From Candidatus Hydrogenedentota bacterium (GTDB lineage Bacteria > Hydrogenedentota > Hydrogenedentia > Hydrogenedentales > SLHB01): a stretch of DNA of 64,000 nt. Made by a program: the position numbers and the translations under genes. Below are positions 1-64,000 of the stretch, piece after piece; positions within the stretch are counted from its first letter, which is position 1; each line of letters begins with the position of its first letter. Location: assembly GCA_045863335.1 (NCBI GenBank), contig BTVY01000001.1:104671-168670 (forward strand), given 5' to 3'. The notes under the pieces are model-generated. The model made no database searches and was not told the DNA's origin. It saw only the letters and a program-made list of their open reading frames with translations.

Positions 1-199
1 TCCCGCTCAAACGCCCTCGGAGCGCACTACGACTCCGCTTCCAACCTACTTGCGTGTACCAAGTTCCCCCTTCGAAGGGGGATCAAGGGGGATGTTCTTA
101 AGTCCCGCTCAAACGCCCTCGGAGCGCACTACGACTCCGCTTCCAACCTACTTGCGTTTACCAAGTTCCCCCTTCGAAGGGGGATCAAGGGGGATGTTC
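1..199. repeat. Tandem repeat with a 102-bp period (2 copies visible, truncated by the window start), each ending in a REP-like palindromic motif
   Basis: 1-97 and 103-199 differ at one position. Each contains TCCCCCTTCGAAGGGGGATCAAGGGGGATGT (65-95, 167-197). The array lies just downstream of folD. Confidence 0.9.
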
Positions 200-203
200 G
201 TCC

Positions 204-1052
204 CTACTGGATCAGCAACTCCGCCGCGTCGGCCGTCTGGTCGATCAACGTCGCGATGGTCATGGGCCCCACGCCGCCTGGCACCGGCGTGATCATGCTC
301 GCCCGCGCCGCCGCGCCGTCGAAATGCACGTCGCCCACGTTGCCCTCGTTGTATCCGGCGTCGAGCACGACCGCCCCCTCTTTCACCCAGTCGCCTTTGA
401 CAAACTCCGGCTTGCCGACCGCCGCCACGAGGATATCCGCCTGACGGCACACCTCCGGCAGGTTCTGGGTCCGCGAATGGCAAATGGTCACGGTCGCGTG
501 CCGCGCCAGCAGCATCATCGCCATGGGTTTCCCGAGGATCGGACTCCGCCCGATGACGACCGCGTGTTTGCCTTTGATCTCCACCTGGTAATGGTCGAGC
601 AAGCGCATCATGCCCGCGGGCGTGCAGGACCCGAAGCCCGGCAGGTCGAAACTGGTGGTGCCGAAACTGTGGATGGTCACGCCGTCGACGTCTTTGCTCG
701 GCGCTATGGCCTCGAAGGCCGCCCGCTCGTCGATCTGACTCGGTACGGGGTGTTGCAAGAGGATCCCGTGGACGCCGGGGTCGTTGCTCAGTTCCACGAT
801 CTTCGCGACGAGTTCCGCCGTGGTCGTCGTCTCCGGCATGTCGATCCGCAACGACGTCATCCCCACGGCTTCACACCGCCGGACCTTCATCTTCACGTAC
901 GTCGCCGACGCGGGATCGCTCCCCACCAGCACCGTCGCCAGACACGGCACCTGCCCCGTGCGCTCCACGATGGATTTCACCCGGTTCGCACAATTCTCGA
1001 GGATCTGCTGCGAGACGGTCTTGCCGTCCATGAGTATAGGTTGATTAGACAT
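204..1052 (-). CDS. folD: Bifunctional methylenetetrahydrofolate dehydrogenase/cyclohydrolase
   Basis: Motifs LATVLVGSDPASATYV, KDVDG, CTPAG, GRSPILGKP and TPVPGGVGPMT. Start placed at ATG 1052, 7 nt downstream of TATAAT. Confidence 0.96.
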   Translation of the reverse strand: MSNQPILMDGKTVSQQILENCANRVKSIVERTGQVPCLATVLVGSDPASATYVKMKVRRCEAVGMTSLRIDMPETTTTAELVAKIVELSNDPGVHGILLQHPVPSQIDERAAFEAIAPSKDVDGVTIHSFGTTSFDLPGFGSCTPAGMMRLLDHYQVEIKGKHAVVIGRSPILGKPMAMMLLARHATVTICHSRTQNLPEVCRQADILVAAVGKPEFVKGDWVKEGAVVLDAGYNEGNVGDVHFDGAAARASMITPVPGGVGPMTIATLIDQTADAAELLIQ

Positions 1053-1095
1053 AGGCCGGATTATACCGATCCAAAACGTCCGAAGGGAAGTGTCA

Positions 1096-1166
1096 TTTGC
1101 CACAAAAGAACGCAAAGAACACGAAGAATCGTCTCCCTTTTCGCGTTCTTTGCGTTCTTTCGTGGC
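1096..1166. repeat. Imperfect inverted repeat built from 9-mer units, between miaB and folD
   Basis: GCCACAAAAGAACGCAAAGAACACGAAGA ... TTTTCGCGTTCTTTGCGTTCTTTCGTGGC. Confidence 0.75.
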
Positions 1167-1187
1167 TCATCTCTTTGTGGTTGGATA

Positions 1188-2537
1188 CTACGCGCCAACG
1201 GGTACCGCAATCGGCTCGCTGTCGAGCCAATGCATGTCCGCCGCCGTCACCCGCACGCGCACCATGTCCCCAATCTCAAAGTCCCCGCCGCGGACCGTGA
1301 TCGGACGGAACCCATCGGTCCGCCCGTTCATGGCGTTCCGAAAACGCGGGTTCGCGCTGTCGATGAGGACGTCCTGCTCCGTGCCCACGTAGTGCGCCGT
1401 GCGCTCGCGGGTGACCTGCTCCTGCAACGCGATGACCCGCGCCAGCCGCTCCTCCTTCACCTCGCGCGGCACGTCGTCTTCCATCTTCGCGGCCTTCGTG
1501 TTGGGACGCGTCGAATATTTGAATGGAAAAATCTGGCTGAACCCGACTTCCTCCACCACGCGCAGCGTCCCCTCGAAATCCTCGTCCGACTCCGTCGGGA
1601 ACCCGACGATGAGGTCCGTGCTCAATTCTATGGACGGGTTGATCGACCGCATGTAACGCACCTTCGCCAGGTACTCGTCGATTGTGTGCCCCCGGTTCAT
1701 CATGGTGAGCATCCGGTCGGACCCCGCCTGGAAGGGCAGGTGCAACTGGTTGCAGATCGTGGGCCGTTCCGCCATGAGGTCGGACAAGCGGTCGTTCCAA
1801 TCGTTGGGATGGGGCGACGTGAAGCGCACGCGCTTCAACCCCTCGACCTGCGACACCTGATCGAGCAGTTCGTAGAACCCCACGTCGTGCGCCCGGTACG
1901 AATTCACGTTCTGGCCCAGCAACCAGATTTCCTTCGCGCCCCGCTGGACGAGGTCCCGCACTTCCCGCAGGATGTTGTCCGCTTCGCGGCTGACTTCGCG
2001 CCCCCGCGTGAACGGCACGATGCAGAAGGTGCAGAAGTTGTCACAGCCTTTCGTGATGGACACGTACGCCTTGCACCCCTCCACATGCCCGCCTTCGACC
2101 CATTCCTCGGGCACGAAGTTCTGGACCCGGTCCGCCGCGCGAGGAAGCCACTTCGTCATCAGCACCCGTTCGCCCCGCCGCACCGACGCGATCATCTCGG
2201 GCAGCTTGAAGAAGTTGTCGGGACCAAACACCATATCGACCGCCTTCTCGCGCTTCAGGATGGTTTCCCCCTCCTGCTGCGCCACACAGCCCCCCACGCC
2301 GATGATCAGGTCCGGGTCCCGCTGCTTCAGCTTCCGCAACCGCCCCAACAGACTGTAGACCTTGTTCTCCGGATTCTCCCGCACCGAACACGTGTTCAAC
2401 AGGATCAACGACGCCTCGTCCGGGTCCTGGGTCATCTCAAACCCCTCCCGGCCCAGGATCTCCATCATCCGAAAGCTGTCATGCTCATTCATCTGACAGC
2501 CAAAGGTCTGTATGTACGCTTTCGACGGCTTCATCAT
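1188..2537 (-). CDS. miaB: tRNA-2-methylthio-N6-dimethylallyladenosine synthase (radical SAM methylthiotransferase)
   Basis: TFGCQMNEHDS, LNTCSVRE, radical SAM motif CDNFCTFC, LLGQNVNSY and a C-terminal TRAM-like domain. Confidence 0.96.
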   Translation of the reverse strand: MMKPSKAYIQTFGCQMNEHDSFRMMEILGREGFEMTQDPDEASLILLNTCSVRENPENKVYSLLGRLRKLKQRDPDLIIGVGGCVAQQEGETILKREKAVDMVFGPDNFFKLPEMIASVRRGERVLMTKWLPRAADRVQNFVPEEWVEGGHVEGCKAYVSITKGCDNFCTFCIVPFTRGREVSREADNILREVRDLVQRGAKEIWLLGQNVNSYRAHDVGFYELLDQVSQVEGLKRVRFTSPHPNDWNDRLSDLMAERPTICNQLHLPFQAGSDRMLTMMNRGHTIDEYLAKVRYMRSINPSIELSTDLIVGFPTESDEDFEGTLRVVEEVGFSQIFPFKYSTRPNTKAAKMEDDVPREVKEERLARVIALQEQVTRERTAHYVGTEQDVLIDSANPRFRNAMNGRTDGFRPITVRGGDFEIGDMVRVRVTAADMHWLDSEPIAVPVGA

Positions 2538-2672
2538 TCGCTCAATTCAGGTCCAATCACCTTGCATCGCGCATCATTCCGCGCAAGTAGATAGGATAGC
2601 GGATGGGGGCGTGGGAAGGCAAAAAGCAGGGATGACAAACTGTCGAGACACGGGTACCTGCCGACGAGGTCG

Positions 2673-3188
2673 TTAGCGTTTTGACCGGACACCGAGGTAG
2701 TCAGAGATGTTGCGGCGGATGATTACCTCGGCGTCTTCGAGTGTTCCTTCCACGAGGGCATCGGAGGGAAGCCAATTGAACACGTTTGGACCTTGGTACA
2801 GCAGAATGCCGTCCTGGACGCGCCGGGCCGCAGTGAACGCGGCCCACGCCACGGTCGATTCGGACTTGGGACCCGTTGCGCGAAGACCCGAATCGGAGAT
2901 CTCAATGCGATACCGATCGTTGAGCCCCGGCGATTTACGCAGCCGTCGTCTCATTAGCAATTGGTCGAGCTGCGGCGCAAAAACCAGTAACGCGAGCACA
3001 ATCAGCATCGGGAAAAAGACAACGCCAATCCGCCCGATCGCACCCAGAATCATCAGAACGGTTATGGGAACCGCGAGGGCGATCTTCAATGTCCGCTCGT
3101 AGGGCCTCGCCTTACGGCAGCGTAGCCACGTCCGGTGCATTTGCAGGACGAAGACCTCGTCCAATGTGAACTCAAATACGGCCATCAC
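2673..3188 (-). CDS. YcxB-like two-TM membrane protein
   Basis: Two hydrophobic helices followed by a YcxB-like beta-rich C-terminus (ISDSGLRATGPKSESTVAW...GILLY). Confidence 0.65.
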   Translation of the reverse strand: MMAVFEFTLDEVFVLQMHRTWLRCRKARPYERTLKIALAVPITVLMILGAIGRIGVVFFPMLIVLALLVFAPQLDQLLMRRRLRKSPGLNDRYRIEISDSGLRATGPKSESTVAWAAFTAARRVQDGILLYQGPNVFNWLPSDALVEGTLEDAEVIIRRNISDYLGVRSKR

Positions 3189-3213
3189 AGATCCGCGCCC
3201 TTGATCCCGCGAA

Positions 3214-3289
3214 TCAATCCGACAAATACATCTTGTGCAGAATGGTCAGAACGATGATGGCGACATCGATGAGCAGGTACAAGGACCAT
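3214..3289 (-). pseudogene. Frameshifted copy of a hydrophobic microprotein (LYLLIDVAIIVLTILHKMYLSD)
   Basis: Homologous to the intact ORF at 5348-5422. One extra base follows ATG GTC, and there is an A>D change in the hydrophobic stretch. An in-frame TTG at 3282 could be an alternative start. Confidence 0.6.
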
Positions 3290-3703
3290 GGCGATGCCTT
3301 TCCGTTCGCGTGTTCGCTCCAGATGCGGTTCACTGGGACTATAGTAACAGAAAGCAGAGCAGTTGCGAATCAGAAACAAAAGTTGGATACCCGCCTTCGC
3401 GGGCATGATGGTGCGGGTGGCATGACGTGGATGGGTGGCACGAAGGTTACCGGCCCGGCAGAAGGTCACCGGTGCGGGTCACGCCTTCGAGCGTGGTGCC
3501 AGACGGTTGACTGCAACGCGCGGACCCTTTCCGATCGCGTCGAGTCTTTCGCCAAGAAAACGGGCGGGACGCCCGTTCTCCTTATCAATCCCATTTCTTG
3601 AATCGGTGAAAATCTGTGGAACGCGCCTCGGCACAGCCTGCGGCGTGGTGGACCCCGATCTCTTGCTCCATCATCTGCGCCAATCCGCGTCATCTGCGGA
3701 CAC
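3214..3703. repeat. Copy 1 of a ~500 bp dispersed direct repeat (partner at 5348-5885)
   Basis: Collinear similarity by eye from TCAATCCGACAAATACA to ATCTGCGGACAC, including shared blocks GGTTACCGGCCCGGC, GGTCACGCCTTCGAGC, TTCCGATCGCGTCGAGTCTT and AAACGGGCGGGACGCCCGTTCTCCTT. Confidence 0.9.
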
Positions 3704-3760
3704 GTTCTCCGAAGTAGCCGACTCCGCCAGGCGCGACTCAACGCTGATAAGGAGATGTTA

Positions 3761-3980
3761 TGGAGTGCGGCCACGCTACGGGCGTGGCTGCTTTGTATTC
3801 GGGGGCGTAGGGAAGCCCTGAGATTGTCCCGACGCAAGATGGTGAGCTAAATCGCCACGCATGTAGACTCTCGCGAATTGAAATGGATTGAAGTTGCGCT
3901 TCGCCAAACCGAAGATTTCTACGGTTCTTAGGTCAGTCTGCCCCAATGGGTACAAAGCAGCCGCAAGCAACCGCACTCCA
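3761..3980. repeat. Inverted pair of REP-like elements
   Basis: TGGAGTGCGG (3761-3770) pairs with CCGCACTCCA (3971-3980), and GGCTGCTTTGTA (3786-3797) pairs with TACAAAGCAGCC (3951-3962). Confidence 0.7.
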
Positions 3981-4049
3981 AAGTTCGCCGAGGCACTTAC
4001 GTGTCCCCATTTGTGGGAGTCTGACAAAGAATCTCCAGCCTGTTGCTCG

Positions 4050-4430
4050 TCAGCGCCAGAGGTCGCCGCTTCGCAGGAATTCTTTGAACCGCTGGTCCCA
4101 GTTTCCGAGGGACGCGATGAGCAGCACATACGTGAAGTCGTCGGGGATGGGTCGCTTTGGAAGTTTGTAGGGCCATTTGAAGGTGATGTAGTCGGTGTCG
4201 GCGCCGCGCGAATGGAAGGTCCGGTAATACCGTTTCCGGGCGTCCTTGATGAGGGCAGTTCGGGGTATGAGCGTGGCCGGCGGCGGACCCTCTCCCACCG
4301 TAGTGTGTTTCTGGAGCGTCTTCTGCATGGCGGCGATCTTCTTCAAAAAGAACTGCTGGACTTCTGGCGGGAACTGTTCAAGACGCGCAACGGCGCGGGT
4401 TGAGAATTCGACGGTGACGCGTTGGGCCAT
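4050..4430 (-). CDS. Hypothetical basic protein with a RelE/ParE-like N-terminus; putative type II toxin
   Basis: VTVEFSTRAVARLEQFPPEVQ resembles the RelE beta1-alpha1 pattern. It starts 7 nt downstream of an XRE HTH gene. Confidence 0.45.
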   Translation of the reverse strand: MAQRVTVEFSTRAVARLEQFPPEVQQFFLKKIAAMQKTLQKHTTVGEGPPPATLIPRTALIKDARKRYYRTFHSRGADTDYITFKWPYKLPKRPIPDDFTYVLLIASLGNWDQRFKEFLRSGDLWR

Positions 4431-4437
4431 GCTCCGG

Positions 4438-4818
4438 CTATTTCCGCTTCAGACGTTTCTTGACTTGGTCGAATGGGATGGCGCCCTCGCGGTCGGCGGC
4501 GCGGACGGCATCGTCGGTCTCTTTGTACAGGGCGTCTTCTTCGAGGGAGGCGTCGATGGCGAACCGTATAAGATCGGGCAGCGCGACGCCGAGGCCGGTG
4601 CTGATGCGGAACAACGTGTTGACGTTGTTGATGCGCTTGCCGCGTTCGACTTGTGAAACGGCCGCCTGCGTGACGCCGCACCGTTCGGCCAACGTCCGCT
4701 GCGTCAACCCGCGATACTGGCGCAAACGAAGGATGGACCGCCCCAGACGCGTGTCGAGATCGATGCCATCCGCAGACATCTGTTGTATCGCGTGCTCGTC
4801 CAGGTCCAACGTTAGCAT
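4438..4818 (-). CDS. XRE-family HTH protein; putative antitoxin
   Basis: LRLRQYRGLTQRTLAERCGVTQAAVSQVERG is a classic HTH_3. The acidic tail ending GAIPFDQVKKRL resembles antitoxin C-termini. Confidence 0.8.
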   Translation of the reverse strand: MLTLDLDEHAIQQMSADGIDLDTRLGRSILRLRQYRGLTQRTLAERCGVTQAAVSQVERGKRINNVNTLFRISTGLGVALPDLIRFAIDASLEEDALYKETDDAVRAADREGAIPFDQVKKRLKRK

Positions 4819-4893
4819 GTCAATGGTACTCCGCCGTTAATCCATGGCAACGCAATCAAGGATACGCTTGGGACATGCTCCGATATCGAATAC

Positions 4894-5052
4894 ACATCCC
4901 CCTTGATCCCCCTTCAAAGGGGGAGTGTCGCACAACCCTTCGGGTTGTGTTGGGGAACGGATTCGGCTCATATTCGGAGCAAATCACGCCCTATATACTG
5001 ACAACTGTACTTACGCGCAATTCCCCCTTTGAAGGGGGATCAAGGGGGATGT
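4894..5052. repeat. Perfect 31-bp inverted repeat with a 97-bp spacer (REPIN/MITE-like)
   Basis: ACATCCCCCTTGATCCCCCTTCAAAGGGGGA (4894-4924) is the exact reverse complement of 5022-5052. Same family as the motifs at 65-95 and 167-197. Confidence 0.9.
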
Positions 5053-5075
5053 TCTTCATCGTGTTGCGCTCACTT

Positions 5076-5282
5076 CTACAGGCACTCGGCCGTCTCCTGC
5101 AAACTGGCGGCGACATCCGATAGGGGCGCGCGGTCTTCCAAGAGCCGATAGACCTTCTCCAAGCGCCTCGCGACCTTTCGGGACTTCCCGGCGGACAATT
5201 CGGCGGCTGTCAGTTCGACCTTCAAGGCGGTTTCCCAAGCCTTGGAATAATCGCCGTCCGAAACCAGCTTTCTCGCGGTCAT
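5076..5282 (-). CDS. Small hypothetical helical protein (68 aa)
   Basis: GAGG RBS upstream, and a promoter with an operator at 5314-5345. No family recognised. Confidence 0.55.
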   Translation of the reverse strand: MTARKLVSDGDYSKAWETALKVELTAAELSAGKSRKVARRLEKVYRLLEDRAPLSDVAASLQETAECL

Positions 5283-5313
5283 CGCATGCACCTCGTCCGG
5301 TTGAACCTACAGT

Positions 5314-5345
5314 CAGAATATAACACATCGTTATATTCTGCGCAA
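5314..5345 (-). promoter_or_regulatory. Sigma70-like promoter overlapped by a palindromic operator
   Basis: Perfect inverted repeat CAGAATATAAC-N5-GTTATATTCTG (5314-5340). Minus strand reads TTGCGC-17 nt-TATATT with a TGn extension. Confidence 0.65.
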
Positions 5346-5347
5346 GG

Positions 5348-5422
5348 TCAATCCGACAAATACAGCTTGTGCAACACGATCAACGCAATGATGCCAACAG
5401 CGATAAGCAGGTACAGGATCAT
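5348..5422 (-). CDS. 24-aa single-TM microprotein MILYLLIAVGIIALIVLHKLYLSD
   Basis: Translated by hand. G-rich RBS, -10 TACTAT conserved in both copies (5473-5478; 3341-3346), and mostly conservative substitutions versus the paralog at 3214-3289. Confidence 0.7.
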   Translation of the reverse strand: MILYLLIAVGIIALIVLHKLYLSD

Positions 5423-5885
5423 GGCGATGCCCCCCGTTCCGATCTCTGGCCCCGATGCGGTTTACTGGGTCTATAGTACCCAAAGGAATGTACGAATTGC
5501 GATTTGGGCCTTGCGAAGATGGATACCCGCCTTCCCTGCTACGCAGCAAGCTCCGCCGAGACAAGCGCGGGCATGACGGTATGGGGTGGCGTCGCGTGGA
5601 TGGATGCACGACGGTTACCGGCCCGGCGGAAGATCACCGGTGGGGGTCACGCCTTCGAGCCTGATGCCACACGGTTGACTGAAACGCGCGGACCTATTCC
5701 GATCGCGTCGAGTCTTACGCCACGAAACGGGCGGGACGCCCGTTCTCCTTGCAATCCCGTTTCTTGATTCGGTGTGAATCGGTACAACACACCCCGGCGT
5801 AGCTTCGGGCACAGCCACGCCTGCGGCGTGGTGGACGCTCAAATCTTCGTCGTCATCCGCGGCCATCCGCGCAATCTGCGGACAC
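5348..5885. repeat. Copy 2 of the ~500 bp dispersed direct repeat
   Basis: Collinear with 3214-3703, plus a 32-nt insertion (5534-5565) inside the GGATACCCGCCTTCGCGGGCATGA REP hairpin. Confidence 0.9.
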
Positions 5886-5923
5886 AATCTTTATTGGGTA
5901 ACGGCCCCTCATCCCCGAGTCGC

Positions 5924-6572
5924 CGTAATCGATTGAATTTCTGCCCCTACAACCTCCAGCCCCCAGTCTCCAGTCTGTTTACCCCCGTGTCCCCGTAATT
6001 GATTGAACTTCCTGCGCCTGGCAGCCCGTGGCGAAAGTCCGCATTCGGAAGATTGTAGCGTCCCGCCTTCCACGGCGGGCGTCTTTTTCCGCTCAAATCT
6101 GCGATTCTGAGTCTCGCCCGGCATGGAAACCGGGCGCTACAGGACTGAGTCTCGCCCGGCATGGAAACCGGCGCTACAGGGCTTTTCCGACGGACTGCCA
6201 CAACCTCCAGCCTCATCCCGACTGCAACACCCCGCTCTCTCTATAGTGAGGAGTACTCCACCTATGACACACGACTCCCAGCACCGGCCCCGCAACTCCA
6301 ACGCCGATCGCCTCGAACTCCACGCTCCTCCGGATGCGACTGAGACCCCCTTGAATCGTCAAAAAAGCAACCGCCTCCCCCAGCCTCCCCGGACCATTGG
6401 CACATGCCTCGACCTGCGCGCAACCCATTACCCAGTCGCCACTTGGCAGAAGGGTTCACCAATTCCGCATTCCGCAATCCGCAATTGGATCCCCCCTTGA
6501 ATCGTCAAAAAATAAACCGGGTGCACCCTCTTCTCCAGCCTCCAGCCTCCAGTCTCCAGTCTCCGGTCTCCC
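5924..6572. repeat. Mosaic of short repeats
   Basis: CTCCAG(C/T) heptamer runs (about 5948-5976 and 6533-6571). Tandem GTAG-type REP CTGAGTCTCGCCCGGCATGGAAACCG(G)GCGCTACAGG (6107-6143, 6145-6180). Exact 21-mer CCCCCTTGAATCGTCAAAAAA (6346-6366, 6492-6512). TCCGCA(A/T) heptamers (6461-6487). Confidence 0.8.
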
Positions 6573-6640
6573 GCCTGTGACGAACGTCACCTTCGCTGGT
6601 ATTTGCATGCGGTTGTCCCAACACAAAGGAGTTTCAGGTT

Positions 6641-6760
6641 ATGAAGCACGTGAAAAAGGTATCGAAGCTGCATCCCTCGAAGCCGGCCGTGGCGGCCGTC
6701 GTCATCGGCGAAAAGGCATCCAAAGAGGAAAAGAAAGAACCCGCCACAATGGCGTCGTAG
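6641..6760 (+). CDS. MKHV-family microprotein 1 (39 aa): MKHVKKVSKLHPSKPAVAAVVIGEKASKEEKKEPATMAS
   Basis: AAGGAG RBS at 6626-6631. Homologous N-terminus in four other sORFs. Followed by a strong hairpin. Confidence 0.85.
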   Translation: MKHVKKVSKLHPSKPAVAAVVIGEKASKEEKKEPATMAS

Positions 6761-6791
6761 CTGGAACAGCAAGAGATCGATTTAGTGAAAC

Positions 6792-6823
6792 GGGGTGTGG
6801 CGGCGGGCACGCCGCCACACCCC
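6792..6823 (+). terminator. Perfect 14-bp GC-rich hairpin after microprotein 1
   Basis: GGGGTGTGGCGGCG-GGCA-CGCCGCCACACCCC. The U-tract is weak, so it may be a stabilising or processing stem instead. Confidence 0.55.
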
Positions 6824-6901
6824 CTGCATTTCACGCCGTGATGAATCGCCCCGTCGTCTGTACTCGAAATAACGGTGACAACGACACAGGAGGCTCAAGT
6901 C

Positions 6902-7015
6902 ATGAAACACATCCATCAAATGTCCAAGCTGCATCCGCCGAAAACGGCCGTGGCCCTGCCGGTGAAGGCAAAGCCCTTGAAGGAGCCCAAAGAAGGAACG
7001 GGCGCCATGGATTAG
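6902..7015 (+). CDS. MKHV-family microprotein 2 (37 aa): MKHIHQMSKLHPPKTAVALPVKAKPLKEPKEGTGAMD
   Basis: AGGAGG RBS 8 nt upstream. Shares SKLHP.K.AVA with microprotein 1. Confidence 0.85.
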   Translation: MKHIHQMSKLHPPKTAVALPVKAKPLKEPKEGTGAMD

Positions 7016-7167
7016 GCGGGCTATCTCACGTAAGTAAAACGCACTGGGGAGCGAGCGCACACGCGACCGCTCCCCAATGGAATAAACGCGCATCATTGGA
7101 CGGGACCGCCACGAAACGCAGACCCGTCCCACTTCTCAATTCTTAATTCATAATTCGTAATTCTTAA

Positions 7168-8037
7168 TTAAAACGAAACCGTTCCGCCGACGAAGGCGCC
7201 GTTCATGATCACCTGGTACTCGTCGTCATCGTCTTCGTATTCGAGGTTCCAGTAGCGGTAGCCGCCTTCGAGTTCCAGCCACTGGGTCAACCGGAATTTT
7301 AACGCTGCTTCGGCGTTGAAGAAGTTCCCGTAGTCGCCGGCGTACATGCCGTAGGCCTGGGCCTCGAGACTGAGCCGGTCTATCGGCCGGAACTCCATGC
7401 CAAGTCCCACGATGGGCAAGCCCGCCGTGACGTCCTCTTCGTCCTGGTAATAGAGGTCCACGTTCAGGAAGTCCAACTCGTCCGGCAACAGGCGGCCCAG
7501 ATCGCGGCGCACGTCGCGCGCCCAATCGGGAAAGACCTTGCGCCACGCGCCGCCCACGGGATAGGCCTCGTATTCGCCGGACACGTCGAACCCCTGCACG
7601 CCGAGAATGGTTTCGATATTGAATTTGGCATCCGGCTGGAAGAACGACCGGCGCCAATCCAGCCGCAGGAAATGAAGGTCGGAATCCACCTCGAGATGGG
7701 CAAATAGCGGAATGAACGAATCGTCCACCACCACGCCCTCGGCGATGATCTCGTCGCCGTCGAAGCTCATCTGGTTGTACGCAAGCTCGAAGGCATGCTT
7801 GGGCAGGAACTGCCAACGCAGGATCGCTTCCGGACTGTAATCGTCGTCGATGGCGAGTTGATCGTCGAGGTCCAGCTTATCCCCGCTGAGGTCTTTCACC
7901 AGCGAGGTTTCCGCGCTGAAATCCACGCGCCAGGCGCGGAGCGTCAGCGAGAGGCGGTCAAACTCGACCGTTTCTTCCTGGGCAACTACGGCGCCGCAGA
8001 ACGCGACCGCCACGAGGATTGGGAGTAAGTACTTCAT
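7168..8037 (-). CDS. Outer-membrane beta-barrel protein
   Basis: Sec signal MKYLLPILVAVAFCGAVVA, alternating amphipathic strands (LELEGGYRYWNLEY) and a C-terminal Phe. Confidence 0.8.
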   Translation of the reverse strand: MKYLLPILVAVAFCGAVVAQEETVEFDRLSLTLRAWRVDFSAETSLVKDLSGDKLDLDDQLAIDDDYSPEAILRWQFLPKHAFELAYNQMSFDGDEIIAEGVVVDDSFIPLFAHLEVDSDLHFLRLDWRRSFFQPDAKFNIETILGVQGFDVSGEYEAYPVGGAWRKVFPDWARDVRRDLGRLLPDELDFLNVDLYYQDEEDVTAGLPIVGLGMEFRPIDRLSLEAQAYGMYAGDYGNFFNAEAALKFRLTQWLELEGGYRYWNLEYEDDDDEYQVIMNGAFVGGTVSF

Positions 8038-8218
8038 GGTCAATATCCTTTCCACAACGCTGTTGTGCGTCCTTCCCCGAGTCGAAGTGACTCCTCTCAC
8101 AACGTCGTCTGTACCTATTATCGGACGCAAAGTCCTGTCTGTAAAGGGGTAATCCCCGAAATTTCAAAATAGATTCTGTAAATTCTAAGAAAGGTTCCGG
8201 GGGAGATCTCGATTTGAC

Positions 8219-8248
8219 TTGACATGCAACCATATGGTTGCATATAAT
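8219..8248 (+). promoter_or_regulatory. Sigma70 promoter with a perfect 20-bp operator palindrome (ArsR autoregulation)
   Basis: TTGACA (8219-8224), 18 nt, TATAAT (8243-8248). ATGCAACCATATGGTTGCAT at 8224-8243. Confidence 0.9.
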
Positions 8249-8254
8249 CGGGTC

Positions 8255-8575
8255 GTGGACATGGACCTGGTGTTTAAGGCGCTCGCGGATTCGACACGAC
8301 GGCTGTTGCTGGATCGGCTGCACGAACACAACGGCCAGACCTTATCCGAGCTGTGCGAGCGGATGGACATGTCGCGGCAGGCGGTGACGAAGCACCTCGG
8401 CATCTTGGAGGCGGCAAACCTCATTGCCGTCGTCTGGCGCGGCCGCGAAAAGCTCCACTACTTGAACCCGGTTCCCATCCACGAAATCGCCTCGCGGTGG
8501 ATCGGGAAGTACGAACGCTATCGTCTGGAAGCGCTGCACGATCTGAAACAGGGGCTGCAACAAAACAACGAGTGA
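8255..8575 (+). CDS. ArsR/SmtB-family repressor (SRPBCC-associated type)
   Basis: VFKALADSTRRLLLDRL...MSRQAVTKHLGILEAANL...GREKLHYLNPVP. Start is GTG 8255 or ATG 8261. Confidence 0.93.
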   Translation: MDMDLVFKALADSTRRLLLDRLHEHNGQTLSELCERMDMSRQAVTKHLGILEAANLIAVVWRGREKLHYLNPVPIHEIASRWIGKYERYRLEALHDLKQGLQQNNE

Positions 8576-8585
8576 GGGCTGCTGC

Positions 8586-9065
8586 ATGAGCGAACAGAAA
8601 TTTGTCTACGTCACCTACATCAACACGACGCCGGAAAAGGTGTGGGAGGCCTTGACCAACGGCGATTTCACGTATCAGTATTGGGCGGGGCGCCGCATCG
8701 AGTCGGACTGGAAACCCGGCTCGCGCGTCCAGCACCTCATGGAGGATGGCGGCATCGATTGGGACGGCGAAGTGTTGGAGTGCGATCCGCCCCGGCGGCT
8801 CGCCTACACCTTCGACGTCCGGCTGAACGCCGGGAAGAAGAACGTCGACAGTGAATGCGGGTGCCACGGTTCCGGGGAGCCGCCGTCACGTGTGACCTTT
8901 GAGATCGAATCCTTCCGGGACAAGGTCAAGCTGATCGTCACCCACGACCAGTTCCCGCCGGACAGCAAGGTCCTTTCCGGTGTCTCCAAGGGTTGGCCCG
9001 CGATTCTTTGCAGCCTGAAGAGCCTGCTGGAAACGGGCGACGCCCTGTTTCCGGATTGGCGTTGA
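8586..9065 (+). CDS. SRPBCC/AHSA1-like ligand-binding protein
   Basis: YVTYINTTPEKVWEALT, VLECDPPRRLAYTF and GWPAILCSLKSLLETG. Confidence 0.9.
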   Translation: MSEQKFVYVTYINTTPEKVWEALTNGDFTYQYWAGRRIESDWKPGSRVQHLMEDGGIDWDGEVLECDPPRRLAYTFDVRLNAGKKNVDSECGCHGSGEPPSRVTFEIESFRDKVKLIVTHDQFPPDSKVLSGVSKGWPAILCSLKSLLETGDALFPDWR

Positions 9066-9101
9066 TGGCGTACCGCACGAGCGCAATAAAGGAGATCGAC
9101 A

Positions 9102-9563
9102 ATGGCAACGCTCTACCATCAAGTGTGGATAAATGCGCCCCGTTCCGCCGTCTACGGCGCGCTGGCGACCGCGGAAGGGCTTGGCAAGTGGTGGGCCCCA
9201 CACACCTCGACGAAAACAAGGGAAGGACTCGTGCTGGCGCATAGCCCGGGCGAGGCCCACGGCGACGTGCAAATGAAAGTGGTCGACGCAACGCCGCCGA
9301 AACGGGTGGAATGGGAAATCATCAGCTCGCACCCGAAGGAAAGCCCGGCGTCCGCGTGGACCGGCACGCGCATCATCTTCGAGATCGAGGAACGACCGAG
9401 CCCCGGCCACTGGATGGGCATGACGAACGAAGGCCAACCCATGGCGGTCGTGAACTTCCAGCACGCGGGGTGGGACGAGCGCAGCGCGTTCTTGCCCTTC
9501 TGCAACTACGCGTGGGGTGTCACGCTGGACATGCTGCGGAGCTGGTGTGAGTCAAACCCATAG
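9102..9563 (+). CDS. SRPBCC domain protein
   Basis: INAPRSAVYGALATAEGLGKWW, WTGTRIIFEI and CNYAWGVTLDMLRSWCE. AAGGAG RBS. Confidence 0.88.
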   Translation: MATLYHQVWINAPRSAVYGALATAEGLGKWWAPHTSTKTREGLVLAHSPGEAHGDVQMKVVDATPPKRVEWEIISSHPKESPASAWTGTRIIFEIEERPSPGHWMGMTNEGQPMAVVNFQHAGWDERSAFLPFCNYAWGVTLDMLRSWCESNP

Positions 9564-9851
9564 CGATCCGGACTTCCGAGGCGAAACCCCTGGGCAGCGG
9601 GGTGCGTCTTACTGTTATCCAGACGCATCACGACGGACGGCCGCGGGGAATTGCACATCGGTTGGCTGAATACCCGGCGCCGAATCAAGACGCAGGTCGA
9701 GAACCGTAAGCCTATACCCTAAGCCAAGATGCGCGATTGACGCACGCATTGGACAAAAGCGATCCGCTTGGCGAAGCTGTTATGAATCGGGTTTCAGACG
9801 GTATAACCTCAAACAGTGGGACCTGGTTACAATCGAGGGAGAATAACCAAG

Positions 9852-9947
9852 ATGAAGCACGTAAAAGCTCTGTCCAAGACGTCGTATCCCGTGAAAGCGT
9901 TTGAGGTGGCGAAGCCGGTGAAGCCCGTCAAGGTGAAGGGGGGGTAA
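9852..9947 (+). CDS. MKHV-family microprotein 3 (31 aa): MKHVKALSKTSYPVKAFEVAKPVKPVKVKGG
   Basis: GAGGGAG RBS and the conserved N-terminus. Confidence 0.85.
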   Translation: MKHVKALSKTSYPVKAFEVAKPVKPVKVKGG

Positions 9948-10001
9948 TCGCGGCCCAATGTTCCGGAACCGTTCTACGAGTCAACCAACAAGGATCTCAA
10001 C

Positions 10002-10097
10002 ATGAAACACGTGAAGACCATGTCGAAGACGCAGCGTCCCGCTTTGGCCGAAGAGCCGATGAAGGCGAAACCGGTCAAGCTGAAGCGGAAACCCTAA
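10002..10097 (+). CDS. MKHV-family microprotein 4 (31 aa): MKHVKTMSKTQRPALAEEPMKAKPVKLKRKP
   Basis: AAGGA RBS and the conserved N-terminus. Confidence 0.85.
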   Translation: MKHVKTMSKTQRPALAEEPMKAKPVKLKRKP

Positions 10098-10255
10098 GGG
10101 ACATTGGCGGAAGAACGCATATTGGGTTGCAGGCGGTTGACGAGTGTTCCTCCGCTTGCCATGCAATATCGCGTCGAACCTCTTGTGGCGTCTACCGTAA
10201 TTCCGATTGGTCGTTATAGCCGAGTGAGGTCCAACGAACACCGAGGAGGGCAACC

Positions 10256-10354
10256 ATGAAGCACGTCAAGACGCTGTCGAAACAAATCACTCCGGCCCCG
10301 GCCGCGAAGAAACCGGTCAAACCGAAGCCGGTCAAACCGAAGTCGGAAAGCTAA
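10256..10354 (+). CDS. MKHV-family microprotein 5 (32 aa): MKHVKTLSKQITPAPAAKKPVKPKPVKPKSES
   Basis: GAGGAGG RBS, the conserved N-terminus, and a terminator downstream. Confidence 0.85.
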   Translation: MKHVKTLSKQITPAPAAKKPVKPKPVKPKSES

Positions 10355-10384
10355 GCGAATCGTTCATCCGAGTATTCTTTGTTC

Positions 10385-10416
10385 AGGCACGGTGCAATGC
10401 GCCGTGCCTTTTCTTG
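10385..10416 (+). terminator. Rho-independent terminator after microprotein 5
   Basis: AGGCACGGTGCA-A-TGCGCCGTGCCT followed by TTTCTT. Confidence 0.8.
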
Positions 10417-10426
10417 TTGATGGCGG

Positions 10427-11821
10427 TCACACAGACTGGGCCGCGAACCATTCCTCGTGGATCTTCGATAGGCGTGCGACGATGTCCGGGTGATCGGCGG
10501 CAACATTCGTGGTTTCCCCGAGGTCATCCGACAGATTCACCAGGAAGGGGCCCTCGATGGTCTGCACGTTCTGGCCGTCTGTCGTGTCGCGCACGTTGAC
10601 CAGCAGCTTCCAATCGCCTTCGCGAACCGCCCAGGTAGCGTTCTCCCCTTCCTTCACTTGCCAGATGAGATGCTCGTGGGGCGTCGGCGCCGAAGCATCG
10701 CTGATGACGTCGGCGATACTGCGCCCATCGATCCCTTCAGGTACGGTATCAACGCCCGCGAGCGCAGCAAGCGTCGGCATCCAGTCGCAGCCGTGGGCCA
10801 TCTGGTCGCGCACCTCGCCTTCCGGCACGTGGCCCGGCCACGAGATGATTGCAGGCACACGAAGCCCGCCTTCGAACATGCTGAATTTGGCCCCGCGGTA
10901 CGGTCCCGCGCTGCCGCCGCCGAAGTGGGCGCGCTCTTCCGTGGAGTGGCCGTGGTCGGACTGCAACACGATGATCGTGTCGTTCCGCAATCCCGCGTCG
11001 TCGATGAGCGCGACGAGTTGCCCGATATGCTCATCCTGGGTCGAAAGAAAGGCCGCATACAGGTCGCGCGGATAGTGCAGTCCCTGGTCCTGATAGTGTT
11101 TCAGCCACCGCGCGTACCCCTGGTACGGATAGTGCGGCGAATTGAAGGCCACGTACATGAAGAACGGCTCGTCGCGGTGTCCGGTGATGAACTCGCCCGC
11201 TTCGCGGACCATCAAGTCCTGGAAGTGCTCGCCTTCGAGGTAAACCTCCTCCCCGTTCCGGTACAGGTCGTGGCGGTTCGGCCCGGACCAGTAGAAGAAA
11301 TGGGAGTAGTTGTCGATACAACCGCCCATGTGTCCGAAGGAGTGGTCGAAACCCTGGGCGTTTGGCATGGTCTCTTGGGTGTAGCCCAGATGCCACTTGC
11401 CGATGTGCGCCGTAGCGTAGCCGGCCGCTTCGAACATTTCCGCCATGGTGTCCTGTTCCGGGGGCATGCCCGCGTTACCGGGCTTGGACGAGACGTTACC
11501 CGGCACGCCCGCCGAGACGGGATACCGGCCCGTCAGAAGACCTGCGCGGGAGGGCGAACATACCGGTGCCGGCGCGTAGAATTGCGTGAACCGGACCCCG
11601 CGCGCGGCGAGGGCATCCATGTGCGGCGTGACCAGGTCGCGCGCGCCGTAGGCACCCATATCGACGGAGCCCTGGTCGTCGGTGTAAATGACGATAACGT
11701 TCGGCTTGCGTGCCGGCTGCGAGAAAACGGGCTGGGTGCCGAGCGTGGCGGCGGCAGTTCCGCCGGCCAGCAAGCGCAGGATTTCCCGTCGTGACCATTC
11801 GGGCGGCCTGGAGTCGTTCAT
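10427..11821 (-). CDS. Tat-exported formylglycine-dependent sulfatase
   Basis: SRREIL twin-arginine signal, PNVIVIYTDD, CSPSRAGLLTG (CxPxR), GKWHLG and SDHG. Confidence 0.93.
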   Translation of the reverse strand: MNDSRPPEWSRREILRLLAGGTAAATLGTQPVFSQPARKPNVIVIYTDDQGSVDMGAYGARDLVTPHMDALAARGVRFTQFYAPAPVCSPSRAGLLTGRYPVSAGVPGNVSSKPGNAGMPPEQDTMAEMFEAAGYATAHIGKWHLGYTQETMPNAQGFDHSFGHMGGCIDNYSHFFYWSGPNRHDLYRNGEEVYLEGEHFQDLMVREAGEFITGHRDEPFFMYVAFNSPHYPYQGYARWLKHYQDQGLHYPRDLYAAFLSTQDEHIGQLVALIDDAGLRNDTIIVLQSDHGHSTEERAHFGGGSAGPYRGAKFSMFEGGLRVPAIISWPGHVPEGEVRDQMAHGCDWMPTLAALAGVDTVPEGIDGRSIADVISDASAPTPHEHLIWQVKEGENATWAVREGDWKLLVNVRDTTDGQNVQTIEGPFLVNLSDDLGETTNVAADHPDIVARLSKIHEEWFAAQSV

Positions 11822-11893
11822 TGGATTTCCTCCTCTGCAAGAAGCGCTGGCCCATCACGTTACATGAACGGCGACAGCCGTGTCATCCACCCC

Positions 11894-11923
11894 TTGACAG
11901 ACATACCAACCGATTGGTATGTT
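11894..11923 (+). promoter_or_regulatory. Sigma70 promoter with TetR operator
   Basis: TTGACA, 18 nt, TATGTT. Inverted repeat ACATACCAA-CCGA-TTGGTATGT (11901-11922). Confidence 0.85.
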
Positions 11924-11929
11924 TTGGGC

Positions 11930-12508
11930 ATGAAAGAACGCGCCGCTCCCACCCGGAAAGAGAAGTTAGTTCGTGCGGCCACGGATTTGTTCCGCCAGAA
12001 CGGCTATTCCGCGACCTCGGTGAATGACATCTGCGATCGCGCAAATGTCACGAAAGGGGCGTTCTTCCATCACTTCACGAGCAAGGAGGTACTGGCTGAA
12101 GCCTGCCTGGAAGAATGGGACAAGACGATCGCCGCTATGGAAGCGGCCGCTCCTTTCCATGAGGTGCGCGACGGAAGGGACAAAGTCGCCGCGTACATGG
12201 ACTTCTTTATCGGTTTGTTCTCGCGTCCGGACCTCCCCAAGTCGTGTCTCGTAGGAACGACGGTACAGGAAGTCGCGGAATCGATCCCGGGACTCCGGGA
12301 GGCGTCCCAGCGTTGTTTTGAACGCGCATCGGCACGGCTCGTTGCGGTGTTAAGAGCTGCATCGCCCAAAGTCGACGCGGAGAGGCTGGCGAGCCTTTGG
12401 ATGGCTACCCTACAGGGTTCCTTGTTGCTCCACAAAGCTTCGGGCGATACCCGTGTGATTCCCGAAAACCTGAAACAGGTTCGAACCTACATACTCGGCC
12501 AACTCTAA
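11930..12508 (+). CDS. TetR/AcrR-family regulator (NemR-like)
   Basis: AATDLFRQNGYSATSVNDICDRANVTKGAFFHHFTSKE, with SCLVG in the C-terminal domain. Confidence 0.92.
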   Translation: MKERAAPTRKEKLVRAATDLFRQNGYSATSVNDICDRANVTKGAFFHHFTSKEVLAEACLEEWDKTIAAMEAAAPFHEVRDGRDKVAAYMDFFIGLFSRPDLPKSCLVGTTVQEVAESIPGLREASQRCFERASARLVAVLRAASPKVDAERLASLWMATLQGSLLLHKASGDTRVIPENLKQVRTYILGQL

Positions 12509-12595
12509 TTCGTTGAATCCCGGAATCGGACTGTGCCGATTACCGTTATGCTGCAAGCTGCCCAAGGTGCATTCTTTGATGTGGAGGAAAATCGC

Positions 12596-13117
12596 ATGAC
12601 CATTGCAGAAAATCTGTTGGCGGAACTCGATCAGGAATCTCAGGCGACGAGACGGATCCTGGAACGAATCCCGGAGGACAAATTGGGCTGGTCGCCGGCG
12701 GAGAAGTCGATGACCATCGGCCAATTGGGCATGCACATCGCCCAAGGTCCCGGCCAGGTGGCGGAAATGGCCACGAAAGACTCGTTGGACTTCCAAACGT
12801 TTGACGGGCGAGTGCCCGCGCCATCGAGCACAAAGGAAATCCTGGACACCTATTCATCCAGTCTGGCAACCGCTCGGCAATTGATGTCGCAGATGGATGA
12901 CGCCCGAATGCTCGGGACCTGGCGAGCGATGATGGGTGAAAAGGAACTCATGGCCATGCCCCGGGCCGGGCTGATTCGGATGATCATGCTGAATCATCAG
13001 TATCATCACCGCGGACAGCTGAGCGTCTACCTGCGCCTTTTGGGTGAAAGCGTGCCGTCCGTGTATGGCCCCACGGCGGATGAAGCGCCGGACTTCCTCG
13101 CGGAAGCCACGGCCTGA
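12596..13117 (+). CDS. DinB-family protein
   Basis: KSMTIGQLGMHIA and NHQYHHRGQLSVYLRLLG. GGAGG RBS. Confidence 0.92.
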   Translation: MTIAENLLAELDQESQATRRILERIPEDKLGWSPAEKSMTIGQLGMHIAQGPGQVAEMATKDSLDFQTFDGRVPAPSSTKEILDTYSSSLATARQLMSQMDDARMLGTWRAMMGEKELMAMPRAGLIRMIMLNHQYHHRGQLSVYLRLLGESVPSVYGPTADEAPDFLAEATA

Positions 13118-13140
13118 GCGAAGGTCGCAAGCTCGTGATG

Positions 13141-13177
13141 GACGCACGACGCGGCATCTGCTGCGTCGTGCGTCTTT
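13141..13177. terminator. Hairpin between convergent genes
   Basis: GACGCACGACGCGGCA-TC-TGCTGCGTCGTGCGTC then TTT. Confidence 0.75.
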
Positions 13178-13190
13178 GCTGACGCGATGA

Positions 13191-14006
13191 TTATTCCGGC
13201 GCATTCTCCTCTTCACGATCTGCCAGAGCGTTGCGGAGTTCTCCGACCGTTTGATAGGTCTCCCCTGTCGGCCGGGCGTTGAAGTCAGTCACGGCACCGC
13301 TTTCCGTTTCGACCTCATGTGGACCGACGGCGTACACCTGCCAACCAGCAATGGCGAAATCGTCACCAATCGTGTCCTGCTGCGTCTCCCCAATCCACTG
13401 GCCCTTCAGGTGCAACGTGAAGGTCATCGCTTCGGCGGGATCTACGGTAAACGTGAAGGTCAGGTCGTACCCGACAGTCCGGTGCTCGTCTGCGGACACG
13501 GTGCCCTTGACGAACCACGGGGCAGCAAATTCCCCTGTGGCGCTGGCGGTGCCGACCTCGATGGCGCCGTCGCTCTCGGCAAATTCCACAGGTTGTTCAC
13601 CGGAGACGCTTGCCGGGCCTTCGGGAAACAGGGCTTCCAGAATTCCGTACAGCAACTGGAAGTGAAAAGCGGGCATGTCAATGGCATCGATGGCATATTC
13701 GGCGTCCAGGTCCATACCTTGAACGACCATGGCCTGCCCGGAGACCAGAAGGATGCGCCCCTTCACAACTCGATCGCCCGATTTCTCTTCCACGTCGAGC
13801 AGAAAATCGCCGCGTCGCCCGAACAGCGCTTCCCACTTCGTAACCTTCTCCGAAGTGCCGCCATGCAACGTCAACTCGACGCGGGCCGGCTCTCGCCACT
13901 CGGGTGCGTCTTCAGCATCGGAAGCGGGCGCCTCTTGCGCCCAGGTGCAGAACAGACTCAGAACCAGGAAAGGCAGAACCAGTAGTCGCATGACGCGGAG
14001 TAGCAT
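13191..14006 (-). CDS. Secreted hypothetical protein
   Basis: Signal peptide, acidic beta-rich mature part and host-like codon use. No family recognised. Confidence 0.7.
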   Translation of the reverse strand: MLLRVMRLLVLPFLVLSLFCTWAQEAPASDAEDAPEWREPARVELTLHGGTSEKVTKWEALFGRRGDFLLDVEEKSGDRVVKGRILLVSGQAMVVQGMDLDAEYAIDAIDMPAFHFQLLYGILEALFPEGPASVSGEQPVEFAESDGAIEVGTASATGEFAAPWFVKGTVSADEHRTVGYDLTFTFTVDPAEAMTFTLHLKGQWIGETQQDTIGDDFAIAGWQVYAVGPHEVETESGAVTDFNARPTGETYQTVGELRNALADREEENAPE

Positions 14007-14124
14007 AAGAGGTTTCCTCAGTGGATCGATTGAATTGCCAGCGCGCTACCATACGCGGGGCCATTTGGGGATGCAAGTGGGATGCTAGTGAGTGCTCCTG
14101 TCACGGGAGCGCGAAGAATGAGCA

Positions 14125-14652
14125 TCAATCGGCCGCGATTTCTTCGCCGTCGGCTTCACAAATCTCGTGAATTCTCAAAAGGACGAGATCGTTGACCAAC
14201 TCGGACGAGATCTCCACGCGGCTCCTCTTGATGCCGTCTCTGGTCTGGAGATCGGGATAGGCGGGTACTCTATTAAAACTTCGGCCCGTGGCATGGGTCT
14301 CCAGCACAATTTTTCGTATCGTGCAACTCTGGCAATGAAGTTGGCGGCCGCACCCTCCCGGCGCGGATGAATGGATGCACTCGACGACGTCCCCCGGGCG
14401 GTGGTCCTGGATTCCCGCCAAGTCCTTTCCGAGCAGTTCGCAGGCCTGGGCGTTTGCGTTGCGCACGACCGCCCCACTGTCGACGACCAGAACGGGAACA
14501 CCCAAGCGGTCAAGAAAGTCGCGCATGGGTTCCGCCAGATCGGCGAGGAATTCCTGGGCGCATTGGAGGCACATGCCGTGGGTAATGGGACGAGGCTCTG
14601 AGGCATCCCCATCGGCTAAAACGGTATTGCACCAGGCACAAACGGATTTCAT
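14125..14652 (-). CDS. Stand-alone Cys-rich PAS-domain protein
   Basis: CAWC...THGMCLQC N-terminus, PAS-like core (VLVVDSGAVVRNANAQACELLG) and C-x8-C-x5-C-x2-C motif. Confidence 0.75.
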   Translation of the reverse strand: MKSVCAWCNTVLADGDASEPRPITHGMCLQCAQEFLADLAEPMRDFLDRLGVPVLVVDSGAVVRNANAQACELLGKDLAGIQDHRPGDVVECIHSSAPGGCGRQLHCQSCTIRKIVLETHATGRSFNRVPAYPDLQTRDGIKRSRVEISSELVNDLVLLRIHEICEADGEEIAAD

Positions 14653-14810
14653 GCGATCGTTGCCCCCAGACTGACGATGCCAGCGTTCTCCCCCGCATTT
14701 CTTGGGCGTCGTCGCGTGTCCCAAGCCATATTACCGTACCCTGGCCAGGTAGTCAATGGACCCAGACGTGGAACCGGTAACGGAGCGAACGCGGGGATCG
14801 GGGCAATGGA

Positions 14811-14963
14811 CTATTGGGGGGTCTCATCGTCGTTTGGACGTTCGACTTCGTCTTCGGGAGCGGAATCCGGCTTTTCACGCTTCCGGCGCAGTTTTTCTTC
14901 GCGCGTTTTTTGCTTGGCGATTTCTTTCTGGCGCTTCTCAAACTGGAAGTTCCGACGTGCCAC
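14811..14963 (-). CDS. Small basic protein (50 aa) MARRNFQFEKRQKEIAKQKTREEKLRRKREK...
   Basis: Translated by hand. GTG start with GGAAGGG RBS. Resembles small Lys/Arg-rich proteins often found next to cold-shock genes. Confidence 0.7.
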   Translation of the reverse strand: MARRNFQFEKRQKEIAKQKTREEKLRRKREKPDSAPEDEVERPNDDETPQ

Positions 14964-15042
14964 CAGTAGTTCCCTTCCTGCGCTCCATTGCGCGGTTGAG
15001 CCTGCGCGGGACTTCTGTGCCGACCGCGTGGTATCCTATCGT

Positions 15043-15252
15043 ATGATTAATTCGAACGAACATCCCACAATCTCGACGCACCGGAATCCTTCACGCAACG
15101 CGGAGCAGCAGCTTTGCAGCGATGCGCTCGATTCGAGCACGTACGATCACATGAGCGATAAGGAATGGATTACGCTGTGCGAACAGGTGGCGGAAAAAGA
15201 ACGCGAAGTTTCCTCGACCCTTGAGGAAACTCCGCAACCTTCGCAAGCCTGA
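15043..15252 (+). CDS. Possible small hypothetical protein
   Basis: Open 69-codon frame with a helical C-terminus and no clear RBS. Confidence 0.3.
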   Translation: MINSNEHPTISTHRNPSRNAEQQLCSDALDSSTYDHMSDKEWITLCEQVAEKEREVSSTLEETPQPSQA

Positions 15253-15328
15253 CGCGAGTGCCCTTGTGTCGTCCGGCCGCACTGCGCCGGCCGGACAATA
15301 CAAGGCACAAATAGCTGGACTGCCGAAC

Positions 15329-15529
15329 CTAGAGGGGGCGCACGTTTTGCGCTTCGGGACCTTTCCGCCCCTGGCCGACTTCATATTCAACGCGTTGACC
15401 ATCACTCAATGTGGCCGCGGGAGGTTGAATATTGGATACGTGGATGAAGAGATCGCCACCACCTTCATCCGGCGTGATAAAACCATATCCCTTTTGATCG
15501 TTGAAGAATTTCACAGTACCTGTCGCCAC
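15329..15529 (-). CDS. cspA: Cold-shock protein
   Basis: GTVKFFNDQKGYGFI (RNP1), LFIHVSNI (RNP2) and GRKGPEAQNV. Confidence 0.95.
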   Translation of the reverse strand: MATGTVKFFNDQKGYGFITPDEGGGDLFIHVSNIQPPAATLSDGQRVEYEVGQGRKGPEAQNVRPL

Positions 15530-15746
15530 GTCTCATTCTCCTTCCTACACCATGCGCCTACAAACAGGCGGGTTGACCGGATGTATCGGCTCAGGGTACA
15601 ACGCACCGGAGAAGGGCGTCCCTGTGCCAAACCCCACACTTCACGCAAGACGTTAGCAGACTTGGACACTCCGTTACCAGTGTGGCGTGCGGAGATTTCT
15701 TGACATACGTTGCGGGCCGGCGAACCGCATGGAGGAATCGGGCGGC

Positions 15747-17303
15747 ATGAACCGCCGGGAATTTATCAGGAGAGCGTCCATCGCGGGCCTTGGAGGGGCA
15801 ACGCTGCCCGCGTGGGGCGACGGGGCGTCGCGTCCGGCCAGCAGGGCTCTGAATGTGCTTTTCGTCATGGACGACCAGCATCGGGGGGACTGTCTGGGAT
15901 GCGAGGGCGCCAGTTGGATGCAGACGCCGAATCTGGATCGGTTGGCCCGGGAAGGCGTTCGCTTTCGCAGGGCCTACACGTCGCTGCCCTCCTGTCTTCC
16001 GGCGCGGGCCAGTCTCCTGACCGGGATGAGCCCCTGGGGTCACGGCGTGCTTCAGTACACCCCCATGGCCACCGGGTACCGTTTCGAGAAGCCGAGGATG
16101 TTTACCGAGGCGGGATACCGGACCCATGCGGTCGGCAAGATGCATTTCGACAGCCACGACCACGGGTACGAATCGATTGTTCTCGAAGAAGCATGGCGGG
16201 CGGTAACGCCGGAGGGGTTTAAATGCGATTACCGGAAGTGGTTTGAGGCCAATCATCCGGACAAGGACGTGGACAAGACGGGGCTAACCTATACGGATCA
16301 CCGCGGCGGACGGGCCTATCCCTACGACGAGGCGTTGCACCCCACCTACTGGACCGCACAACAGGCTATCGATTTTCTCGATGGATACGAAGGCGACAAG
16401 CCATGGTTTCTCAAGGTGTCGTTCCAACGGCCCCACCCGCCCTTCGACCCGCCAAAGCGGTTGATGGACTACTACCTTTCGCTGGACCTGCCGGCGGCGC
16501 AGGCCGGCAATTGGTCGGAGGGGCGTTATGGTTCCTTTACGGGAAGCATGGAGGAGACGCCGACCGCGCCACGCGGCAAGTATCCTGCATCAGAAATCCG
16601 CTCCGCGCGCGCGGCGTACTATGGCGCCATCACGTTTGTGGACGAGCAGATCGGCCGGGTGCTCCAGGCCCTGGAGCGGCGCGGCGAACTGGAGAACACG
16701 CTGGTCCTGTTTACCTCCGACCACGGCGATATGATGGGCGACCATCACCTTTGGCGAAAGTCATACGCCTATGAGGGGTCAGCGCGCGTCCCCATGATCG
16801 TACGCTGGCCGGAGTCACTTTCTTCGATGGCCGAAGCGCGCCGGGGCATTGTGTCCGGCCATCTGGTTGAACTTCGCGACGTCCTGCCAACCTTTCTCGA
16901 TGCTGCCGGTATCGAGCGCCCAGCTCATATGGAAGGCCGCAGCGTGTTGGACCTCGCCCGCGGCGACACAAAGAACTGGCGCGAAATTTTGGACTTGGAA
17001 CACGGACGCTGCTACTGGGACGAAAACGCCTGGGTCGCACTCACGGATGGGCGGCACAAGTATATTTATTTCACGACCACCGGCGAGCAACAACTCTTTG
17101 ACGTTGTAAACGATCCCTACGAACTCCGAAATCTGGCGAACGAGCCCGGGCACGCGCGCGCACTTGCCGAATGGCGCGCGCGCATGGTGGAACACCTCGC
17201 AATCCGTGGTGAACCGTGGGTTGAGGATGGCGATCTGGCCGTTCAACAGGAATCGGTGAAGTACGGACCCAACCATCCCTACGCGGGGGCGTCCCCGGCT
17301 TAG
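15747..17303 (+). CDS. Tat-exported sulfatase
   Basis: MNRREFI signal, DDQHR, CLPARASLLTG, GKMH, PHPP and SDHGDMMG. Confidence 0.93.
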   Translation: MNRREFIRRASIAGLGGATLPAWGDGASRPASRALNVLFVMDDQHRGDCLGCEGASWMQTPNLDRLAREGVRFRRAYTSLPSCLPARASLLTGMSPWGHGVLQYTPMATGYRFEKPRMFTEAGYRTHAVGKMHFDSHDHGYESIVLEEAWRAVTPEGFKCDYRKWFEANHPDKDVDKTGLTYTDHRGGRAYPYDEALHPTYWTAQQAIDFLDGYEGDKPWFLKVSFQRPHPPFDPPKRLMDYYLSLDLPAAQAGNWSEGRYGSFTGSMEETPTAPRGKYPASEIRSARAAYYGAITFVDEQIGRVLQALERRGELENTLVLFTSDHGDMMGDHHLWRKSYAYEGSARVPMIVRWPESLSSMAEARRGIVSGHLVELRDVLPTFLDAAGIERPAHMEGRSVLDLARGDTKNWREILDLEHGRCYWDENAWVALTDGRHKYIYFTTTGEQQLFDVVNDPYELRNLANEPGHARALAEWRARMVEHLAIRGEPWVEDGDLAVQQESVKYGPNHPYAGASPA

Positions 17304-17366
17304 GTATCGATTCTGCAGACAACGGATTGCATTCCGGAATCAAGGCTTATCTGAAGAACATCCCCC

Positions 17367-17523
17367 TGGTATCGGTATCGCTATCGCTATCGTGGAGAAT
17401 GGGCAGAAGAATCTCGTCTCGGCGGTACAGAAGGAAAATGGCAGCAATCCCGAGCTTTCCCGTGTCAATCGCCGCAACGCTTGTTTCGATAGCGATCCCG
17501 ATCCCGATCCCGATAGCGATTTT
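17367..17523. repeat. Inverted hexamer repeat arrays
   Basis: GGTATCGGTATCGCTATCGCTATCG ... CGATAGCGATCCCGATCCCGATCCCGATAGCGAT. Confidence 0.7.
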
Positions 17524-17646
17524 GGGTGTCGTTCGACGCATGTGTTCCTCCTTTTGTGTAGGTTGGCATCAAGCGTCTCACGTTGACTCCGGGGCGAGCA
17601 TGTGCGACGCTATCGATTCGACGAATCCGTTGGAGGGAGAGTTGCC

Positions 17647-18642
17647 ATGTTTCGCACGATTTTGACTTGCACCGTTCTAACTTCGCTGCTTCTGGTTGGC
17701 GCCGTTTCTGCCGTGGCCGAGCCGACATTCGACGAGGTATATCCCAAGAAAGCCGATCCGTTCCTTGGGAACTATGTGGGACGCTGGTCTGAGGCCGAGG
17801 AGGTGAACCCGGACATCGCTGCGCAAGTTTACCCGCTGGGCAACGATTCCTACCGCATTAGGATCGTGAACAAGCTCGACATGCGATGCCCGGTATTGCT
17901 GGATGTTGAAGTACAACCCAAGCGGGGCAAGCTCGAGTTCGACGTGGACGGCTTCACCGGGAAGACCGATGGAGAGACATTCACGGGAACGCGTGGCGAA
18001 CTGACCTACAGCATGCAGGAGTCCAACTTGACGTCTCCCACCATGCACGCGCGGCCACCGGAGGGCGGGGTCGTCCTCTTCGATGGCACGAACCTGGACG
18101 CGTGGACGGGGACAGAGGGGTGGCAGATCCTCGACGACGGCACGCTCCTCGTCACCCCCGAGGGTGATTACCTGGTCACGAAAGACACCTTCACTGACGT
18201 TCAACTGCACGTCGAGTTCCGGTTGCCGCTCTTGCCGCTGGCGCGCGGCCAGGGGCGCGGCAACAGCGGCGTGTTCCTGCAAGACGAGTACGAAGTACAG
18301 GTGCTCGATTCATTCGGACTGGACGGCTTGTACGACGAGTGCGGGGCGCTCTACAAGTTATCGGCGCCGCATGTGAATGCGTGCCGTCCCCCGCTCCAGT
18401 GGCAAACCTACGACATCTACTACCGCGCCGCCCGTTTCGATGCGTCGGGTAACTTGCAGGAGTACGGCCGCATCAGTGTGTTCCACAACGGCGTCCTCAT
18501 CCACAGCAATCAGGAACTCTCCTGGCGGACGGGCTGGAAAGAGGTCGACCGGCTCGTCCCGCCGCCGAGCGAACCGGGGCACATCAAGTTGCAGGGGCAC
18601 GACAATTTCGTGCAATACCGGAACATCTGGGTGGTGAAGTAA
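17647..18642 (+). CDS. Secreted DUF1080 (3-keto-disaccharide hydrolase-like) protein
   Basis: VLFDGTNLDAW, LHVEFR, RGNSGVFLQ..YEVQVLDS and IKLQGH..VQYRNIW. Confidence 0.9.
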   Translation: MFRTILTCTVLTSLLLVGAVSAVAEPTFDEVYPKKADPFLGNYVGRWSEAEEVNPDIAAQVYPLGNDSYRIRIVNKLDMRCPVLLDVEVQPKRGKLEFDVDGFTGKTDGETFTGTRGELTYSMQESNLTSPTMHARPPEGGVVLFDGTNLDAWTGTEGWQILDDGTLLVTPEGDYLVTKDTFTDVQLHVEFRLPLLPLARGQGRGNSGVFLQDEYEVQVLDSFGLDGLYDECGALYKLSAPHVNACRPPLQWQTYDIYYRAARFDASGNLQEYGRISVFHNGVLIHSNQELSWRTGWKEVDRLVPPPSEPGHIKLQGHDNFVQYRNIWVVK

Positions 18643-18727
18643 TTCTGAAGCGAACCGCGTTCTGTGTCCGCAACCAAATCCGGAAATCCGAACCAATCTC
18701 GGTGAGCAATCCGAGGCGACGAATGTT

Positions 18728-20473
18728 TCAATTCGTGTCGGTACTCGACTCCGGTAGCCGACGCCACCACGCATAGTAGAGAAACGCGCCCGTCGCAAGC
18801 ACCACGGCGGCAAGTGCCCCGGCTCGTCCCCAGTTGTGCAACACGATGTCCATTATGAGAACGTAGACCGCCACAAAGAATACCGTTGCGACAATGGCCA
18901 CGGGGATGTCGTAGCGATCGCTCGCGGGGCGGCTGGAATCTTCCCCACTTTTGCGGAGCATTGCGCGCACCGGCCCCCAGACTCCGAAAGGCCGGACTTT
19001 CCGGTAGAAGTCCTTGAGCGTCTCGTCCGGCGGCGGGCCAAACAGGTAGGCGCCGAGAACGGTCGTGACGAGACTAACCCCGGCCAGAACGGGGAAGTAC
19101 TGCAATTCCCGCCAGTCGGTGAAGACCTTGACGTATAGCGCGGCGGGGAGCGTGCAGGCTCCGCTCAAGACGACCGCCCAGCCGCCGATACGCCACCAGT
19201 AGGCCGCGAGCAGTCCCGGCGCGATGAGTGCGGCGCCGAGCGCGAAATTGATGGGGTTCCAGATTTTCGCGATGCTGTCCGTGTACATGCTGATGAGAAT
19301 GCCCAGTAAGACGACAACTGCCGTAGCGACGTAGCCGGTACGAACCAGGGCCCGAGGAGTCGCGGTCTTCCAGACCGGTTTGACGAGATCGTTGACGACG
19401 AAGGACGCCGCCACGTTCAGCGTTGAGTCGAAGGTCGACATGAAGGCGGCCAGCAGACCGGCGATCACAATGCCCTTGATTCCCACCGGCAGAACGCGGT
19501 TGATCATCATGGGCAGCACACTTTCGCTATCGACGGCCTCGCCTTGGCTGGCGAGAATGGAGAGACCGAAGGCCGTGAATCCCATGACCATCCCCCAGCG
19601 CACGCTGATCGCCAATCCCCACGCGAGTCCGATCTTGCTGGCTTCCGCCTCGTTGCGCGCCGCCCGGAAGCGCTGGAAGTCGGCGCCGCCGCCGGCCGCC
19701 GCCAATAGGGAGATCAGCCCGCGGCTAACCCAGAGGACGATGAGCAGCCCAAAGACATCGGGGTACCCATCGACCGGCGCTGGCAGGCGCATGACTGGTC
19801 GCAGACTAAACCAGTCCTCCCCCACGGTCTGCCGAAACGCCTCCGGGTCGATGCCGATGAACGCCACGACGGCGATGTACAGGGCGGCAAACGACAGCAG
19901 AATCGTTTGAATGAAGTCGCTGTAGACCACACTGAAGAACCCGCCGAGGAGCACATACAGCCCCGTAAATCCGAAGAGGATCGGAACCACGACGCTTCGG
20001 TCGAAGGGCAGGAACTCGGCAACGAACTTGCTCACACCGGTACCGGCGTACCCGAGCATCAATACGAGCATGATGAGTTGGGTAACGACGCTGACGAATC
20101 GGGCGGCTTGACCTGCGCGCCCTGTGCCATAGCGAAAGACCAGCCATTCCATGCCGGTAAGAACGCCACTTCGGTAGGCCCACTTCGCCTTGTACGCGAG
20201 GACGAAACCGGCAAAGGGAAAACACCAGAAGGCGTGTTGCCACATACCGCGCATGCCGAGGTCGTAGAAGACGGAAACCATCCACATCGTGCCGGCGATG
20301 TCGAAGTAAGTGCTGCTCCCGCTCAAGCCCAGCATCCACCAGGAGATGGTGCGGCCGCCAAGGAAGTAAGACTCCATATCCGTCTTCGCCCGGCGCTCCA
20401 TGTATGCGCCAATGACAAAGACGAGGAGAAGATACCCGGCAACGATTGCCGCGTCGATAAGACTCAGTGCCAC
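18728..20473 (-). CDS. Sodium:solute symporter family transporter
   Basis: YFLGGRTISWWMLGLSG, AGLLAAFMSTFDSTLN and 13 or more hydrophobic segments. GTG start inferred. Confidence 0.9.
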   Translation of the reverse strand: MALSLIDAAIVAGYLLLVFVIGAYMERRAKTDMESYFLGGRTISWWMLGLSGSSTYFDIAGTMWMVSVFYDLGMRGMWQHAFWCFPFAGFVLAYKAKWAYRSGVLTGMEWLVFRYGTGRAGQAARFVSVVTQLIMLVLMLGYAGTGVSKFVAEFLPFDRSVVVPILFGFTGLYVLLGGFFSVVYSDFIQTILLSFAALYIAVVAFIGIDPEAFRQTVGEDWFSLRPVMRLPAPVDGYPDVFGLLIVLWVSRGLISLLAAAGGGADFQRFRAARNEAEASKIGLAWGLAISVRWGMVMGFTAFGLSILASQGEAVDSESVLPMMINRVLPVGIKGIVIAGLLAAFMSTFDSTLNVAASFVVNDLVKPVWKTATPRALVRTGYVATAVVVLLGILISMYTDSIAKIWNPINFALGAALIAPGLLAAYWWRIGGWAVVLSGACTLPAALYVKVFTDWRELQYFPVLAGVSLVTTVLGAYLFGPPPDETLKDFYRKVRPFGVWGPVRAMLRKSGEDSSRPASDRYDIPVAIVATVFFVAVYVLIMDIVLHNWGRAGALAAVVLATGAFLYYAWWRRLPESSTDTN

Positions 20474-20576
20474 GGCCCGCCCCCCCCAAAGGATCGCTTC
20501 GAGGACTATATCGGCGGCAGCGAGGTCCTGTCCAGTTTGGGGATAATCCGGGGTGCAGGAAGGTAGGCCGAAGGGT

Positions 20577-20605
20577 TTGATAATGGTGCGGTAAGCATCT
20601 ATACT
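20577..20605 (+). promoter_or_regulatory. Sigma70 promoter for pdaD
   Basis: TTGATA, 17 nt, TATACT. Confidence 0.7.
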
Positions 20606-20716
20606 CTCGCAAAACCATAGGCGCCGGCGGATAAGCGATCCACCAGAATCCTGAATCGGGATTGCCTCGCGTGTGAGCAACCGTTGTCCTCAACCTGAAG
20701 GGGGTGTCGAACTAAA

Positions 20717-21289
20717 ATGAATCAGCGTATTACTGGCGACATGGTCCCGAAGCGCGCGTTTTTCGTCCGCGGAGTGGGCGTCCACAAGGAGAAGCTCGCT
20801 TCCTTTGAAAGCGCGTTGCGCGATGCCGGCATTGAAAAATTCAACCTGGTGTACGTCTCCAGTATTTTCCCTCCCAATTGCAAGATCGTTCCAAAACGCG
20901 TCGGCTTGAAATTTCTGGAGCCCGGCCAGATTGTGTTTTGCGTCATGTCGCGCGCGGAAACCTGCGAGCCGAACCGGCTCATTGCGGCGTCGGTTGGGTT
21001 GGCCGTACCGCAGAAGAAAGAGCAGCAGTACGGGTACATTTCAGAGCATCATGCGTACGGCCAGAAGAGCGCCATCGCCGGCGAGTACGCGGAAGATCTC
21101 GCCGCCACGATGCTCGCGACGACGTTAGACGTTGAGTTTGATCCCGACAAGGCTTGGGACGAGCGCAAGCAGATTTACAAGGCGAGCGGTCATATCTTCA
21201 AGACCCGAAACATCTGCCAATCCGCGGAAGGCAACAAAGACGGCCTTTGGACAACCGTTCTGACGGCGGTCGTATTCGTTTTGGAATAA
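20717..21289 (+). CDS. pdaD: Pyruvoyl-dependent arginine decarboxylase
   Basis: SFESALRDAGIEKFNLVYVSSIFPP (SS autocleavage site) and YGYISEHH. Confidence 0.92.
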   Translation: MNQRITGDMVPKRAFFVRGVGVHKEKLASFESALRDAGIEKFNLVYVSSIFPPNCKIVPKRVGLKFLEPGQIVFCVMSRAETCEPNRLIAASVGLAVPQKKEQQYGYISEHHAYGQKSAIAGEYAEDLAATMLATTLDVEFDPDKAWDERKQIYKASGHIFKTRNICQSAEGNKDGLWTTVLTAVVFVLE

Positions 21290-21470
21290 GGCGGGATTCG
21301 ACAACGCGGTAGTCGGCGTTTTCCCAGACCGTTGTGCCGTGACCAGCCTGCGGTCAGGTAGACCATTCCACACACAGCATCTTCGTTGGGTAAAGATGTA
21401 TGTCCAATATCGCTTTACCCCGAACTCCCAGAGACAAAAACTCGATTTACTCTATTGTCGGCGCAAAACA

Positions 21471-21499
21471 TTGACTTGACCGATGATCGGTGGTACTCT
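21471..21499 (+). promoter_or_regulatory. Sigma70 promoter of the che operon
   Basis: TTGACT, 17 nt, TACTCT with a TGn extension. Confidence 0.65.
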
Positions 21500-21652
21500 T
21501 CATGCGGACATTAAAGTCGAGATTCGCAGTAATCGCGCTATTTGCCACGCATCGCGGGAACGTACTGTAGAGGTTGGCGAACTCTGTGAAGTCTCTAATC
21601 TTATGTAGGCTTCACTCCGTGTAGTGGGTCCATACGACTGGGGGTAATCGAC

Positions 21653-24136
21653 GTGGGGACCGGAATGGGCGAGACGGATATTCTGTCTACTCTGAACGCG
21701 TTATCCGAGGGCGTGGTAATGGCAGACCCTTCGGATTTGCAGTCTTTTGCGACGCTACATACCCACCTGCAGGAGACGGGAAAGTGGGCCGAAGCCCAAG
21801 GCTTGGAAATTGCTCCCCGCCACATCGAACACGCTGCAAACCTGATCGAAGCGATCATCCTAAATGAAGTCCCCGATGCTGGCAATGCGCTCCAGACGGT
21901 AACGCGCACGATCGAGGCCCTGCAAGGGATCGCGCGAGATGGAAGGCTGGAGGTAGACGTGGCGTTCCCGGCGTTGCCGGGTGGCGAAGACGCATCTGGC
22001 GCCGGCGAACCTTCCGAGCCGTCTGCTTCGCCCGTAGGGTCCAGCAAGGCGGCGTCTGGTTCAGACGATGGCAGCGGGAAAATGAGGACCCTTGAGGGCG
22101 ATCCGGATTTGCTCGGGGAGTTCATTTCCGAGGCGCGGGAGCATTTGGAAAACGCGGACGTCAATCTGCTCACCATCGAATCGGATCCCCATGATGCTGA
22201 AGCGTTGAACGCCGTATTTCGCGCCTTTCACACCATCAAAGGCGTTGCGGGATTCCTCGCGCTGGACGATGTCCAAACCTTGGCCCATCAGGCAGAGAAC
22301 CTCCTGGATAAGGCGCGCAAACAGGAGCTGAATCTCGAAGGGGGCAATATCGACCTTACCTTCGATGCGGTTGATTTCATGAAGCGCTTGGTGGACCACG
22401 TATCTCATTCGCTCATGACAGGCGATCCCTTACCGGTCGAACCTGCGCTGCCCGGCCTGGTCGAACGGCTCGTGGCAGCGTCGAGCGGACAACACCTGCC
22501 GGAGTCCCCCACGCTGGTGGTCGCACCCGGAAAGCGAATTGGCGAAATCCTTGTGGAATCCGGTCTGGCCGATGAGTCCGCGGTGGAATCCGCGCTGGAT
22601 AGGCAGCAGTACCTTCAGGAGAGTCTGCTCCTGGGTGAGATCCTCATTCGTGACGCGGTCATCGGCCGGGCTCAGTTAGAGCAGGCGCTTGAGCATCAGG
22701 AACAGGAAGGATTCATTCGGCGGTTGGGCGCGATTCTCGTGGAGATGGGCGCCGCGCGGATGGAGGATATCGAGCGAGCGCTCCAGAAGCAGACGACTCC
22801 GTTGGAACCGCCGCTTGGGGAGATTCTCGTTCGATCCGGCGCGGTGGAGGCCAAGGATGCCGCGCTGGCGTTGCGCGCCCAGAAGCAGAAACAGCAGGGC
22901 GCCGCGGTTGACGTCAAAGAGGCCATCAAGGTCGACGCGGATCGCCTGGATCGGATGATCGACCTGATCGGGGAGTTGGTCATTGCGGAAGCCATGGTGT
23001 GCCAGACGGTGGAGATGACGCACACGGGCGACGCCCAACTGAACCGCCAGCTCAGCCAGCTCGACAAGATCACGCGCGAATTGCAGGAAATGGGGATGTC
23101 GCTGCGGATGGTGCCCGTTCGGGCCACCTTCCAGAAGATGGCCCGTCTGGTGCGCGACTTGGCCAAGAAATCCGGTAAGAGTATCGAGTTCACCATGGAA
23201 GGCGAAGACACCGAACTCGACAAGACGGTGGTGGACAAGATCGGCGATCCGCTGGTTCATATGATTCGGAATTCTTGCGACCACGGACTGGAAGCGACCG
23301 TTGACGAGCGGCGTCAGGCCGGGAAACCGGATGTAGGCCGGGTGACGCTCCGCGCGTTCCACAAGGGCGGGAGTATTTACATCGAGATCGAGGATGACGG
23401 CCGCGGTCTGAACCGGGACGCCATCCTGTCCAAAGCGCGCGAGCGGGGCCTCGTCCGGGAAGGGGAAAACCTCAGCGACCGCGAGGTTTGGAACCTGATA
23501 TTCGAACCGGGATTTTCCACGGCGAAAGTGGTCACGGACGTCTCGGGCCGGGGCGTGGGCATGGATGTGGTCCGCAGGAACATCGAGTCCCTCCGGGGGC
23601 AGGTTGAGATTCAGAGCGCGGCCGGGAAAGGGAGCACGTTCAGTATCCGGCTTCCGCTCACGCTTGCCATCATCGAGGGCATGGTCATTCGCGTCGGGAA
23701 AGAGCGCTATATCGTGCCGACGCTTTCGGTGGTGCGTTCGATACAGCCGGAGCCCGAGCAGGTGTCGACCGTGGCGGCGCGGGGTGAAGTGCTCGCGCTG
23801 CAAGGAGACCTGATCCCATTGGTCCGGGTCCACCAGTTGTTCAGCATTGCGGGAGCCAAGACCGATCCATCAGAGGCCCTGGTGATGATCGTCGAGAACG
23901 AAGGGCGAAAGGTTGGCTTGATCATCGATGAACTGCTGGGGCAACAGCAGATCGTCATCAAGTCCTTGGGGCAGGCCATGCAGAATATGCTGGGTATTGC
24001 CGGCGGCGCCATCATGTCCGACGGGACCGTCGGATTAATTCTCGACGTCGGTGGCATCGTGACCATTGCGAGTACGCAGAATGGAACACGACGCGAACCT
24101 GCGGAAGCGCTTGGCGAACATTTCAGCACAGCTTAG
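21653..24136 (+). CDS. cheA: Chemotaxis histidine kinase CheA with four MshEN-like motifs
   Basis: Hpt domain (FRAFHTIKG), IKVDADRLDRMIDLIGELV, HMIRNSCDHG, DDGRG, GFST...SGRGVGMDVV and a C-terminal CheW domain. Confidence 0.97.
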   Translation: MGTGMGETDILSTLNALSEGVVMADPSDLQSFATLHTHLQETGKWAEAQGLEIAPRHIEHAANLIEAIILNEVPDAGNALQTVTRTIEALQGIARDGRLEVDVAFPALPGGEDASGAGEPSEPSASPVGSSKAASGSDDGSGKMRTLEGDPDLLGEFISEAREHLENADVNLLTIESDPHDAEALNAVFRAFHTIKGVAGFLALDDVQTLAHQAENLLDKARKQELNLEGGNIDLTFDAVDFMKRLVDHVSHSLMTGDPLPVEPALPGLVERLVAASSGQHLPESPTLVVAPGKRIGEILVESGLADESAVESALDRQQYLQESLLLGEILIRDAVIGRAQLEQALEHQEQEGFIRRLGAILVEMGAARMEDIERALQKQTTPLEPPLGEILVRSGAVEAKDAALALRAQKQKQQGAAVDVKEAIKVDADRLDRMIDLIGELVIAEAMVCQTVEMTHTGDAQLNRQLSQLDKITRELQEMGMSLRMVPVRATFQKMARLVRDLAKKSGKSIEFTMEGEDTELDKTVVDKIGDPLVHMIRNSCDHGLEATVDERRQAGKPDVGRVTLRAFHKGGSIYIEIEDDGRGLNRDAILSKARERGLVREGENLSDREVWNLIFEPGFSTAKVVTDVSGRGVGMDVVRRNIESLRGQVEIQSAAGKGSTFSIRLPLTLAIIEGMVIRVGKERYIVPTLSVVRSIQPEPEQVSTVAARGEVLALQGDLIPLVRVHQLFSIAGAKTDPSEALVMIVENEGRKVGLIIDELLGQQQIVIKSLGQAMQNMLGIAGGAIMSDGTVGLILDVGGIVTIASTQNGTRREPAEALGEHFSTA

Positions 24137-24209
24137 TACTCGGCGAACGCGCGACGATCCTTCGCGGCGCAGATTGTGAAGTAGCCTTGAATCCTTGGGA
24201 GGCAGAGCG

Positions 24210-24737
24210 ATGACAGATAGTTCAGCGGTCACTGAAGATGCGGCGACCTCCGCGGCTCATGCCGGTGGGGCGGGACAGTACCTGACGTTTGCCCTGGGCA
24301 ACGAGGTTTACGGACTGGAAATCCTCAAGGTCCAGGAAATCATCGGTATGACGACGGTGACGAAGGTGCCGCGAACGCCGGAATTCCTTCGTGGCGTGAT
24401 TAACCTTCGCGGCAAGGTGATTCCCGTGGTCGATCTGCGCGCGAAATTTGGCATGGAAACGCAAGAAGACACGAACTTGACCTGCATCATCGTCGTACAG
24501 ATCGTCCGCGACGGCCAGCAGGTCATCATGGGCGTAATCGTCGATGAGGTTGCGGAGGTTGTTGATATCCGGTCCGAGCAGATCGAGCCTCCCCCTTCAC
24601 TGGGCGGAACCTCGCAAACCAAGTTCATCTCCGCGATGGGGAAAGTGGGCAACAAAGTCATAATTCTTTTGGATAGCGACAAGGTCCTGTCTTGGAGCGA
24701 GCTGGAAGAACTTGCGAAGGCGTCCGATTCGGCATGA
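24210..24737 (+). CDS. cheW: Chemotaxis coupling protein CheW
   Basis: YLTFALG..YGLEILKVQEI and GVINLRGKVIPVVDLR. Confidence 0.96.
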   Translation: MTDSSAVTEDAATSAAHAGGAGQYLTFALGNEVYGLEILKVQEIIGMTTVTKVPRTPEFLRGVINLRGKVIPVVDLRAKFGMETQEDTNLTCIIVVQIVRDGQQVIMGVIVDEVAEVVDIRSEQIEPPPSLGGTSQTKFISAMGKVGNKVIILLDSDKVLSWSELEELAKASDSA

Positions 24738-24825
24738 GGCCGGGTCGAACGGCGGCCGAAGCCATTTCGAGAAACGGGAACACGTGACCCCGTTCGAGGA
24801 GGATTCGTGGGGCGTGGTCTGACGT

Positions 24826-26196
24826 ATGACCGATGAGCGGGCGCTTAAGATCGACGTAAGCCCGGACCGTCTCGCTGCGGTCGCGGTATGTCGTACTGCA
24901 GATTTTGCGCCGGAGAATTTCGCCCGGGCCGTGCTCGAAGACGCGATGGCGTTGGGAATTGGCGAAGTGGTATCGCGGGAAGAGTTGATTGCGCGGTATT
25001 CGGAAGCGGCGAAACCGGAGAGCGAAGTCTTCGAGGTCACGATTGCGCAAGGGGCCCCGCCGCGCCCGCCCAAGGAAGCGGTGCTCGAGTGGGCGCAGGA
25101 TTTTTTCAGTCACCAGTTCGTGCAGGATGAGGTGACAGGGGCCGTCGACTATCGTCAGTACAAATCGAATCCATCCGTGGCCGAAGGGCAGCACCTGCTC
25201 AGGATCATCCCGGCGGAGCCCGGCGAAGACGGTAAAGATGTGTTTGGGAAGCGTATCCCCACACAGCGCCCGCGGCCGGTACGCCTTCGTGCAGGCAAGA
25301 ACGTCCGGTATGTTGACGAGACGAACAGCTATGAAGCGGAACGGAACGGCCGGATACGGCTGGTCGGCACGGTATTGTCGGTGGACGAGGTGTATACCGT
25401 ATCCGGGGACGTGGGGCTTGAAACGGGGAACATCGATCACCCCGGGGCGTTGGAAGTTCAAGGAAACATCGAGACGGATGCGCAGGTTCGATGTCTAGGG
25501 CACATTAAGGTAAGCGGATACATCGAGGCGGCAGACGTGGAAGCGGGTGGCGATCTTGAAGTGGCTTCCGGCTTGACGGGGTTGCGCAAGAATCCGATAC
25601 GGGCGGCCGGTTCGATTCGCTCGAAGTTCATTATTGATTCGCAGGTCATCGCCGGTGAAGACGTGTGGGTCGACCGGGAGATTGTCCATTCGGTGGTGAA
25701 TGCCGGCGCCCGCGTAGTGGCGACGGAAGGCAGGGTGGTAGGCGGCCGCGTGTATGGGAGAATGCTGATCGACGTGCGCGACGCGGGAAGCCCAGCAGTC
25801 GTGCCGACCCTGCTGAGCGCCGGCAAGACGGAGTTGGACGAAGACGAAGAGCTCGCCTTGGAGCGGCGTATCGACAAACTTCACAAGGAATCGGAGCGCA
25901 TCCACGAGGCTGTCGTTCCGCTGGCGCCGCACCTGGAGTCGCTTCCAGCCGAGAAGCGCGAGGCGGTGAGCAAACTCATGGAGATGGAACAGTCCATCAA
26001 GGAGGAGATGAGCCAGTTACGTCACGAGCTTGATGTGCGCAAATCGGCGCCGAGGCCGCTGATTACGGTTCGCGGAATTGTGTATCCTGAGACAACGATG
26101 TGCATCGATCAGATTCGTCTGGACATTCGGGAGGCTCTGACTGGTCCGCTGGTTGCGCGGAGAGTGGGAGATCGCGTTCGATTGGAGCAGGCATGA
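24826..26196 (+). CDS. FapA/DUF342-family protein
   Basis: VDYRQ, PGEDGKDVFG, VSGDVGLETGNID, beta-helix-like repeats, coiled coil and VYPET. Confidence 0.88.
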   Translation: MTDERALKIDVSPDRLAAVAVCRTADFAPENFARAVLEDAMALGIGEVVSREELIARYSEAAKPESEVFEVTIAQGAPPRPPKEAVLEWAQDFFSHQFVQDEVTGAVDYRQYKSNPSVAEGQHLLRIIPAEPGEDGKDVFGKRIPTQRPRPVRLRAGKNVRYVDETNSYEAERNGRIRLVGTVLSVDEVYTVSGDVGLETGNIDHPGALEVQGNIETDAQVRCLGHIKVSGYIEAADVEAGGDLEVASGLTGLRKNPIRAAGSIRSKFIIDSQVIAGEDVWVDREIVHSVVNAGARVVATEGRVVGGRVYGRMLIDVRDAGSPAVVPTLLSAGKTELDEDEELALERRIDKLHKESERIHEAVVPLAPHLESLPAEKREAVSKLMEMEQSIKEEMSQLRHELDVRKSAPRPLITVRGIVYPETTMCIDQIRLDIREALTGPLVARRVGDRVRLEQA

Positions 26197-26263
26197 GGGA
26201 CTGGCCCGCGACCTCGGCCCAATGCGATGCGATAGACCGCAAGTTATGTAGCGAGGAATTCTT

Positions 26264-26746
26264 ATGCTTGCAATGAAAGTCGAACACATTAACCCGTTTA
26301 TTGAGGCTGTATATGACCTGTTTCAGACCATGCTGGAAGGGAAGGTGTCTCGAGGAGAGATCGGCGTGTGCGCCGGATCCAAGAATCCGCGGGATATCAT
26401 GGCGATCATCGGCATGAGTGGGCCCACGCGCGGCACGGTTGCCTTGTCATTTCCGACGACGACCGCGCTTGCCATGGTCGGCAAGCTATTGGGACAAAAC
26501 GTAACCATCATTGACGAAACAGTTTCGGATGGTATCGCGGAACTGGTAAATATTGTGGCCGGCAGCGCCAAGGCCAAGCTGGTGAAGGATGACGAGGCCC
26601 CGATGGATCTGAGCCTGCCGACAGTGGTTCGTGGCAACAACTATAGCGTAGAGTACCCGTCGCAAGCGGTCTGGCTGGAGGTACCTTTCAGCAGTTCGCT
26701 TGGCGCGTTCAGTCTACGTGTGACATTCGAACAGAACCCGAACTAG
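26264..26746 (+). CDS. cheX: CheY-P phosphatase CheX
   Basis: HINPFIEA, DGIAELVNIVAGSAK and LSLPTVVRG. Confidence 0.9.
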   Translation: MLAMKVEHINPFIEAVYDLFQTMLEGKVSRGEIGVCAGSKNPRDIMAIIGMSGPTRGTVALSFPTTTALAMVGKLLGQNVTIIDETVSDGIAELVNIVAGSAKAKLVKDDEAPMDLSLPTVVRGNNYSVEYPSQAVWLEVPFSSSLGAFSLRVTFEQNPN

Positions 26747-26758
26747 AGGGGGCAAGGC

Positions 26759-27127
26759 ATGAAGGCATTGGTGGTGGACGACTCGGCAGTCATGCGGAAA
26801 GTGCTGATCGGGGCGTTGGGCCGGGCGAACATCGAGGATGTGGACCAGGCCGCGGACGGAAAAGAAGCCGTGGATGCGGTACAGGCGAACGAGTACGGCT
26901 TGGTATTGATGGACTGGAACATGCCCAACATGCTCGGCATCGATGCGGTGAAGGCGATCCGGCAACTCGGGAAGACCATGCCAATTATCATGGTTACCAC
27001 GGAAGCGGAAAAAAGCCGCGTGATTGAAGCGCTGAAGTCCGGGGCGAACAATTACATCATCAAGCCCTTCGAACCGGCGACAATCGTGGCGAAGATTCAG
27101 GAAGTTCTGGGGAAGGCTTCAGGCTGA
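26759..27127 (+). CDS. cheY: Single-domain response regulator CheY
   Basis: LVVDDS, MDWNMP, MVTTE and YIIKPF. Confidence 0.92.
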   Translation: MKALVVDDSAVMRKVLIGALGRANIEDVDQAADGKEAVDAVQANEYGLVLMDWNMPNMLGIDAVKAIRQLGKTMPIIMVTTEAEKSRVIEALKSGANNYIIKPFEPATIVAKIQEVLGKASG

Positions 27128-27179
27128 AACATCGTGACGCATCCAGATTCACGTTGTCCGGAGATGAGAACGAATACGC

Positions 27180-27665
27180 ATGACCCTGATTCGCAGTTCC
27201 ACATACTACGTGGAGCCTGGATATGTGTACTTTAGCCGGCGCGCAACGCTGCTCCGAGCCGTAGTGGGCAGTTGTGTCGCCGTGTGCCTGTGGGACGAGC
27301 GCAAGCGGGTCGGGGGAATGAATCACTTCTTGATGCCGGCCGTGTCCGATCGGGAGAATGCGACGCCGCGGTTTGGCAACGTTGCGGTTGCCGCCCTGGT
27401 GAAGATCATGGAGGAGGCGGGATCGCGGCGCAGCGATCTGGTGGCACAGATACTCGGGGGCGGAGCTCCGGCCGGGGCCGCGCATCCGAGTCTGGGCGAG
27501 CGCAACGTGCGGGCCGCGCGCGACGCCCTGACCCGCAAAGGGATTCGAATCATCTCGGAGGATATTGGTGGCACGGTGGGGCGAAAGATCGTCTTTGATA
27601 CGTCGAACGGGGAACTTGCCGTCCTTAAGGTACACCAGATCCGGGAGAGCGACTGGTATGCGTGA
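27180..27665 (+). CDS. cheD: Chemoreceptor glutamine deamidase CheD (copy 1)
   Basis: GSCVAVCLWD...GGMNHFLMP, LGERNV and EDIGG. Confidence 0.9.
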   Translation: MTLIRSSTYYVEPGYVYFSRRATLLRAVVGSCVAVCLWDERKRVGGMNHFLMPAVSDRENATPRFGNVAVAALVKIMEEAGSRRSDLVAQILGGGAPAGAAHPSLGERNVRAARDALTRKGIRIISEDIGGTVGRKIVFDTSNGELAVLKVHQIRESDWYA

Positions 27666-27686
27666 GCCGCGGTTCGGAACGGAATA

Positions 27687-28487
27687 ATGAATCGCCGTAC
27701 TTTTGAACGATTCCGGGAACTGGTCTACGAGAAGAGCGGCATTTCTCTGGGCGACCAGAAAGAGGCCCTCGTGTCGGCCCGCGTGGGAAAGCGGATGCGG
27801 GCATTGGACATCGCGGATTTCGACGCGTACTTTGACTACGTGGTGCGGGACGAGAGCGGCCAGGAGTTGGTCGAACTTATCGATGCGATTTCGACCAACG
27901 TTACGAGCTTTTACCGGGAGGCGCAGCACTTTGAGTTGCTGACCTCGCTCCTGACGAAGTGGAAGGAATCGGGGCAACGGCGATTTCGGATATGGTCAGC
28001 CGCAAGTTCGACCGGAGAGGAACCCTACACGATCGCGATAACCGTAGCGGAATGCCTAAGCGAAAGCGGCATGGATGTGAAGATCCTGGCCACGGATATC
28101 TCGACGCGCGTGTTGGCGAAGTGTCAACTTGGCGTCTATGATGCGCAAAAGGTGGAGAACGTTCCGGCCGCGCTTCGGGATCGGTATTTCGATCGCATCC
28201 AGGAAAACCGGCAGACCCTGTACTGCGCGAAAGACCGGCTCAAGCGGCTCTTGATGTTCCGGCGTTTGAACCTGGCGACTCCCCCCTTCCCCATGCGGGG
28301 GCCGCTGGATGTCGTATTCTGCCGTAACGTGATGATCTACTTCGACAATCATGTACGAAGCCGTCTTCTCGAAGAGATTTACCGGCTATTGAAGCCCGGG
28401 GGATATCTGATGGTCGGCCACGCGGAAAGCCTGACCGGGCTGGTAAGTGCGTTCAAGACGGTCCGGCCGTCCGTGTATATTAAGTGA
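27687..28487 (+). CDS. cheR: Chemoreceptor methyltransferase CheR
   Basis: STNVTSFYRE, IWSAASSTGEEPY, ATDIS and FCRNVMIYF. Confidence 0.96.
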   Translation: MNRRTFERFRELVYEKSGISLGDQKEALVSARVGKRMRALDIADFDAYFDYVVRDESGQELVELIDAISTNVTSFYREAQHFELLTSLLTKWKESGQRRFRIWSAASSTGEEPYTIAITVAECLSESGMDVKILATDISTRVLAKCQLGVYDAQKVENVPAALRDRYFDRIQENRQTLYCAKDRLKRLLMFRRLNLATPPFPMRGPLDVVFCRNVMIYFDNHVRSRLLEEIYRLLKPGGYLMVGHAESLTGLVSAFKTVRPSVYIK

Positions 28488-28539
28488 CGGAAAATCGTGG
28501 ATTTGATATGACGCTACGCGTTTCGGAGTCCATATCGAC

Positions 28540-29016
28540 GTGAAGAAGACTGTCGGCATATCGGAGATGTTAGTATCCCGGCAGGCGGAAGACGTCCTCG
28601 TGACTTATTCCCTTGGTTCCTGCGTGGGAGTCGCCGTGTACGACCCCGAGATCCAGGTCGGGGGACTAATCCATTGTATGCTGCCGTTGTCCCGCCTTGA
28701 CCCGGAACGAGCCAAACGTACGCCCGAGATGTTTACTGACACGGGTGTTCCCGCCTTGCTGAAAGCGGTCCTCGATCTGGGAGCCAGCCGCAAGCGGTTG
28801 GTGGTTCGCGTAGCCGGGGGCGCCGCGCCGCTGTCCGACAATGGCGTGTTCAAGATTGGCGAGCGAAACTACACGGTGCTTCGCAAGGTATTATGGAAGA
28901 ATGACATTCTGATCGCCGGAGAATCGGTCGGGGGGACCGTTGCCCGCACGATGACGTTGTATATGGACACGGGGCGAACCACGGTACGCACGGGAGGCGT
29001 GGAGCAGGAGCTGTGA
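28540..29016 (+). CDS. cheD: CheD (copy 2)
   Basis: TYSLGSCVGV...GGLIHCMLP and IGERN. Confidence 0.9.
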   Translation: MKKTVGISEMLVSRQAEDVLVTYSLGSCVGVAVYDPEIQVGGLIHCMLPLSRLDPERAKRTPEMFTDTGVPALLKAVLDLGASRKRLVVRVAGGAAPLSDNGVFKIGERNYTVLRKVLWKNDILIAGESVGGTVARTMTLYMDTGRTTVRTGGVEQEL

Positions 29017-29861
29017 GCAAGCGAAACGACATCCTCGAAAGTGTCCGAAAAGTCCCTTCGTTGCCGGTGACGACGGCGCGGGTGCTGGCCCTGGTGCAGA
29101 ACCCTCACACGTCGGTCGCCGCGCTGCAGCAAGAGGTGGAACTCAATCCGGGGTTGGCTTCCAACATTCTTCGGTTGGCGAACTCTGCCTATTTCCGGGG
29201 CGCTCACCCGATTGCATCCGTGCGGGACGCGCTCGTCCGGCTGGGCATGAAACGGGTCGCGCAGTTAGTGCTGACCACGTCGGTCGAACCGTTAACCCGG
29301 CCTGCGGTGAGCGGATACGGGCTGCAAAGCGGCGGGCTTTTTCGCCATTCCGCGGCGACGGCCATGGCGGCGGAGCAACTGGCGGGAGTGCTTGGCATGG
29401 AACCGCCGGACCATCTGTACACGGCCGGGCTGCTGCACGACCTGGGGAAGATCGTGATGGGGACGTTTCTGGAGATCGATGCGGAACCCATCCTGAAGCT
29501 GGCATTCGATGAAGGCCTCTCGTTTGAGCGCGCGGAACGCCGAATCCTGGGCGTGGACCACGCGGAGGTTGGCGCGACCCTGTTGGCGACGTGGGAGATT
29601 CCTTCCAGTGTCGTGGATGTCGTACGCTGGCACCATGAACCGGAGCAGTTCCCCGGAGATGATAAGACGGTCGTCGACGTGGTCCACGTGGCGGACCACA
29701 TGTCGCGGCTGAGTGGCACTTCGGCTGAGGCGGACGGACTTAATTACGAGCTTTCCGCGGCGTCGGTAGAACGGCTTGGGATCACTCCGGCGATTACCGA
29801 GCGTGTGATTGACGAAGTGCTGCGCACGTTGGATGAAATCTGCACATCGGCACGAGACTAA
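29013..29861 (+). CDS. HDOD-domain protein
   Basis: PSLP, ILRLANSAYF, AGLLHDLGK, DHAEVG and HHEP. Confidence 0.92.
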   Translation: MSKRNDILESVRKVPSLPVTTARVLALVQNPHTSVAALQQEVELNPGLASNILRLANSAYFRGAHPIASVRDALVRLGMKRVAQLVLTTSVEPLTRPAVSGYGLQSGGLFRHSAATAMAAEQLAGVLGMEPPDHLYTAGLLHDLGKIVMGTFLEIDAEPILKLAFDEGLSFERAERRILGVDHAEVGATLLATWEIPSSVVDVVRWHHEPEQFPGDDKTVVDVVHVADHMSRLSGTSAEADGLNYELSAASVERLGITPAITERVIDEVLRTLDEICTSARD

Positions 29862-29874
29862 GGGGAGTTGACGG

Positions 29875-30261
29875 ATGGCCCTGAACATTCTGGTAGTCGA
29901 CGACTCGGAGACCGTTCGGTCCATAATTCTAAAGACATTGACCTTGTCGGGTCTCGAACTCAACGATTCGCTCCAGGCCTCGAACGGCAAGGAAGCGCTG
30001 GCACTCCTGCGGGACAATTGGGTCGACCTGGTCTTGACGGATATTAACATGCCGGACATGGGCGGCGTGGAACTCATCGAGCATATGAAGAAAGACGAGG
30101 TGCTCAAAACAATTCCCGTTGTGGTGGTTTCGACCGAGGGCAGCGCAACGCGGATTGAGGAATTGAAGAAAAAAGGAGTGCGGGCGTATATCCGCAAGCC
30201 ATTCACGCCGGAGAAAATCCGGGAGGTATTAGACGACGTATTGGGGACCGGCCATGACTGA
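29875..30261 (+). CDS. cheY: Second CheY-like response regulator
   Basis: ILVVDDS, TDINMP, VVSTEGS and YIRKPF. Confidence 0.88.
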   Translation: MALNILVVDDSETVRSIILKTLTLSGLELNDSLQASNGKEALALLRDNWVDLVLTDINMPDMGGVELIEHMKKDEVLKTIPVVVVSTEGSATRIEELKKKGVRAYIRKPFTPEKIREVLDDVLGTGHD

Positions 30262-30721
30262 AGATCGCAAGAACATCCTGACGCGGGTGTTCACGGACAT
30301 CCTGGAGCAGATGGCATTCATGTTCGGCGACAAGGCGTCTCCGGACGATTTTCGAGAGACTACAGAGCCAATGCTACAGGCCCAAATGACCTACCGGGGC
30401 AACCTGCGCGGATCGCTGTCGCTGGCGGTTCCCGAAGCCATGTGCCCCGAGCTGGCCGCCAATCTTCTCGGGACCGAACCGGAAGAGGCCGGGGAACGTC
30501 ACATCTATATCGATGCGCTCAAGGAATTGCTGAATGTGACGTGCGGCAATGTCCTCACGGCAATGGCCGGAGAGGAGCCGGTTTTCGATTTGACCGTGCC
30601 GGAAGTTACGGAGCTGTCGGACGCCATGCGCGAAACGATGTTGAATGACGAAACGACCGTCTATCTTCTGGTGGACGAGTATCCGGCCGCGCTACGGCTC
30701 ACGGTCGAAGATACGGCGTAA
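30254..30721 (+). CDS. CheX/CheC-like protein
   Basis: LEQMAFMF, DALKELLNVTCGNVL and FDLTVP. Confidence 0.8.
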   Translation: MTEDRKNILTRVFTDILEQMAFMFGDKASPDDFRETTEPMLQAQMTYRGNLRGSLSLAVPEAMCPELAANLLGTEPEEAGERHIYIDALKELLNVTCGNVLTAMAGEEPVFDLTVPEVTELSDAMRETMLNDETTVYLLVDEYPAALRLTVEDTA

Positions 30722-30771
30722 AGCGCAATCGTAGGGGTTCACCCGGCGGATGTTGCCAGGGGTTTGGCTAG

Positions 30772-31842
<1,071 letters not shown>

Positions 31843-31865
31843 GCGCAGGGTCGCGGGCGAGTCGC

Positions 31866-32333
31866 CTATTCCCGGACAAGGTCGGGCGGTACCGCCCACA
31901 ATATCCGCCACGCCCCGGCGGTGTCGCGTTCCAGTGCTACGATCCCTCCGCGCTGAAAGGCTACAACTTCCTGCTTGTCGCTTCCGGTCAGGAGCACGCT
32001 GGCCAAACGAGACAAATGCGGCATGTGACCGGCGATGGCCAAATCGCGTTCGTGCGATTCCAAAACCCGAGCGATAGTTGTTGCGTCATCGTTTGGTTTG
32101 AGCCCTGTCTCCTCGACCGGCCTGCAACCGGGCGCGATCTGTTCGGCAACCAGCCGGGCGGTTTGCGCGGCCCGCGTCTTGCCGCTATGCCACACTCCGT
32201 CGACGGTGACGCCGCTGCATTTCACGAATCGCGCCACGCGCCGCACGCATTCGACTCCGGAAGCGGCAAGGGGTCTGTCGGGGTCCATTTCTTTGTCCAC
32301 GGCTTCGCCGTGTTGAATGAGCAGGAGTTTCAT
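31866..32333 (-). CDS. sixA: Phosphohistidine phosphatase SixA
   Basis: LLIQHGEA (variant of the RHG motif), DRPL, HSGKTRAAQTA and AGHMPHL. Confidence 0.85.
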   Translation of the reverse strand: MKLLLIQHGEAVDKEMDPDRPLAASGVECVRRVARFVKCSGVTVDGVWHSGKTRAAQTARLVAEQIAPGCRPVEETGLKPNDDATTIARVLESHERDLAIAGHMPHLSRLASVLLTGSDKQEVVAFQRGGIVALERDTAGAWRILWAVPPDLVRE

Positions 32334-32420
32334 GTCCGGCACCTTCCTTCACGCCTGATTCGCCTGTATTAATCACGGTTGCTATAGTATACCCTCCTGT
32401 CAGCAGCGGCCAAAGGGGAG

Positions 32421-33908
32421 ATGCGGATGGCGACGTATGAATCGTACGGATTGGCTCCTGAACTGGACGGAGCGCTGGATTGGATTAACTGCGACGCGCC
32501 CTTGCGCCTAGCCGATCTGCGCGGCAAGATCGTGCTCATCGATTTCTGGACGTCCTGCTGCGTGAATTGCATGCATGTGCTCTCCGATCTGGAGTATTTG
32601 GAAAGAAAGTACCCAAATCAGCTCATCGTAGTCGGAGTTCACGCCGGAAAATTTGAGAACGAGCGGCACACGGAGAACCTGCGGCACGCCGTCCTCCGCA
32701 ATCGCATCACGCACCCCGTCGCGAACGACGGGGAGTACCGGATCTGGAAAGCGTACGGAGCGCAGGCGTGGCCGACGTTGTGCCTCATCGATCCGGCTGG
32801 CGAAGTGGTTGTTGCCTTTTCCGGCGAGGGGCATCGAGATGAGCTGGAAGAGGCCATCGAGAACCTCATCAGCTATCACCGGGCGCAGGAGACGCTTGAC
32901 GAAACACCTCTGATTTTTGGTACGCGAGAAGCTATGCCCAACACGACTTCGCTGCTTTTCCCTGGCAAGGTTCTCGCAGACGCGGAGGGCGGTCGCCTGT
33001 TCATTGCGGATACGAACCATCATCGGATTCTGATCTGCAATTTCGATGGCCAGGTGAAGGATTGTGTTGGAGTTTGTGATCGTGGATTTGAGGACGGATC
33101 GTTTGAGGAAGCGCGATTACACCGGCCCCAGGGAATGGCGATTCGTGACAACGTACTTTACGTGGCGGATACGGAGAACCACGCAATCCGGGCGGTGCAC
33201 TTGGCCGCTCGGCGAGTCTCGACCTTCGGGGGGACGGGCGTCCAAGGGGACTTTCGATCCATGTCCGGGGGACCGGATGCGCTTCTGAGTTCCCCGTGGG
33301 ACGTAGCGATTGACGACAACATCCTTTATGTGGCCATGGCGGGGTCGCATCAGATCTGGCGTGCGGCGGTGGAAACGCGCAACTTTCGATTGTTCGCCGG
33401 GTCCGGCGTCGAGAACATCGTCGACGGCCCGGGCCCGTCGGCGCAACTGGCGCAACCGAGCGGACTGGCGCTGGCCGGGCAGTATCTGTATTTTGCCGAC
33501 AGCGAGGTCAGCGCGATCCGCCGCTGCAACCTTCGCGCGTCCGGCGAGGTGGAAACGCTTGTCGGATCGGGGCTTTTCGAGTTCGGCGACCGCGTCGGCC
33601 CGGCGCGAACCGCGCGATTGCAGCATCCACTGGGGGTGTGTTGGCACGACGGCAAACTGTTCATCGCCGATACCTTCAACCACCGCGTTAAGATCTTCTT
33701 CCCCGCAGACCGGACGGTCGACAACTTTGCCGGCACTGGAAAACCGATGGCCGGCGAGGGGTTGGACGCAGGATTTAACGAACCCTCCGGTCTGACGGTA
33801 TGCGATGGGAGGCTGTACGTGGCGGATACAAACAACCACCGCATTGCGACAGTGGACTTGGAAACGCGAGCGATCGCAACGTTCCCGCTGCAGTTTCCGC
33901 AGTCGTAG
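32421..33908 (+). CDS. Thioredoxin-like plus NHL-repeat protein (NHLRC2/SOQ1-like)
   Basis: DFWTSCCVNCMH and repeated LFIADTNHHRI / LYVADTENHAIR NHL units. Confidence 0.9.
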   Translation: MRMATYESYGLAPELDGALDWINCDAPLRLADLRGKIVLIDFWTSCCVNCMHVLSDLEYLERKYPNQLIVVGVHAGKFENERHTENLRHAVLRNRITHPVANDGEYRIWKAYGAQAWPTLCLIDPAGEVVVAFSGEGHRDELEEAIENLISYHRAQETLDETPLIFGTREAMPNTTSLLFPGKVLADAEGGRLFIADTNHHRILICNFDGQVKDCVGVCDRGFEDGSFEEARLHRPQGMAIRDNVLYVADTENHAIRAVHLAARRVSTFGGTGVQGDFRSMSGGPDALLSSPWDVAIDDNILYVAMAGSHQIWRAAVETRNFRLFAGSGVENIVDGPGPSAQLAQPSGLALAGQYLYFADSEVSAIRRCNLRASGEVETLVGSGLFEFGDRVGPARTARLQHPLGVCWHDGKLFIADTFNHRVKIFFPADRTVDNFAGTGKPMAGEGLDAGFNEPSGLTVCDGRLYVADTNNHRIATVDLETRAIATFPLQFPQS

Positions 33909-33912
33909 CGTC

Positions 33913-34320
33913 TCAGCGCGAGTCCACGGCTTCGCGCATCCGCTCGGTCCGAATGCCGTGGTGGGAAGCAGTCCACGCACACTGCCCGTCGCGAACCAGA
34001 ATCACTTGGGGCGATTTGTGGGCAACCCCCAGTACCTCCGCAATCTTATTCGAGACGGGACGCTCTTCGATTACTTTGACCAGATACACTTCCGGATCTT
34101 CGGCGCCTGTGGCTGTGGCGTATTCCGCAACCTCTCGATAGGCTGCGGCGGAGATGGGGCAGGCCGTAGAGTGCTTGAAGATGAACAGGGGCCGTTCGCT
34201 GGACGCGCTCAGGCACGCGTCGAGCGATTCGAAGGTATCAAGTGGTTTCACGTTGGTTTCCTCAAGCGATGGGCCGGAACCCTCGCCTAATGCACGTAGT
34301 ATGTTTCGAATGATGCGCAT
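33913..34320 (-). CDS. ytxJ: Monothiol bacilliredoxin YtxJ/BrxC-like protein (DUF2847)
   Basis: FIFKHSTACPIS, RPVSNKIAE..GVAHKSPQ and ASH. Start uncertain. Confidence 0.85.
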   Translation of the reverse strand: MRIIRNILRALGEGSGPSLEETNVKPLDTFESLDACLSASSERPLFIFKHSTACPISAAAYREVAEYATATGAEDPEVYLVKVIEERPVSNKIAEVLGVAHKSPQVILVRDGQCAWTASHHGIRTERMREAVDSR

Positions 34321-34338
34321 TGTAGCATCCGCAGCGAA

Positions 34339-35745
34339 TCAGAACAGCAACACTTCGATTCGCTCTTTGTTGGCGATGCCGGGATGATAGATGACGATAT
34401 CCTCGGCCTTATTACCGTCGAGGTTGTGTGCCTTGGCAATCCCGAAGGAAGGAACCTCGACGGTGAGGTACGGCTTCGACGCAATAAACTCGCTGCCGCC
34501 GCCGGCCTGAAGATGCAACTTGTTCGATCCCGCGCCAAAAGCCGCGTCGGTGTTGCCGTCGCCATTGAAGTCGCCCAGGCAGTAGGCCGCCTGCTCCTTC
34601 CCTTCCGGGGCTTCAATGGAGACGCTCGCGGTGAAATTCGGCTTCGCGGGGAAGCCTTTTCCATCGAACAAGTAGATTTCGAGATCGACACCGAGCTTCT
34701 TCCACACGAATAGGTTGACGAAGAACTTGACGCCGAACGGGATGTTGACGAAGACGATGTCCTCCATCGTGTCGCCGTTCACGTCCTTAAGGATGGGCGC
34801 CGCGAAGGACCCACTGGACTCGAAGGTCGCGGTCGGCGTGTCGGAGTAGGTCATCGGGCCGGTGGCGAGATAGACCTGAGTAAGCGCCTTAAGATTGATT
34901 GTGCCTTGAGTCTGGGTGACGATCAGGTCGGGCATGCCGTTCCCGTCGATGTCCTTCATGTTGGAACTGGTGTCCCATTTCTCATCGAGATCGATGGGAA
35001 TGCGAAACCGCTTGTGTTCCGTCCAGTTGTCTCCGTAGGCGAAGTCGGCATACTCGTCGCTCAGAAACGCGATCCCTTTTCGAGGAGACTCGCCCTGCGC
35101 GAAGGTGGCGTAGGCCGGGTACCGATTGCTGATGGAAATACCGGAACCGGTGCGAATCGTGCTGTTCACATCGCAGCGAATGTTGGCGAGGAGGCCATCT
35201 GCGTTCCGTACGGCGAACCCGGAAGGCATCGGCACGAACCACTCGTCGATGCCGTCGCCGTCGAGGTCGGCGGCGGCGTCCTTCAGAAACCCGGGTTCCC
35301 GGGAACCGCTGGGGAACAGCGACACGAAAGGAACTTCGCGCACGGGCACCAGCTTACCGTCCCAGAAGCCATACGCGGTTACACCCTCAGCATCGGCCGC
35401 CAGAATTTCTTTCGGAGCGGCACCATCGATCTCTGCCTCGAACAGCACGCCGACGGTTGGATTCAAAACGGTTTGAATGTTGGGCTTGGCCGGGTATCCC
35501 CCACTCTCGTCACTCAAGAAGGTGGCAATGAATTTATTGAGGGGTTCCGAATCCTCATCGCAACACAAGGCGACGACGTCGCTGCGTCCGTCGCCGTTCA
35601 CGTCCATCGTGGCGACATCCCAGACGCTTACGCCGGCGTGCAAGGCGAATTGGCGCGGTTGCTCGGCCGCTAGCGCAGCGGAAGAGAACGCGAGGAGTAG
35701 CGTGATTCCCATGAAAGTACATCCGTGATGCAGGCGATGTGCCAT
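34339..35745 (-). CDS. Secreted FG-GAP/VCBS-repeat beta-propeller protein
   Basis: Repeats DVNGDGRSDVV, DLDGDGIDE, DIDGNGMPDLIV and DFNGDGNTD, plus a signal peptide. Start uncertain (35712 or 35745). Confidence 0.85.
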   Translation of the reverse strand: MAHRLHHGCTFMGITLLLAFSSAALAAEQPRQFALHAGVSVWDVATMDVNGDGRSDVVALCCDEDSEPLNKFIATFLSDESGGYPAKPNIQTVLNPTVGVLFEAEIDGAAPKEILAADAEGVTAYGFWDGKLVPVREVPFVSLFPSGSREPGFLKDAAADLDGDGIDEWFVPMPSGFAVRNADGLLANIRCDVNSTIRTGSGISISNRYPAYATFAQGESPRKGIAFLSDEYADFAYGDNWTEHKRFRIPIDLDEKWDTSSNMKDIDGNGMPDLIVTQTQGTINLKALTQVYLATGPMTYSDTPTATFESSGSFAAPILKDVNGDTMEDIVFVNIPFGVKFFVNLFVWKKLGVDLEIYLFDGKGFPAKPNFTASVSIEAPEGKEQAAYCLGDFNGDGNTDAAFGAGSNKLHLQAGGGSEFIASKPYLTVEVPSFGIAKAHNLDGNKAEDIVIYHPGIANKERIEVLLF

Positions 35746-36040
35746 TAGAAACACAGTTCGAATGCGTTGATCGGAAAGTTCGTCGCTATCGGGCGGTCCC
35801 AAGACGATCTGCCGGCCGACGTATGAAAGTTTAGACCGAGCAACGGGCCACGCCGTTTCATTGACGATATCGCGGCGGGTCATGACTGGTCAAGTTGGGC
35901 CTGTTCTGTCGGTTGAATCTGGACGAGAACGTCGGCGAAATCTTCACAAACAGATCGAAACCGTTAACCCCATGGAAGTGTGAATTCGATGTCCGCCACG
36001 CCGTACAATTCGCGGGGGTCCCGTCTGAAAGGAGTTCGAC

Positions 36041-38440
36041 ATGAGTCCAACGTTGTCAGCCCTTACCGCAACCGTGATGGTGCTTGCGAGCGACGTAACG
36101 CCGCAGTTTCTTGGCGCGAAGCCCGTGTGGCCCGAAGGTCGCGAGACGGAGATGAATCTGTCTATCGGCTTCTATGGCTCGTTCGAGGCGCAACCGGAGG
36201 AACCGGTTACCTTGCGGCTCACGGGGTCAACGTTGTATCGCGTGTTTCTCAATGGCGAGTTCGTGTGCCATGGCCCGGCGCGGGCGTGTCACGGGTACTT
36301 TCGCGTAGACGAGTTGGACCTTACTCCTCGACTTCAGGACGGGGCAAACACGCTGGCCATCGAGGTGGCAGGGTACAACGTGAACAGCTATTACCTGATG
36401 GACCAGCCGGCGTTTCTTCAGGCCGAGGTCACGCAGGGTGCTCGCGTATTGTGCGGAACCGGTGTCGAAATCAATGCTCTGGTTGCCCGTATCATTCCGG
36501 AACGGGTGCAAAGGGTGCAGCGCTATAGTTTTCAACGGCCGTTTATCGAGGTCTATCGTCTGGAGCATGCTTGGGACCGCTGGCGGACAAACGGCGGCAC
36601 GGACTCCGTCGCGTGCGCCATCCAGCCTCAGTACCCGCTGCTACCGCGACGCGTGTCTCATCCCACCTACACGAGACGCCCGGCCATGACGATCGGCGTA
36701 TCCGGCACGGTCGAGGTTGGAGGCGAACCTTCGCAGATGTGGAAAGATCGGTCGCTGGTGAATATCGGACCGGCCCTCAAGGGGTATCCCGAGTCAGAAC
36801 TCGAGGTCATCCCGTCCATTGAGTTGCAGAAGTTTCTGTACGCTGAAACCGGAAAGGGCGAAGCGATTTGGACGCCGTCATCCGAAATCACGTTGAACGC
36901 GGGGCATTATCAAATCGTCGATTTGGGCACCAACCTGTCCGGGTTCATCGGCGCCACGGTGACCTGCGAAACGGCGATGCGATTGTATGTGACCTTCGAC
37001 GAAATCCTGTCCAACGGCGACGTGGACTTCAAGCGGCTGGGATGCGTCAATGCGCTGTTGTTCGAGCTGGAACCCGGGACCTACACCCTGGAGTCCTTTG
37101 AACCCTACACGGCCCGCTACCTCAAGTTCATTGCGCTGGATGGCCCGTGCACGATTTCCAACGTGTACCTAAGGGAGTACGTCAATCCCGACACGCACAG
37201 CGCTCACTTCGCGGCGAGCGATGAGCGGCTAAACCGGCTCTTTGAAGCTGGCCGGGAGACCTTTGCGCAGAACGCGGTCGATGTATTCATGGATTGCCCT
37301 TCCCGTGAGCGGGCGGGGTGGCTCGGAGACAGCCTCTTCACGGCGCGAACGGCGTTCGATCTCGGCGGCACGACCGCGGTGGAACAGAACTTCTATGAGA
37401 ATTTCCTGCTTCCCGAACGGTTTGAACACCTGCCGGAAGGCATGCTGCCCATGTGCTACCCGGCAGACCACAACGACGGCGTTTTCATTCCGAATTGGGC
37501 CATGTGGTTCGTCATTCAATTGGAGGAGTACCTGGCGAGGAGCGAAGACCGCGCGACGATCGACGCGTTGGAACCGAGAATCATGGCGCTGTTGGACTAT
37601 TTTGAGAAGTTCCGTAACGAAGACGGGCTGTTGGAGAAGTTGGAGAGCTGGGTTTTCGTTGAGTGGTCGGAGGCGAACAAGTTTGTCCAGGATGTGAATT
37701 ATCCGTCCAACATGCTGTACGCAGCAGTGCTTTCGGCAGCCGGCCGTTTATACGACAGGCCCGATTTGCTCGAAGAGGCGGAGCGTTTGCGCGGTGTGAT
37801 TCTTGAGCAATCCTTCGATGGCGCGTTCTTCGTGGATAACGCATTGCGCGAGAACGGGGCGCTATCCGTCACCCGGAATCGCAGCGAGATCTGCCAGTAT
37901 TACGCGTTCTTTTTCGATGTCGCGACGCCGGAGAGTCATCCGGAATTGTGGGAACGTCTCTGCACGCAGTTCGGCCCGGATCGTAAGGAGACCAAGGCGT
38001 TCGAAGAGGTCCACTTTGCAAACTCCTTTATGGGCAACATGCTTCGGTTCGAGATTCTCTCGCGCTACGGACACGGCGCGCAGATACTGCCGGAATCGAT
38101 CGGATACCTCCTCTACATGGCGGACCTTACCGGCACGCTTTGGGAAAACGACTCGGTTGCGGCAAGCTGTAATCACGGATTCGCGTCGCACATCGTGCAT
38201 ACGCTGTACCGCGACGTGCTGGGTCTGTACGCGGTAGATCCCGTCCGGAAGACCATCACGATTCGGATTTCGGACGTTTCGCTGGATTGGTGCGAAGGTC
38301 GAAAGCCCGTGCCCGAAGGCTTCGTCAGCATGCGCTGGCGGAGGGAGGACGGCGCGGTTCGATACCGCATCGACGCACCGGCGGGGTACGCAGTTTCCGT
38401 GGAAAACAGAACCGGGATAGACGTCGTCCGCGAACCGTAA
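36041..38440 (+). CDS. Alpha-L-rhamnosidase-like glycoside hydrolase (GH78-like)
   Basis: HGPARA, DCPSRERAGWLGD, TGTLWE and SCNHG. AAGGAG RBS. Confidence 0.85.
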   Translation: MSPTLSALTATVMVLASDVTPQFLGAKPVWPEGRETEMNLSIGFYGSFEAQPEEPVTLRLTGSTLYRVFLNGEFVCHGPARACHGYFRVDELDLTPRLQDGANTLAIEVAGYNVNSYYLMDQPAFLQAEVTQGARVLCGTGVEINALVARIIPERVQRVQRYSFQRPFIEVYRLEHAWDRWRTNGGTDSVACAIQPQYPLLPRRVSHPTYTRRPAMTIGVSGTVEVGGEPSQMWKDRSLVNIGPALKGYPESELEVIPSIELQKFLYAETGKGEAIWTPSSEITLNAGHYQIVDLGTNLSGFIGATVTCETAMRLYVTFDEILSNGDVDFKRLGCVNALLFELEPGTYTLESFEPYTARYLKFIALDGPCTISNVYLREYVNPDTHSAHFAASDERLNRLFEAGRETFAQNAVDVFMDCPSRERAGWLGDSLFTARTAFDLGGTTAVEQNFYENFLLPERFEHLPEGMLPMCYPADHNDGVFIPNWAMWFVIQLEEYLARSEDRATIDALEPRIMALLDYFEKFRNEDGLLEKLESWVFVEWSEANKFVQDVNYPSNMLYAAVLSAAGRLYDRPDLLEEAERLRGVILEQSFDGAFFVDNALRENGALSVTRNRSEICQYYAFFFDVATPESHPELWERLCTQFGPDRKETKAFEEVHFANSFMGNMLRFEILSRYGHGAQILPESIGYLLYMADLTGTLWENDSVAASCNHGFASHIVHTLYRDVLGLYAVDPVRKTITIRISDVSLDWCEGRKPVPEGFVSMRWRREDGAVRYRIDAPAGYAVSVENRTGIDVVREP

Positions 38441-38447
38441 GGCAGCG

Positions 38448-39677
38448 TCAGGGCAACACGACGTTGGCGAAGGAGACGATGCCTCCGGAGGGATCTGGGG
38501 CGTAGTCGTAGTGGACGATTTCACCGGCATCCACGAGGCCTTCCACGCACTTCATGGTCGAGTAGATGCAGTTTAGCCCGCAGATGCGGCGCTGGTTCTC
38601 ATCCATCATGACAGATTGATACCAACCTTCGGGATTCATGTCCGCGACGTGCTTCAAATCGCCGGCATCGCGCGCACTCACTTGCTCGATGATTGCGTCG
38701 TCCACGTCAAAATCGTCGCCGAAAGTCGGGCCTACGTGGGAAAGGTCGGCACTGGCAATGACGGTGATGCGTTTGTCCGATTCCGCAAAGGCCCGTTTAC
38801 ACCGTGCGAGAAACTCGCGGACGCTACCGTCCACATCCGGTTCTAGGCCGTCACGTTCGGAGAGAAAAGGGCCGCAAAGTATGGGGAGGATCTTCACGGA
38901 CGGCCCGTACAGGTAGGCGAGCATGACCGCCTGGAACTCGATCGAATGTTCGGTGCGATGGACGATCTCGTGCTCGAGGGGGTCCCAATCGAGACCGTCG
39001 CAGATTCGATCGAGCAACTCCACATCCACGTCAAGGGTCCCGAAGGGAGTCTCAAATCCCTTTCGGGTCATCACGAAAGGGACCGGAGGTCCGGCATGGG
39101 CAACGCCGAAGATCACGACCGTATCGGGGCGTCCCGAGGCTGCCATTCGCGCGAACCCGTGGGCGTAAGTCTGTCCACCTCGTTCGAAATCGATGTGGGG
39201 CACGACGAGCGCCCGCAGCGGCGTCCCGTCCTTGGCGAGTTCTTTGGGCGCCTGGCCCGGGCCGCTGGAGCGGGAAAACAGCGCATCCACGTAGGTTCGC
39301 AGCTCAGAGGCATCGGCGGGATAGGACTTCCCCGCGAGATACGCGGGCCGGACTGCCGATTCGCGAAACGTGTTGTGTACGGTTTCTCGGCGCTCCAGAA
39401 ACGCGGGGGTCAGGAGATAGCCATGATCATCGAGAAAGGAAACGACCTGTTCGACGTCGCCGTCACGAAGTGTACGGCCGCCGGTGGACAGGGAGAAGGC
39501 GCGCTGAATTTGCTCGGCGTCTGACTGGCCATCGAGCTGAGACGCGATGAAGAACCCCGCGGGGCTAAGCAGGATGGGTTCTTCCACGATCCCTTCGGGA
39601 TCGCGGAGGCAGACGAGGGTCTGACCTTCATGTTCGACTTGGGTTACGTCGACGTATCGGAGCGGAGGCAGCGCCAT
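38448..39677 (-). CDS. amrB: MEMO1-family protein (AmmeMemoRadiSam protein B) with a ~100-aa N-terminal extension
   Basis: RPAYLAGKSYP, VPHID, GVAH, EHSIEFQ, ASADLSHVG and ICG. Confidence 0.88.
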   Translation of the reverse strand: MALPPLRYVDVTQVEHEGQTLVCLRDPEGIVEEPILLSPAGFFIASQLDGQSDAEQIQRAFSLSTGGRTLRDGDVEQVVSFLDDHGYLLTPAFLERRETVHNTFRESAVRPAYLAGKSYPADASELRTYVDALFSRSSGPGQAPKELAKDGTPLRALVVPHIDFERGGQTYAHGFARMAASGRPDTVVIFGVAHAGPPVPFVMTRKGFETPFGTLDVDVELLDRICDGLDWDPLEHEIVHRTEHSIEFQAVMLAYLYGPSVKILPILCGPFLSERDGLEPDVDGSVREFLARCKRAFAESDKRITVIASADLSHVGPTFGDDFDVDDAIIEQVSARDAGDLKHVADMNPEGWYQSVMMDENQRRICGLNCIYSTMKCVEGLVDAGEIVHYDYAPDPSGGIVSFANVVLP

Positions 39678-39880
39678 GGTGCCGACACTATATCGTCAGA
39701 AACCCGTTTTTGCAATGGACCTTCTGTGCGGGGCGGAACCTAAAGCGTTTACAACGGATTAGTTACCAGTGAATAGACCGTACGGACTTTCGTCCGATAC
39801 TTGTGGTACCCGGTAACGGGGTCCGCAAAATGTGGTAAAGTTCAGTGGGTGTACGAACCTGGTGAAGAGGATTAGGAGCC

Positions 39881-40117
39881 ATGTTAACTCGTGTACTTGT
39901 ATTGAGTGCGCTTTGCGCGGTAGTCACGTTCGCGGGGTGCAATACGACGCCTACGCAGGACGGCGCAATCGCGGGCGGAGCCCTTGGTGCGGGCGCGGGC
40001 GCAATCATCGGCCACCAATCAGGCAAAGCGGGCGAAGGCGCCCTCATCGGAGCAGGCGTTGGAGCTTTGGGCGGCGCGTTGATTGGCGACCAGGTAGACG
40101 AACGGAAGCAGAAATAG
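39881..40117 (+). CDS. Glycine-zipper lipoprotein (copy 1)
   Basis: Lipobox FAGC and GxxxG runs. Confidence 0.88.
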   Translation: MLTRVLVLSALCAVVTFAGCNTTPTQDGAIAGGALGAGAGAIIGHQSGKAGEGALIGAGVGALGGALIGDQVDERKQK

Positions 40118-40138
40118 CGACACGGGGAGGTGTTCCCT

Positions 40139-40537
40139 ATGAGAATACGATTTACGGTGATGGGACTTACGATCGGCGCGTTGACGCTGGGCGGTTTGAC
40201 GGGATGTAACACGACGCCTACGCAGGACGGCGCAATTGCCGGCAGCGCGATCGGCGCAGGCGCCGGGGCCATCATCGGGCATCAGTCCGGTAAGGCCGGC
40301 GAAGGCGCATTGATCGGCGCGGGTGTCGGCGCGCTCACGGGCGCCTTGATCGGCGATCAGGTGGACGAGCGACGCGATCGCAAGGCTCGCCAACAGCAGC
40401 CTCAGGCCGCGCCGCCTCCGCAGCCGGCACCTGTCGCGCAGCCAGCCCCTTCTCAGACCGGACATTGGGAAACTCGTACCGTAAAGACGGAATCCGGTGA
40501 GACCTACGAGGAGCGGGTGTGGGTTCCCGGTTCCTGA
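40139..40537 (+). CDS. Glycine-zipper lipoprotein (copy 2) with Pro/Gln linker and a C-terminal hairpin
   Basis: Lipobox LTGC, GGAGG RBS and the tail GHWETRTVKTESGETYEERVWVP. Confidence 0.88.
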   Translation: MRIRFTVMGLTIGALTLGGLTGCNTTPTQDGAIAGSAIGAGAGAIIGHQSGKAGEGALIGAGVGALTGALIGDQVDERRDRKARQQQPQAAPPPQPAPVAQPAPSQTGHWETRTVKTESGETYEERVWVPGS

Positions 40538-40649
40538 CGAGATACTTACATTTTTCGGCTAGCGTATCCGGTATGGCGTAGCAGGCGTCACGACGGCGGA
40601 TTCTCCAGTACTTGACAGGCACTCGTATGCGGACGAACGAGGAGAGCCC

Positions 40650-40973
40650 ATGATTCGGCAACGGCATTGGCGCATTGTGGGCGGTATTTGCCTGACCGGC
40701 TGCGGGGTAATGGCCGTCTACGGGGTAAACCTCAAGGTGACGGATATCGCTCCTTGGCTCTTTCTTGGCTATTGGGGTCTATTCCTGGTTCTCTTTTTCA
40801 TCGTGTTGTACTGCGTGCTGCTCGACCTTCGCTACATCCGAGCGGAGCACGCGATTTGGCAACGCGAAGTCTTCAATGAAACGCTCGGCGATGAGGAGTT
40901 TCGTCGCGCCCTACGGGAGGCGCAAGCGAATCCCCATCGAAAAAGTCCAGAAAAGGCCGACGAGAAATCCTGA
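40650..40973 (+). CDS. Small two-TM membrane protein
   Basis: GAGGAG RBS, two hydrophobic helices and a charged tail. Confidence 0.7.
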   Translation: MIRQRHWRIVGGICLTGCGVMAVYGVNLKVTDIAPWLFLGYWGLFLVLFFIVLYCVLLDLRYIRAEHAIWQREVFNETLGDEEFRRALREAQANPHRKSPEKADEKS

Positions 40974-41016
40974 TGGGGTTGGGATTTCGTATTGGCGCCA
41001 AGGCAAAGGTAGCGAA

Positions 41017-41715
41017 TTGAGGCTCATTCTTTTCGACATCGATGGCACGTTGACGGCCACCAGCCAGATCGACAACGCCTGTTACGCGCGCGCGTTCCGG
41101 AAGACGTTTGGACGTGAGATCCCTACGACTGACTGGAACTGCTATACCCATGTCACGGATGTCGGCATACTTCAGGAACTGCTCGAACGCGAGCAAGGGG
41201 AGTTGCTGGAATCGGAAGATATCGCGCGATTCGAAGCGAACTATCGCCGCGAGCTTGAAGCCGCTTTTGTACGGAATCCGGAAGCGTTCCGCGGCGTCCC
41301 GGGTGCACGGCAAATGCTGCGTCGTCTCGCGTGTTCTTCGGATGTCGCGATCGCACTGGCCACGGGCGGCATGCGGCGTACGGCCCTGTTCAAGTTGAGC
41401 CGGGCGGGCATGGACGGATCGCGGCTCCCGGGAGCATTCGCCAACGACGCCATATCGCGGGCGGACATTGCCCGGACGGCCATCGCGAGGACTGAACGGG
41501 AACCGGACGACGTGGTCTATGTGGGAGACGGGGTTTGGGACGCGCGGACCGCCGCCGAACTAGGCGTTCGGTTTATTGGCGTCGTTCACGAGTCGGATCC
41601 GAGCGCGCTGCGCTGCTCTGGCGCAACGACCTTTATTTCGGACTTTGGAGACGCAGACGCCTTCTTCATTGCGCTGGAAACTGCGTCCGTGCCCGCTGCT
41701 ACGCGGCGTCACTAA
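41017..41715 (+). CDS. HAD-superfamily hydrolase
   Basis: ILFDIDGTL, ATG and YVGDGVWD motifs. TTG start inferred. Confidence 0.88.
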   Translation: MRLILFDIDGTLTATSQIDNACYARAFRKTFGREIPTTDWNCYTHVTDVGILQELLEREQGELLESEDIARFEANYRRELEAAFVRNPEAFRGVPGARQMLRRLACSSDVAIALATGGMRRTALFKLSRAGMDGSRLPGAFANDAISRADIARTAIARTEREPDDVVYVGDGVWDARTAAELGVRFIGVVHESDPSALRCSGATTFISDFGDADAFFIALETASVPAATRRH

Positions 41716-41867
41716 ACAGCCACTTCGCGCCCTAACTCAGCGCGCGCCAGTGTTTATTTCTTCATCGACGGCTGCTATCATGCATTTCAGCGGATGCTCG
41801 TCCGCGCTGGGCAACTATGGTCGTTTGCTATCGAAAGTTTCTGAGAGTCACAAAAATGGGTGGAATT

Positions 41868-42644
41868 ATGAAGCCGGCGTTCATTTCTCTTATCGCAGCT
41901 ATGGTCGTACTCTCCTCGTGTCAGCCTGACAAGCCTTGGTCGCCTGACGACGAACCGGGGATTGATCCCGGAAACACGTCCGAGGTGAAACCGGCGTCTC
42001 CCGTCAAGGAGCCCACCAATATCGGCGATGTGGAACAAGGATTATGGTTTGAGGCACGCCTGGTGCCGGACTCGATCCCTCCCGGCGCCACGAACGAAGA
42101 AATTGAGAATCGCCGCGATCGCCTGGCAATCGTGAACGTTACACTCCCCCGCCCGCTGCCGGACCAGTTGATGGCAGTATACACCTTAGAATCAACCCGG
42201 AACTTCGAGAATACGCCGGTCGTACTCCGCGCCCAAATCCTCGTTGACGGCGTGCCAGTTGGCAACGTCCAAGAGGTAATTGAGGTACGAAGCAGGGACA
42301 ACAAGATCACCCGTACGGTAGATTTGTTGTCGGCCTTCGAGCAGGTACCGGATTCGTTCCTTGCTACCGTGGAAGGGGAATTCTATTTGATGCCAGAAGG
42401 CACAGACGCGTCGACGCTCGACCCGGCCACGGCGACGTCGGGTTCCACGTCCAAGGCAATTCAATTCAATCCAATCCGGGTCAATGTGGTACCCGGCAAC
42501 GACGCGTCAGGCGCGATAGTCGATGACAGCGCCCCCCCGGCCATGCCGGAAACCGCAGAACCCGAAGAGACTTCGCCGACCGACACACTTCCGGCCGAGG
42601 CGCCGGTCGATGCCGGTGCCCCGGAGCCTGCCCCGGCCTCATGA
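41868..42644 (+). CDS. Hypothetical lipoprotein
   Basis: MKPAFISLIAAMVVLSSC lipobox and a Pro/acidic tail. Confidence 0.75.
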   Translation: MKPAFISLIAAMVVLSSCQPDKPWSPDDEPGIDPGNTSEVKPASPVKEPTNIGDVEQGLWFEARLVPDSIPPGATNEEIENRRDRLAIVNVTLPRPLPDQLMAVYTLESTRNFENTPVVLRAQILVDGVPVGNVQEVIEVRSRDNKITRTVDLLSAFEQVPDSFLATVEGEFYLMPEGTDASTLDPATATSGSTSKAIQFNPIRVNVVPGNDASGAIVDDSAPPAMPETAEPEETSPTDTLPAEAPVDAGAPEPAPAS

Positions 42645-43450
42645 ACATCGTCTGTATTGGAGCCCACCCCGACGACTGTGAATGTTTTGCGGGGGGAAGC
42701 GCCATACTGTGGGCGCGCGCGGGCCATCGGGTACTCTTCGTCTCCATGACCAATGGCGACATCGGCCATTTCCAGCAGGCCGGAGGCGTGCTCGCGCAAC
42801 GGCGAATCGCCGAGACACGGCTTTCCGCAGAACGCGGCGGGGTGCACGATCTGGTGTTAGGCTACCACGATGGCGAGTTGGCGCCTTCGCTGGACGCCCG
42901 GCGTGAGGTCGTCCGAATTATCCGGCAATGGGAGGCCGACGTCGTCCTGACGCACCGGTCGAACGACTATCACCCTGACCATCGGTACACGTCTATCCTG
43001 GTTCAAGATGCGGCATTTATGGTCACGGTGCCTCATTTCTGCCCGGAGGTTCCGCGTCTCGAACGCAATCCCGTATTCCTTTATATGGTCGATGGATTCC
43101 AGCGGCCCGTGCCGTTTCGGGCGGATGTTGGGGTTGACGTCACGGAGGTGATGGAGACCAAGCTCCACATGCTGGACGCCATGGAGTCGCAGGTGTATGA
43201 GTGGCTGCCGTGGCTCCAAGGTCACCTGGACGAAGTACCGGCGAACGCGGATGAGCGGCGGGAATGGCTACGCACGGCGTGGGACGGGTTCTTCTTCCAA
43301 CACACCGAGATCGCGCGGCCGGCACTTGAACGCTGGTATGGAGCGAATCGTGCCAAGAGGATTCGTTACGCGGAAGCTTTCGAGATCTGCGAATACGGCC
43401 ACCAGCCGAATGACGACGAGCTCCGCAGGCTGTTCCCTTTCTTCCCCTAG
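42641..43450 (+). CDS. PIG-L/LmbE-family N-acetyl deacetylase
   Basis: GAHPDD, MTNG, R..E and HPDH motifs. Confidence 0.92.
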   Translation: MNIVCIGAHPDDCECFAGGSAILWARAGHRVLFVSMTNGDIGHFQQAGGVLAQRRIAETRLSAERGGVHDLVLGYHDGELAPSLDARREVVRIIRQWEADVVLTHRSNDYHPDHRYTSILVQDAAFMVTVPHFCPEVPRLERNPVFLYMVDGFQRPVPFRADVGVDVTEVMETKLHMLDAMESQVYEWLPWLQGHLDEVPANADERREWLRTAWDGFFFQHTEIARPALERWYGANRAKRIRYAEAFEICEYGHQPNDDELRRLFPFFP

Positions 43451-43481
43451 CGGTAATCTTCGAACCGGTACAGAGCTGGGG

Positions 43482-43573
43482 AGAAAATTGGGGACAGGCT
43501 CCATTTTCCTACGCTGCGCTTGACCATAAACGCAGCGATCGAATAGGAAAATGGTGCCTGTCCCCAATTTTCT
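43482..43573. repeat. REP-like 30-bp inverted repeat with an inner hairpin, between convergent genes
   Basis: AGAAAATTGGGGACAGGCTCCATTTTCCTA / TAGGAAAATGGTGCCTGTCCCCAATTTTCT (1 mismatch). Inner CGCTGCG/CGCAGCG. Confidence 0.85.
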
Positions 43574-45401
43574 ACTCCGTCGCGACGACGACTTCCTCGG
43601 TCCCAAAGGACATGCGGTTACCTCGCGAGACTACGATTTGGGTGCCGGTGGGATCGTGATGGACGACGATCGCTGCGGGCGACTCGGAAACGGACTCGAG
43701 ATACCATCCTTCTCCGATGAGGTCGCCGGCTTGGAGCAGACGGGAGCCAGTGGACGTGCCATTTCCGTCCCAGGTTTCCACGGCTGCTTTTCCCCCGATG
43801 ATACCGGTGAACAGGAATCCGCCGAGGGACACAAGGCGAATCTCTGGTCCCACATCCTTGTCATCCGAAGCTGCGGAAGCCGGAGACTCTGTAACGGGAA
43901 TCGCCGAGTCCGGTTGCGGAAGGTTCAACGGGTTTCGGGCCTCGGCATTGGGTGAAAGATACCGGGTTGGCAGCGGGATCTCGTAGCGGGCTACGGGGCG
44001 GCCGCTTCGCCAGGTGAACGTGAGCATGATGGATTCCGCGTCGGCGCCGGCAACGCTGACTTGCCGCAAATCGAGGACCAGCTCGACTTGGGAACCCGGC
44101 CGAACTTCCACAACCGGAAGCTCGAGCGACGGGGTGTTTGGCAAATGCCACAGCTCCGGGGAATAGGGCAGGGGCCGGTAGTTTTCCGTTCCTTTTTCTC
44201 GTACCTCGATTTCCGCGCCCAAGTTGGGCGCGTCTCCACCGGACTGGACCGTTGCGTTGTCGTCCGGCCACGGAACGGCCAGCCGCAAGGTGTCCCGGCT
44301 TCCGTTCTTGCAGAGGACGCGTACAAGTCCGGTTGTGCTGTCATCACGAGCCAATTCGAAGCGCACGCTGCCAGGCTCCGGTCCGAAGAAGAGGAACAGC
44401 GCAACGACCGCGGCAATCGCGGCTACACCGGCCGCCAGCGTCAATGAAACGGTCATGGAATGGACGAGTGAATCGCTCCATGGGCTGACGCGTAACGCGC
44501 CGACGACGATCATCACCAGGGCGCCGGCGCCGTACAGAACGGGACCCACGTGAAGCGCGGCCCAAAGCTGCCGGAAATCCTCCGCGTGAACGCGGTCCGC
44601 GCCGGCCATCACGACGGAGAGCAGCACCCCGGCCAGCATAAGCAATCCCATGCTCAAAACTGCCCATCCCAATGCTGGGCCACGGACGCGCAAAAGGATG
44701 ACCACGGCGGCAATCGGTGCGAGCACATAGGCAATCCATGCCAACCGGGCAATCGGGTTGGGTCCATCCAGCGACAGGTCCAGACCGACCCGGAACATGG
44801 ATTCTGCTTCGGCGCCTCGCAGCACCCAGGGCAGGAACACCGCGAGGATACAGACGATCCCGCCCGACAGGATTGAAATCAACTCCCAGCGTTTGGGGTA
44901 GATGTGCGCGGTGGGGGCGGGCGATTCCTCGGTCGTTCCTGAAATCGAAGCGATCCGGCGGGGGTAATCATCCAAAGGCAGATCGACGAATTCGCCCAAC
45001 TCTTCTGGCGTCTCCGCGGCAGATCGGGCATCAACGATGCGCAACTCAGCACGGAGCGCTTCTATCCGATCCGATAGCGCGCGGTTTCGGTCGTTCGCCT
45101 CCGGGGCCGAAAGGCGTCCCGACGCCACGCGCTCAGGAAGGTGTGCCTGTTCGTGGCGTTTCGCCCGCAATTCCGCGCGCAGGTTCTCGGCCCGGGCTTG
45201 TTCCCGCTTGCGGAACCGGTCGACCGCTTCATTGGCCTGCGATTGCGCCTGTCTGAGATCCCGTTGGCGGACCTGAAAATCCGGCTCCGGTATCGCGCCA
45301 TTCATCAACGCCGTCTCAAGACTAGCAAGTTCAGCGGCGGCCTTCGCGCGATACGAAAGCGCCAATCGAAGTGGTATTGTGGCGTCGGGTTCCGGCGACA
45401 T
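43572..45401 (-). CDS. Hypothetical protein: coiled coil, about 5 TM helices, and a periplasmic part ending in a PilP/GspC-like domain
   Basis: Starts 2 nt after the pyrG stop. Domain pattern read from the sequence. Confidence 0.7.
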   Translation of the reverse strand: MSPEPDATIPLRLALSYRAKAAAELASLETALMNGAIPEPDFQVRQRDLRQAQSQANEAVDRFRKREQARAENLRAELRAKRHEQAHLPERVASGRLSAPEANDRNRALSDRIEALRAELRIVDARSAAETPEELGEFVDLPLDDYPRRIASISGTTEESPAPTAHIYPKRWELISILSGGIVCILAVFLPWVLRGAEAESMFRVGLDLSLDGPNPIARLAWIAYVLAPIAAVVILLRVRGPALGWAVLSMGLLMLAGVLLSVVMAGADRVHAEDFRQLWAALHVGPVLYGAGALVMIVVGALRVSPWSDSLVHSMTVSLTLAAGVAAIAAVVALFLFFGPEPGSVRFELARDDSTTGLVRVLCKNGSRDTLRLAVPWPDDNATVQSGGDAPNLGAEIEVREKGTENYRPLPYSPELWHLPNTPSLELPVVEVRPGSQVELVLDLRQVSVAGADAESIMLTFTWRSGRPVARYEIPLPTRYLSPNAEARNPLNLPQPDSAIPVTESPASAASDDKDVGPEIRLVSLGGFLFTGIIGGKAAVETWDGNGTSTGSRLLQAGDLIGEGWYLESVSESPAAIVVHHDPTGTQIVVSRGNRMSFGTEEVVVATE

Positions 45402-45403
45402 TC

Positions 45404-47065
45404 TCACACGCCCGATGGCACGCCCGCTTCGGACGATACCCGCGAACGCTTGTACGTAAGCGCCGCCCGCACGAACTCCCGGAAGAGGGGCTGGGGCCGC
45501 AGCGGCATGCTGGTGAATTCCGGGTGGAACTGGGCGCCGCAGAACCATGGATGGTCTCGGAGTTCGATAATCTCGACGAGCTCATGGTCGCTCCGGGGAT
45601 GCACGCCGCTGATGACAACGCCGGCTTCCGCCTCAAGGCGCGCCATATACGCGTTGTTGAACTCGTACCGGTGCCGGTGCCGCTCTTCCACGGTGTCTTC
45701 GCCGTAGGCCTCGCGGGCCTTGGTGCCTTCCTTCAAGTCGCACCGGTACGCGCCCAGGCGCATGGTCCCTCCCATGTCGTGGACGCCTCGCTGCTCGGAC
45801 AACAGCGAGATCACAGGGTCCGGTGTTTCCGGGTTGAACTCGGTGGAATTGGCGGTGGCCAGGCCAAGACAGGTGCGCGACATCTCGATTACGGCGATCT
45901 GCATACCAAGACAGATCCCGAAGAAGGGCTTCTTCGACGTGCGAACGTAGTTGACGGCGCGAATTTTGCCTTCGATCCCCCGGGAACCGAAGCCGGGCCC
46001 AATCAACACGCCATCGAACTTGGCGAGTTTGTCCTTGGGCAGGGTGCCGTTCTCGAAGATCTCGGAGTCCACCCATTCCAGTTTTACGCGGCAGTCGTTG
46101 GCCACGCCGGCGTGGACGAAGGCTTCGTTAATGCTCTTGTAAGCGTCGTCGTGGTCGACGTACTTGCCGACCGCGGCGATGCGCACTTCGTCGGCGGGTT
46201 CGGTGATCTTCTGAACAAAGGATGACCACGCCGAGAGATCGGCTTCGGGCGCTTCCATGCCCAAGGTGCGCAGCACGATGTCGTCGAAACGTTGACGTTT
46301 GAAATTCAGCGGGATCGCGTACACGGGCGAAACGTCGGGCGCGCCGATAATCGCGTCTTCGATGACGTTGCAGAACATGGCGATCTTGCGCCGCTGGTCC
46401 GGACCCATTTCGTGGGTGCCCGTCCGGCAGATGATGACCTGGGGCTGGATACCGATGTCGCGCAGGGCGCGCACGCTGTGTTGCGTGGGTTTTGTCTTGA
46501 GTTCGCCCGCGGCCTCGATGAAAGGCAGCAGCGTCACGTGGATGTTGCAGCACGGCTCGGGATAGACGTCGAGGTTGAATTGGCGAATGGCCTCCATGAA
46601 GGGCAAACTCTCGATATCGCCGACGGTCCCCCCCACTTCGATCAGCGCAATGTCGGCTTCGTCTTCCGGTTCCGCGGTGAGCGAGCGAATACGGCGTTTA
46701 ATCTCGTCCGTGATGTGCGGGATGACCTGGACAGTCTTGCCGAGGTATTCGCCGCGACGCTCTTTCTCAATCACCGTATGGTAGATACCGCCGGTAGTCG
46801 CGTTGCTTTTTTGGGAGATTTTGGCGTGGGTGAAGCGCTGATAATGGCCGAGGTCGAGATCGGTTTCGGCGCCGTCGTGGGTGACGAACACCTCGCCGTG
46901 CTCGAAGGGATTCATGGTCCCCGGATCGACGTTGATGTACGGGTCCAGCTTCATCATTGCAATCTTGAGCCCGCGCGCTTCGAGGAGAAGCCCCAGGCTG
47001 GCCGCGGCAATACCCTTGCCGACCGATGAAACGACTCCGCCCGTGATGAAAACATATTTCGGCAT
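45404..47065 (-). CDS. pyrG: CTP synthase
   Basis: FITGGVVSSVGKG, DPYINVDPGTM, GICLGMQ, ERHRHRYE and QFHPE. Confidence 0.98.
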   Translation of the reverse strand: MPKYVFITGGVVSSVGKGIAAASLGLLLEARGLKIAMMKLDPYINVDPGTMNPFEHGEVFVTHDGAETDLDLGHYQRFTHAKISQKSNATTGGIYHTVIEKERRGEYLGKTVQVIPHITDEIKRRIRSLTAEPEDEADIALIEVGGTVGDIESLPFMEAIRQFNLDVYPEPCCNIHVTLLPFIEAAGELKTKPTQHSVRALRDIGIQPQVIICRTGTHEMGPDQRRKIAMFCNVIEDAIIGAPDVSPVYAIPLNFKRQRFDDIVLRTLGMEAPEADLSAWSSFVQKITEPADEVRIAAVGKYVDHDDAYKSINEAFVHAGVANDCRVKLEWVDSEIFENGTLPKDKLAKFDGVLIGPGFGSRGIEGKIRAVNYVRTSKKPFFGICLGMQIAVIEMSRTCLGLATANSTEFNPETPDPVISLLSEQRGVHDMGGTMRLGAYRCDLKEGTKAREAYGEDTVEERHRHRYEFNNAYMARLEAEAGVVISGVHPRSDHELVEIIELRDHPWFCGAQFHPEFTSMPLRPQPLFREFVRAALTYKRSRVSSEAGVPSGV

Positions 47066-47838
47066 TACCCCGCTCCCTCCAGCGCCCCCTCGAGCATAGT
47101 ACGCACCCGTTCCAAATCCTCCGGCGTGTCCACGCCAATACTACGATACGATGTATTCACCACGGCTATTGGATAGCCATGTTCGAGCACCCGCAGTTGC
47201 TCGAGTTTCTCCAGTTGTTCCAACGGCGTTTGAGGCCACCGCGCGTATTCAATCAAAAAGTCGCGCCGGTACACGTACAATCCGATGTGTTGCCAACGGC
47301 ACCCGATGGGTTCCTCACCCGGCCGCGCATCGCGGATGTACGGTATGGAATGGCGCGAGAAGTACAGGGCTCTGCCATTCTTATCGCACACAACTTTCAC
47401 GATGTTGGGGTCCGCGATCTCGGCGCGGTCGGAGATGGCGCGCCGCGCCGTGGACATGGGAACCTCCGGATTGTCGAGCAGGGCCTGGATCGCTTCGTCG
47501 ATGGTATGGGGATCGATAAGCGGCTCATCGCCCTGCACGTTCACGATGATGTCCGCGCGGTGCGTCTCGGCGACTTCGGCGATCCGGTCCGTTCCCGAGG
47601 GATGATCCGCGCGGGTCATTACCACGGGCACCTTCAACGGCTCCAGGGCGGCGCGTACCTTCGCATCGTCCGTGGCCACGACCACTTCCGAGACGAGGGC
47701 GGCTTCACATGTGCGCAGATAGGTGTGGTACACCAGGGGCCTTCCGGCCAGCGGTGCGATGACTTTCCCGGGAAATCGAGTGGAGGCAAACCGGGCGGGA
47801 ATCACTGCGAGCACGCGCTCTTTTCCTGCCTCTGCCAT
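47065..47838 (-). CDS. kdsB: 3-deoxy-manno-octulosonate cytidylyltransferase
   Basis: IPARFASTRFPGK, SGTDR, VNVQGDEP and EKLEQLRVL. Confidence 0.96.
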   Translation of the reverse strand: MAEAGKERVLAVIPARFASTRFPGKVIAPLAGRPLVYHTYLRTCEAALVSEVVVATDDAKVRAALEPLKVPVVMTRADHPSGTDRIAEVAETHRADIIVNVQGDEPLIDPHTIDEAIQALLDNPEVPMSTARRAISDRAEIADPNIVKVVCDKNGRALYFSRHSIPYIRDARPGEEPIGCRWQHIGLYVYRRDFLIEYARWPQTPLEQLEKLEQLRVLEHGYPIAVVNTSYRSIGVDTPEDLERVRTMLEGALEGAG

Positions 47839-48165
47839 GAAAAGTCCTTACCGTGGATGCACCAAAACCACTGCGGATTCAACATACTTCGGTTAGGATT
47901 TGAGGAAGGAGAGTCCCGTTTCCTAACGGGATTGTATGGTATCACAGGCCTCGCCCGTTTTCAACGAAAAATCGGCGGCAAGCACAATTTGTAGAGTTTT
48001 TCGAGGTAATGAGTACCAGATATTTGATTTTCGAACTCTGAAGCACCAAACCGACAACGCAGACGGGGTTAGTGGTTCAACGGTCCAGGACCTCTGGGAA
48101 TGGCCGGACGGATCAGACGGATCGGACGGCTCAATCTCTGGTAGGGCGGGTCGGTCCGCGCAGGG

Positions 48166-49266
48166 CTACATTTTCGCAGCGAGCTTGGATTCCTCGGTGC
48201 CGTGGACTTCTTCGATCTGGTCTTTGTGGATGCGGAGGTTTCGGCCGCCGGCTTCGATGTAGAAGTAGTCGCCTTCGGCCACGACGCGGTCGGCTTCCTG
48301 GATGGCGCCGCTCTTGAAGTGGACCTTGGGTTTTCCGGCGGGAGCGGGAGCGATTGGCTTCACCGTCGCGATGGTCTTCTGGGGCTCGTTCTTGGCGAGG
48401 AGTTTGGGCGTCTCCGCGTGGGGGAGCACTTTCGGATACTGGATGCTATTCCCGTTCCCTGCGTATACCTTCCAACGGTCCAGCACCAGCCGCACGTAGT
48501 TCTGCGTTTCCTTGAAGGGCGGAATGCCATCGTACTTCTTTACGTTCTCGGGCCCCGCGTTGTACCCCGCGAGAGCCAGCGAGACGTTGCCGTGGAACAC
48601 ATCGAGCAACTTCGCAAAGAACTGCGTGCCGCCGGCGATGTTCTCCGCGGGATCGAAGATGTTGCGCACGCCCATGTCTTTCGCGGTGCCGGGCATGAGC
48701 TGCATGAGCCCGCTCGCGCCTTTGCTGGATACCGCGTTCGGGTTGCCCCGGCTTTCCACATGGATCATCGCGTGGACGAGGCTTTCGTCAAGGCCATACT
48801 TGTTGCAGTAGAGCCGCACGAGTTCGTGGATTTGCGAATCCGTGTACCGCATGGGCGGCGTGCGGTAGCGATCCGGGATCACGATGGGATCGAAATCGAT
48901 CTTGATCTCGTTGTAGTCGTCGCGCTTGCGGTACTTGTAGGTGCGGTTCGTGAGCATGGTCGCGCCGCCGTCGTCCGGCTCGAAGGCACCGAAGGAATTC
49001 AAACGGCCCGACATCTTGCGTTGGCGAAGCAACTCATTCTTGAGTTCCGCTTGACGGCGGGCGCGATCCAGTTGTTCGCGACGATTCTCCATGGATGGTG
49101 ACGCACCGGGGGACTTGATGATGGCGGTTCGATTGGCGGGCGCGCCTTGCGCCGCGGCAAGTGGAATGGTCATCGCGTAGATGCAGACGCAGAGGGACAC
49201 TTTCAGGAGTATCCGTGCCGAACGAGAGGATCCCGCTCCCCGCGATGAAGTTGCGCGCTTCACCAT
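48166..49266 (-). CDS. Lytic transglycosylase (SLT domain)
   Basis: HVESRGNPNAVSSKGASGLMQLMP, AGYNAGP and PPFKETQNYV. Promoter TTGTCA-17-TATACT ends 6 nt before the ATG. Confidence 0.92.
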   Translation of the reverse strand: MVKRATSSRGAGSSRSARILLKVSLCVCIYAMTIPLAAAQGAPANRTAIIKSPGASPSMENRREQLDRARRQAELKNELLRQRKMSGRLNSFGAFEPDDGGATMLTNRTYKYRKRDDYNEIKIDFDPIVIPDRYRTPPMRYTDSQIHELVRLYCNKYGLDESLVHAMIHVESRGNPNAVSSKGASGLMQLMPGTAKDMGVRNIFDPAENIAGGTQFFAKLLDVFHGNVSLALAGYNAGPENVKKYDGIPPFKETQNYVRLVLDRWKVYAGNGNSIQYPKVLPHAETPKLLAKNEPQKTIATVKPIAPAPAGKPKVHFKSGAIQEADRVVAEGDYFYIEAGGRNLRIHKDQIEEVHGTEESKLAAKM

Positions 49267-49367
49267 GTCAAGAGTATACCCCACTCCCTGCAATCTGACA
49301 AGCACTTCCCGCCGATGCCGCAGCCCGCGTACCGACAGAAACGTAGAGTACATCCTGTACCACCCTC

Positions 49368-49407
49368 TTGACAAGTCTCAAAAATTGTATTAAAGTATGC
49401 ATACAAT
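49368..49407 (+). promoter_or_regulatory. Promoter and YtrA-type operator
   Basis: TTGACA (49368-49373), 17 nt, TAAAGT. Inverted repeat ATTGTAT-N10-ATACAAT (49384-49407). Confidence 0.8.
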
Positions 49408-49429
49408 CTCCAAACGGAGGGTTTGCAGT

Positions 49430-49849
49430 ATGCGGCTTCATCTCTCTCCCAAAAACGGGGTCCCCCTCTACCTCCAGATCGTCAGCCAAATCAAGTATCT
49501 CGTCGCCTCCGGCCGGCTGACGGCGGGCGACGAAATCCCCCCCATCCGGGTGCTGGCGGAACAACTACTGGTCAATCCCAACACCGTGGCGCGGGCCTAC
49601 CGGGAACTGGAAATCGCGGGGGTGCTCACTAAACGTCAGGGCGCGGGCACCTATGTCTCCGACGCGGGGACGCCCCTGGCCTGGGCAGAGCGGCAGAAGA
49701 TTCTACGAGAACGTGTGGCGGCGCTCGTCACCGAGGCGCACCAGCTTGACGTTCCCGTCGACGTGGTCTTTGAGATGATTCGAGAGCAAGACGCGGAACT
49801 CGCCGTACGCGAGGCGCGAGTGAGTGGGGAGGATGAATCCGATGAGTAA
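49430..49849 (+). CDS. GntR-family (YtrA subfamily) repressor
   Basis: PLYLQIVSQIK, PPIRVLAEQLLVNPNTVARAYRELE, GAGTYV and a short C-terminus. GGAGG RBS. Confidence 0.94.
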   Translation: MRLHLSPKNGVPLYLQIVSQIKYLVASGRLTAGDEIPPIRVLAEQLLVNPNTVARAYRELEIAGVLTKRQGAGTYVSDAGTPLAWAERQKILRERVAALVTEAHQLDVPVDVVFEMIREQDAELAVREARVSGEDESDE

Positions 49850-50753
49850 TGCAGCGAATCCTATGACGGAAACGGTCGCGGAGGTGACCCATCTGACGAA
49901 GCACTTCGGGAAGACGGCGGCCTTGCAGGACGTGTCGCTGGCGATCCCGCGGGGGGGCGTGTTCGGACTGGTGGGCGAGAACGGCGCGGGCAAGACGACG
50001 CTAATCAAACATCTGCTGGGCCTGCTGAAACCCGAGAGCGGCGTGGTCCGCGTGTTCGAGAAAGACCCGGTGCGTCAGCCGGAAGAGGTGTTGGCGCAGA
50101 TCGGCTACTTGTCCGAAGACCACGACCTGCCGCACTGGATGCGCATCCACGAGCTGATGCGGTACACGAAGTCCTTCTATCCCAAGTGGGACGACGCCTA
50201 TGCGAAGGAATTGCTGGAGACCTTCGGGCTCGACCCCTATGCGAAAGTAAAGAATTTGTCCCGCGGCCAGCGCGCCCAGGCAGGGCTCCTCACCGCCCTG
50301 GCCCATCGACCTCCACTCCTCTTGCTCGATGAACCGTCGTCGGGGCTGGACGCGGTGGTGCGGCGGGACATATTAGGCGCCATCATCCGCACGGTGGCCG
50401 AGGAGGGGCGCACGGTGCTGTTCTCGTCGCACCTGCTGGATGAAGTGGAGCGCGTGGCAGACCGTATCGCCATGATCAGCCGGAGCCGGGTGGTGCTGTG
50501 CGATTCGATGGAACACATCAAGGCAACGCACCACGCGATCACGCTCCACTTCGACGAGCCGGTCGTCCAGGCGCCGCAACTCGCGGGCGCGCTCTCCGTG
50601 GACGGCAGCGGCAAGGAGTGGACGGCAGTGTGCAACGGCCGGCTCGAAGACCTGCGCGCGTCGGTGGCCGAACTCAATGCGAAAATCGTCGGCGAAGCGA
50701 CGCCCAGTCTCGAAGACATCTTCGTGGCCCGCGCCGGCCGGAGGGCGGTGTAA
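49842..50753 (+). CDS. ABC transporter ATP-binding subunit (YtrB-like)
   Basis: GENGAGKTT, LSRGQ, LLLDEP, SSH and SLEDIF. Confidence 0.95.
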   Translation: MSNAANPMTETVAEVTHLTKHFGKTAALQDVSLAIPRGGVFGLVGENGAGKTTLIKHLLGLLKPESGVVRVFEKDPVRQPEEVLAQIGYLSEDHDLPHWMRIHELMRYTKSFYPKWDDAYAKELLETFGLDPYAKVKNLSRGQRAQAGLLTALAHRPPLLLLDEPSSGLDAVVRRDILGAIIRTVAEEGRTVLFSSHLLDEVERVADRIAMISRSRVVLCDSMEHIKATHHAITLHFDEPVVQAPQLAGALSVDGSGKEWTAVCNGRLEDLRASVAELNAKIVGEATPSLEDIFVARAGRRAV

Positions 50754-52369
50754 TGGGTATGAAGCTACCGAGAGGGCCCGCGATCCGGGCGCTGTTGTGG
50801 GAGGACTGGCGGCGCAGCCGGGTGGCGTTTCTGGTCGCGTTGGCCTTGGGGCTGCTCTTTGTGCTGACGAACTCGACTATGCGTTGGGCCTCGGGAGGCG
50901 TTTCCAGTGTTAATGTACCGCCACTTGTGATTTTGCCCGTCTTCTTGTTCGGAATGACCTCTTTGTTTTCCCTGGGTGACTTCCGTGAACTCAGCACGAG
51001 GATCCCCGCACGACATCGTACGCTGCCAGTTCATCCGATTGTTGTCGCCACGTTGCATCTTGGATTCCGGGTGGCTGCGATCGGTTTGCTTTCCGTCGTG
51101 CTCGTTGCCAGCGGCCATTGGTTTTCTGAACCCGACCGGATTGAAGACTATCTCGTAGTCGTCGGAATCGCGGTGTCGTTTGTCTTGCTGATGCAGTGCC
51201 TGGCTTGGTCGGTTGGTAATTTCGGAGTCGTGCCATTTCTGGTATCGCTCGTGGTGTTTTTGGCAGGGCTTATTGCGTACGGCGGGCAGATATCGGCGTT
51301 GATCACGTACATCGCCACAGAGTACTCCCCGCTAATGCATGTGGCGCTTTGGGCAGCGCTGCAGTTGTTCCTGGCAGGGGTTGCCATTGGCGCATCGTTG
51401 CTGACCCGGTTTCGGCAGTCCGATCTAGCATTATCGTTGGCGATACCCCGGTTGGCCATCCTGCGAAAGCCACTTGGAGTATCCAGTGCGCTACGCGAGC
51501 AGACGCGGTATGAGTGGGTCCGAGGCGGAGCCCTACTACCGTTGCTCACACTGGGGTTCACAACCTTTGCCGTCGCAGCAACAGGTATCGTGGTTAAGGT
51601 AAACGGAGAACCGGGAGGTCTCCTAACCCTCGTGAAAGTTCTGACATTCTGCCCATTATGCGTTTCTCCCGCTATGGCCGTTATTGCCGGCCTGCGTGTT
51701 TTGCTCGATGACCGTTTGACTGCCCAGTCCGGACTGGGTGCATACGTATACAGTCATCCATTATCTACCCAAGATTTTGCACTCTCGCGATTACGAATGA
51801 GCTTCCGCAGCGTCATGGCGAACCAAGTGATATGCTGGTGCCTCTTTGTCAGCGGACTGGTCGCTATTATGGCTATTGAGTCCACACTACCCGGAATAAT
51901 CGGGAGATTGACTTCAAGCGCATTGGCTCATCTATTTTTCTTCGCGCTCGGCCACACGTTGCTTGTGTGGTCGATGTTTTGGCTTGGCATTCCAGCCATC
52001 GCCCAATTGTTTTGGTGTGTGATCGTTATCAGTTCGTTCGCAAGTTTTGGCATGTACGATTCACCTTACGTGGCGACGCTCAACGTCGTGCCTCCAAGTA
52101 TTCTTCTTACAGTGTGGGCTCTCTATATTGTAAAGCGAACAGCACTGCTTAAGATCCTAGATCGCAGGATGATTCTGGGGGCGGCATTTGCAGTCGTAAC
52201 CGCCCTGCTATTGGCTTTGTGGCCGGGACGGGAGTATTTGAGCGAACTTGTTTCCGGATCTGTTGCTCCACAGTTGACCATCCTCGCTGGCCTCGTGGCG
52301 CTGGCCTTATGCCCAGCGATTCCGATACTTGCACAGCCGTTGTTGGTGCACCGGTTGCGGCACCGGTAA
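50753..52369 (+). CDS. Putative double-length ABC permease, paralog 1
   Basis: TAATG coupling with the ATPase gene, many TM helices, ALLWEDWRR start and PILAQPLLVHRLRHR end. Confidence 0.8.
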   Translation: MGMKLPRGPAIRALLWEDWRRSRVAFLVALALGLLFVLTNSTMRWASGGVSSVNVPPLVILPVFLFGMTSLFSLGDFRELSTRIPARHRTLPVHPIVVATLHLGFRVAAIGLLSVVLVASGHWFSEPDRIEDYLVVVGIAVSFVLLMQCLAWSVGNFGVVPFLVSLVVFLAGLIAYGGQISALITYIATEYSPLMHVALWAALQLFLAGVAIGASLLTRFRQSDLALSLAIPRLAILRKPLGVSSALREQTRYEWVRGGALLPLLTLGFTTFAVAATGIVVKVNGEPGGLLTLVKVLTFCPLCVSPAMAVIAGLRVLLDDRLTAQSGLGAYVYSHPLSTQDFALSRLRMSFRSVMANQVICWCLFVSGLVAIMAIESTLPGIIGRLTSSALAHLFFFALGHTLLVWSMFWLGIPAIAQLFWCVIVISSFASFGMYDSPYVATLNVVPPSILLTVWALYIVKRTALLKILDRRMILGAAFAVVTALLLALWPGREYLSELVSGSVAPQLTILAGLVALALCPAIPILAQPLLVHRLRHR

Positions 52370-52383
52370 GAGGAGACTCTGGT

Positions 52384-54024
52384 ATGTCTACCATGTTCGA
52401 TCGTCTCCGAGGGCCTGTTGGCGCGCTGTTGTGGGAAGACTGGCGGCGCAGCCGGGTGGCGTTTCTGGTGATACTGGCAATAGGACTCGGACTTTCCCTC
52501 ACGGGATTTGTGGTGACTTCGTACCTGAAGTTCAAGGGGGTTTACACCAGCGGCCCAGACGAGGAAGTCTACGAACTGGCGGTGTGGCCGGTGTTCTTCT
52601 TTGCGCTGGTGCTCGTGTTCTCGTTGTCGGACCCGAAAGACCTTACGCCACGGATTCCTGCGAGGCACTATACATTGCCCCTGTCGCCGCGCAAGGTGGC
52701 GCTCGTCCACCTGCTGTTTCGTCTCGTGTCGATGGGCGTGCTAATGGCGTTGCTATCGTGCCTGGTCCAACTGGCAATGCTTTCCTTCACACCCGTGCAC
52801 GTATTCGGGGCAGCGGCGGGCGCGATGGCGGGGTTCCTGGTCGGCCAGTGTTTGGCGTGGACCGTCGGGAACTTCGGGGGTTGGCCATTCTTGGCGTCGC
52901 TTGTCGCGTTACCCATCGTGCTGAACGTCGCCCAGGTAGGGAGCCGGTTACAACGAGTGCTGGAGACGGCGGAGTCGTACGGGGTTCCGGCGGTGGTGTC
53001 GGCGTCGATTCTGTTGCTAGGAATCGGATGGATCGCCATCGAAGGCGCGCGATGGGGCCGGAGCGTGGGCACGTCGTCGTTGCGGTTCGATACCCTGGGC
53101 ACGAAGTCGCCGTTCTTTCTTCGCGCAAAAGACATGAGCCCCCTCGCGGCGCAGATAGCGTACGAGTGGCAACGCAAGGGGCGGATGCTTCCGGCATTGA
53201 CGATTGGGTTCATCGCGTTGGGCACGTTCTTCTATGTTGTATTCGCGGACATGAGCGTGCCTCGAAACAAGTTCGGCGCTCTTGGATTGGCGATGATCCT
53301 GTTTCCCGTCTATTCGGCGCCGATTGCGGCGATCATAGCCGGTGTACTCGCATTTCTCGACGACTACCGGCAGCGGATTTCCGGCGTTGGGACCTTTCTG
53401 TATACGCGCGCGGCGGATAGCGGCCTACATTCGCGGGCCCGGCTCATCATGAGTTTGAAGTCGGTTGGCATCACCCTCGGTTTGTGTCTGATCGTCACGG
53501 GCATCGGGGCGCTCATCATGGCGGCCGTCCGACCGGAATCGCTGAGACAACTCCAAGGCGAGTTCGCGCCGTACTCGATCTGGGGAATCGCCATGATGCT
53601 CGCCGGCTATATCCTGATGGTGTGGACGCTGTATTGGATGGCCATCCCCGGGGCGATTCTTTGGTTCTGGATTGTCCTCGTGACGATTGTATTTGGCGTG
53701 GTCGACGCTGTTCACCATCCGTTCTTCGAATTCATGATGATTTGGCCTCCAAGTCTGGCGATGATTGCGGCGACGGTCTTCGTGCTGTGGCGAAGCGTGC
53801 GGAACAGGATGTTATTCCTATGGACGGCTGCGTTCGCGCTATTCACGGCAATCTCAGTATGGTGCGTCGTTTCGTGGTTGGGCATCGCCGGATCCGCGTG
53901 GAGCTCCACGATCTCGCACTTCGGTCTGCTAACGGTGATCGCAGCCGTGTTCGCGCTGTCGCTCTGTCCGGCGTTTCCAATCCTTGCGCAACCGCTGTTG
54001 GTCGAACGGCTGCGGCGTAGCTAA
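52384..54024 (+). CDS. Putative double-length ABC permease, paralog 2
   Basis: GAGGAG RBS; ALLWEDWRR, RIPARH, YEWQRKG, FLYTR and PILAQPLLVERLRR. Confidence 0.8.
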   Translation: MSTMFDRLRGPVGALLWEDWRRSRVAFLVILAIGLGLSLTGFVVTSYLKFKGVYTSGPDEEVYELAVWPVFFFALVLVFSLSDPKDLTPRIPARHYTLPLSPRKVALVHLLFRLVSMGVLMALLSCLVQLAMLSFTPVHVFGAAAGAMAGFLVGQCLAWTVGNFGGWPFLASLVALPIVLNVAQVGSRLQRVLETAESYGVPAVVSASILLLGIGWIAIEGARWGRSVGTSSLRFDTLGTKSPFFLRAKDMSPLAAQIAYEWQRKGRMLPALTIGFIALGTFFYVVFADMSVPRNKFGALGLAMILFPVYSAPIAAIIAGVLAFLDDYRQRISGVGTFLYTRAADSGLHSRARLIMSLKSVGITLGLCLIVTGIGALIMAAVRPESLRQLQGEFAPYSIWGIAMMLAGYILMVWTLYWMAIPGAILWFWIVLVTIVFGVVDAVHHPFFEFMMIWPPSLAMIAATVFVLWRSVRNRMLFLWTAAFALFTAISVWCVVSWLGIAGSAWSSTISHFGLLTVIAAVFALSLCPAFPILAQPLLVERLRRS

Positions 54025-54070
54025 GGCGGCATTCTGGAGGTGGCCATAACACAATTTGAAAGGTATCCGC

Positions 54071-54151
54071 CGGATGTAGCGCAGGCGTCCTCGCCTGCAA
54101 ACCGGGCTGATCGTTTCGCGATTGCAGGCGAGGACGCCTGCGCTACATCCG
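54071..54151. repeat. GTAG-family REP doublet (perfect 30-bp inverted repeat)
   Basis: CGGATGTAGCGCAGGCGTCCTCGCCTGCAA (54071-54100) and its reverse complement at 54122-54151. Confidence 0.9.
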
Positions 54152-54207
54152 ATGTGACTGGGAGGTACCCCTTTTGAAACGCGCTGTAAGACCGAGGAGG
54201 AAATTCC

Positions 54208-55845
54208 ATGCGTTCGTATAAGACTCGCGCCTTAGGTCCCATTGGCGCGCTGCTGTGGGAAAACTGGCGGTTGACGTACCTGGCCTTCTTCGTCGCGCTG
54301 GCGCTGGGCGCGGGGGTGACGCACTCGATCGCGGAGATGCACCGGTTGGGCACGACGTCCTGGGGCGACCCGGACCTTCCCTCGTATGCCATCTGCTGGT
54401 TTGCGCTGTTTCTATACGGCGCCATTGCGATGTACGCCCTGGCCGACCCGAAGGCGCTGTCGCAGCGCATCCCGGCGCGCCAGTTTTGCCTGCCCATCCG
54501 GACAGGGTCGGTTGTGGCGATTCATTTGCTGTATCGTTTGTTGAGCTTCATGCTCCTGGCGGTCGCGCTCTTTGCACTGATGCGCGTTGAGTTTGGCGAC
54601 CTAGTGCAACGTTCCTTGCTGCTCGACGTATCGATAGCTGCGGCCATCTTCAGTTACGTGCTCGCAGTGGCGTGGTCCTGGGGATCGGCCCGGCGTTGGA
54701 TCTGCGCGGCAATCGCACTATTCGCGCCGCTTGTCGTAGTCGCACTGAGTCTCCCAATGGCGGATGGGCGAAGGGCTGTGTGGACCAGGATAGGTCTAAC
54801 GCTCGATACGACGGGCATTGCAGTCGGACTTCTTCTAGCAGCCGGCCTGCACGTGGCCATCGCGTATTGCGTGGGGCTGCGGTCTCGCCTGGGAACCGAA
54901 CCTGGCAGTGACCAAACGAGCTTCGGGTCCCGCTTGTTTGGCAGTGGGCCACGAATCACCAGTTCCGGTCAGCAGGCCCAATTCTGGTACGAGTGGCGCC
55001 GGAAGGGATGGGTGCTGCCCGCGTTGTCGATGAGCTTCACCGCGGCGTACGTGTTGTTCATGTGGATCTTCGACGGAGGATCGTGGGCACAAGTACGGGA
55101 AGCGATGATCGGCGCGCCGTGGATCGCTTCGTTGTTTGCTGCGTTCTTCACGGGTCTTTACATGCTTTCGGTGGACTATCGTCACGCGTCGTCCGGATTG
55201 TCGACGTTCCTGTATACGCGGCCCCTGTCAACGGACGCCTACTCCCGCGCACGGCTGCGAATGAGTGTGCAGAGCGTGCTGCTGTGCTTGTGCCTGTGCG
55301 TGGCACTTTGCCTGGCGGGAGTCCTCCTGGGGTACGGGGACGCGCACGGCAACGCGCTGAGTGGCGGGGATGAGGTCGTGCGGGTTGCCTTCTTGTTTTG
55401 CCTGGTCGTGGCTTACGGGCTTCTGCTCTGGTCCCTCCTATGGATGAGCGTACCGGTTTTGCTCTATCTGTTTTGGCTCGGGAGTTACTTCTATTACCAG
55501 TCGTTGGCGAACACGGAATTCGAATCCATCCACGAGCACGTCCACATGTTCTGGCTCATTTGGATTCCGGCGGTCGCACTGGTGGCCGCGACCGCGATCG
55601 TGTGGCGGCTTCCCACCATGTGGCGGTCCTTGTCGGATGCCATCGTGGCACGCGCACGGAACCTGATGATCCTCGCATTTGCCGTCATGGTGTCGACCGT
55701 CTTTATTTCCGAGGAAGTCGATCCGTTCGGGCCGGATTCGTTTGAGGCGTTCTCTGCTCTGCTCGCGATCGTCGGATTGAGCACCTTGCCGGCGCTCTCG
55801 ATCCTCTCGCAACCGCTACTGCTGAATCGCTTGCGGAGACGGTAG
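54208..55845 (+). CDS. Putative double-length ABC permease, paralog 3
   Basis: GAGGAGG RBS; ALLWENWR, RIPARQ, YEWRRKG, FLYTRPLS and ILSQPLLLNRLRRR. Confidence 0.8.
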   Translation: MRSYKTRALGPIGALLWENWRLTYLAFFVALALGAGVTHSIAEMHRLGTTSWGDPDLPSYAICWFALFLYGAIAMYALADPKALSQRIPARQFCLPIRTGSVVAIHLLYRLLSFMLLAVALFALMRVEFGDLVQRSLLLDVSIAAAIFSYVLAVAWSWGSARRWICAAIALFAPLVVVALSLPMADGRRAVWTRIGLTLDTTGIAVGLLLAAGLHVAIAYCVGLRSRLGTEPGSDQTSFGSRLFGSGPRITSSGQQAQFWYEWRRKGWVLPALSMSFTAAYVLFMWIFDGGSWAQVREAMIGAPWIASLFAAFFTGLYMLSVDYRHASSGLSTFLYTRPLSTDAYSRARLRMSVQSVLLCLCLCVALCLAGVLLGYGDAHGNALSGGDEVVRVAFLFCLVVAYGLLLWSLLWMSVPVLLYLFWLGSYFYYQSLANTEFESIHEHVHMFWLIWIPAVALVAATAIVWRLPTMWRSLSDAIVARARNLMILAFAVMVSTVFISEEVDPFGPDSFEAFSALLAIVGLSTLPALSILSQPLLLNRLRRR

Positions 55846-55970
55846 GAGCGATTGCGGATTGCGAATTGGAAGACACGGACATACACGGACACACACGGAC
55901 GTAACCGCGCATAAGGTTCGGCGTCTTCTTGGCGCGGGACTGCAGGTCAGATGGCTGGGGGAGGTGAACC

Positions 55971-56861
55971 GTGAGTAAGAAGCCGGGGTTTTCGCTGATC
56001 GAATTGCTCGTGGTCATTGCTATCATCGCCATCCTCATGGCGCTCATCCTCCCCGCACTGTCGCGCGCTCGGGAATCGGCGCGGCGCACGGTCTGCGCCA
56101 GCAATCTCAAGCAAATGGGCGAGGTCTTCCGTATGTTCGCCGACGAACACGACGGCGATTGGCCGCCGCGCATGGTTCCCTATCACCAGTCCTATAGCCC
56201 GACTCGGCAATGCTGGTCCAGCTTCGATGGCGTATATCTCTATCCCGAGTATCTCACGGACTGCGAGATCGCGATTTGCCCGTCGGATTCAGAGTTCGGG
56301 ATGATCGGCGGTGACGCTCGTTTGATCAGCCCGGTGGGTCCGGGATGGGATACGATGCCGTATGACGAGCCCATCAAGGGAATGCGGGAGTACCCTTCAC
56401 TCGCCGATTACTCCTACGTCTATTGGGGGTACCTGATCGAACCGCGTTACGTGAGCACTCCGGATGACATGACGGCCATGGGCATGATTCTGGACAATCA
56501 AACGCCGTACAGCGTGAATTTCGAGACGCGCTGGGACGACCAGTACGTTACGCTGCCCAGCTTCGGCGAAGAAGTGACGGTCTATCGGCTTCGCGACGGC
56601 ATCGAACGATTCACGATCACCGACATCAACAATCCCTCGGGGAACGCAACGGCAGCATCCGACGTCCCGGTCATGTGGGATACCGTACGGCCCGGCCGAG
56701 GCTATTTTGCGCAAAGCGAGGTTAACCACACCCCACTCAGCGCCAACATCCTTTTTATGGACGGCCACGTGGAGTACGGGCGTTACCCGCAAGCAGACGG
56801 CTCGCGGCTGTTCATGCTGACCGAGGCCGGTGTGAATGACGGCGTCTTTTACTTTCCGTGA
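55971..56861 (+). CDS. Prepilin-type N-terminal cleavage/methylation protein with an H-X-DG C-terminal motif (DUF1559-like)
   Basis: [41 protein letters not shown] and [16 protein letters not shown]. Confidence 0.92.
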
Positions 56862-56983
56862 TTCGGTCGCCGCCACTGGGACTACTTGTGCCTTCATCGC
56901 ATTGGCTTGCCTGACCCATTCCGGCGGTGGTAGTGTTTGAATCGATCACCGTTGGGTACCTCGGACGCAGGAATTCTCCCCCG

Positions 56984-57460
56984 ATGCATTCGAATCATTT
57001 GGAAGTCGTAGTCGGCGAAAAACTTGCAACATACGGTCAACGCGTGGCGACGGCGGAGTCCTGCTCCGGCGGGCTGGTCGCGCACCGGTTTACCAATGTG
57101 TCCGGTTCGTCCACGTACTTCTTGGGCGGCGTGGTCACGTACAGCAACGAAGCGAAGGCTGATCTGCTGAACGTGTCCATCGACGACATCGACCAGCACG
57201 GGGCCGTGAGCGAAACCGTCGCGCGGCAGATGGCGCAAGGGGCGCGGCACTGTTTCGGCGCGGAATGGGGCATCGGGATTACCGGCATTGCCGGGCCCAC
57301 GGGCGGCACCGAGGAAAAGCCGGTCGGTCTCGTGTACATTGCGGTCGCAGGGGCCGCTGAAACGCACGTGACGCGGAACTTGTTCGCGGGGTCGCGGGAG
57401 TCAATTAAGGAACAGACGGCCGATAAGGCCTTTGAACTCTTGTTGGAGCAATTGCAGTGA
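56984..57460 (+). CDS. pncC: CinA C-terminal domain / NMN deamidase PncC
   Basis: ATAESCSGG, GSS, YSNEAK, HGAVS, ITGIAGP and KPVGLV. Confidence 0.88.
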   Translation: MHSNHLEVVVGEKLATYGQRVATAESCSGGLVAHRFTNVSGSSTYFLGGVVTYSNEAKADLLNVSIDDIDQHGAVSETVARQMAQGARHCFGAEWGIGITGIAGPTGGTEEKPVGLVYIAVAGAAETHVTRNLFAGSRESIKEQTADKAFELLLEQLQ

Positions 57461-60400
57461 GTGCAGGATTCGTTCATCTTCACGTTCATTCCGAGTACAG
57501 CGTCCTCGACGGCGCGAGCAAGGTCGCGGAACTCATCGACCGGTGCCAGAAGTACGGCATGAAAGCTTGCGCGTTGACCGATCACGGCGCCATGTTCGGC
57601 GTACTCGACTTTTTCACGGCGGCCAACAAGGCAGGCATCAAACCGATCATCGGGTCGGAGCTGTACGTCGCCAAGGGCAGCCGTTTCGACAAATCGGGCC
57701 GGACCCCCGGCGGGTCCAACAACCACTTCCTCTTGCTGTGCGAAAACGACGCGGGCTACCACAACCTATGCCGCCTGAGTTCGCTCGGGTATCTGGAGGG
57801 TTTTCACTACAAGCCGCGCGTCGACCTCGAACTGCTGGAGAAGTACAAGGAAGGCATCATCGCGACGAGCGCGTGCCTTGCGGGGGAAATCCCGCAGTTC
57901 CTGATGAACGACGATCTCGACGCCGCGAACGAGGCCATTAAGAAGTACATAGCGATCTACGGGCGCGACAATTTCCTGATCGAACTCATGGATCACGGCA
58001 TGCCGGAGCAGCGCAAGATTAACCCGTACCTCGCCGAAATGGCCGAGCATCACGGGCTCATGGTCATCGCCACGAACGATTGCCATTATACGGATAAGGA
58101 AGACGCGGAACCCCACGAAGCCCTGTTGGCCATCCAGACGGCCGCGACGCTGGACCAGGACGACCGGTTCAAGTTCCCCACGAACGAGTTTTACTTCTGC
58201 AGCGCGGAGGTCATGAAGGAGCGGTTCAAGGAGTATCCGCAGGCCATCGCGAACACGGAGAAGGTGGCCGACCGCTGCAACGTGAAGATCCCGCTGGGGA
58301 GTCATCTCATCCCCCGCTACGAACCGCCGGACGGCATGGCGAAAGAAGAGTATCTGCGGCGGCTGGTCCAACTGGGCCTCGAAGACCGCTACGACGGCAA
58401 TCCAACCGAGGAGCATCTCAAACGCGCGGACTTCGAGCTGGGCGTCATCGAACGCATGGGCTTCGTGGACTACTTCCTGGTCGTGTGGGACCTCATCAAC
58501 CACGCGCGGAGCAAAGGCATCCCGGTGGGGCCGGGTCGCGGCTCCGGCGCGGGCAGTCTCGTGGCGTACGCGCTGAAGATCACGAACATCGATCCCATGC
58601 GCTACGGGCTGCTGTTCGAGCGTTTCCTGAATCCCGAGCGCATCACCATGCCGGACTTTGATCTGGACTTCTGCTACAACCGGCGCGGCGAGGTCATCGA
58701 GTATTCGCGGGAGAAATACGGTACAGACAACGTTTCGCAGATCATCACCTTCGGCCGTATGAAGGCGAAGCAGGTGGTGCGCAACGTGGGACGCGTGCTC
58801 GGCATGCCCTACGGCGACGTGGACCGGATAGCGAAACTGATCCCCGACGATCCCGCCATGAAAGTCACTCTCAAGAAGGCGCTCGATCAAGAGCCGGAGC
58901 TCCAGGACATCCTCAAGCAAGACCCCGCGGTGCAGCGGTTGTGGCAGTTGGCGACGCGCCTCGAAGGCACGGTCGGCACTTGCGGCACGCACGCGGCGGG
59001 CGTGGTGATCTGCGACCAGCCCCTGACGGACCACGTGCCCCTGTTCCAGGCGGCCGGCAGCGACGTGGTCGCGACGCAGTTCGAGATGAAAGGCGTCGAG
59101 GAAGTCGGCCTGCTCAAGATGGACTTCCTCGGTCTGCGCACCTTGACGGTCGTACACGACGCCGTCCGATTCGTAAGACAGAATCGCGGCATCCATATCG
59201 ACATCGACAACCTCGAGCCCAACGACAAGAAGACCTACGCCCTGCTCCGCTCGGGCAAGACCATGGGCGTCTTCCAGTTGGAAAGCTCCGGCATGCGGGA
59301 CCTCGCGAAGCGCATCGGGTTGGAGAGCCTGGAAGAGATCTGCGCGCTTATCGCCCTGTACCGGCCGGGTCCCATGCAGCTCAAGGACCAATACATCGAG
59401 AGCAAGCATAATCCGAAGAAAGTGCAGTACGACCATCCCCTGCTCGAACCAATCCTGAGCGAGACCTACGGCGTGGCGCTCTACCAGGAGCAGGTCATGC
59501 AGATCGTGCAGGCGGTCGCGGGTTTCTCGCTGGGGCAGGCCGATATGCTGCGCCGCGCCATGGGGAAGAAGAAGGCCGACCTCATGGCCGAGCAGCGCGA
59601 TAAATTCGTCGCGGGCGCGAAGGCGAACGGCATCGATCCGAAACTCGCAGAAACGCTCTTCGCGAAAATCGAACAGTTCGCAGGGTACGGCTTCAACAAG
59701 TCCCACAGCATGGCGTACGCGTACGTGGCATACCAAACCGCGTTCTTGAAGGCGAACTATCCCGCGGAGTTCATGGCCGCGCTGCTCACGAGTGAATCGG
59801 GCAACCTGGATAAGGTCGGGATCTACGTGGAAGAATGCCGAAGACTTGGCATCGAAGTGCTCGCGCCAGACGTAAACGGCAGTTCTCTGGGCTTCACCGT
59901 GGAAGGCGACTGTATCCGCTTCGGACTCGGCGCGATTAAGAACGTGGGCAGCGCGCCGGTCGATGCGATCACGAAGGAGCGCGATGCGAACGGACCGTTC
60001 AAAGACATCTACGACTTCTGCGCGCGCATCGACAGCCGGCAGGCCAACCGTCGCGTCATTGAAAGCCTGAACAAGGCGGGCGCGTTTGCGAGCACGGGCT
60101 GGGGCCGGCGTCAGGTAGAACACGCATTGGATGCGGCCATGAGCCAGGGCCAGCTCAGCCAGAAGGAGCGCGCTGCCGGGCAAACGTCGCTGCTCGAACT
60201 CATGGGCGGCGGTGACGACTCCGAAGAGACTATGCATCAGAAGCCGGATGTGCCAGAATGGCCGGAGAGCGAGTTGCTCGCCTTCGAGAAGGAGATGCTC
60301 GGACTCTACGTCAGCAGCCATCCGCTCGCGCGGCACGCGAACACGTTGGACCGGTACACCTCGCACAGCCTTGCCTCCTTAAACGAACTGCGGGAAGGCA

Positions 60401-60927
60401 CAGAGGTCGTTCTGGGCGGTCTGGTCGGCAACGTGAAGCAACACGTAACCGCGCGCGGCAACAAGAAGATGGCCTTCGCCACGCTGGAAACGCTGGAAGG
60501 TCCGGTCGAGTTCACGGTGTTCCCGGAGTTGTACGAACAGAAGGCGGGCCTGCTGGTTACGGACATGGCGATCATGCTCGTCGCGTCCGTAAATTTCCGA
60601 AACGACGAAGCGGGCCTGATCGCGCAGGATATGCTGCCCATTGAAGAAGCGGAGGGCAAGTTGACGAAGGCGGTCCACATCCGGCTGACGACGGTGGGGC
60701 TCGACGACGTGTTGCTGGAACGGCTCGCCGAAATCCTGGGAGAGCGTCCGGGCAAGTGCGATGTGTATCTGCATTGCGTGACGCCGGAGCATGAGGACGT
60801 GACCGTGCACGCAACGGATGCGTGCAAAGTCGCCGCGAGCTCGGAGTTGACCGAACAAGTCGAAGACTTGTTGGGGGAAGACACCTTGTGGCTATCGGGA
60901 GGCAACGGTTTGCCGCGCCACGATTGA
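57457..60927 (+). CDS. dnaE: DNA polymerase III alpha subunit
   Basis: PHP domain (HLHVHSEYS, LTDHG), GRGSGAGS, PDFDLD, KMDFLGL, GYGFNKSH and an OB fold. Confidence 0.98.
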   Translation: MSAGFVHLHVHSEYSVLDGASKVAELIDRCQKYGMKACALTDHGAMFGVLDFFTAANKAGIKPIIGSELYVAKGSRFDKSGRTPGGSNNHFLLLCENDAGYHNLCRLSSLGYLEGFHYKPRVDLELLEKYKEGIIATSACLAGEIPQFLMNDDLDAANEAIKKYIAIYGRDNFLIELMDHGMPEQRKINPYLAEMAEHHGLMVIATNDCHYTDKEDAEPHEALLAIQTAATLDQDDRFKFPTNEFYFCSAEVMKERFKEYPQAIANTEKVADRCNVKIPLGSHLIPRYEPPDGMAKEEYLRRLVQLGLEDRYDGNPTEEHLKRADFELGVIERMGFVDYFLVVWDLINHARSKGIPVGPGRGSGAGSLVAYALKITNIDPMRYGLLFERFLNPERITMPDFDLDFCYNRRGEVIEYSREKYGTDNVSQIITFGRMKAKQVVRNVGRVLGMPYGDVDRIAKLIPDDPAMKVTLKKALDQEPELQDILKQDPAVQRLWQLATRLEGTVGTCGTHAAGVVICDQPLTDHVPLFQAAGSDVVATQFEMKGVEEVGLLKMDFLGLRTLTVVHDAVRFVRQNRGIHIDIDNLEPNDKKTYALLRSGKTMGVFQLESSGMRDLAKRIGLESLEEICALIALYRPGPMQLKDQYIESKHNPKKVQYDHPLLEPILSETYGVALYQEQVMQIVQAVAGFSLGQADMLRRAMGKKKADLMAEQRDKFVAGAKANGIDPKLAETLFAKIEQFAGYGFNKSHSMAYAYVAYQTAFLKANYPAEFMAALLTSESGNLDKVGIYVEECRRLGIEVLAPDVNGSSLGFTVEGDCIRFGLGAIKNVGSAPVDAITKERDANGPFKDIYDFCARIDSRQANRRVIESLNKAGAFASTGWGRRQVEHALDAAMSQGQLSQKERAAGQTSLLELMGGGDDSEETMHQKPDVPEWPESELLAFEKEMLGLYVSSHPLARHANTLDRYTSHSLASLNELREGTEVVLGGLVGNVKQHVTARGNKKMAFATLETLEGPVEFTVFPELYEQKAGLLVTDMAIMLVASVNFRNDEAGLIAQDMLPIEEAEGKLTKAVHIRLTTVGLDDVLLERLAEILGERPGKCDVYLHCVTPEHEDVTVHATDACKVAASSELTEQVEDLLGEDTLWLSGGNGLPRHD

Positions 60928-60933
60928 GGCATC

Positions 60934-61332
60934 ATGGAACATCCGGTCCTATTGTTTGACGGTGTCTGCAACCTCTGCAACGGGGCCGTGCAATTCATCA
61001 TCAAGCGCGATACGGATGCCCAGTTCCGTTTCGCCAGTTTGCAGTCGGATGCGGGTCAAGCGCTCCTCAACCAGCACGATCTCCCCACGGAAGACTTTGA
61101 TACCATGGTGTACATCGAGGGGGATACCGTGTACACCAAATCGACGGCCGGCCTTCGGATCGCGCGACGGCTGGGCGGGCTGTGGCCTTTGCTGTACGCC
61201 TTCATCGTCATACCGCGGCCTATCCGTGACGCGGTCTACGGCGTCATCGTCCGCAACCGGTACCGCTGGTTTGGAAAACGCGACGACTGCATGGTCCCCA
61301 CGCCGGATCTGCGCGCGCGATTTCTGGAGTAA
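60934..61332 (+). CDS. DCC1-like thiol-disulfide oxidoreductase (YuxK/DUF393)
   Basis: LFDGVCNLCNG, FASLQS and RNRYRWFG. Confidence 0.92.
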   Translation: MEHPVLLFDGVCNLCNGAVQFIIKRDTDAQFRFASLQSDAGQALLNQHDLPTEDFDTMVYIEGDTVYTKSTAGLRIARRLGGLWPLLYAFIVIPRPIRDAVYGVIVRNRYRWFGKRDDCMVPTPDLRARFLE

Positions 61333-61356
61333 GCGTGTGTTTGAAAGTACCGACCC

Positions 61357-62598
61357 ATGAACAAGCTCGCCATCCACGGCGGTAACCCCGTGCGCTCCCA
61401 GCCGATCGTCACGACCGGACGCCGCTTCGATGAGGACGAACTCCAAGAACTCAAAGAAGCGCTCGATCAACAGACTCTCTTCTACTGGTCAGGCGAAAAG
61501 GTGAAGGTGTTTCGGCGGGAGTTTGCGGAACTCTACGGCGTGAAGCATTGCCACATGGTGTCGAGCGGGACCGCGGCGCTTCACGTGGCGACGGCCGCGG
61601 TGGGTATCAAGCCGGGTGACGAGGTCATCACCTCCCCCATCACGGACCAGGGGACCATCATCGCGATCCTCGCCCAAGGCGGCGTTCCGGTGTTTGCCGA
61701 CGTGGACCCGCATCATTACGCCATCACAGCCGAGAACGTGGAGAAGTGCATCACGGAAAAGACGAAGGCGATTATCGTGGTCCATCTCGCGGGCAGTCCG
61801 GCGGATATGGAGTCCCTCCTGGCCGTGGCGCGACGGCACGGTCTCAAGGTCATCGAGGATTGTGCGCAGAGCTACCTTTCGTACTACCAGGGGAAGCTCG
61901 TCGGCACGCTTGGGGATGTGGGCTGCTTCTCGCTGAACGACTACAAACACATCAGCGCGGGCGATGGCGGCATGGTCGTCACCAATGATGACGCACTGGC
62001 GGAATTCGCCGGGGTGTTCCTGGACAAGGGATACCGGCGGGACGGGTCCGGGCGCAGACCGGAACTACTGGCCTTCAACTACCGGCCCAGCGAGCTGCAG
62101 GGCGCGGTGGCACGCGCGCAGTTGCGTAAGCTGCCGTACATCTGTGAACGGCGGCGAACCCTGGGCGACCGGCTCTCGGCTGCGTTGGAGGGCATACCAG
62201 GGGTCCATCCGCATCAGGTACTCGATGGCTGCTCGAGTTCCTACTGGTTCTACCTTGGCCGCACAAACCCGGAAGTGCTTGGAATTACGAGAGATGCGTT
62301 TGTGGAAGCCGTTGCCGCCGAGGGCGTTCCGGTCACGCCGGGGTACATCCAACGGATGGTGTACGAGTATCCCGTACTCGCCGAGCATCGGGCTTATCCC
62401 GGCAGCCCGTATCCCTGGGACGACCTGTACGGCCGGCGCATTACATATGGTCCCGGACTGTGCCCTGTCGCGGAACTCGTCGAGAAGACAAGCTGGCGGG
62501 CACCGATCACCGAGTTCATGTCCGAACAGGACGTGGACGACATTGCCGAAGGCATCCGAAAGGTCGCGGACCACTTCGTCCGCGCCGGGTCCTTTTAG
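61357..62598 (+). CDS. DegT/DnrJ/EryC1/StrS PLP-dependent aminotransferase
   Basis: SSGTAALH, GDEVI, IEDCAQS and FSLNDYKH...GDGG. Confidence 0.92.
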   Translation: MNKLAIHGGNPVRSQPIVTTGRRFDEDELQELKEALDQQTLFYWSGEKVKVFRREFAELYGVKHCHMVSSGTAALHVATAAVGIKPGDEVITSPITDQGTIIAILAQGGVPVFADVDPHHYAITAENVEKCITEKTKAIIVVHLAGSPADMESLLAVARRHGLKVIEDCAQSYLSYYQGKLVGTLGDVGCFSLNDYKHISAGDGGMVVTNDDALAEFAGVFLDKGYRRDGSGRRPELLAFNYRPSELQGAVARAQLRKLPYICERRRTLGDRLSAALEGIPGVHPHQVLDGCSSSYWFYLGRTNPEVLGITRDAFVEAVAAEGVPVTPGYIQRMVYEYPVLAEHRAYPGSPYPWDDLYGRRITYGPGLCPVAELVEKTSWRAPITEFMSEQDVDDIAEGIRKVADHFVRAGSF

Positions 62599-62720
62599 TC
62601 GCGCCCGAGGCACAGGAACTTGCGAAGCCCGAGTCCACTGACACAAGGGGTTGCGTGCGTACGGAGATTCGTGCATACTGGTGCGGTGTCGGGAGTTGCG
62701 CAACGCGGGATGGAAGTGGC

Positions 62721-63188
62721 ATGAAACTCGAAACGACGCGCTTCGGTACGTTGGACGTCGATCCGAATTCCGTGATCACGTTCACCCAGCCCATTCTCGG
62801 TTTTCAGGAATTCCGGCGGTACGTCCTGTTGCCGGGTCCCAGCGATCATCTGACCTGGCTGCAGTCCACGGACTCCCCGGATTTGGCGTTTATCCTCATC
62901 AACCCGCACGCGATCATGCCGGAGTATACAATGGACCTGCGGCAACAGGAGTTATCCGAGTTGGCCGTCTCCAGCGCGGACGACCTCGACGTGTACACGC
63001 TCATCGTCGTTCCCCAGGACCCGTCTAAGGTGCGGACCAATCTGCGGGCGCCGATTCTGATCAACACCAAGCAGCGGTTGGGGAAGCAGACCATTCTCGA
63101 ACGAAGCACCTACCCGATCCAGTTTTTCCTCGCCCAGGCAAAAAAAGGGGAGCCCCAGGAGGTCACGAATGCTCGTTCTGACGCGTAG
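62721..63188 (+). CDS. fliW: Flagellar assembly factor FliW
   Basis: TTRFG, ILGF, WLQS, LAF and [10 protein letters not shown]. Adjacent to csrA. Confidence 0.93.
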
Positions 63189-63387
63189 AGAAGATGAGAG
63201 CATCATGATCGGGGACGACATCATCGTCAAAGTGCTCGATTTGAAAGAGAACCAGGTCAAGATCGGCATTGTGGCTCCCCGTTCGGTGGCCGTTCATCGC
63301 CAGGAAGTGTACGAGGCCATTCAAGCGGAAAATGCGCAGGCCGCATCGGTAACGAAGATCGAAGAGATTACGAACCTCATTCCTTAA
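63169..63387 (+). CDS. csrA: Carbon storage regulator CsrA
   Basis: [18 protein letters not shown]...[19 protein letters not shown]. Confidence 0.96.
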
Positions 63388-63404
63388 CAGAAAGGGCGCC
63401 GGAC

Positions 63405-64000
63405 ATGGATGTCATTGTGGATGGAAGTCGCGACTTCAGGTTGCAAGGCGAGCCGGAAGACGCCCTTGCTGCCGTGGCGGCCATCAGCGAGTACCTCCAG
63501 AAGCAGGGTCGCGCCATCCTCGTCATCAAGGCCGACGGGTCCAGTATCGCTCCGGACACTTTGCTCGACACATTGCAGGGCAAGCCGCTCGCGGATATTT
63601 CGTCGTTGGAAGTGGAGTCCGCGGACGTGGCGGGACTTGTCGAGGGCAGCCTGAAAGAGCTGAACGACACGCTGCCGGAGTTGCCCAAGGCATGTCACGA
63701 GTTGGCCGCTATTTTTCAGGGCAGTACGCCGGAAGAGGGATTTGAGCCGTTCCACAAACTTGCCGACATTTGGGCGAACGTGAAATCCCGGGAACTCATG
63801 GTGGCAAACGCGCTCAACCTGAACTTCGACGAGCTGTGTGTCAACGGGGAATCCGTGACGGCCCTGCATGAGGAACTGAATCTGTATCTCACCGAAGCGG
63901 CCGTGGCGCTGGAGTCCGGCGATTTGGTCCTGCTGGGCGATCTCCTGGAATATGAATTGGCGCCGCGCGCCGAAGTGGAACCGCAGATTGTTGCGTTATT
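63405..64000 (+). CDS. Hypothetical acidic helical protein, truncated at the window end
   Basis: Frame open from ATG 63405 to the end of the window, so it is absent from the ORF track. The late DLVLLGDLLEYEL motif resembles proteins of flagellar loci. Confidence 0.7.
   Translation, partial: MDVIVDGSRDFRLQGEPEDALAAVAAISEYLQKQGRAILVIKADGSSIAPDTLLDTLQGKPLADISSLEVESADVAGLVEGSLKELNDTLPELPKACHELAAIFQGSTPEEGFEPFHKLADIWANVKSRELMVANALNLNFDELCVNGESVTALHEELNLYLTEAAVALESGDLVLLGDLLEYELAPRAEVEPQIVAL

What the first reader, a model, noticed from the sequence alone, without database searches (positions are those of the whole stretch)
6641..10354. Five paralogous leader-plus-variable-tail microproteins (MKHV family) hidden below the ORF cut-off
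Seen: five sORFs of 31-39 aa in two clusters (6641, 6902; 9852, 10002, 10256), all on the + strand, each with a strong RBS; hairpins follow copies 1, 2 and 5. They align as MKHVKKVSKLHPSKPAVA|AVVIGEKASKEEKKEPATMAS, MKHIHQMSKLHPPKTAVA|LPVKAKPLKEPKEGTGAMD, MKHVKALSKTSYPVKA|FEVAKPVKPVKVKGG, MKHVKTMSKTQRPALA|EEPMKAKPVKLKRKP and MKHVKTLSKQITPAPA|AKKPVKPKPVKPKSES. M1, K2, H3, S8 and K9 are invariant. Conserved residues use different synonymous codons (AAG/AAA, GTG/GTA/GTC, TCG/TCC), and the intergenic DNA is unrelated, which points to selection on the peptide. Known: a conserved 16-18 aa N-terminus ending at a possible cleavage motif, followed by a hypervariable core, is the RiPP or secreted-peptide precursor architecture. 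Here there is no hydrophobic h-region (not Sec), no RR (not Tat), no double-glycine leader, and no adjacent modifying enzyme, peptidase or exporter. Inference: an undescribed multi-copy peptide system with machinery acting in trans, or a family of histone-H1-like cationic microproteins. I do not recognise a named family.
Basis: partly seen in the sequence, partly recalled or inferred. Interest (0 to 1): 0.9.

Follow-up and report, generated by a model that had tools for sequence, protein, structure and literature searches.

The report
Leader-tagged microprotein family of Hydrogenedentota
Five tiny genes here belong to a family of about 25 small peptides in this uncultured bacterium that share a 16-residue N-terminal tag, which probably docks them onto a peptide-processing and export gene cluster encoded elsewhere in the genome.

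Summary
Orthologues in sister species show purifying selection (pooled dN/dS about 0.14).

The genome is a Candidatus Hydrogenedentota MAG. It holds about 25 such genes with the tag MKH[VI]Kx[LIVM][ST]Kxx(x)PxxA joined to unrelated tails. No Pfam or NCBIfam model matches them.

Two family members head an operon of three GNAT acyltransferases, a CPBP intramembrane protease, an ABC-2-type exporter and a 641-aa protein, P0012.

- **P0012 domains:** an N-terminal RiPP-recognition element, a radical-SAM-like barrel with no CxxxCxxC motif, a SPASM remnant and a C-terminal GNAT. Its only solved relative is the SCIFF maturase CteB.
- **Conservation:** P0012 occurs in 31 of 31 genomes searched in the order. 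In 18 of 19 loci with enough flank, 2-5 tagged sORFs lie 4-5.7 kb upstream.
- **Binding model:** a complex model puts residues 1-13 of a window peptide on the recognition element (ipSAE 0.77, best control 0.00).

Best reading: satellite precursors of an undescribed RiPP-like system. Modification, cleavage and export are inferred, not shown.

The parts
6641..6760 (+). MKH-leader sORF 1 (39 aa; tail AVVIGEKASKEEKKEPATMAS)
   Evidence: The G005 orthologue has 6 synonymous and 3 non-synonymous differences. The leader HMM hits it.
6792..6823 (+). GC-rich hairpin after sORF 1 (14-bp stem, no T-run)
   Evidence: ViennaRNA fold.
6902..7015 (+). MKH-leader sORF 2 (37 aa; K/P-rich tail)
   Evidence: A G005 orthologue exists with indels in the tail.
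7045..7076 (+). Hairpin after sORF 2 (9-bp stem)
   Evidence: ViennaRNA fold.
9852..9947 (+). MKH-leader sORF 3 (31 aa; tail FEVAKPVKPVKVKGG)
   Evidence: Orthologues in G003 and G005 have 12-13 synonymous and 6-8 non-synonymous differences.
10002..10097 (+). MKH-leader sORF 4 (31 aa; tail EEPMKAKPVKLKRKP). This peptide was the first row in the complex model.
   Evidence: RNA-library contigs of 4 studies cover it.
10256..10354 (+). MKH-leader sORF 5 (32 aa; tail AKKPVKPKPVKPKSES, which contains a 15-nt tandem repeat at 10309-10346)
10385..10419 (+). Intrinsic-terminator-like hairpin plus T-run that closes the sORF 3-4-5 cluster

Best explanation
The five sORFs are translated, selected genes. 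They encode satellite precursors of a leader-dependent, RiPP-like peptide system that is specific to Candidatus Hydrogenedentota and has not been described.

Proposed mechanism, step by step:
- The first ~13 residues (MKHVKxxSKxxxP) act as a recognition tag. They dock as a beta-strand on the RiPP-recognition element of one 641-aa protein, P0012, encoded on contig C15 (inferred from a model and from homology to CteB).
- P0012 is built like the SCIFF maturase CteB but has lost the radical-SAM CxxxCxxC motif and carries a C-terminal GNAT domain. It most likely works as a peptide-binding scaffold that presents the tail to its own GNAT and to the two or three stand-alone GNATs next to it, for N-acylation of lysine side chains or of a new N-terminus (inferred from domain content only).
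- The CPBP/Rce1-like intramembrane protease in the same operon then removes the tag after the invariant Ala of PxxA (inferred).
- The DrrA-type ABC-2 exporter releases the product (inferred).

The window copies are a K/P-rich, strongly cationic sub-family that has expanded in this genus. They are served in trans, as scattered prochlorosin precursors are served by one enzyme.

Shown: the genes are real, they form a family, they are under purifying selection, the cluster is conserved, and P0012 has the stated architecture. Inferred: binding, acylation, cleavage, export and the final activity.
For: **Family.** About 25 members in the genome share the leader while their tails are unrelated. M1, H3 and A15 are invariant and P12 is at least 90% conserved among the 25.

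**Selection.** In four independent orthologue pairs pS = 0.26 and pN = 0.036, a ratio of 0.14, with p = 1.3e-8. The cores of other members are also conserved in database orthologues.

**Machinery.** The C15 operon runs two members, GNAT, GNAT, GNAT, Rce1-like CPBP, ABC ATPase (DrrA subfamily, 223 bits), permease, P0012.

**P0012.**
- Its only PDB sequence hit is CteB 5WGG_A (E 8.6e-19), aligned from residue 7, so the alignment includes the RRE.
- The top Foldseek hits are CteB (5why_B, 5wgg_A; E about 1e-16). GNATs (SpeG, RimJ, RimL) then match the C-terminus.
- The SPASM model TIGR04085 scores above its cut-off.
- None of 19 orthologues has a CxxxCxxC motif, and Pfam Radical_SAM does not hit.

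**Conservation.** A P0012 homologue is present in 31 of 31 genomes of the order. In 18 of 19 loci with at least 7 kb of upstream sequence, 2-5 MKH sORFs lie 4.0-5.7 kb upstream, in the same gene order. The leader family is found in 28 of 31 relatives at E <= 0.1.

**Binding model.** ipSAE is 0.77 against a best control of 0.00. That mark was reached by 58 of 80 solved complexes and 2 of 110 mismatched pairs. The runs agree in at least 67% of contacts and the partner pLDDT is at least 48. Peptide residues 1-13 touch P0012 residues 24-30 and 60-76, which are the invariant CFCFECD strand and an acidic helix. About 29 of the 94 invariant residues of P0012 lie in residues 8-77.

**RNA.** Contigs from RNA libraries of 4 studies cover the sORF 3-5 region. 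This is weak evidence.
Against: - No modification, cleavage or export has been observed. Every step after translation is inference.
- The complex model may pass because of its likeness to the solved CteB-CteA complex. The peptide's own fold is uncertain (pLDDT 48-49), and my own alignments were used, so the calibration holds only roughly.
- None of the five window genes has a maturation gene nearby, so the link to C15 rests on the shared leader alone.
- The window tails have no Cys and no motif tied to any known chemistry.
- The C-terminal GNAT of P0012 is weak by sequence in G000 (E 0.0025). It is supported by fold and by PF13420 on some orthologues.
- A P0012 homologue is present in all 31 genomes searched, mostly as a single hit. 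That looks more like a housekeeping function than a typical variable natural-product cluster.
- At E <= 0.001 the leader profile finds matches in only 47 of 121 genomes of the phylum, and L063 showed no upstream sORF. The profile is biased towards this genus.
- Contig depth cannot show transcription of the sORFs as such.
Confidence: 0.6

Rival explanations
1. The leader is only an export or targeting tag. P0012 acts as a docking chaperone for the ABC-2 exporter, the tails are exported unmodified (as amphipathic or cationic peptides, bacteriocin- or PSM-like), and the GNATs serve another purpose such as self-protection.
For: An ABC-2-type exporter and a CPBP protease are always in the cluster. 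The cluster-resident cores look like amphipathic or hydrophobic helices. P0012 has lost its radical-SAM motif.
Against: Four GNAT domains are kept in the operon in G000, and one or two stand-alone GNATs plus the fused one are kept in distant relatives. Conservation of that kind argues for a role in the pathway.
Confidence: 0.15
2. The peptides stay uncleaved in the cytoplasm as cationic microproteins (H1-like, nucleic-acid- or ribosome-binding). The shared N-terminus is a functional motif of the mature protein, not a leader.
For: The window peptides have pI 9.9-10.8 and 7-10 Lys/Arg. The tails are conserved between species. No signal-peptide-like hydrophobic region is seen by direct reading.
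Against: The same N-terminus is fused to unrelated hydrophobic, Trp-rich and Cys-containing tails. It is physically linked across the order to an RRE protein, a membrane protease and an exporter. The model places exactly residues 1-13 on the RRE.
Confidence: 0.12
3. They are SCIFF-type ranthipeptide precursors, or another class made by a true radical-SAM enzyme encoded elsewhere.
For: P0012's nearest relatives are SCIFF, Nif11 and QhpD-type maturases. As I recall, not verified here, the first residues resemble the SCIFF N-terminus. Three other SPASM-bearing genes exist in the genome.
Against: The SCIFF model TIGR03973 does not hit any member; its best hit in the genome has E 0.8 and lies elsewhere. 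The window tails have no Cys. P0012 lacks CxxxCxxC in 19 of 19 orthologues. None of the other SPASM genes lies on a contig region that holds a member.
Confidence: 0.05
4. The ORFs arise by chance or the elements are non-coding, so the conservation is at the RNA or DNA level.
For: The ORFs are short, and gene callers miss them. Only 11 database proteins matched the family profile.
Against: The substitution pattern is frame-specific (24 synonymous against 11 non-synonymous differences, p = 1.3e-8). Upstream DNA is unrelated, while codons are conserved with third-position variation. Every copy has a Shine-Dalgarno site. There are dozens of paralogues and orthologues across the order.
Confidence: 0.02

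Closest known systems
SCIFF / ranthipeptide system (precursor CteA with the RRE-bearing radical-SAM/SPASM maturase CteB, PDB 5WGG/5WHY)
   Same: P0012 is homologous to CteB over about 430 residues, including the N-terminal RRE. Both have a short leader (about 18 aa in CteA; passages of PMC8326336 seen) that binds as a beta-strand between strand beta-3 and helix alpha-3 of the RRE. The model here uses the equivalent elements. SCIFF is also conserved widely in a whole lineage rather than sporadically (same passages).
   Different: There is no CxxxCxxC motif, so no radical chemistry is expected. The cores are not Cys-rich, and the SCIFF HMM fails. This system has an extra fused GNAT, stand-alone GNATs, a CPBP protease and an ABC-2 exporter, and about 25 scattered precursors instead of one.
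Prochlorosins and other Nif11/NHLP-leader precursors (one enzyme, many scattered precursors). This comparison is recalled knowledge and was not checked in a paper here.
   Same: Many precursor genes with one conserved leader and diverse cores are scattered over the genome away from a single-copy processing enzyme.
   Different: This leader is 16-18 aa and unrelated to Nif11/NHLP (no Pfam or NCBIfam hit). There is no LanM, no double-glycine site and no PCAT. The C39 domains in the genome lie in giant ORFs on other contigs.
GNAT-tailored RiPPs (microviridin MdnD, goadsporin GodH, selidamide acyltransferases). Recalled, not read here.
   Same: GNAT enzymes sit in a leader-dependent peptide cluster together with an ABC exporter.
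   Different: Here the GNAT is fused to an RRE and dead-radical-SAM scaffold, up to four GNAT domains are present, and no ATP-grasp, YcaO or other primary modifying enzyme is in the cluster.
AgrD processing by the CPBP-family protease MroQ, and PSM export by the Pmt ABC transporter in staphylococci. Recalled, not read here.
   Same: A CPBP/Rce1-like membrane protease and an ABC-2-type exporter lie next to small amphipathic peptide genes.
   Different: There is no sequence relationship between the peptides, and those systems have no RRE protein. The role of the CPBP here is inferred only.

Membership tests
SCIFF precursor (NCBIfam TIGR03973, six Cys in forty-five) | Match to the family HMM at or above its 50-bit cut-off | tested here: not met
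   Six-frame search of the whole genome: the best hit scores 13 bits (E 0.8) on contig C26, which is not a family member. The NCBIfam scan gave 0 families for 5 window peptides and 4 other members.
SCIFF precursor (NCBIfam TIGR03973, six Cys in forty-five) | Cys-rich core (six Cys) | tested here: not met
   There are 0 Cys in all five window peptides. Other members have 0-4.
Radical SAM / SPASM peptide maturase (tested on P0012, the candidate trans partner) | CxxxCxxC motif that binds the radical-SAM [4Fe-4S] cluster, with a Pfam PF04055 match | tested here: not met
   There is no Cys in the region that aligns with the CteB motif in 19 of 19 orthologues, and PF04055 does not hit.
Radical SAM / SPASM peptide maturase (tested on P0012, the candidate trans partner) | SPASM domain with conserved Cys | tested here: met
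   TIGR04085 scores 36.4-40.7 bits against a cut-off of 27. C394, C397, C403 and C426 are invariant in 19 of 19 orthologues. Only four Cys are present, so at most one auxiliary cluster is likely.
RRE-dependent RiPP precursor (general class) | A conserved leader joined to diverse cores | tested here: met
   Twenty-five members have an invariant M1, H3 and A15 and tails that do not align.
RRE-dependent RiPP precursor (general class) | Genetic linkage of family members to an RRE-containing protein | tested here: met
   The C15 locus in G000. In 18 of 19 loci of other Hydrogenedentota with enough flank, members lie upstream of the P0012 orthologue. The five window genes themselves are unlinked.
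RRE-dependent RiPP precursor (general class) | The leader binds the RRE | tested here: inconclusive
   In silico only. ipSAE is 0.77 against a best control of 0.00, and residues 1-13 sit on the RRE strand and helix. The pass may reflect likeness to the solved CteB-CteA complex.
RRE-dependent RiPP precursor (general class) | Post-translational modification of the core and removal of the leader | not testable with these tools
   Needs mass spectrometry of native or heterologously produced peptide.
Nif11 / NHLP leader families | Leader homologous to Nif11 or to the nitrile-hydratase alpha subunit | tested here: not met
   No Pfam or NCBIfam family matched at E <= 10. The leader is only 16-18 aa.
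Double-glycine leader / PCAT bacteriocins | A GG or GA cleavage motif and a C39-peptidase ABC transporter nearby | tested here: not met
   There is no GG at the end of the leader. The three C39 domains in the genome lie in open frames of 1618-2243 aa on contigs C4, C61 and C88, away from members.
Sec / Tat / lipoprotein signal peptides | A hydrophobic h-region, a twin-arginine motif or a lipobox | tested here: not met
   Direct reading of the 25 leaders: they are polar and basic, with no run of hydrophobic residues, no RR and no lipobox Cys. No dedicated predictor was run.

The most novel reading that the evidence does not exclude
Hydrogenedentota carry a phylum-wide, single-copy, near-housekeeping peptide pathway built on a catalytically dead radical-SAM enzyme. 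That enzyme has been repurposed as an RRE scaffold fused to a GNAT. One such machine would acylate, trim and export a genome-wide library of leader-tagged microproteins (about 25 in this genome). The K/P-rich window peptides would become polyamine-like cationic (lipo)peptides. This would be a new RiPP class with prochlorosin-style combinatorial logic in an uncultured phylum.
Probability: 0.3. Interest if true: 0.85.

Novelty: new variant of a known kind. Interest (0 to 1): 0.72.

Why it matters
Standard gene calling misses these genes. Only 11 database proteins matched the family profile, although dozens of copies exist per genome.

If the reading holds, an uncultured phylum common in sludge and bioreactors has its own conserved leader-guided peptide system, and three things follow:
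- A new recognition tag and RRE pair.
- An example of a radical-SAM maturase that has lost its chemistry but kept peptide binding and gained an acyltransferase.
- A ready set of natural substrates (hydrophobic, Cys-bearing and polycationic cores) for finding out what GNAT-type tailoring does.

It also makes the function of a universally conserved 'SPASM domain-containing protein' of this phylum directly testable in E. coli.

Tried and rejected
**Searches that found nothing**
- Pfam and NCBIfam scans of the peptides gave 0 families.
- PDB sequence searches with the family profile and with one member gave 0 hits at E <= 10. I therefore could not verify my recollection that the SCIFF N-terminus looks similar, and I give it no weight.
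- The SCIFF HMM run on the genome found no member.
- The ESM Atlas search with sORF 1 gave a best score of 0.76, below the useful range.

**Recurrent neighbours**
- All-against-all BLAST of 172 neighbouring proteins found only Gfo/Idh/MocA-like oxidoreductases, DUF1559-like prepilin proteins, sulfatases and similar abundant families. I judged these to be background. I named the first two from their sequences by eye and did not scan them.
- A BchE-like B12 radical-SAM gene plus DUF1963 lies upstream of the C37 member, and an ECF sigma/anti-sigma pair lies upstream of the C22 trio. I noted these but did not follow them in relatives.

**RNA evidence**
- Only assembled contigs were available. One metatranscriptome contig over 9980-10372 has depth 81.6 against about 6 for contigs over the neighbouring genes. 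By the tool's own rules, contig depth cannot rank genes.
- That contig is 94% identical, so it comes from a relative.
- Parts of the stretch without cover in X16, X19 and X20 prove nothing.

**Literature**
- 'Hydrogenedentes' + 'RiPP' returned 8 papers, none on this subject by title or abstract.
- For 'Hydrogenedentota' / 'radical SAM' / 'precursor peptide', none of the 12 papers listed (of 253 holding at least two of the three terms) holds the phylum name.
- The motif search returned unrelated papers.
- The 2025 RRE survey PMC12710340 has no GNAT, acetyltransferase, SPASM or Hydrogenedent term in its main text. Its supplements are closed, so an RRE cluster that corresponds to P0012 could be listed there without my seeing it.

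**Not done**
- A search of the 1.84-billion-protein representative library. A 44-position profile would give few significant E-values there, and the library carries no taxonomy.

Full report
**1. The observation**

- sORF 1: 6641-6760
- sORF 2: 6902-7015
- sORF 3: 9852-9947
- sORF 4: 10002-10097
- sORF 5: 10256-10354

Each ATG follows an AGGAG-like site. M1, K2, H3, S8 and K9 are invariant. A DNA alignment of the five genes with 50 nt of upstream sequence shows unrelated 5' flanks, and the conserved codons differ at third positions.

Folding confirms stable hairpins after sORF 1 (14-bp stem), sORF 2 (9-bp stem) and sORF 5 (11-bp stem plus T-run). The last one is also found by the terminator scan. 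sORFs 3-5 have no strong structure between them and may be one transcript.

The flanking genes have nothing to do with peptide maturation. They are a YfaZ-like outer-membrane protein, an ArsR/MarR regulator, two AHSA1/SRPBCC proteins and a sulfatase.

**2. The genes are real**

DNA searches in the five sister genomes of the genus recovered the orthologous regions, and the sORFs are intact there. A Nei-Gojobori count on four independent pairs gives 24 synonymous and 11 non-synonymous differences:
- pS = 0.26 and pN = 0.036, a ratio of 0.14.
- The binomial p is 1.3e-8 against the 23% synonymous sites expected.
- The ratio is about 0.17 for the leader and about 0.10 for the tail.

The tails are therefore at least as constrained as the leaders. 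Four of the five tails, and their relatives in G002, G004 and G005, share a K-P-V/L-K motif. 'Hypervariable' is the wrong word for this sub-family.

RNA-library contigs from four studies cover the sORF 3-5 region. These are assembled contigs, partly from relatives, so this is only a weak hint of expression.

**3. A much larger family**

The window lies in a 6.75-Mb, 60% GC genome of 105 contigs. I scanned 269,119 nested sORFs with a motif and then with a leader HMM. This found about 25 members on 13 contigs. The independent six-frame search counts 23 at E <= 0.1.

All members carry MKH[VI]Kx[LIVM][ST]Kxx(x)PxxA. M1, H3 and the Ala are invariant and the Pro is at least 90% conserved. The tails are unrelated to one another: hydrophobic or amphipathic, Trp-rich, with 2-4 Cys, or K/P-rich. 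This modularity is what argues that the N-terminus is a tag and not part of one mature fold.

No Pfam or NCBIfam model matches. The 5.8-billion-protein collection holds only 11 matches, because such genes are rarely called. Those that exist are orthologues with conserved cores.

**4. The machinery**

Most members sit among unrelated genes. One locus is different. On contig C15 two members are followed on the same strand by:
- three GNAT genes;
- an Rce1-like CPBP intramembrane protease;
- a DrrA-type ABC ATPase;
- a polytopic permease-like ORF that I judged ABC-2-type by eye. It matched no Pfam or NCBIfam family;
- a 641-aa protein, P0012.

What is known about P0012:
- Its only relative in the PDB by sequence is CteB, the SCIFF thioether maturase (5WGG_A, E 8.6e-19). 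The alignment starts at residue 7 of both proteins and so covers the N-terminal RiPP-recognition element.
- An AlphaFold model (mean pLDDT 72.9, pTM 0.60) has CteB as its best Foldseek matches (E about 1e-16 over about 480 columns). GNATs such as SpeG, RimJ and RimL then match the C-terminal 170 residues.
- The SPASM model passes its cut-off.
- The region that aligns with the CxxxCxxC of CteB has no Cys in any of 19 orthologues, and Pfam Radical_SAM does not hit.
- The invariant cysteines are a C24-x-C26-x-x-C29 motif inside the RRE strand and four SPASM cysteines.

P0012 is therefore a CteB-like protein that has kept its peptide-binding part, lost the radical-SAM cluster site and gained an acyltransferase.

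**5. Conservation**

Record titles identify the lineage as Candidatus Hydrogenedentota/Hydrogenedentales. Of the 34 related loci, 27 carry that name; the other 7 are labelled 'uncultured' bacteria, FCB group or 'metagenome'.

- A P0012 homologue is found in 31 of 31 genomes searched in the order, mostly as one hit per genome.
- Databases call it only 'SPASM domain-containing protein', 'GNAT family N-acetyltransferase' or 'uncharacterized'.
- The gene order peptides, GNAT(s), CPBP, ABC ATPase, permease, P0012 recurs in three of four distant relatives read by crude ORF calling. In the fourth, L062, that stretch was called on the other strand.
- In 18 of 19 loci with at least 7 kb upstream, 2-5 MKH sORFs lie 4.0-5.7 kb upstream of P0012. 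L063 showed none. Three loci with less than 4.6 kb of flank are uninformative.
- The last cluster peptide is nearly always an 'ADAF...W..F.Y.KKNE'-type core.
- The leader profile, which is trained on this genome and so biased, finds matches in 28 of 31 relatives at E <= 0.1, with 8-25 per genome in the genus. It finds matches in 47 of 121 genomes sampled across the phylum at E <= 0.001.

The system is ancestral to the order. The scattered satellites, including the window's K/P-rich copies, are an expansion that is strongest in this genus.

**6. Does the window leader fit the machine?**

I ran one complex prediction, using the alignment of 19 P0012 orthologues and the alignment of 15 window-type peptides with sORF 4 first.
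- Score: ipSAE 0.77 in three runs, against 0.00 for the best of three controls.
- Calibration: the mark was reached by 58 of 80 solved complexes and 2 of 110 mismatched pairs.
- Consistency: the runs share at least 67% of contacts. The partner pLDDT is 48-49, so the peptide's own fold is uncertain.
- Interface: confident contacts involve peptide residues 1-13 and P0012 residues 24-30 (the invariant CFCFECD strand), 60-76 (a helix with invariant E60, E63, E67), 328-331 and 437-451.

This is the canonical way an RRE holds a leader, and it is how CteA is described to sit on CteB (passages of PMC8326336). Because that complex is solved, the pass may partly be memory of the fold. It shows likeness and compatibility, not binding.

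An acidic RRE surface facing an invariant K2/H3 and a basic leader is at least chemically sensible. About 29 of the 94 invariant positions of P0012 lie in residues 8-77. That is what one would expect if this surface must serve many different peptides.

**7. Mechanism proposed**

Shown:
- The genes are coding and under selection.
- They belong to a modular leader family.
- Family members are linked across the order to an RRE/GNAT/CPBP/ABC cluster.
- P0012 lacks the radical-SAM site.

Inferred:
- The leader docks on P0012.
- GNAT domains acylate the tail, either on Lys side chains, which would suit the K/P-rich window tails, or on a new N-terminus.
- The CPBP protease cuts after the invariant Ala.
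- The ABC-2 system exports the product.

I cannot say what the mature K/P-rich peptides do. Cationic extracellular peptides, possibly N-acylated, are my best guess.

**8. Rivals**

- An export-only tag with no modification is possible, but it leaves the conserved GNATs unexplained.
- Uncleaved cytoplasmic H1-like microproteins fit the charge of the window copies (pI 9.9-10.8). They do not fit the rest of the family or the linkage to a protease and exporter.
- SCIFF membership fails on the HMM, on Cys content and on the missing radical-SAM motif.
- Non-coding explanations fail on the substitution pattern.

**9. Novelty**

The logic (leader, RRE, tailoring, protease, exporter, satellites served in trans) is that of known RiPP systems. 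The leader family, the dead-radical-SAM/RRE/GNAT fusion and the phylum-wide single-copy conservation match nothing in Pfam, NCBIfam or the PDB. I also found no paper linking this phylum to such a system. Supplements were closed, and most subscription journals are not in the library. I therefore rate it a new variant of a known kind, with moderately high interest.

Noticed in passing
window 5954-5976, 6464-6485, 6533-6576, 7133-7169: There are short heptanucleotide tandem arrays: (CTCCAGY)n, (TCCGCAA)n and (TTCTTAA)n. The 6533-6576 and 7133-7169 arrays give many short 88-100% matches on other contigs of sister genomes G003 and G005, so they are a dispersed intergenic repeat type in this genus.
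   Followed up: partly
window ~5300-6640: A stretch of about 1.3 kb upstream of sORF 1 has only short overlapping ORFs and a 38-nt direct repeat at 6107-6180. It may be non-coding or a degraded element.
   Followed up: no
window 10309-10346: The tail of sORF 5 contains a 15-nt tandem repeat (2.5 copies) that encodes the KPVKP units. The K/P-rich tails may therefore grow by slippage.
   Followed up: no
L010 (G000 contig C37) 184-6150: One family member (start 6019) lies directly after an ECF sigma factor, an anti-sigma-like protein with a beta-lactamase domain, a B12-binding radical-SAM protein that scores above the BchE cut-off (535.8 against 481 bits), and a DUF1963 protein. This could be a second tailoring route for that Cys-pair sub-family. 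A paralogue of the peptide sits at the start of contig C14.
   Followed up: partly
L007 (G000 contig C22) 14542-17754: Three tandem family members with Trp-rich tails follow an ECF sigma factor and a zf-HC2/TPR anti-sigma-like gene. Similar trios occur in other genera (L024, L027, L028).
   Followed up: partly
L005 (G000 contig C15) 4810-6732, protein P0012: An invariant Cys-x-Cys-x-x-Cys motif (C24, C26, C29) sits in the very RRE strand that the model pairs with the leader, next to the leader's invariant His3. A metal- or redox-dependent recognition is conceivable and unexplained.
   Followed up: no
G000 contigs C4, C61, C88: Peptidase_C39 domains lie inside very long open frames of 1618-2243 aa rather than in ordinary PCAT-size transporters.
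   Followed up: no
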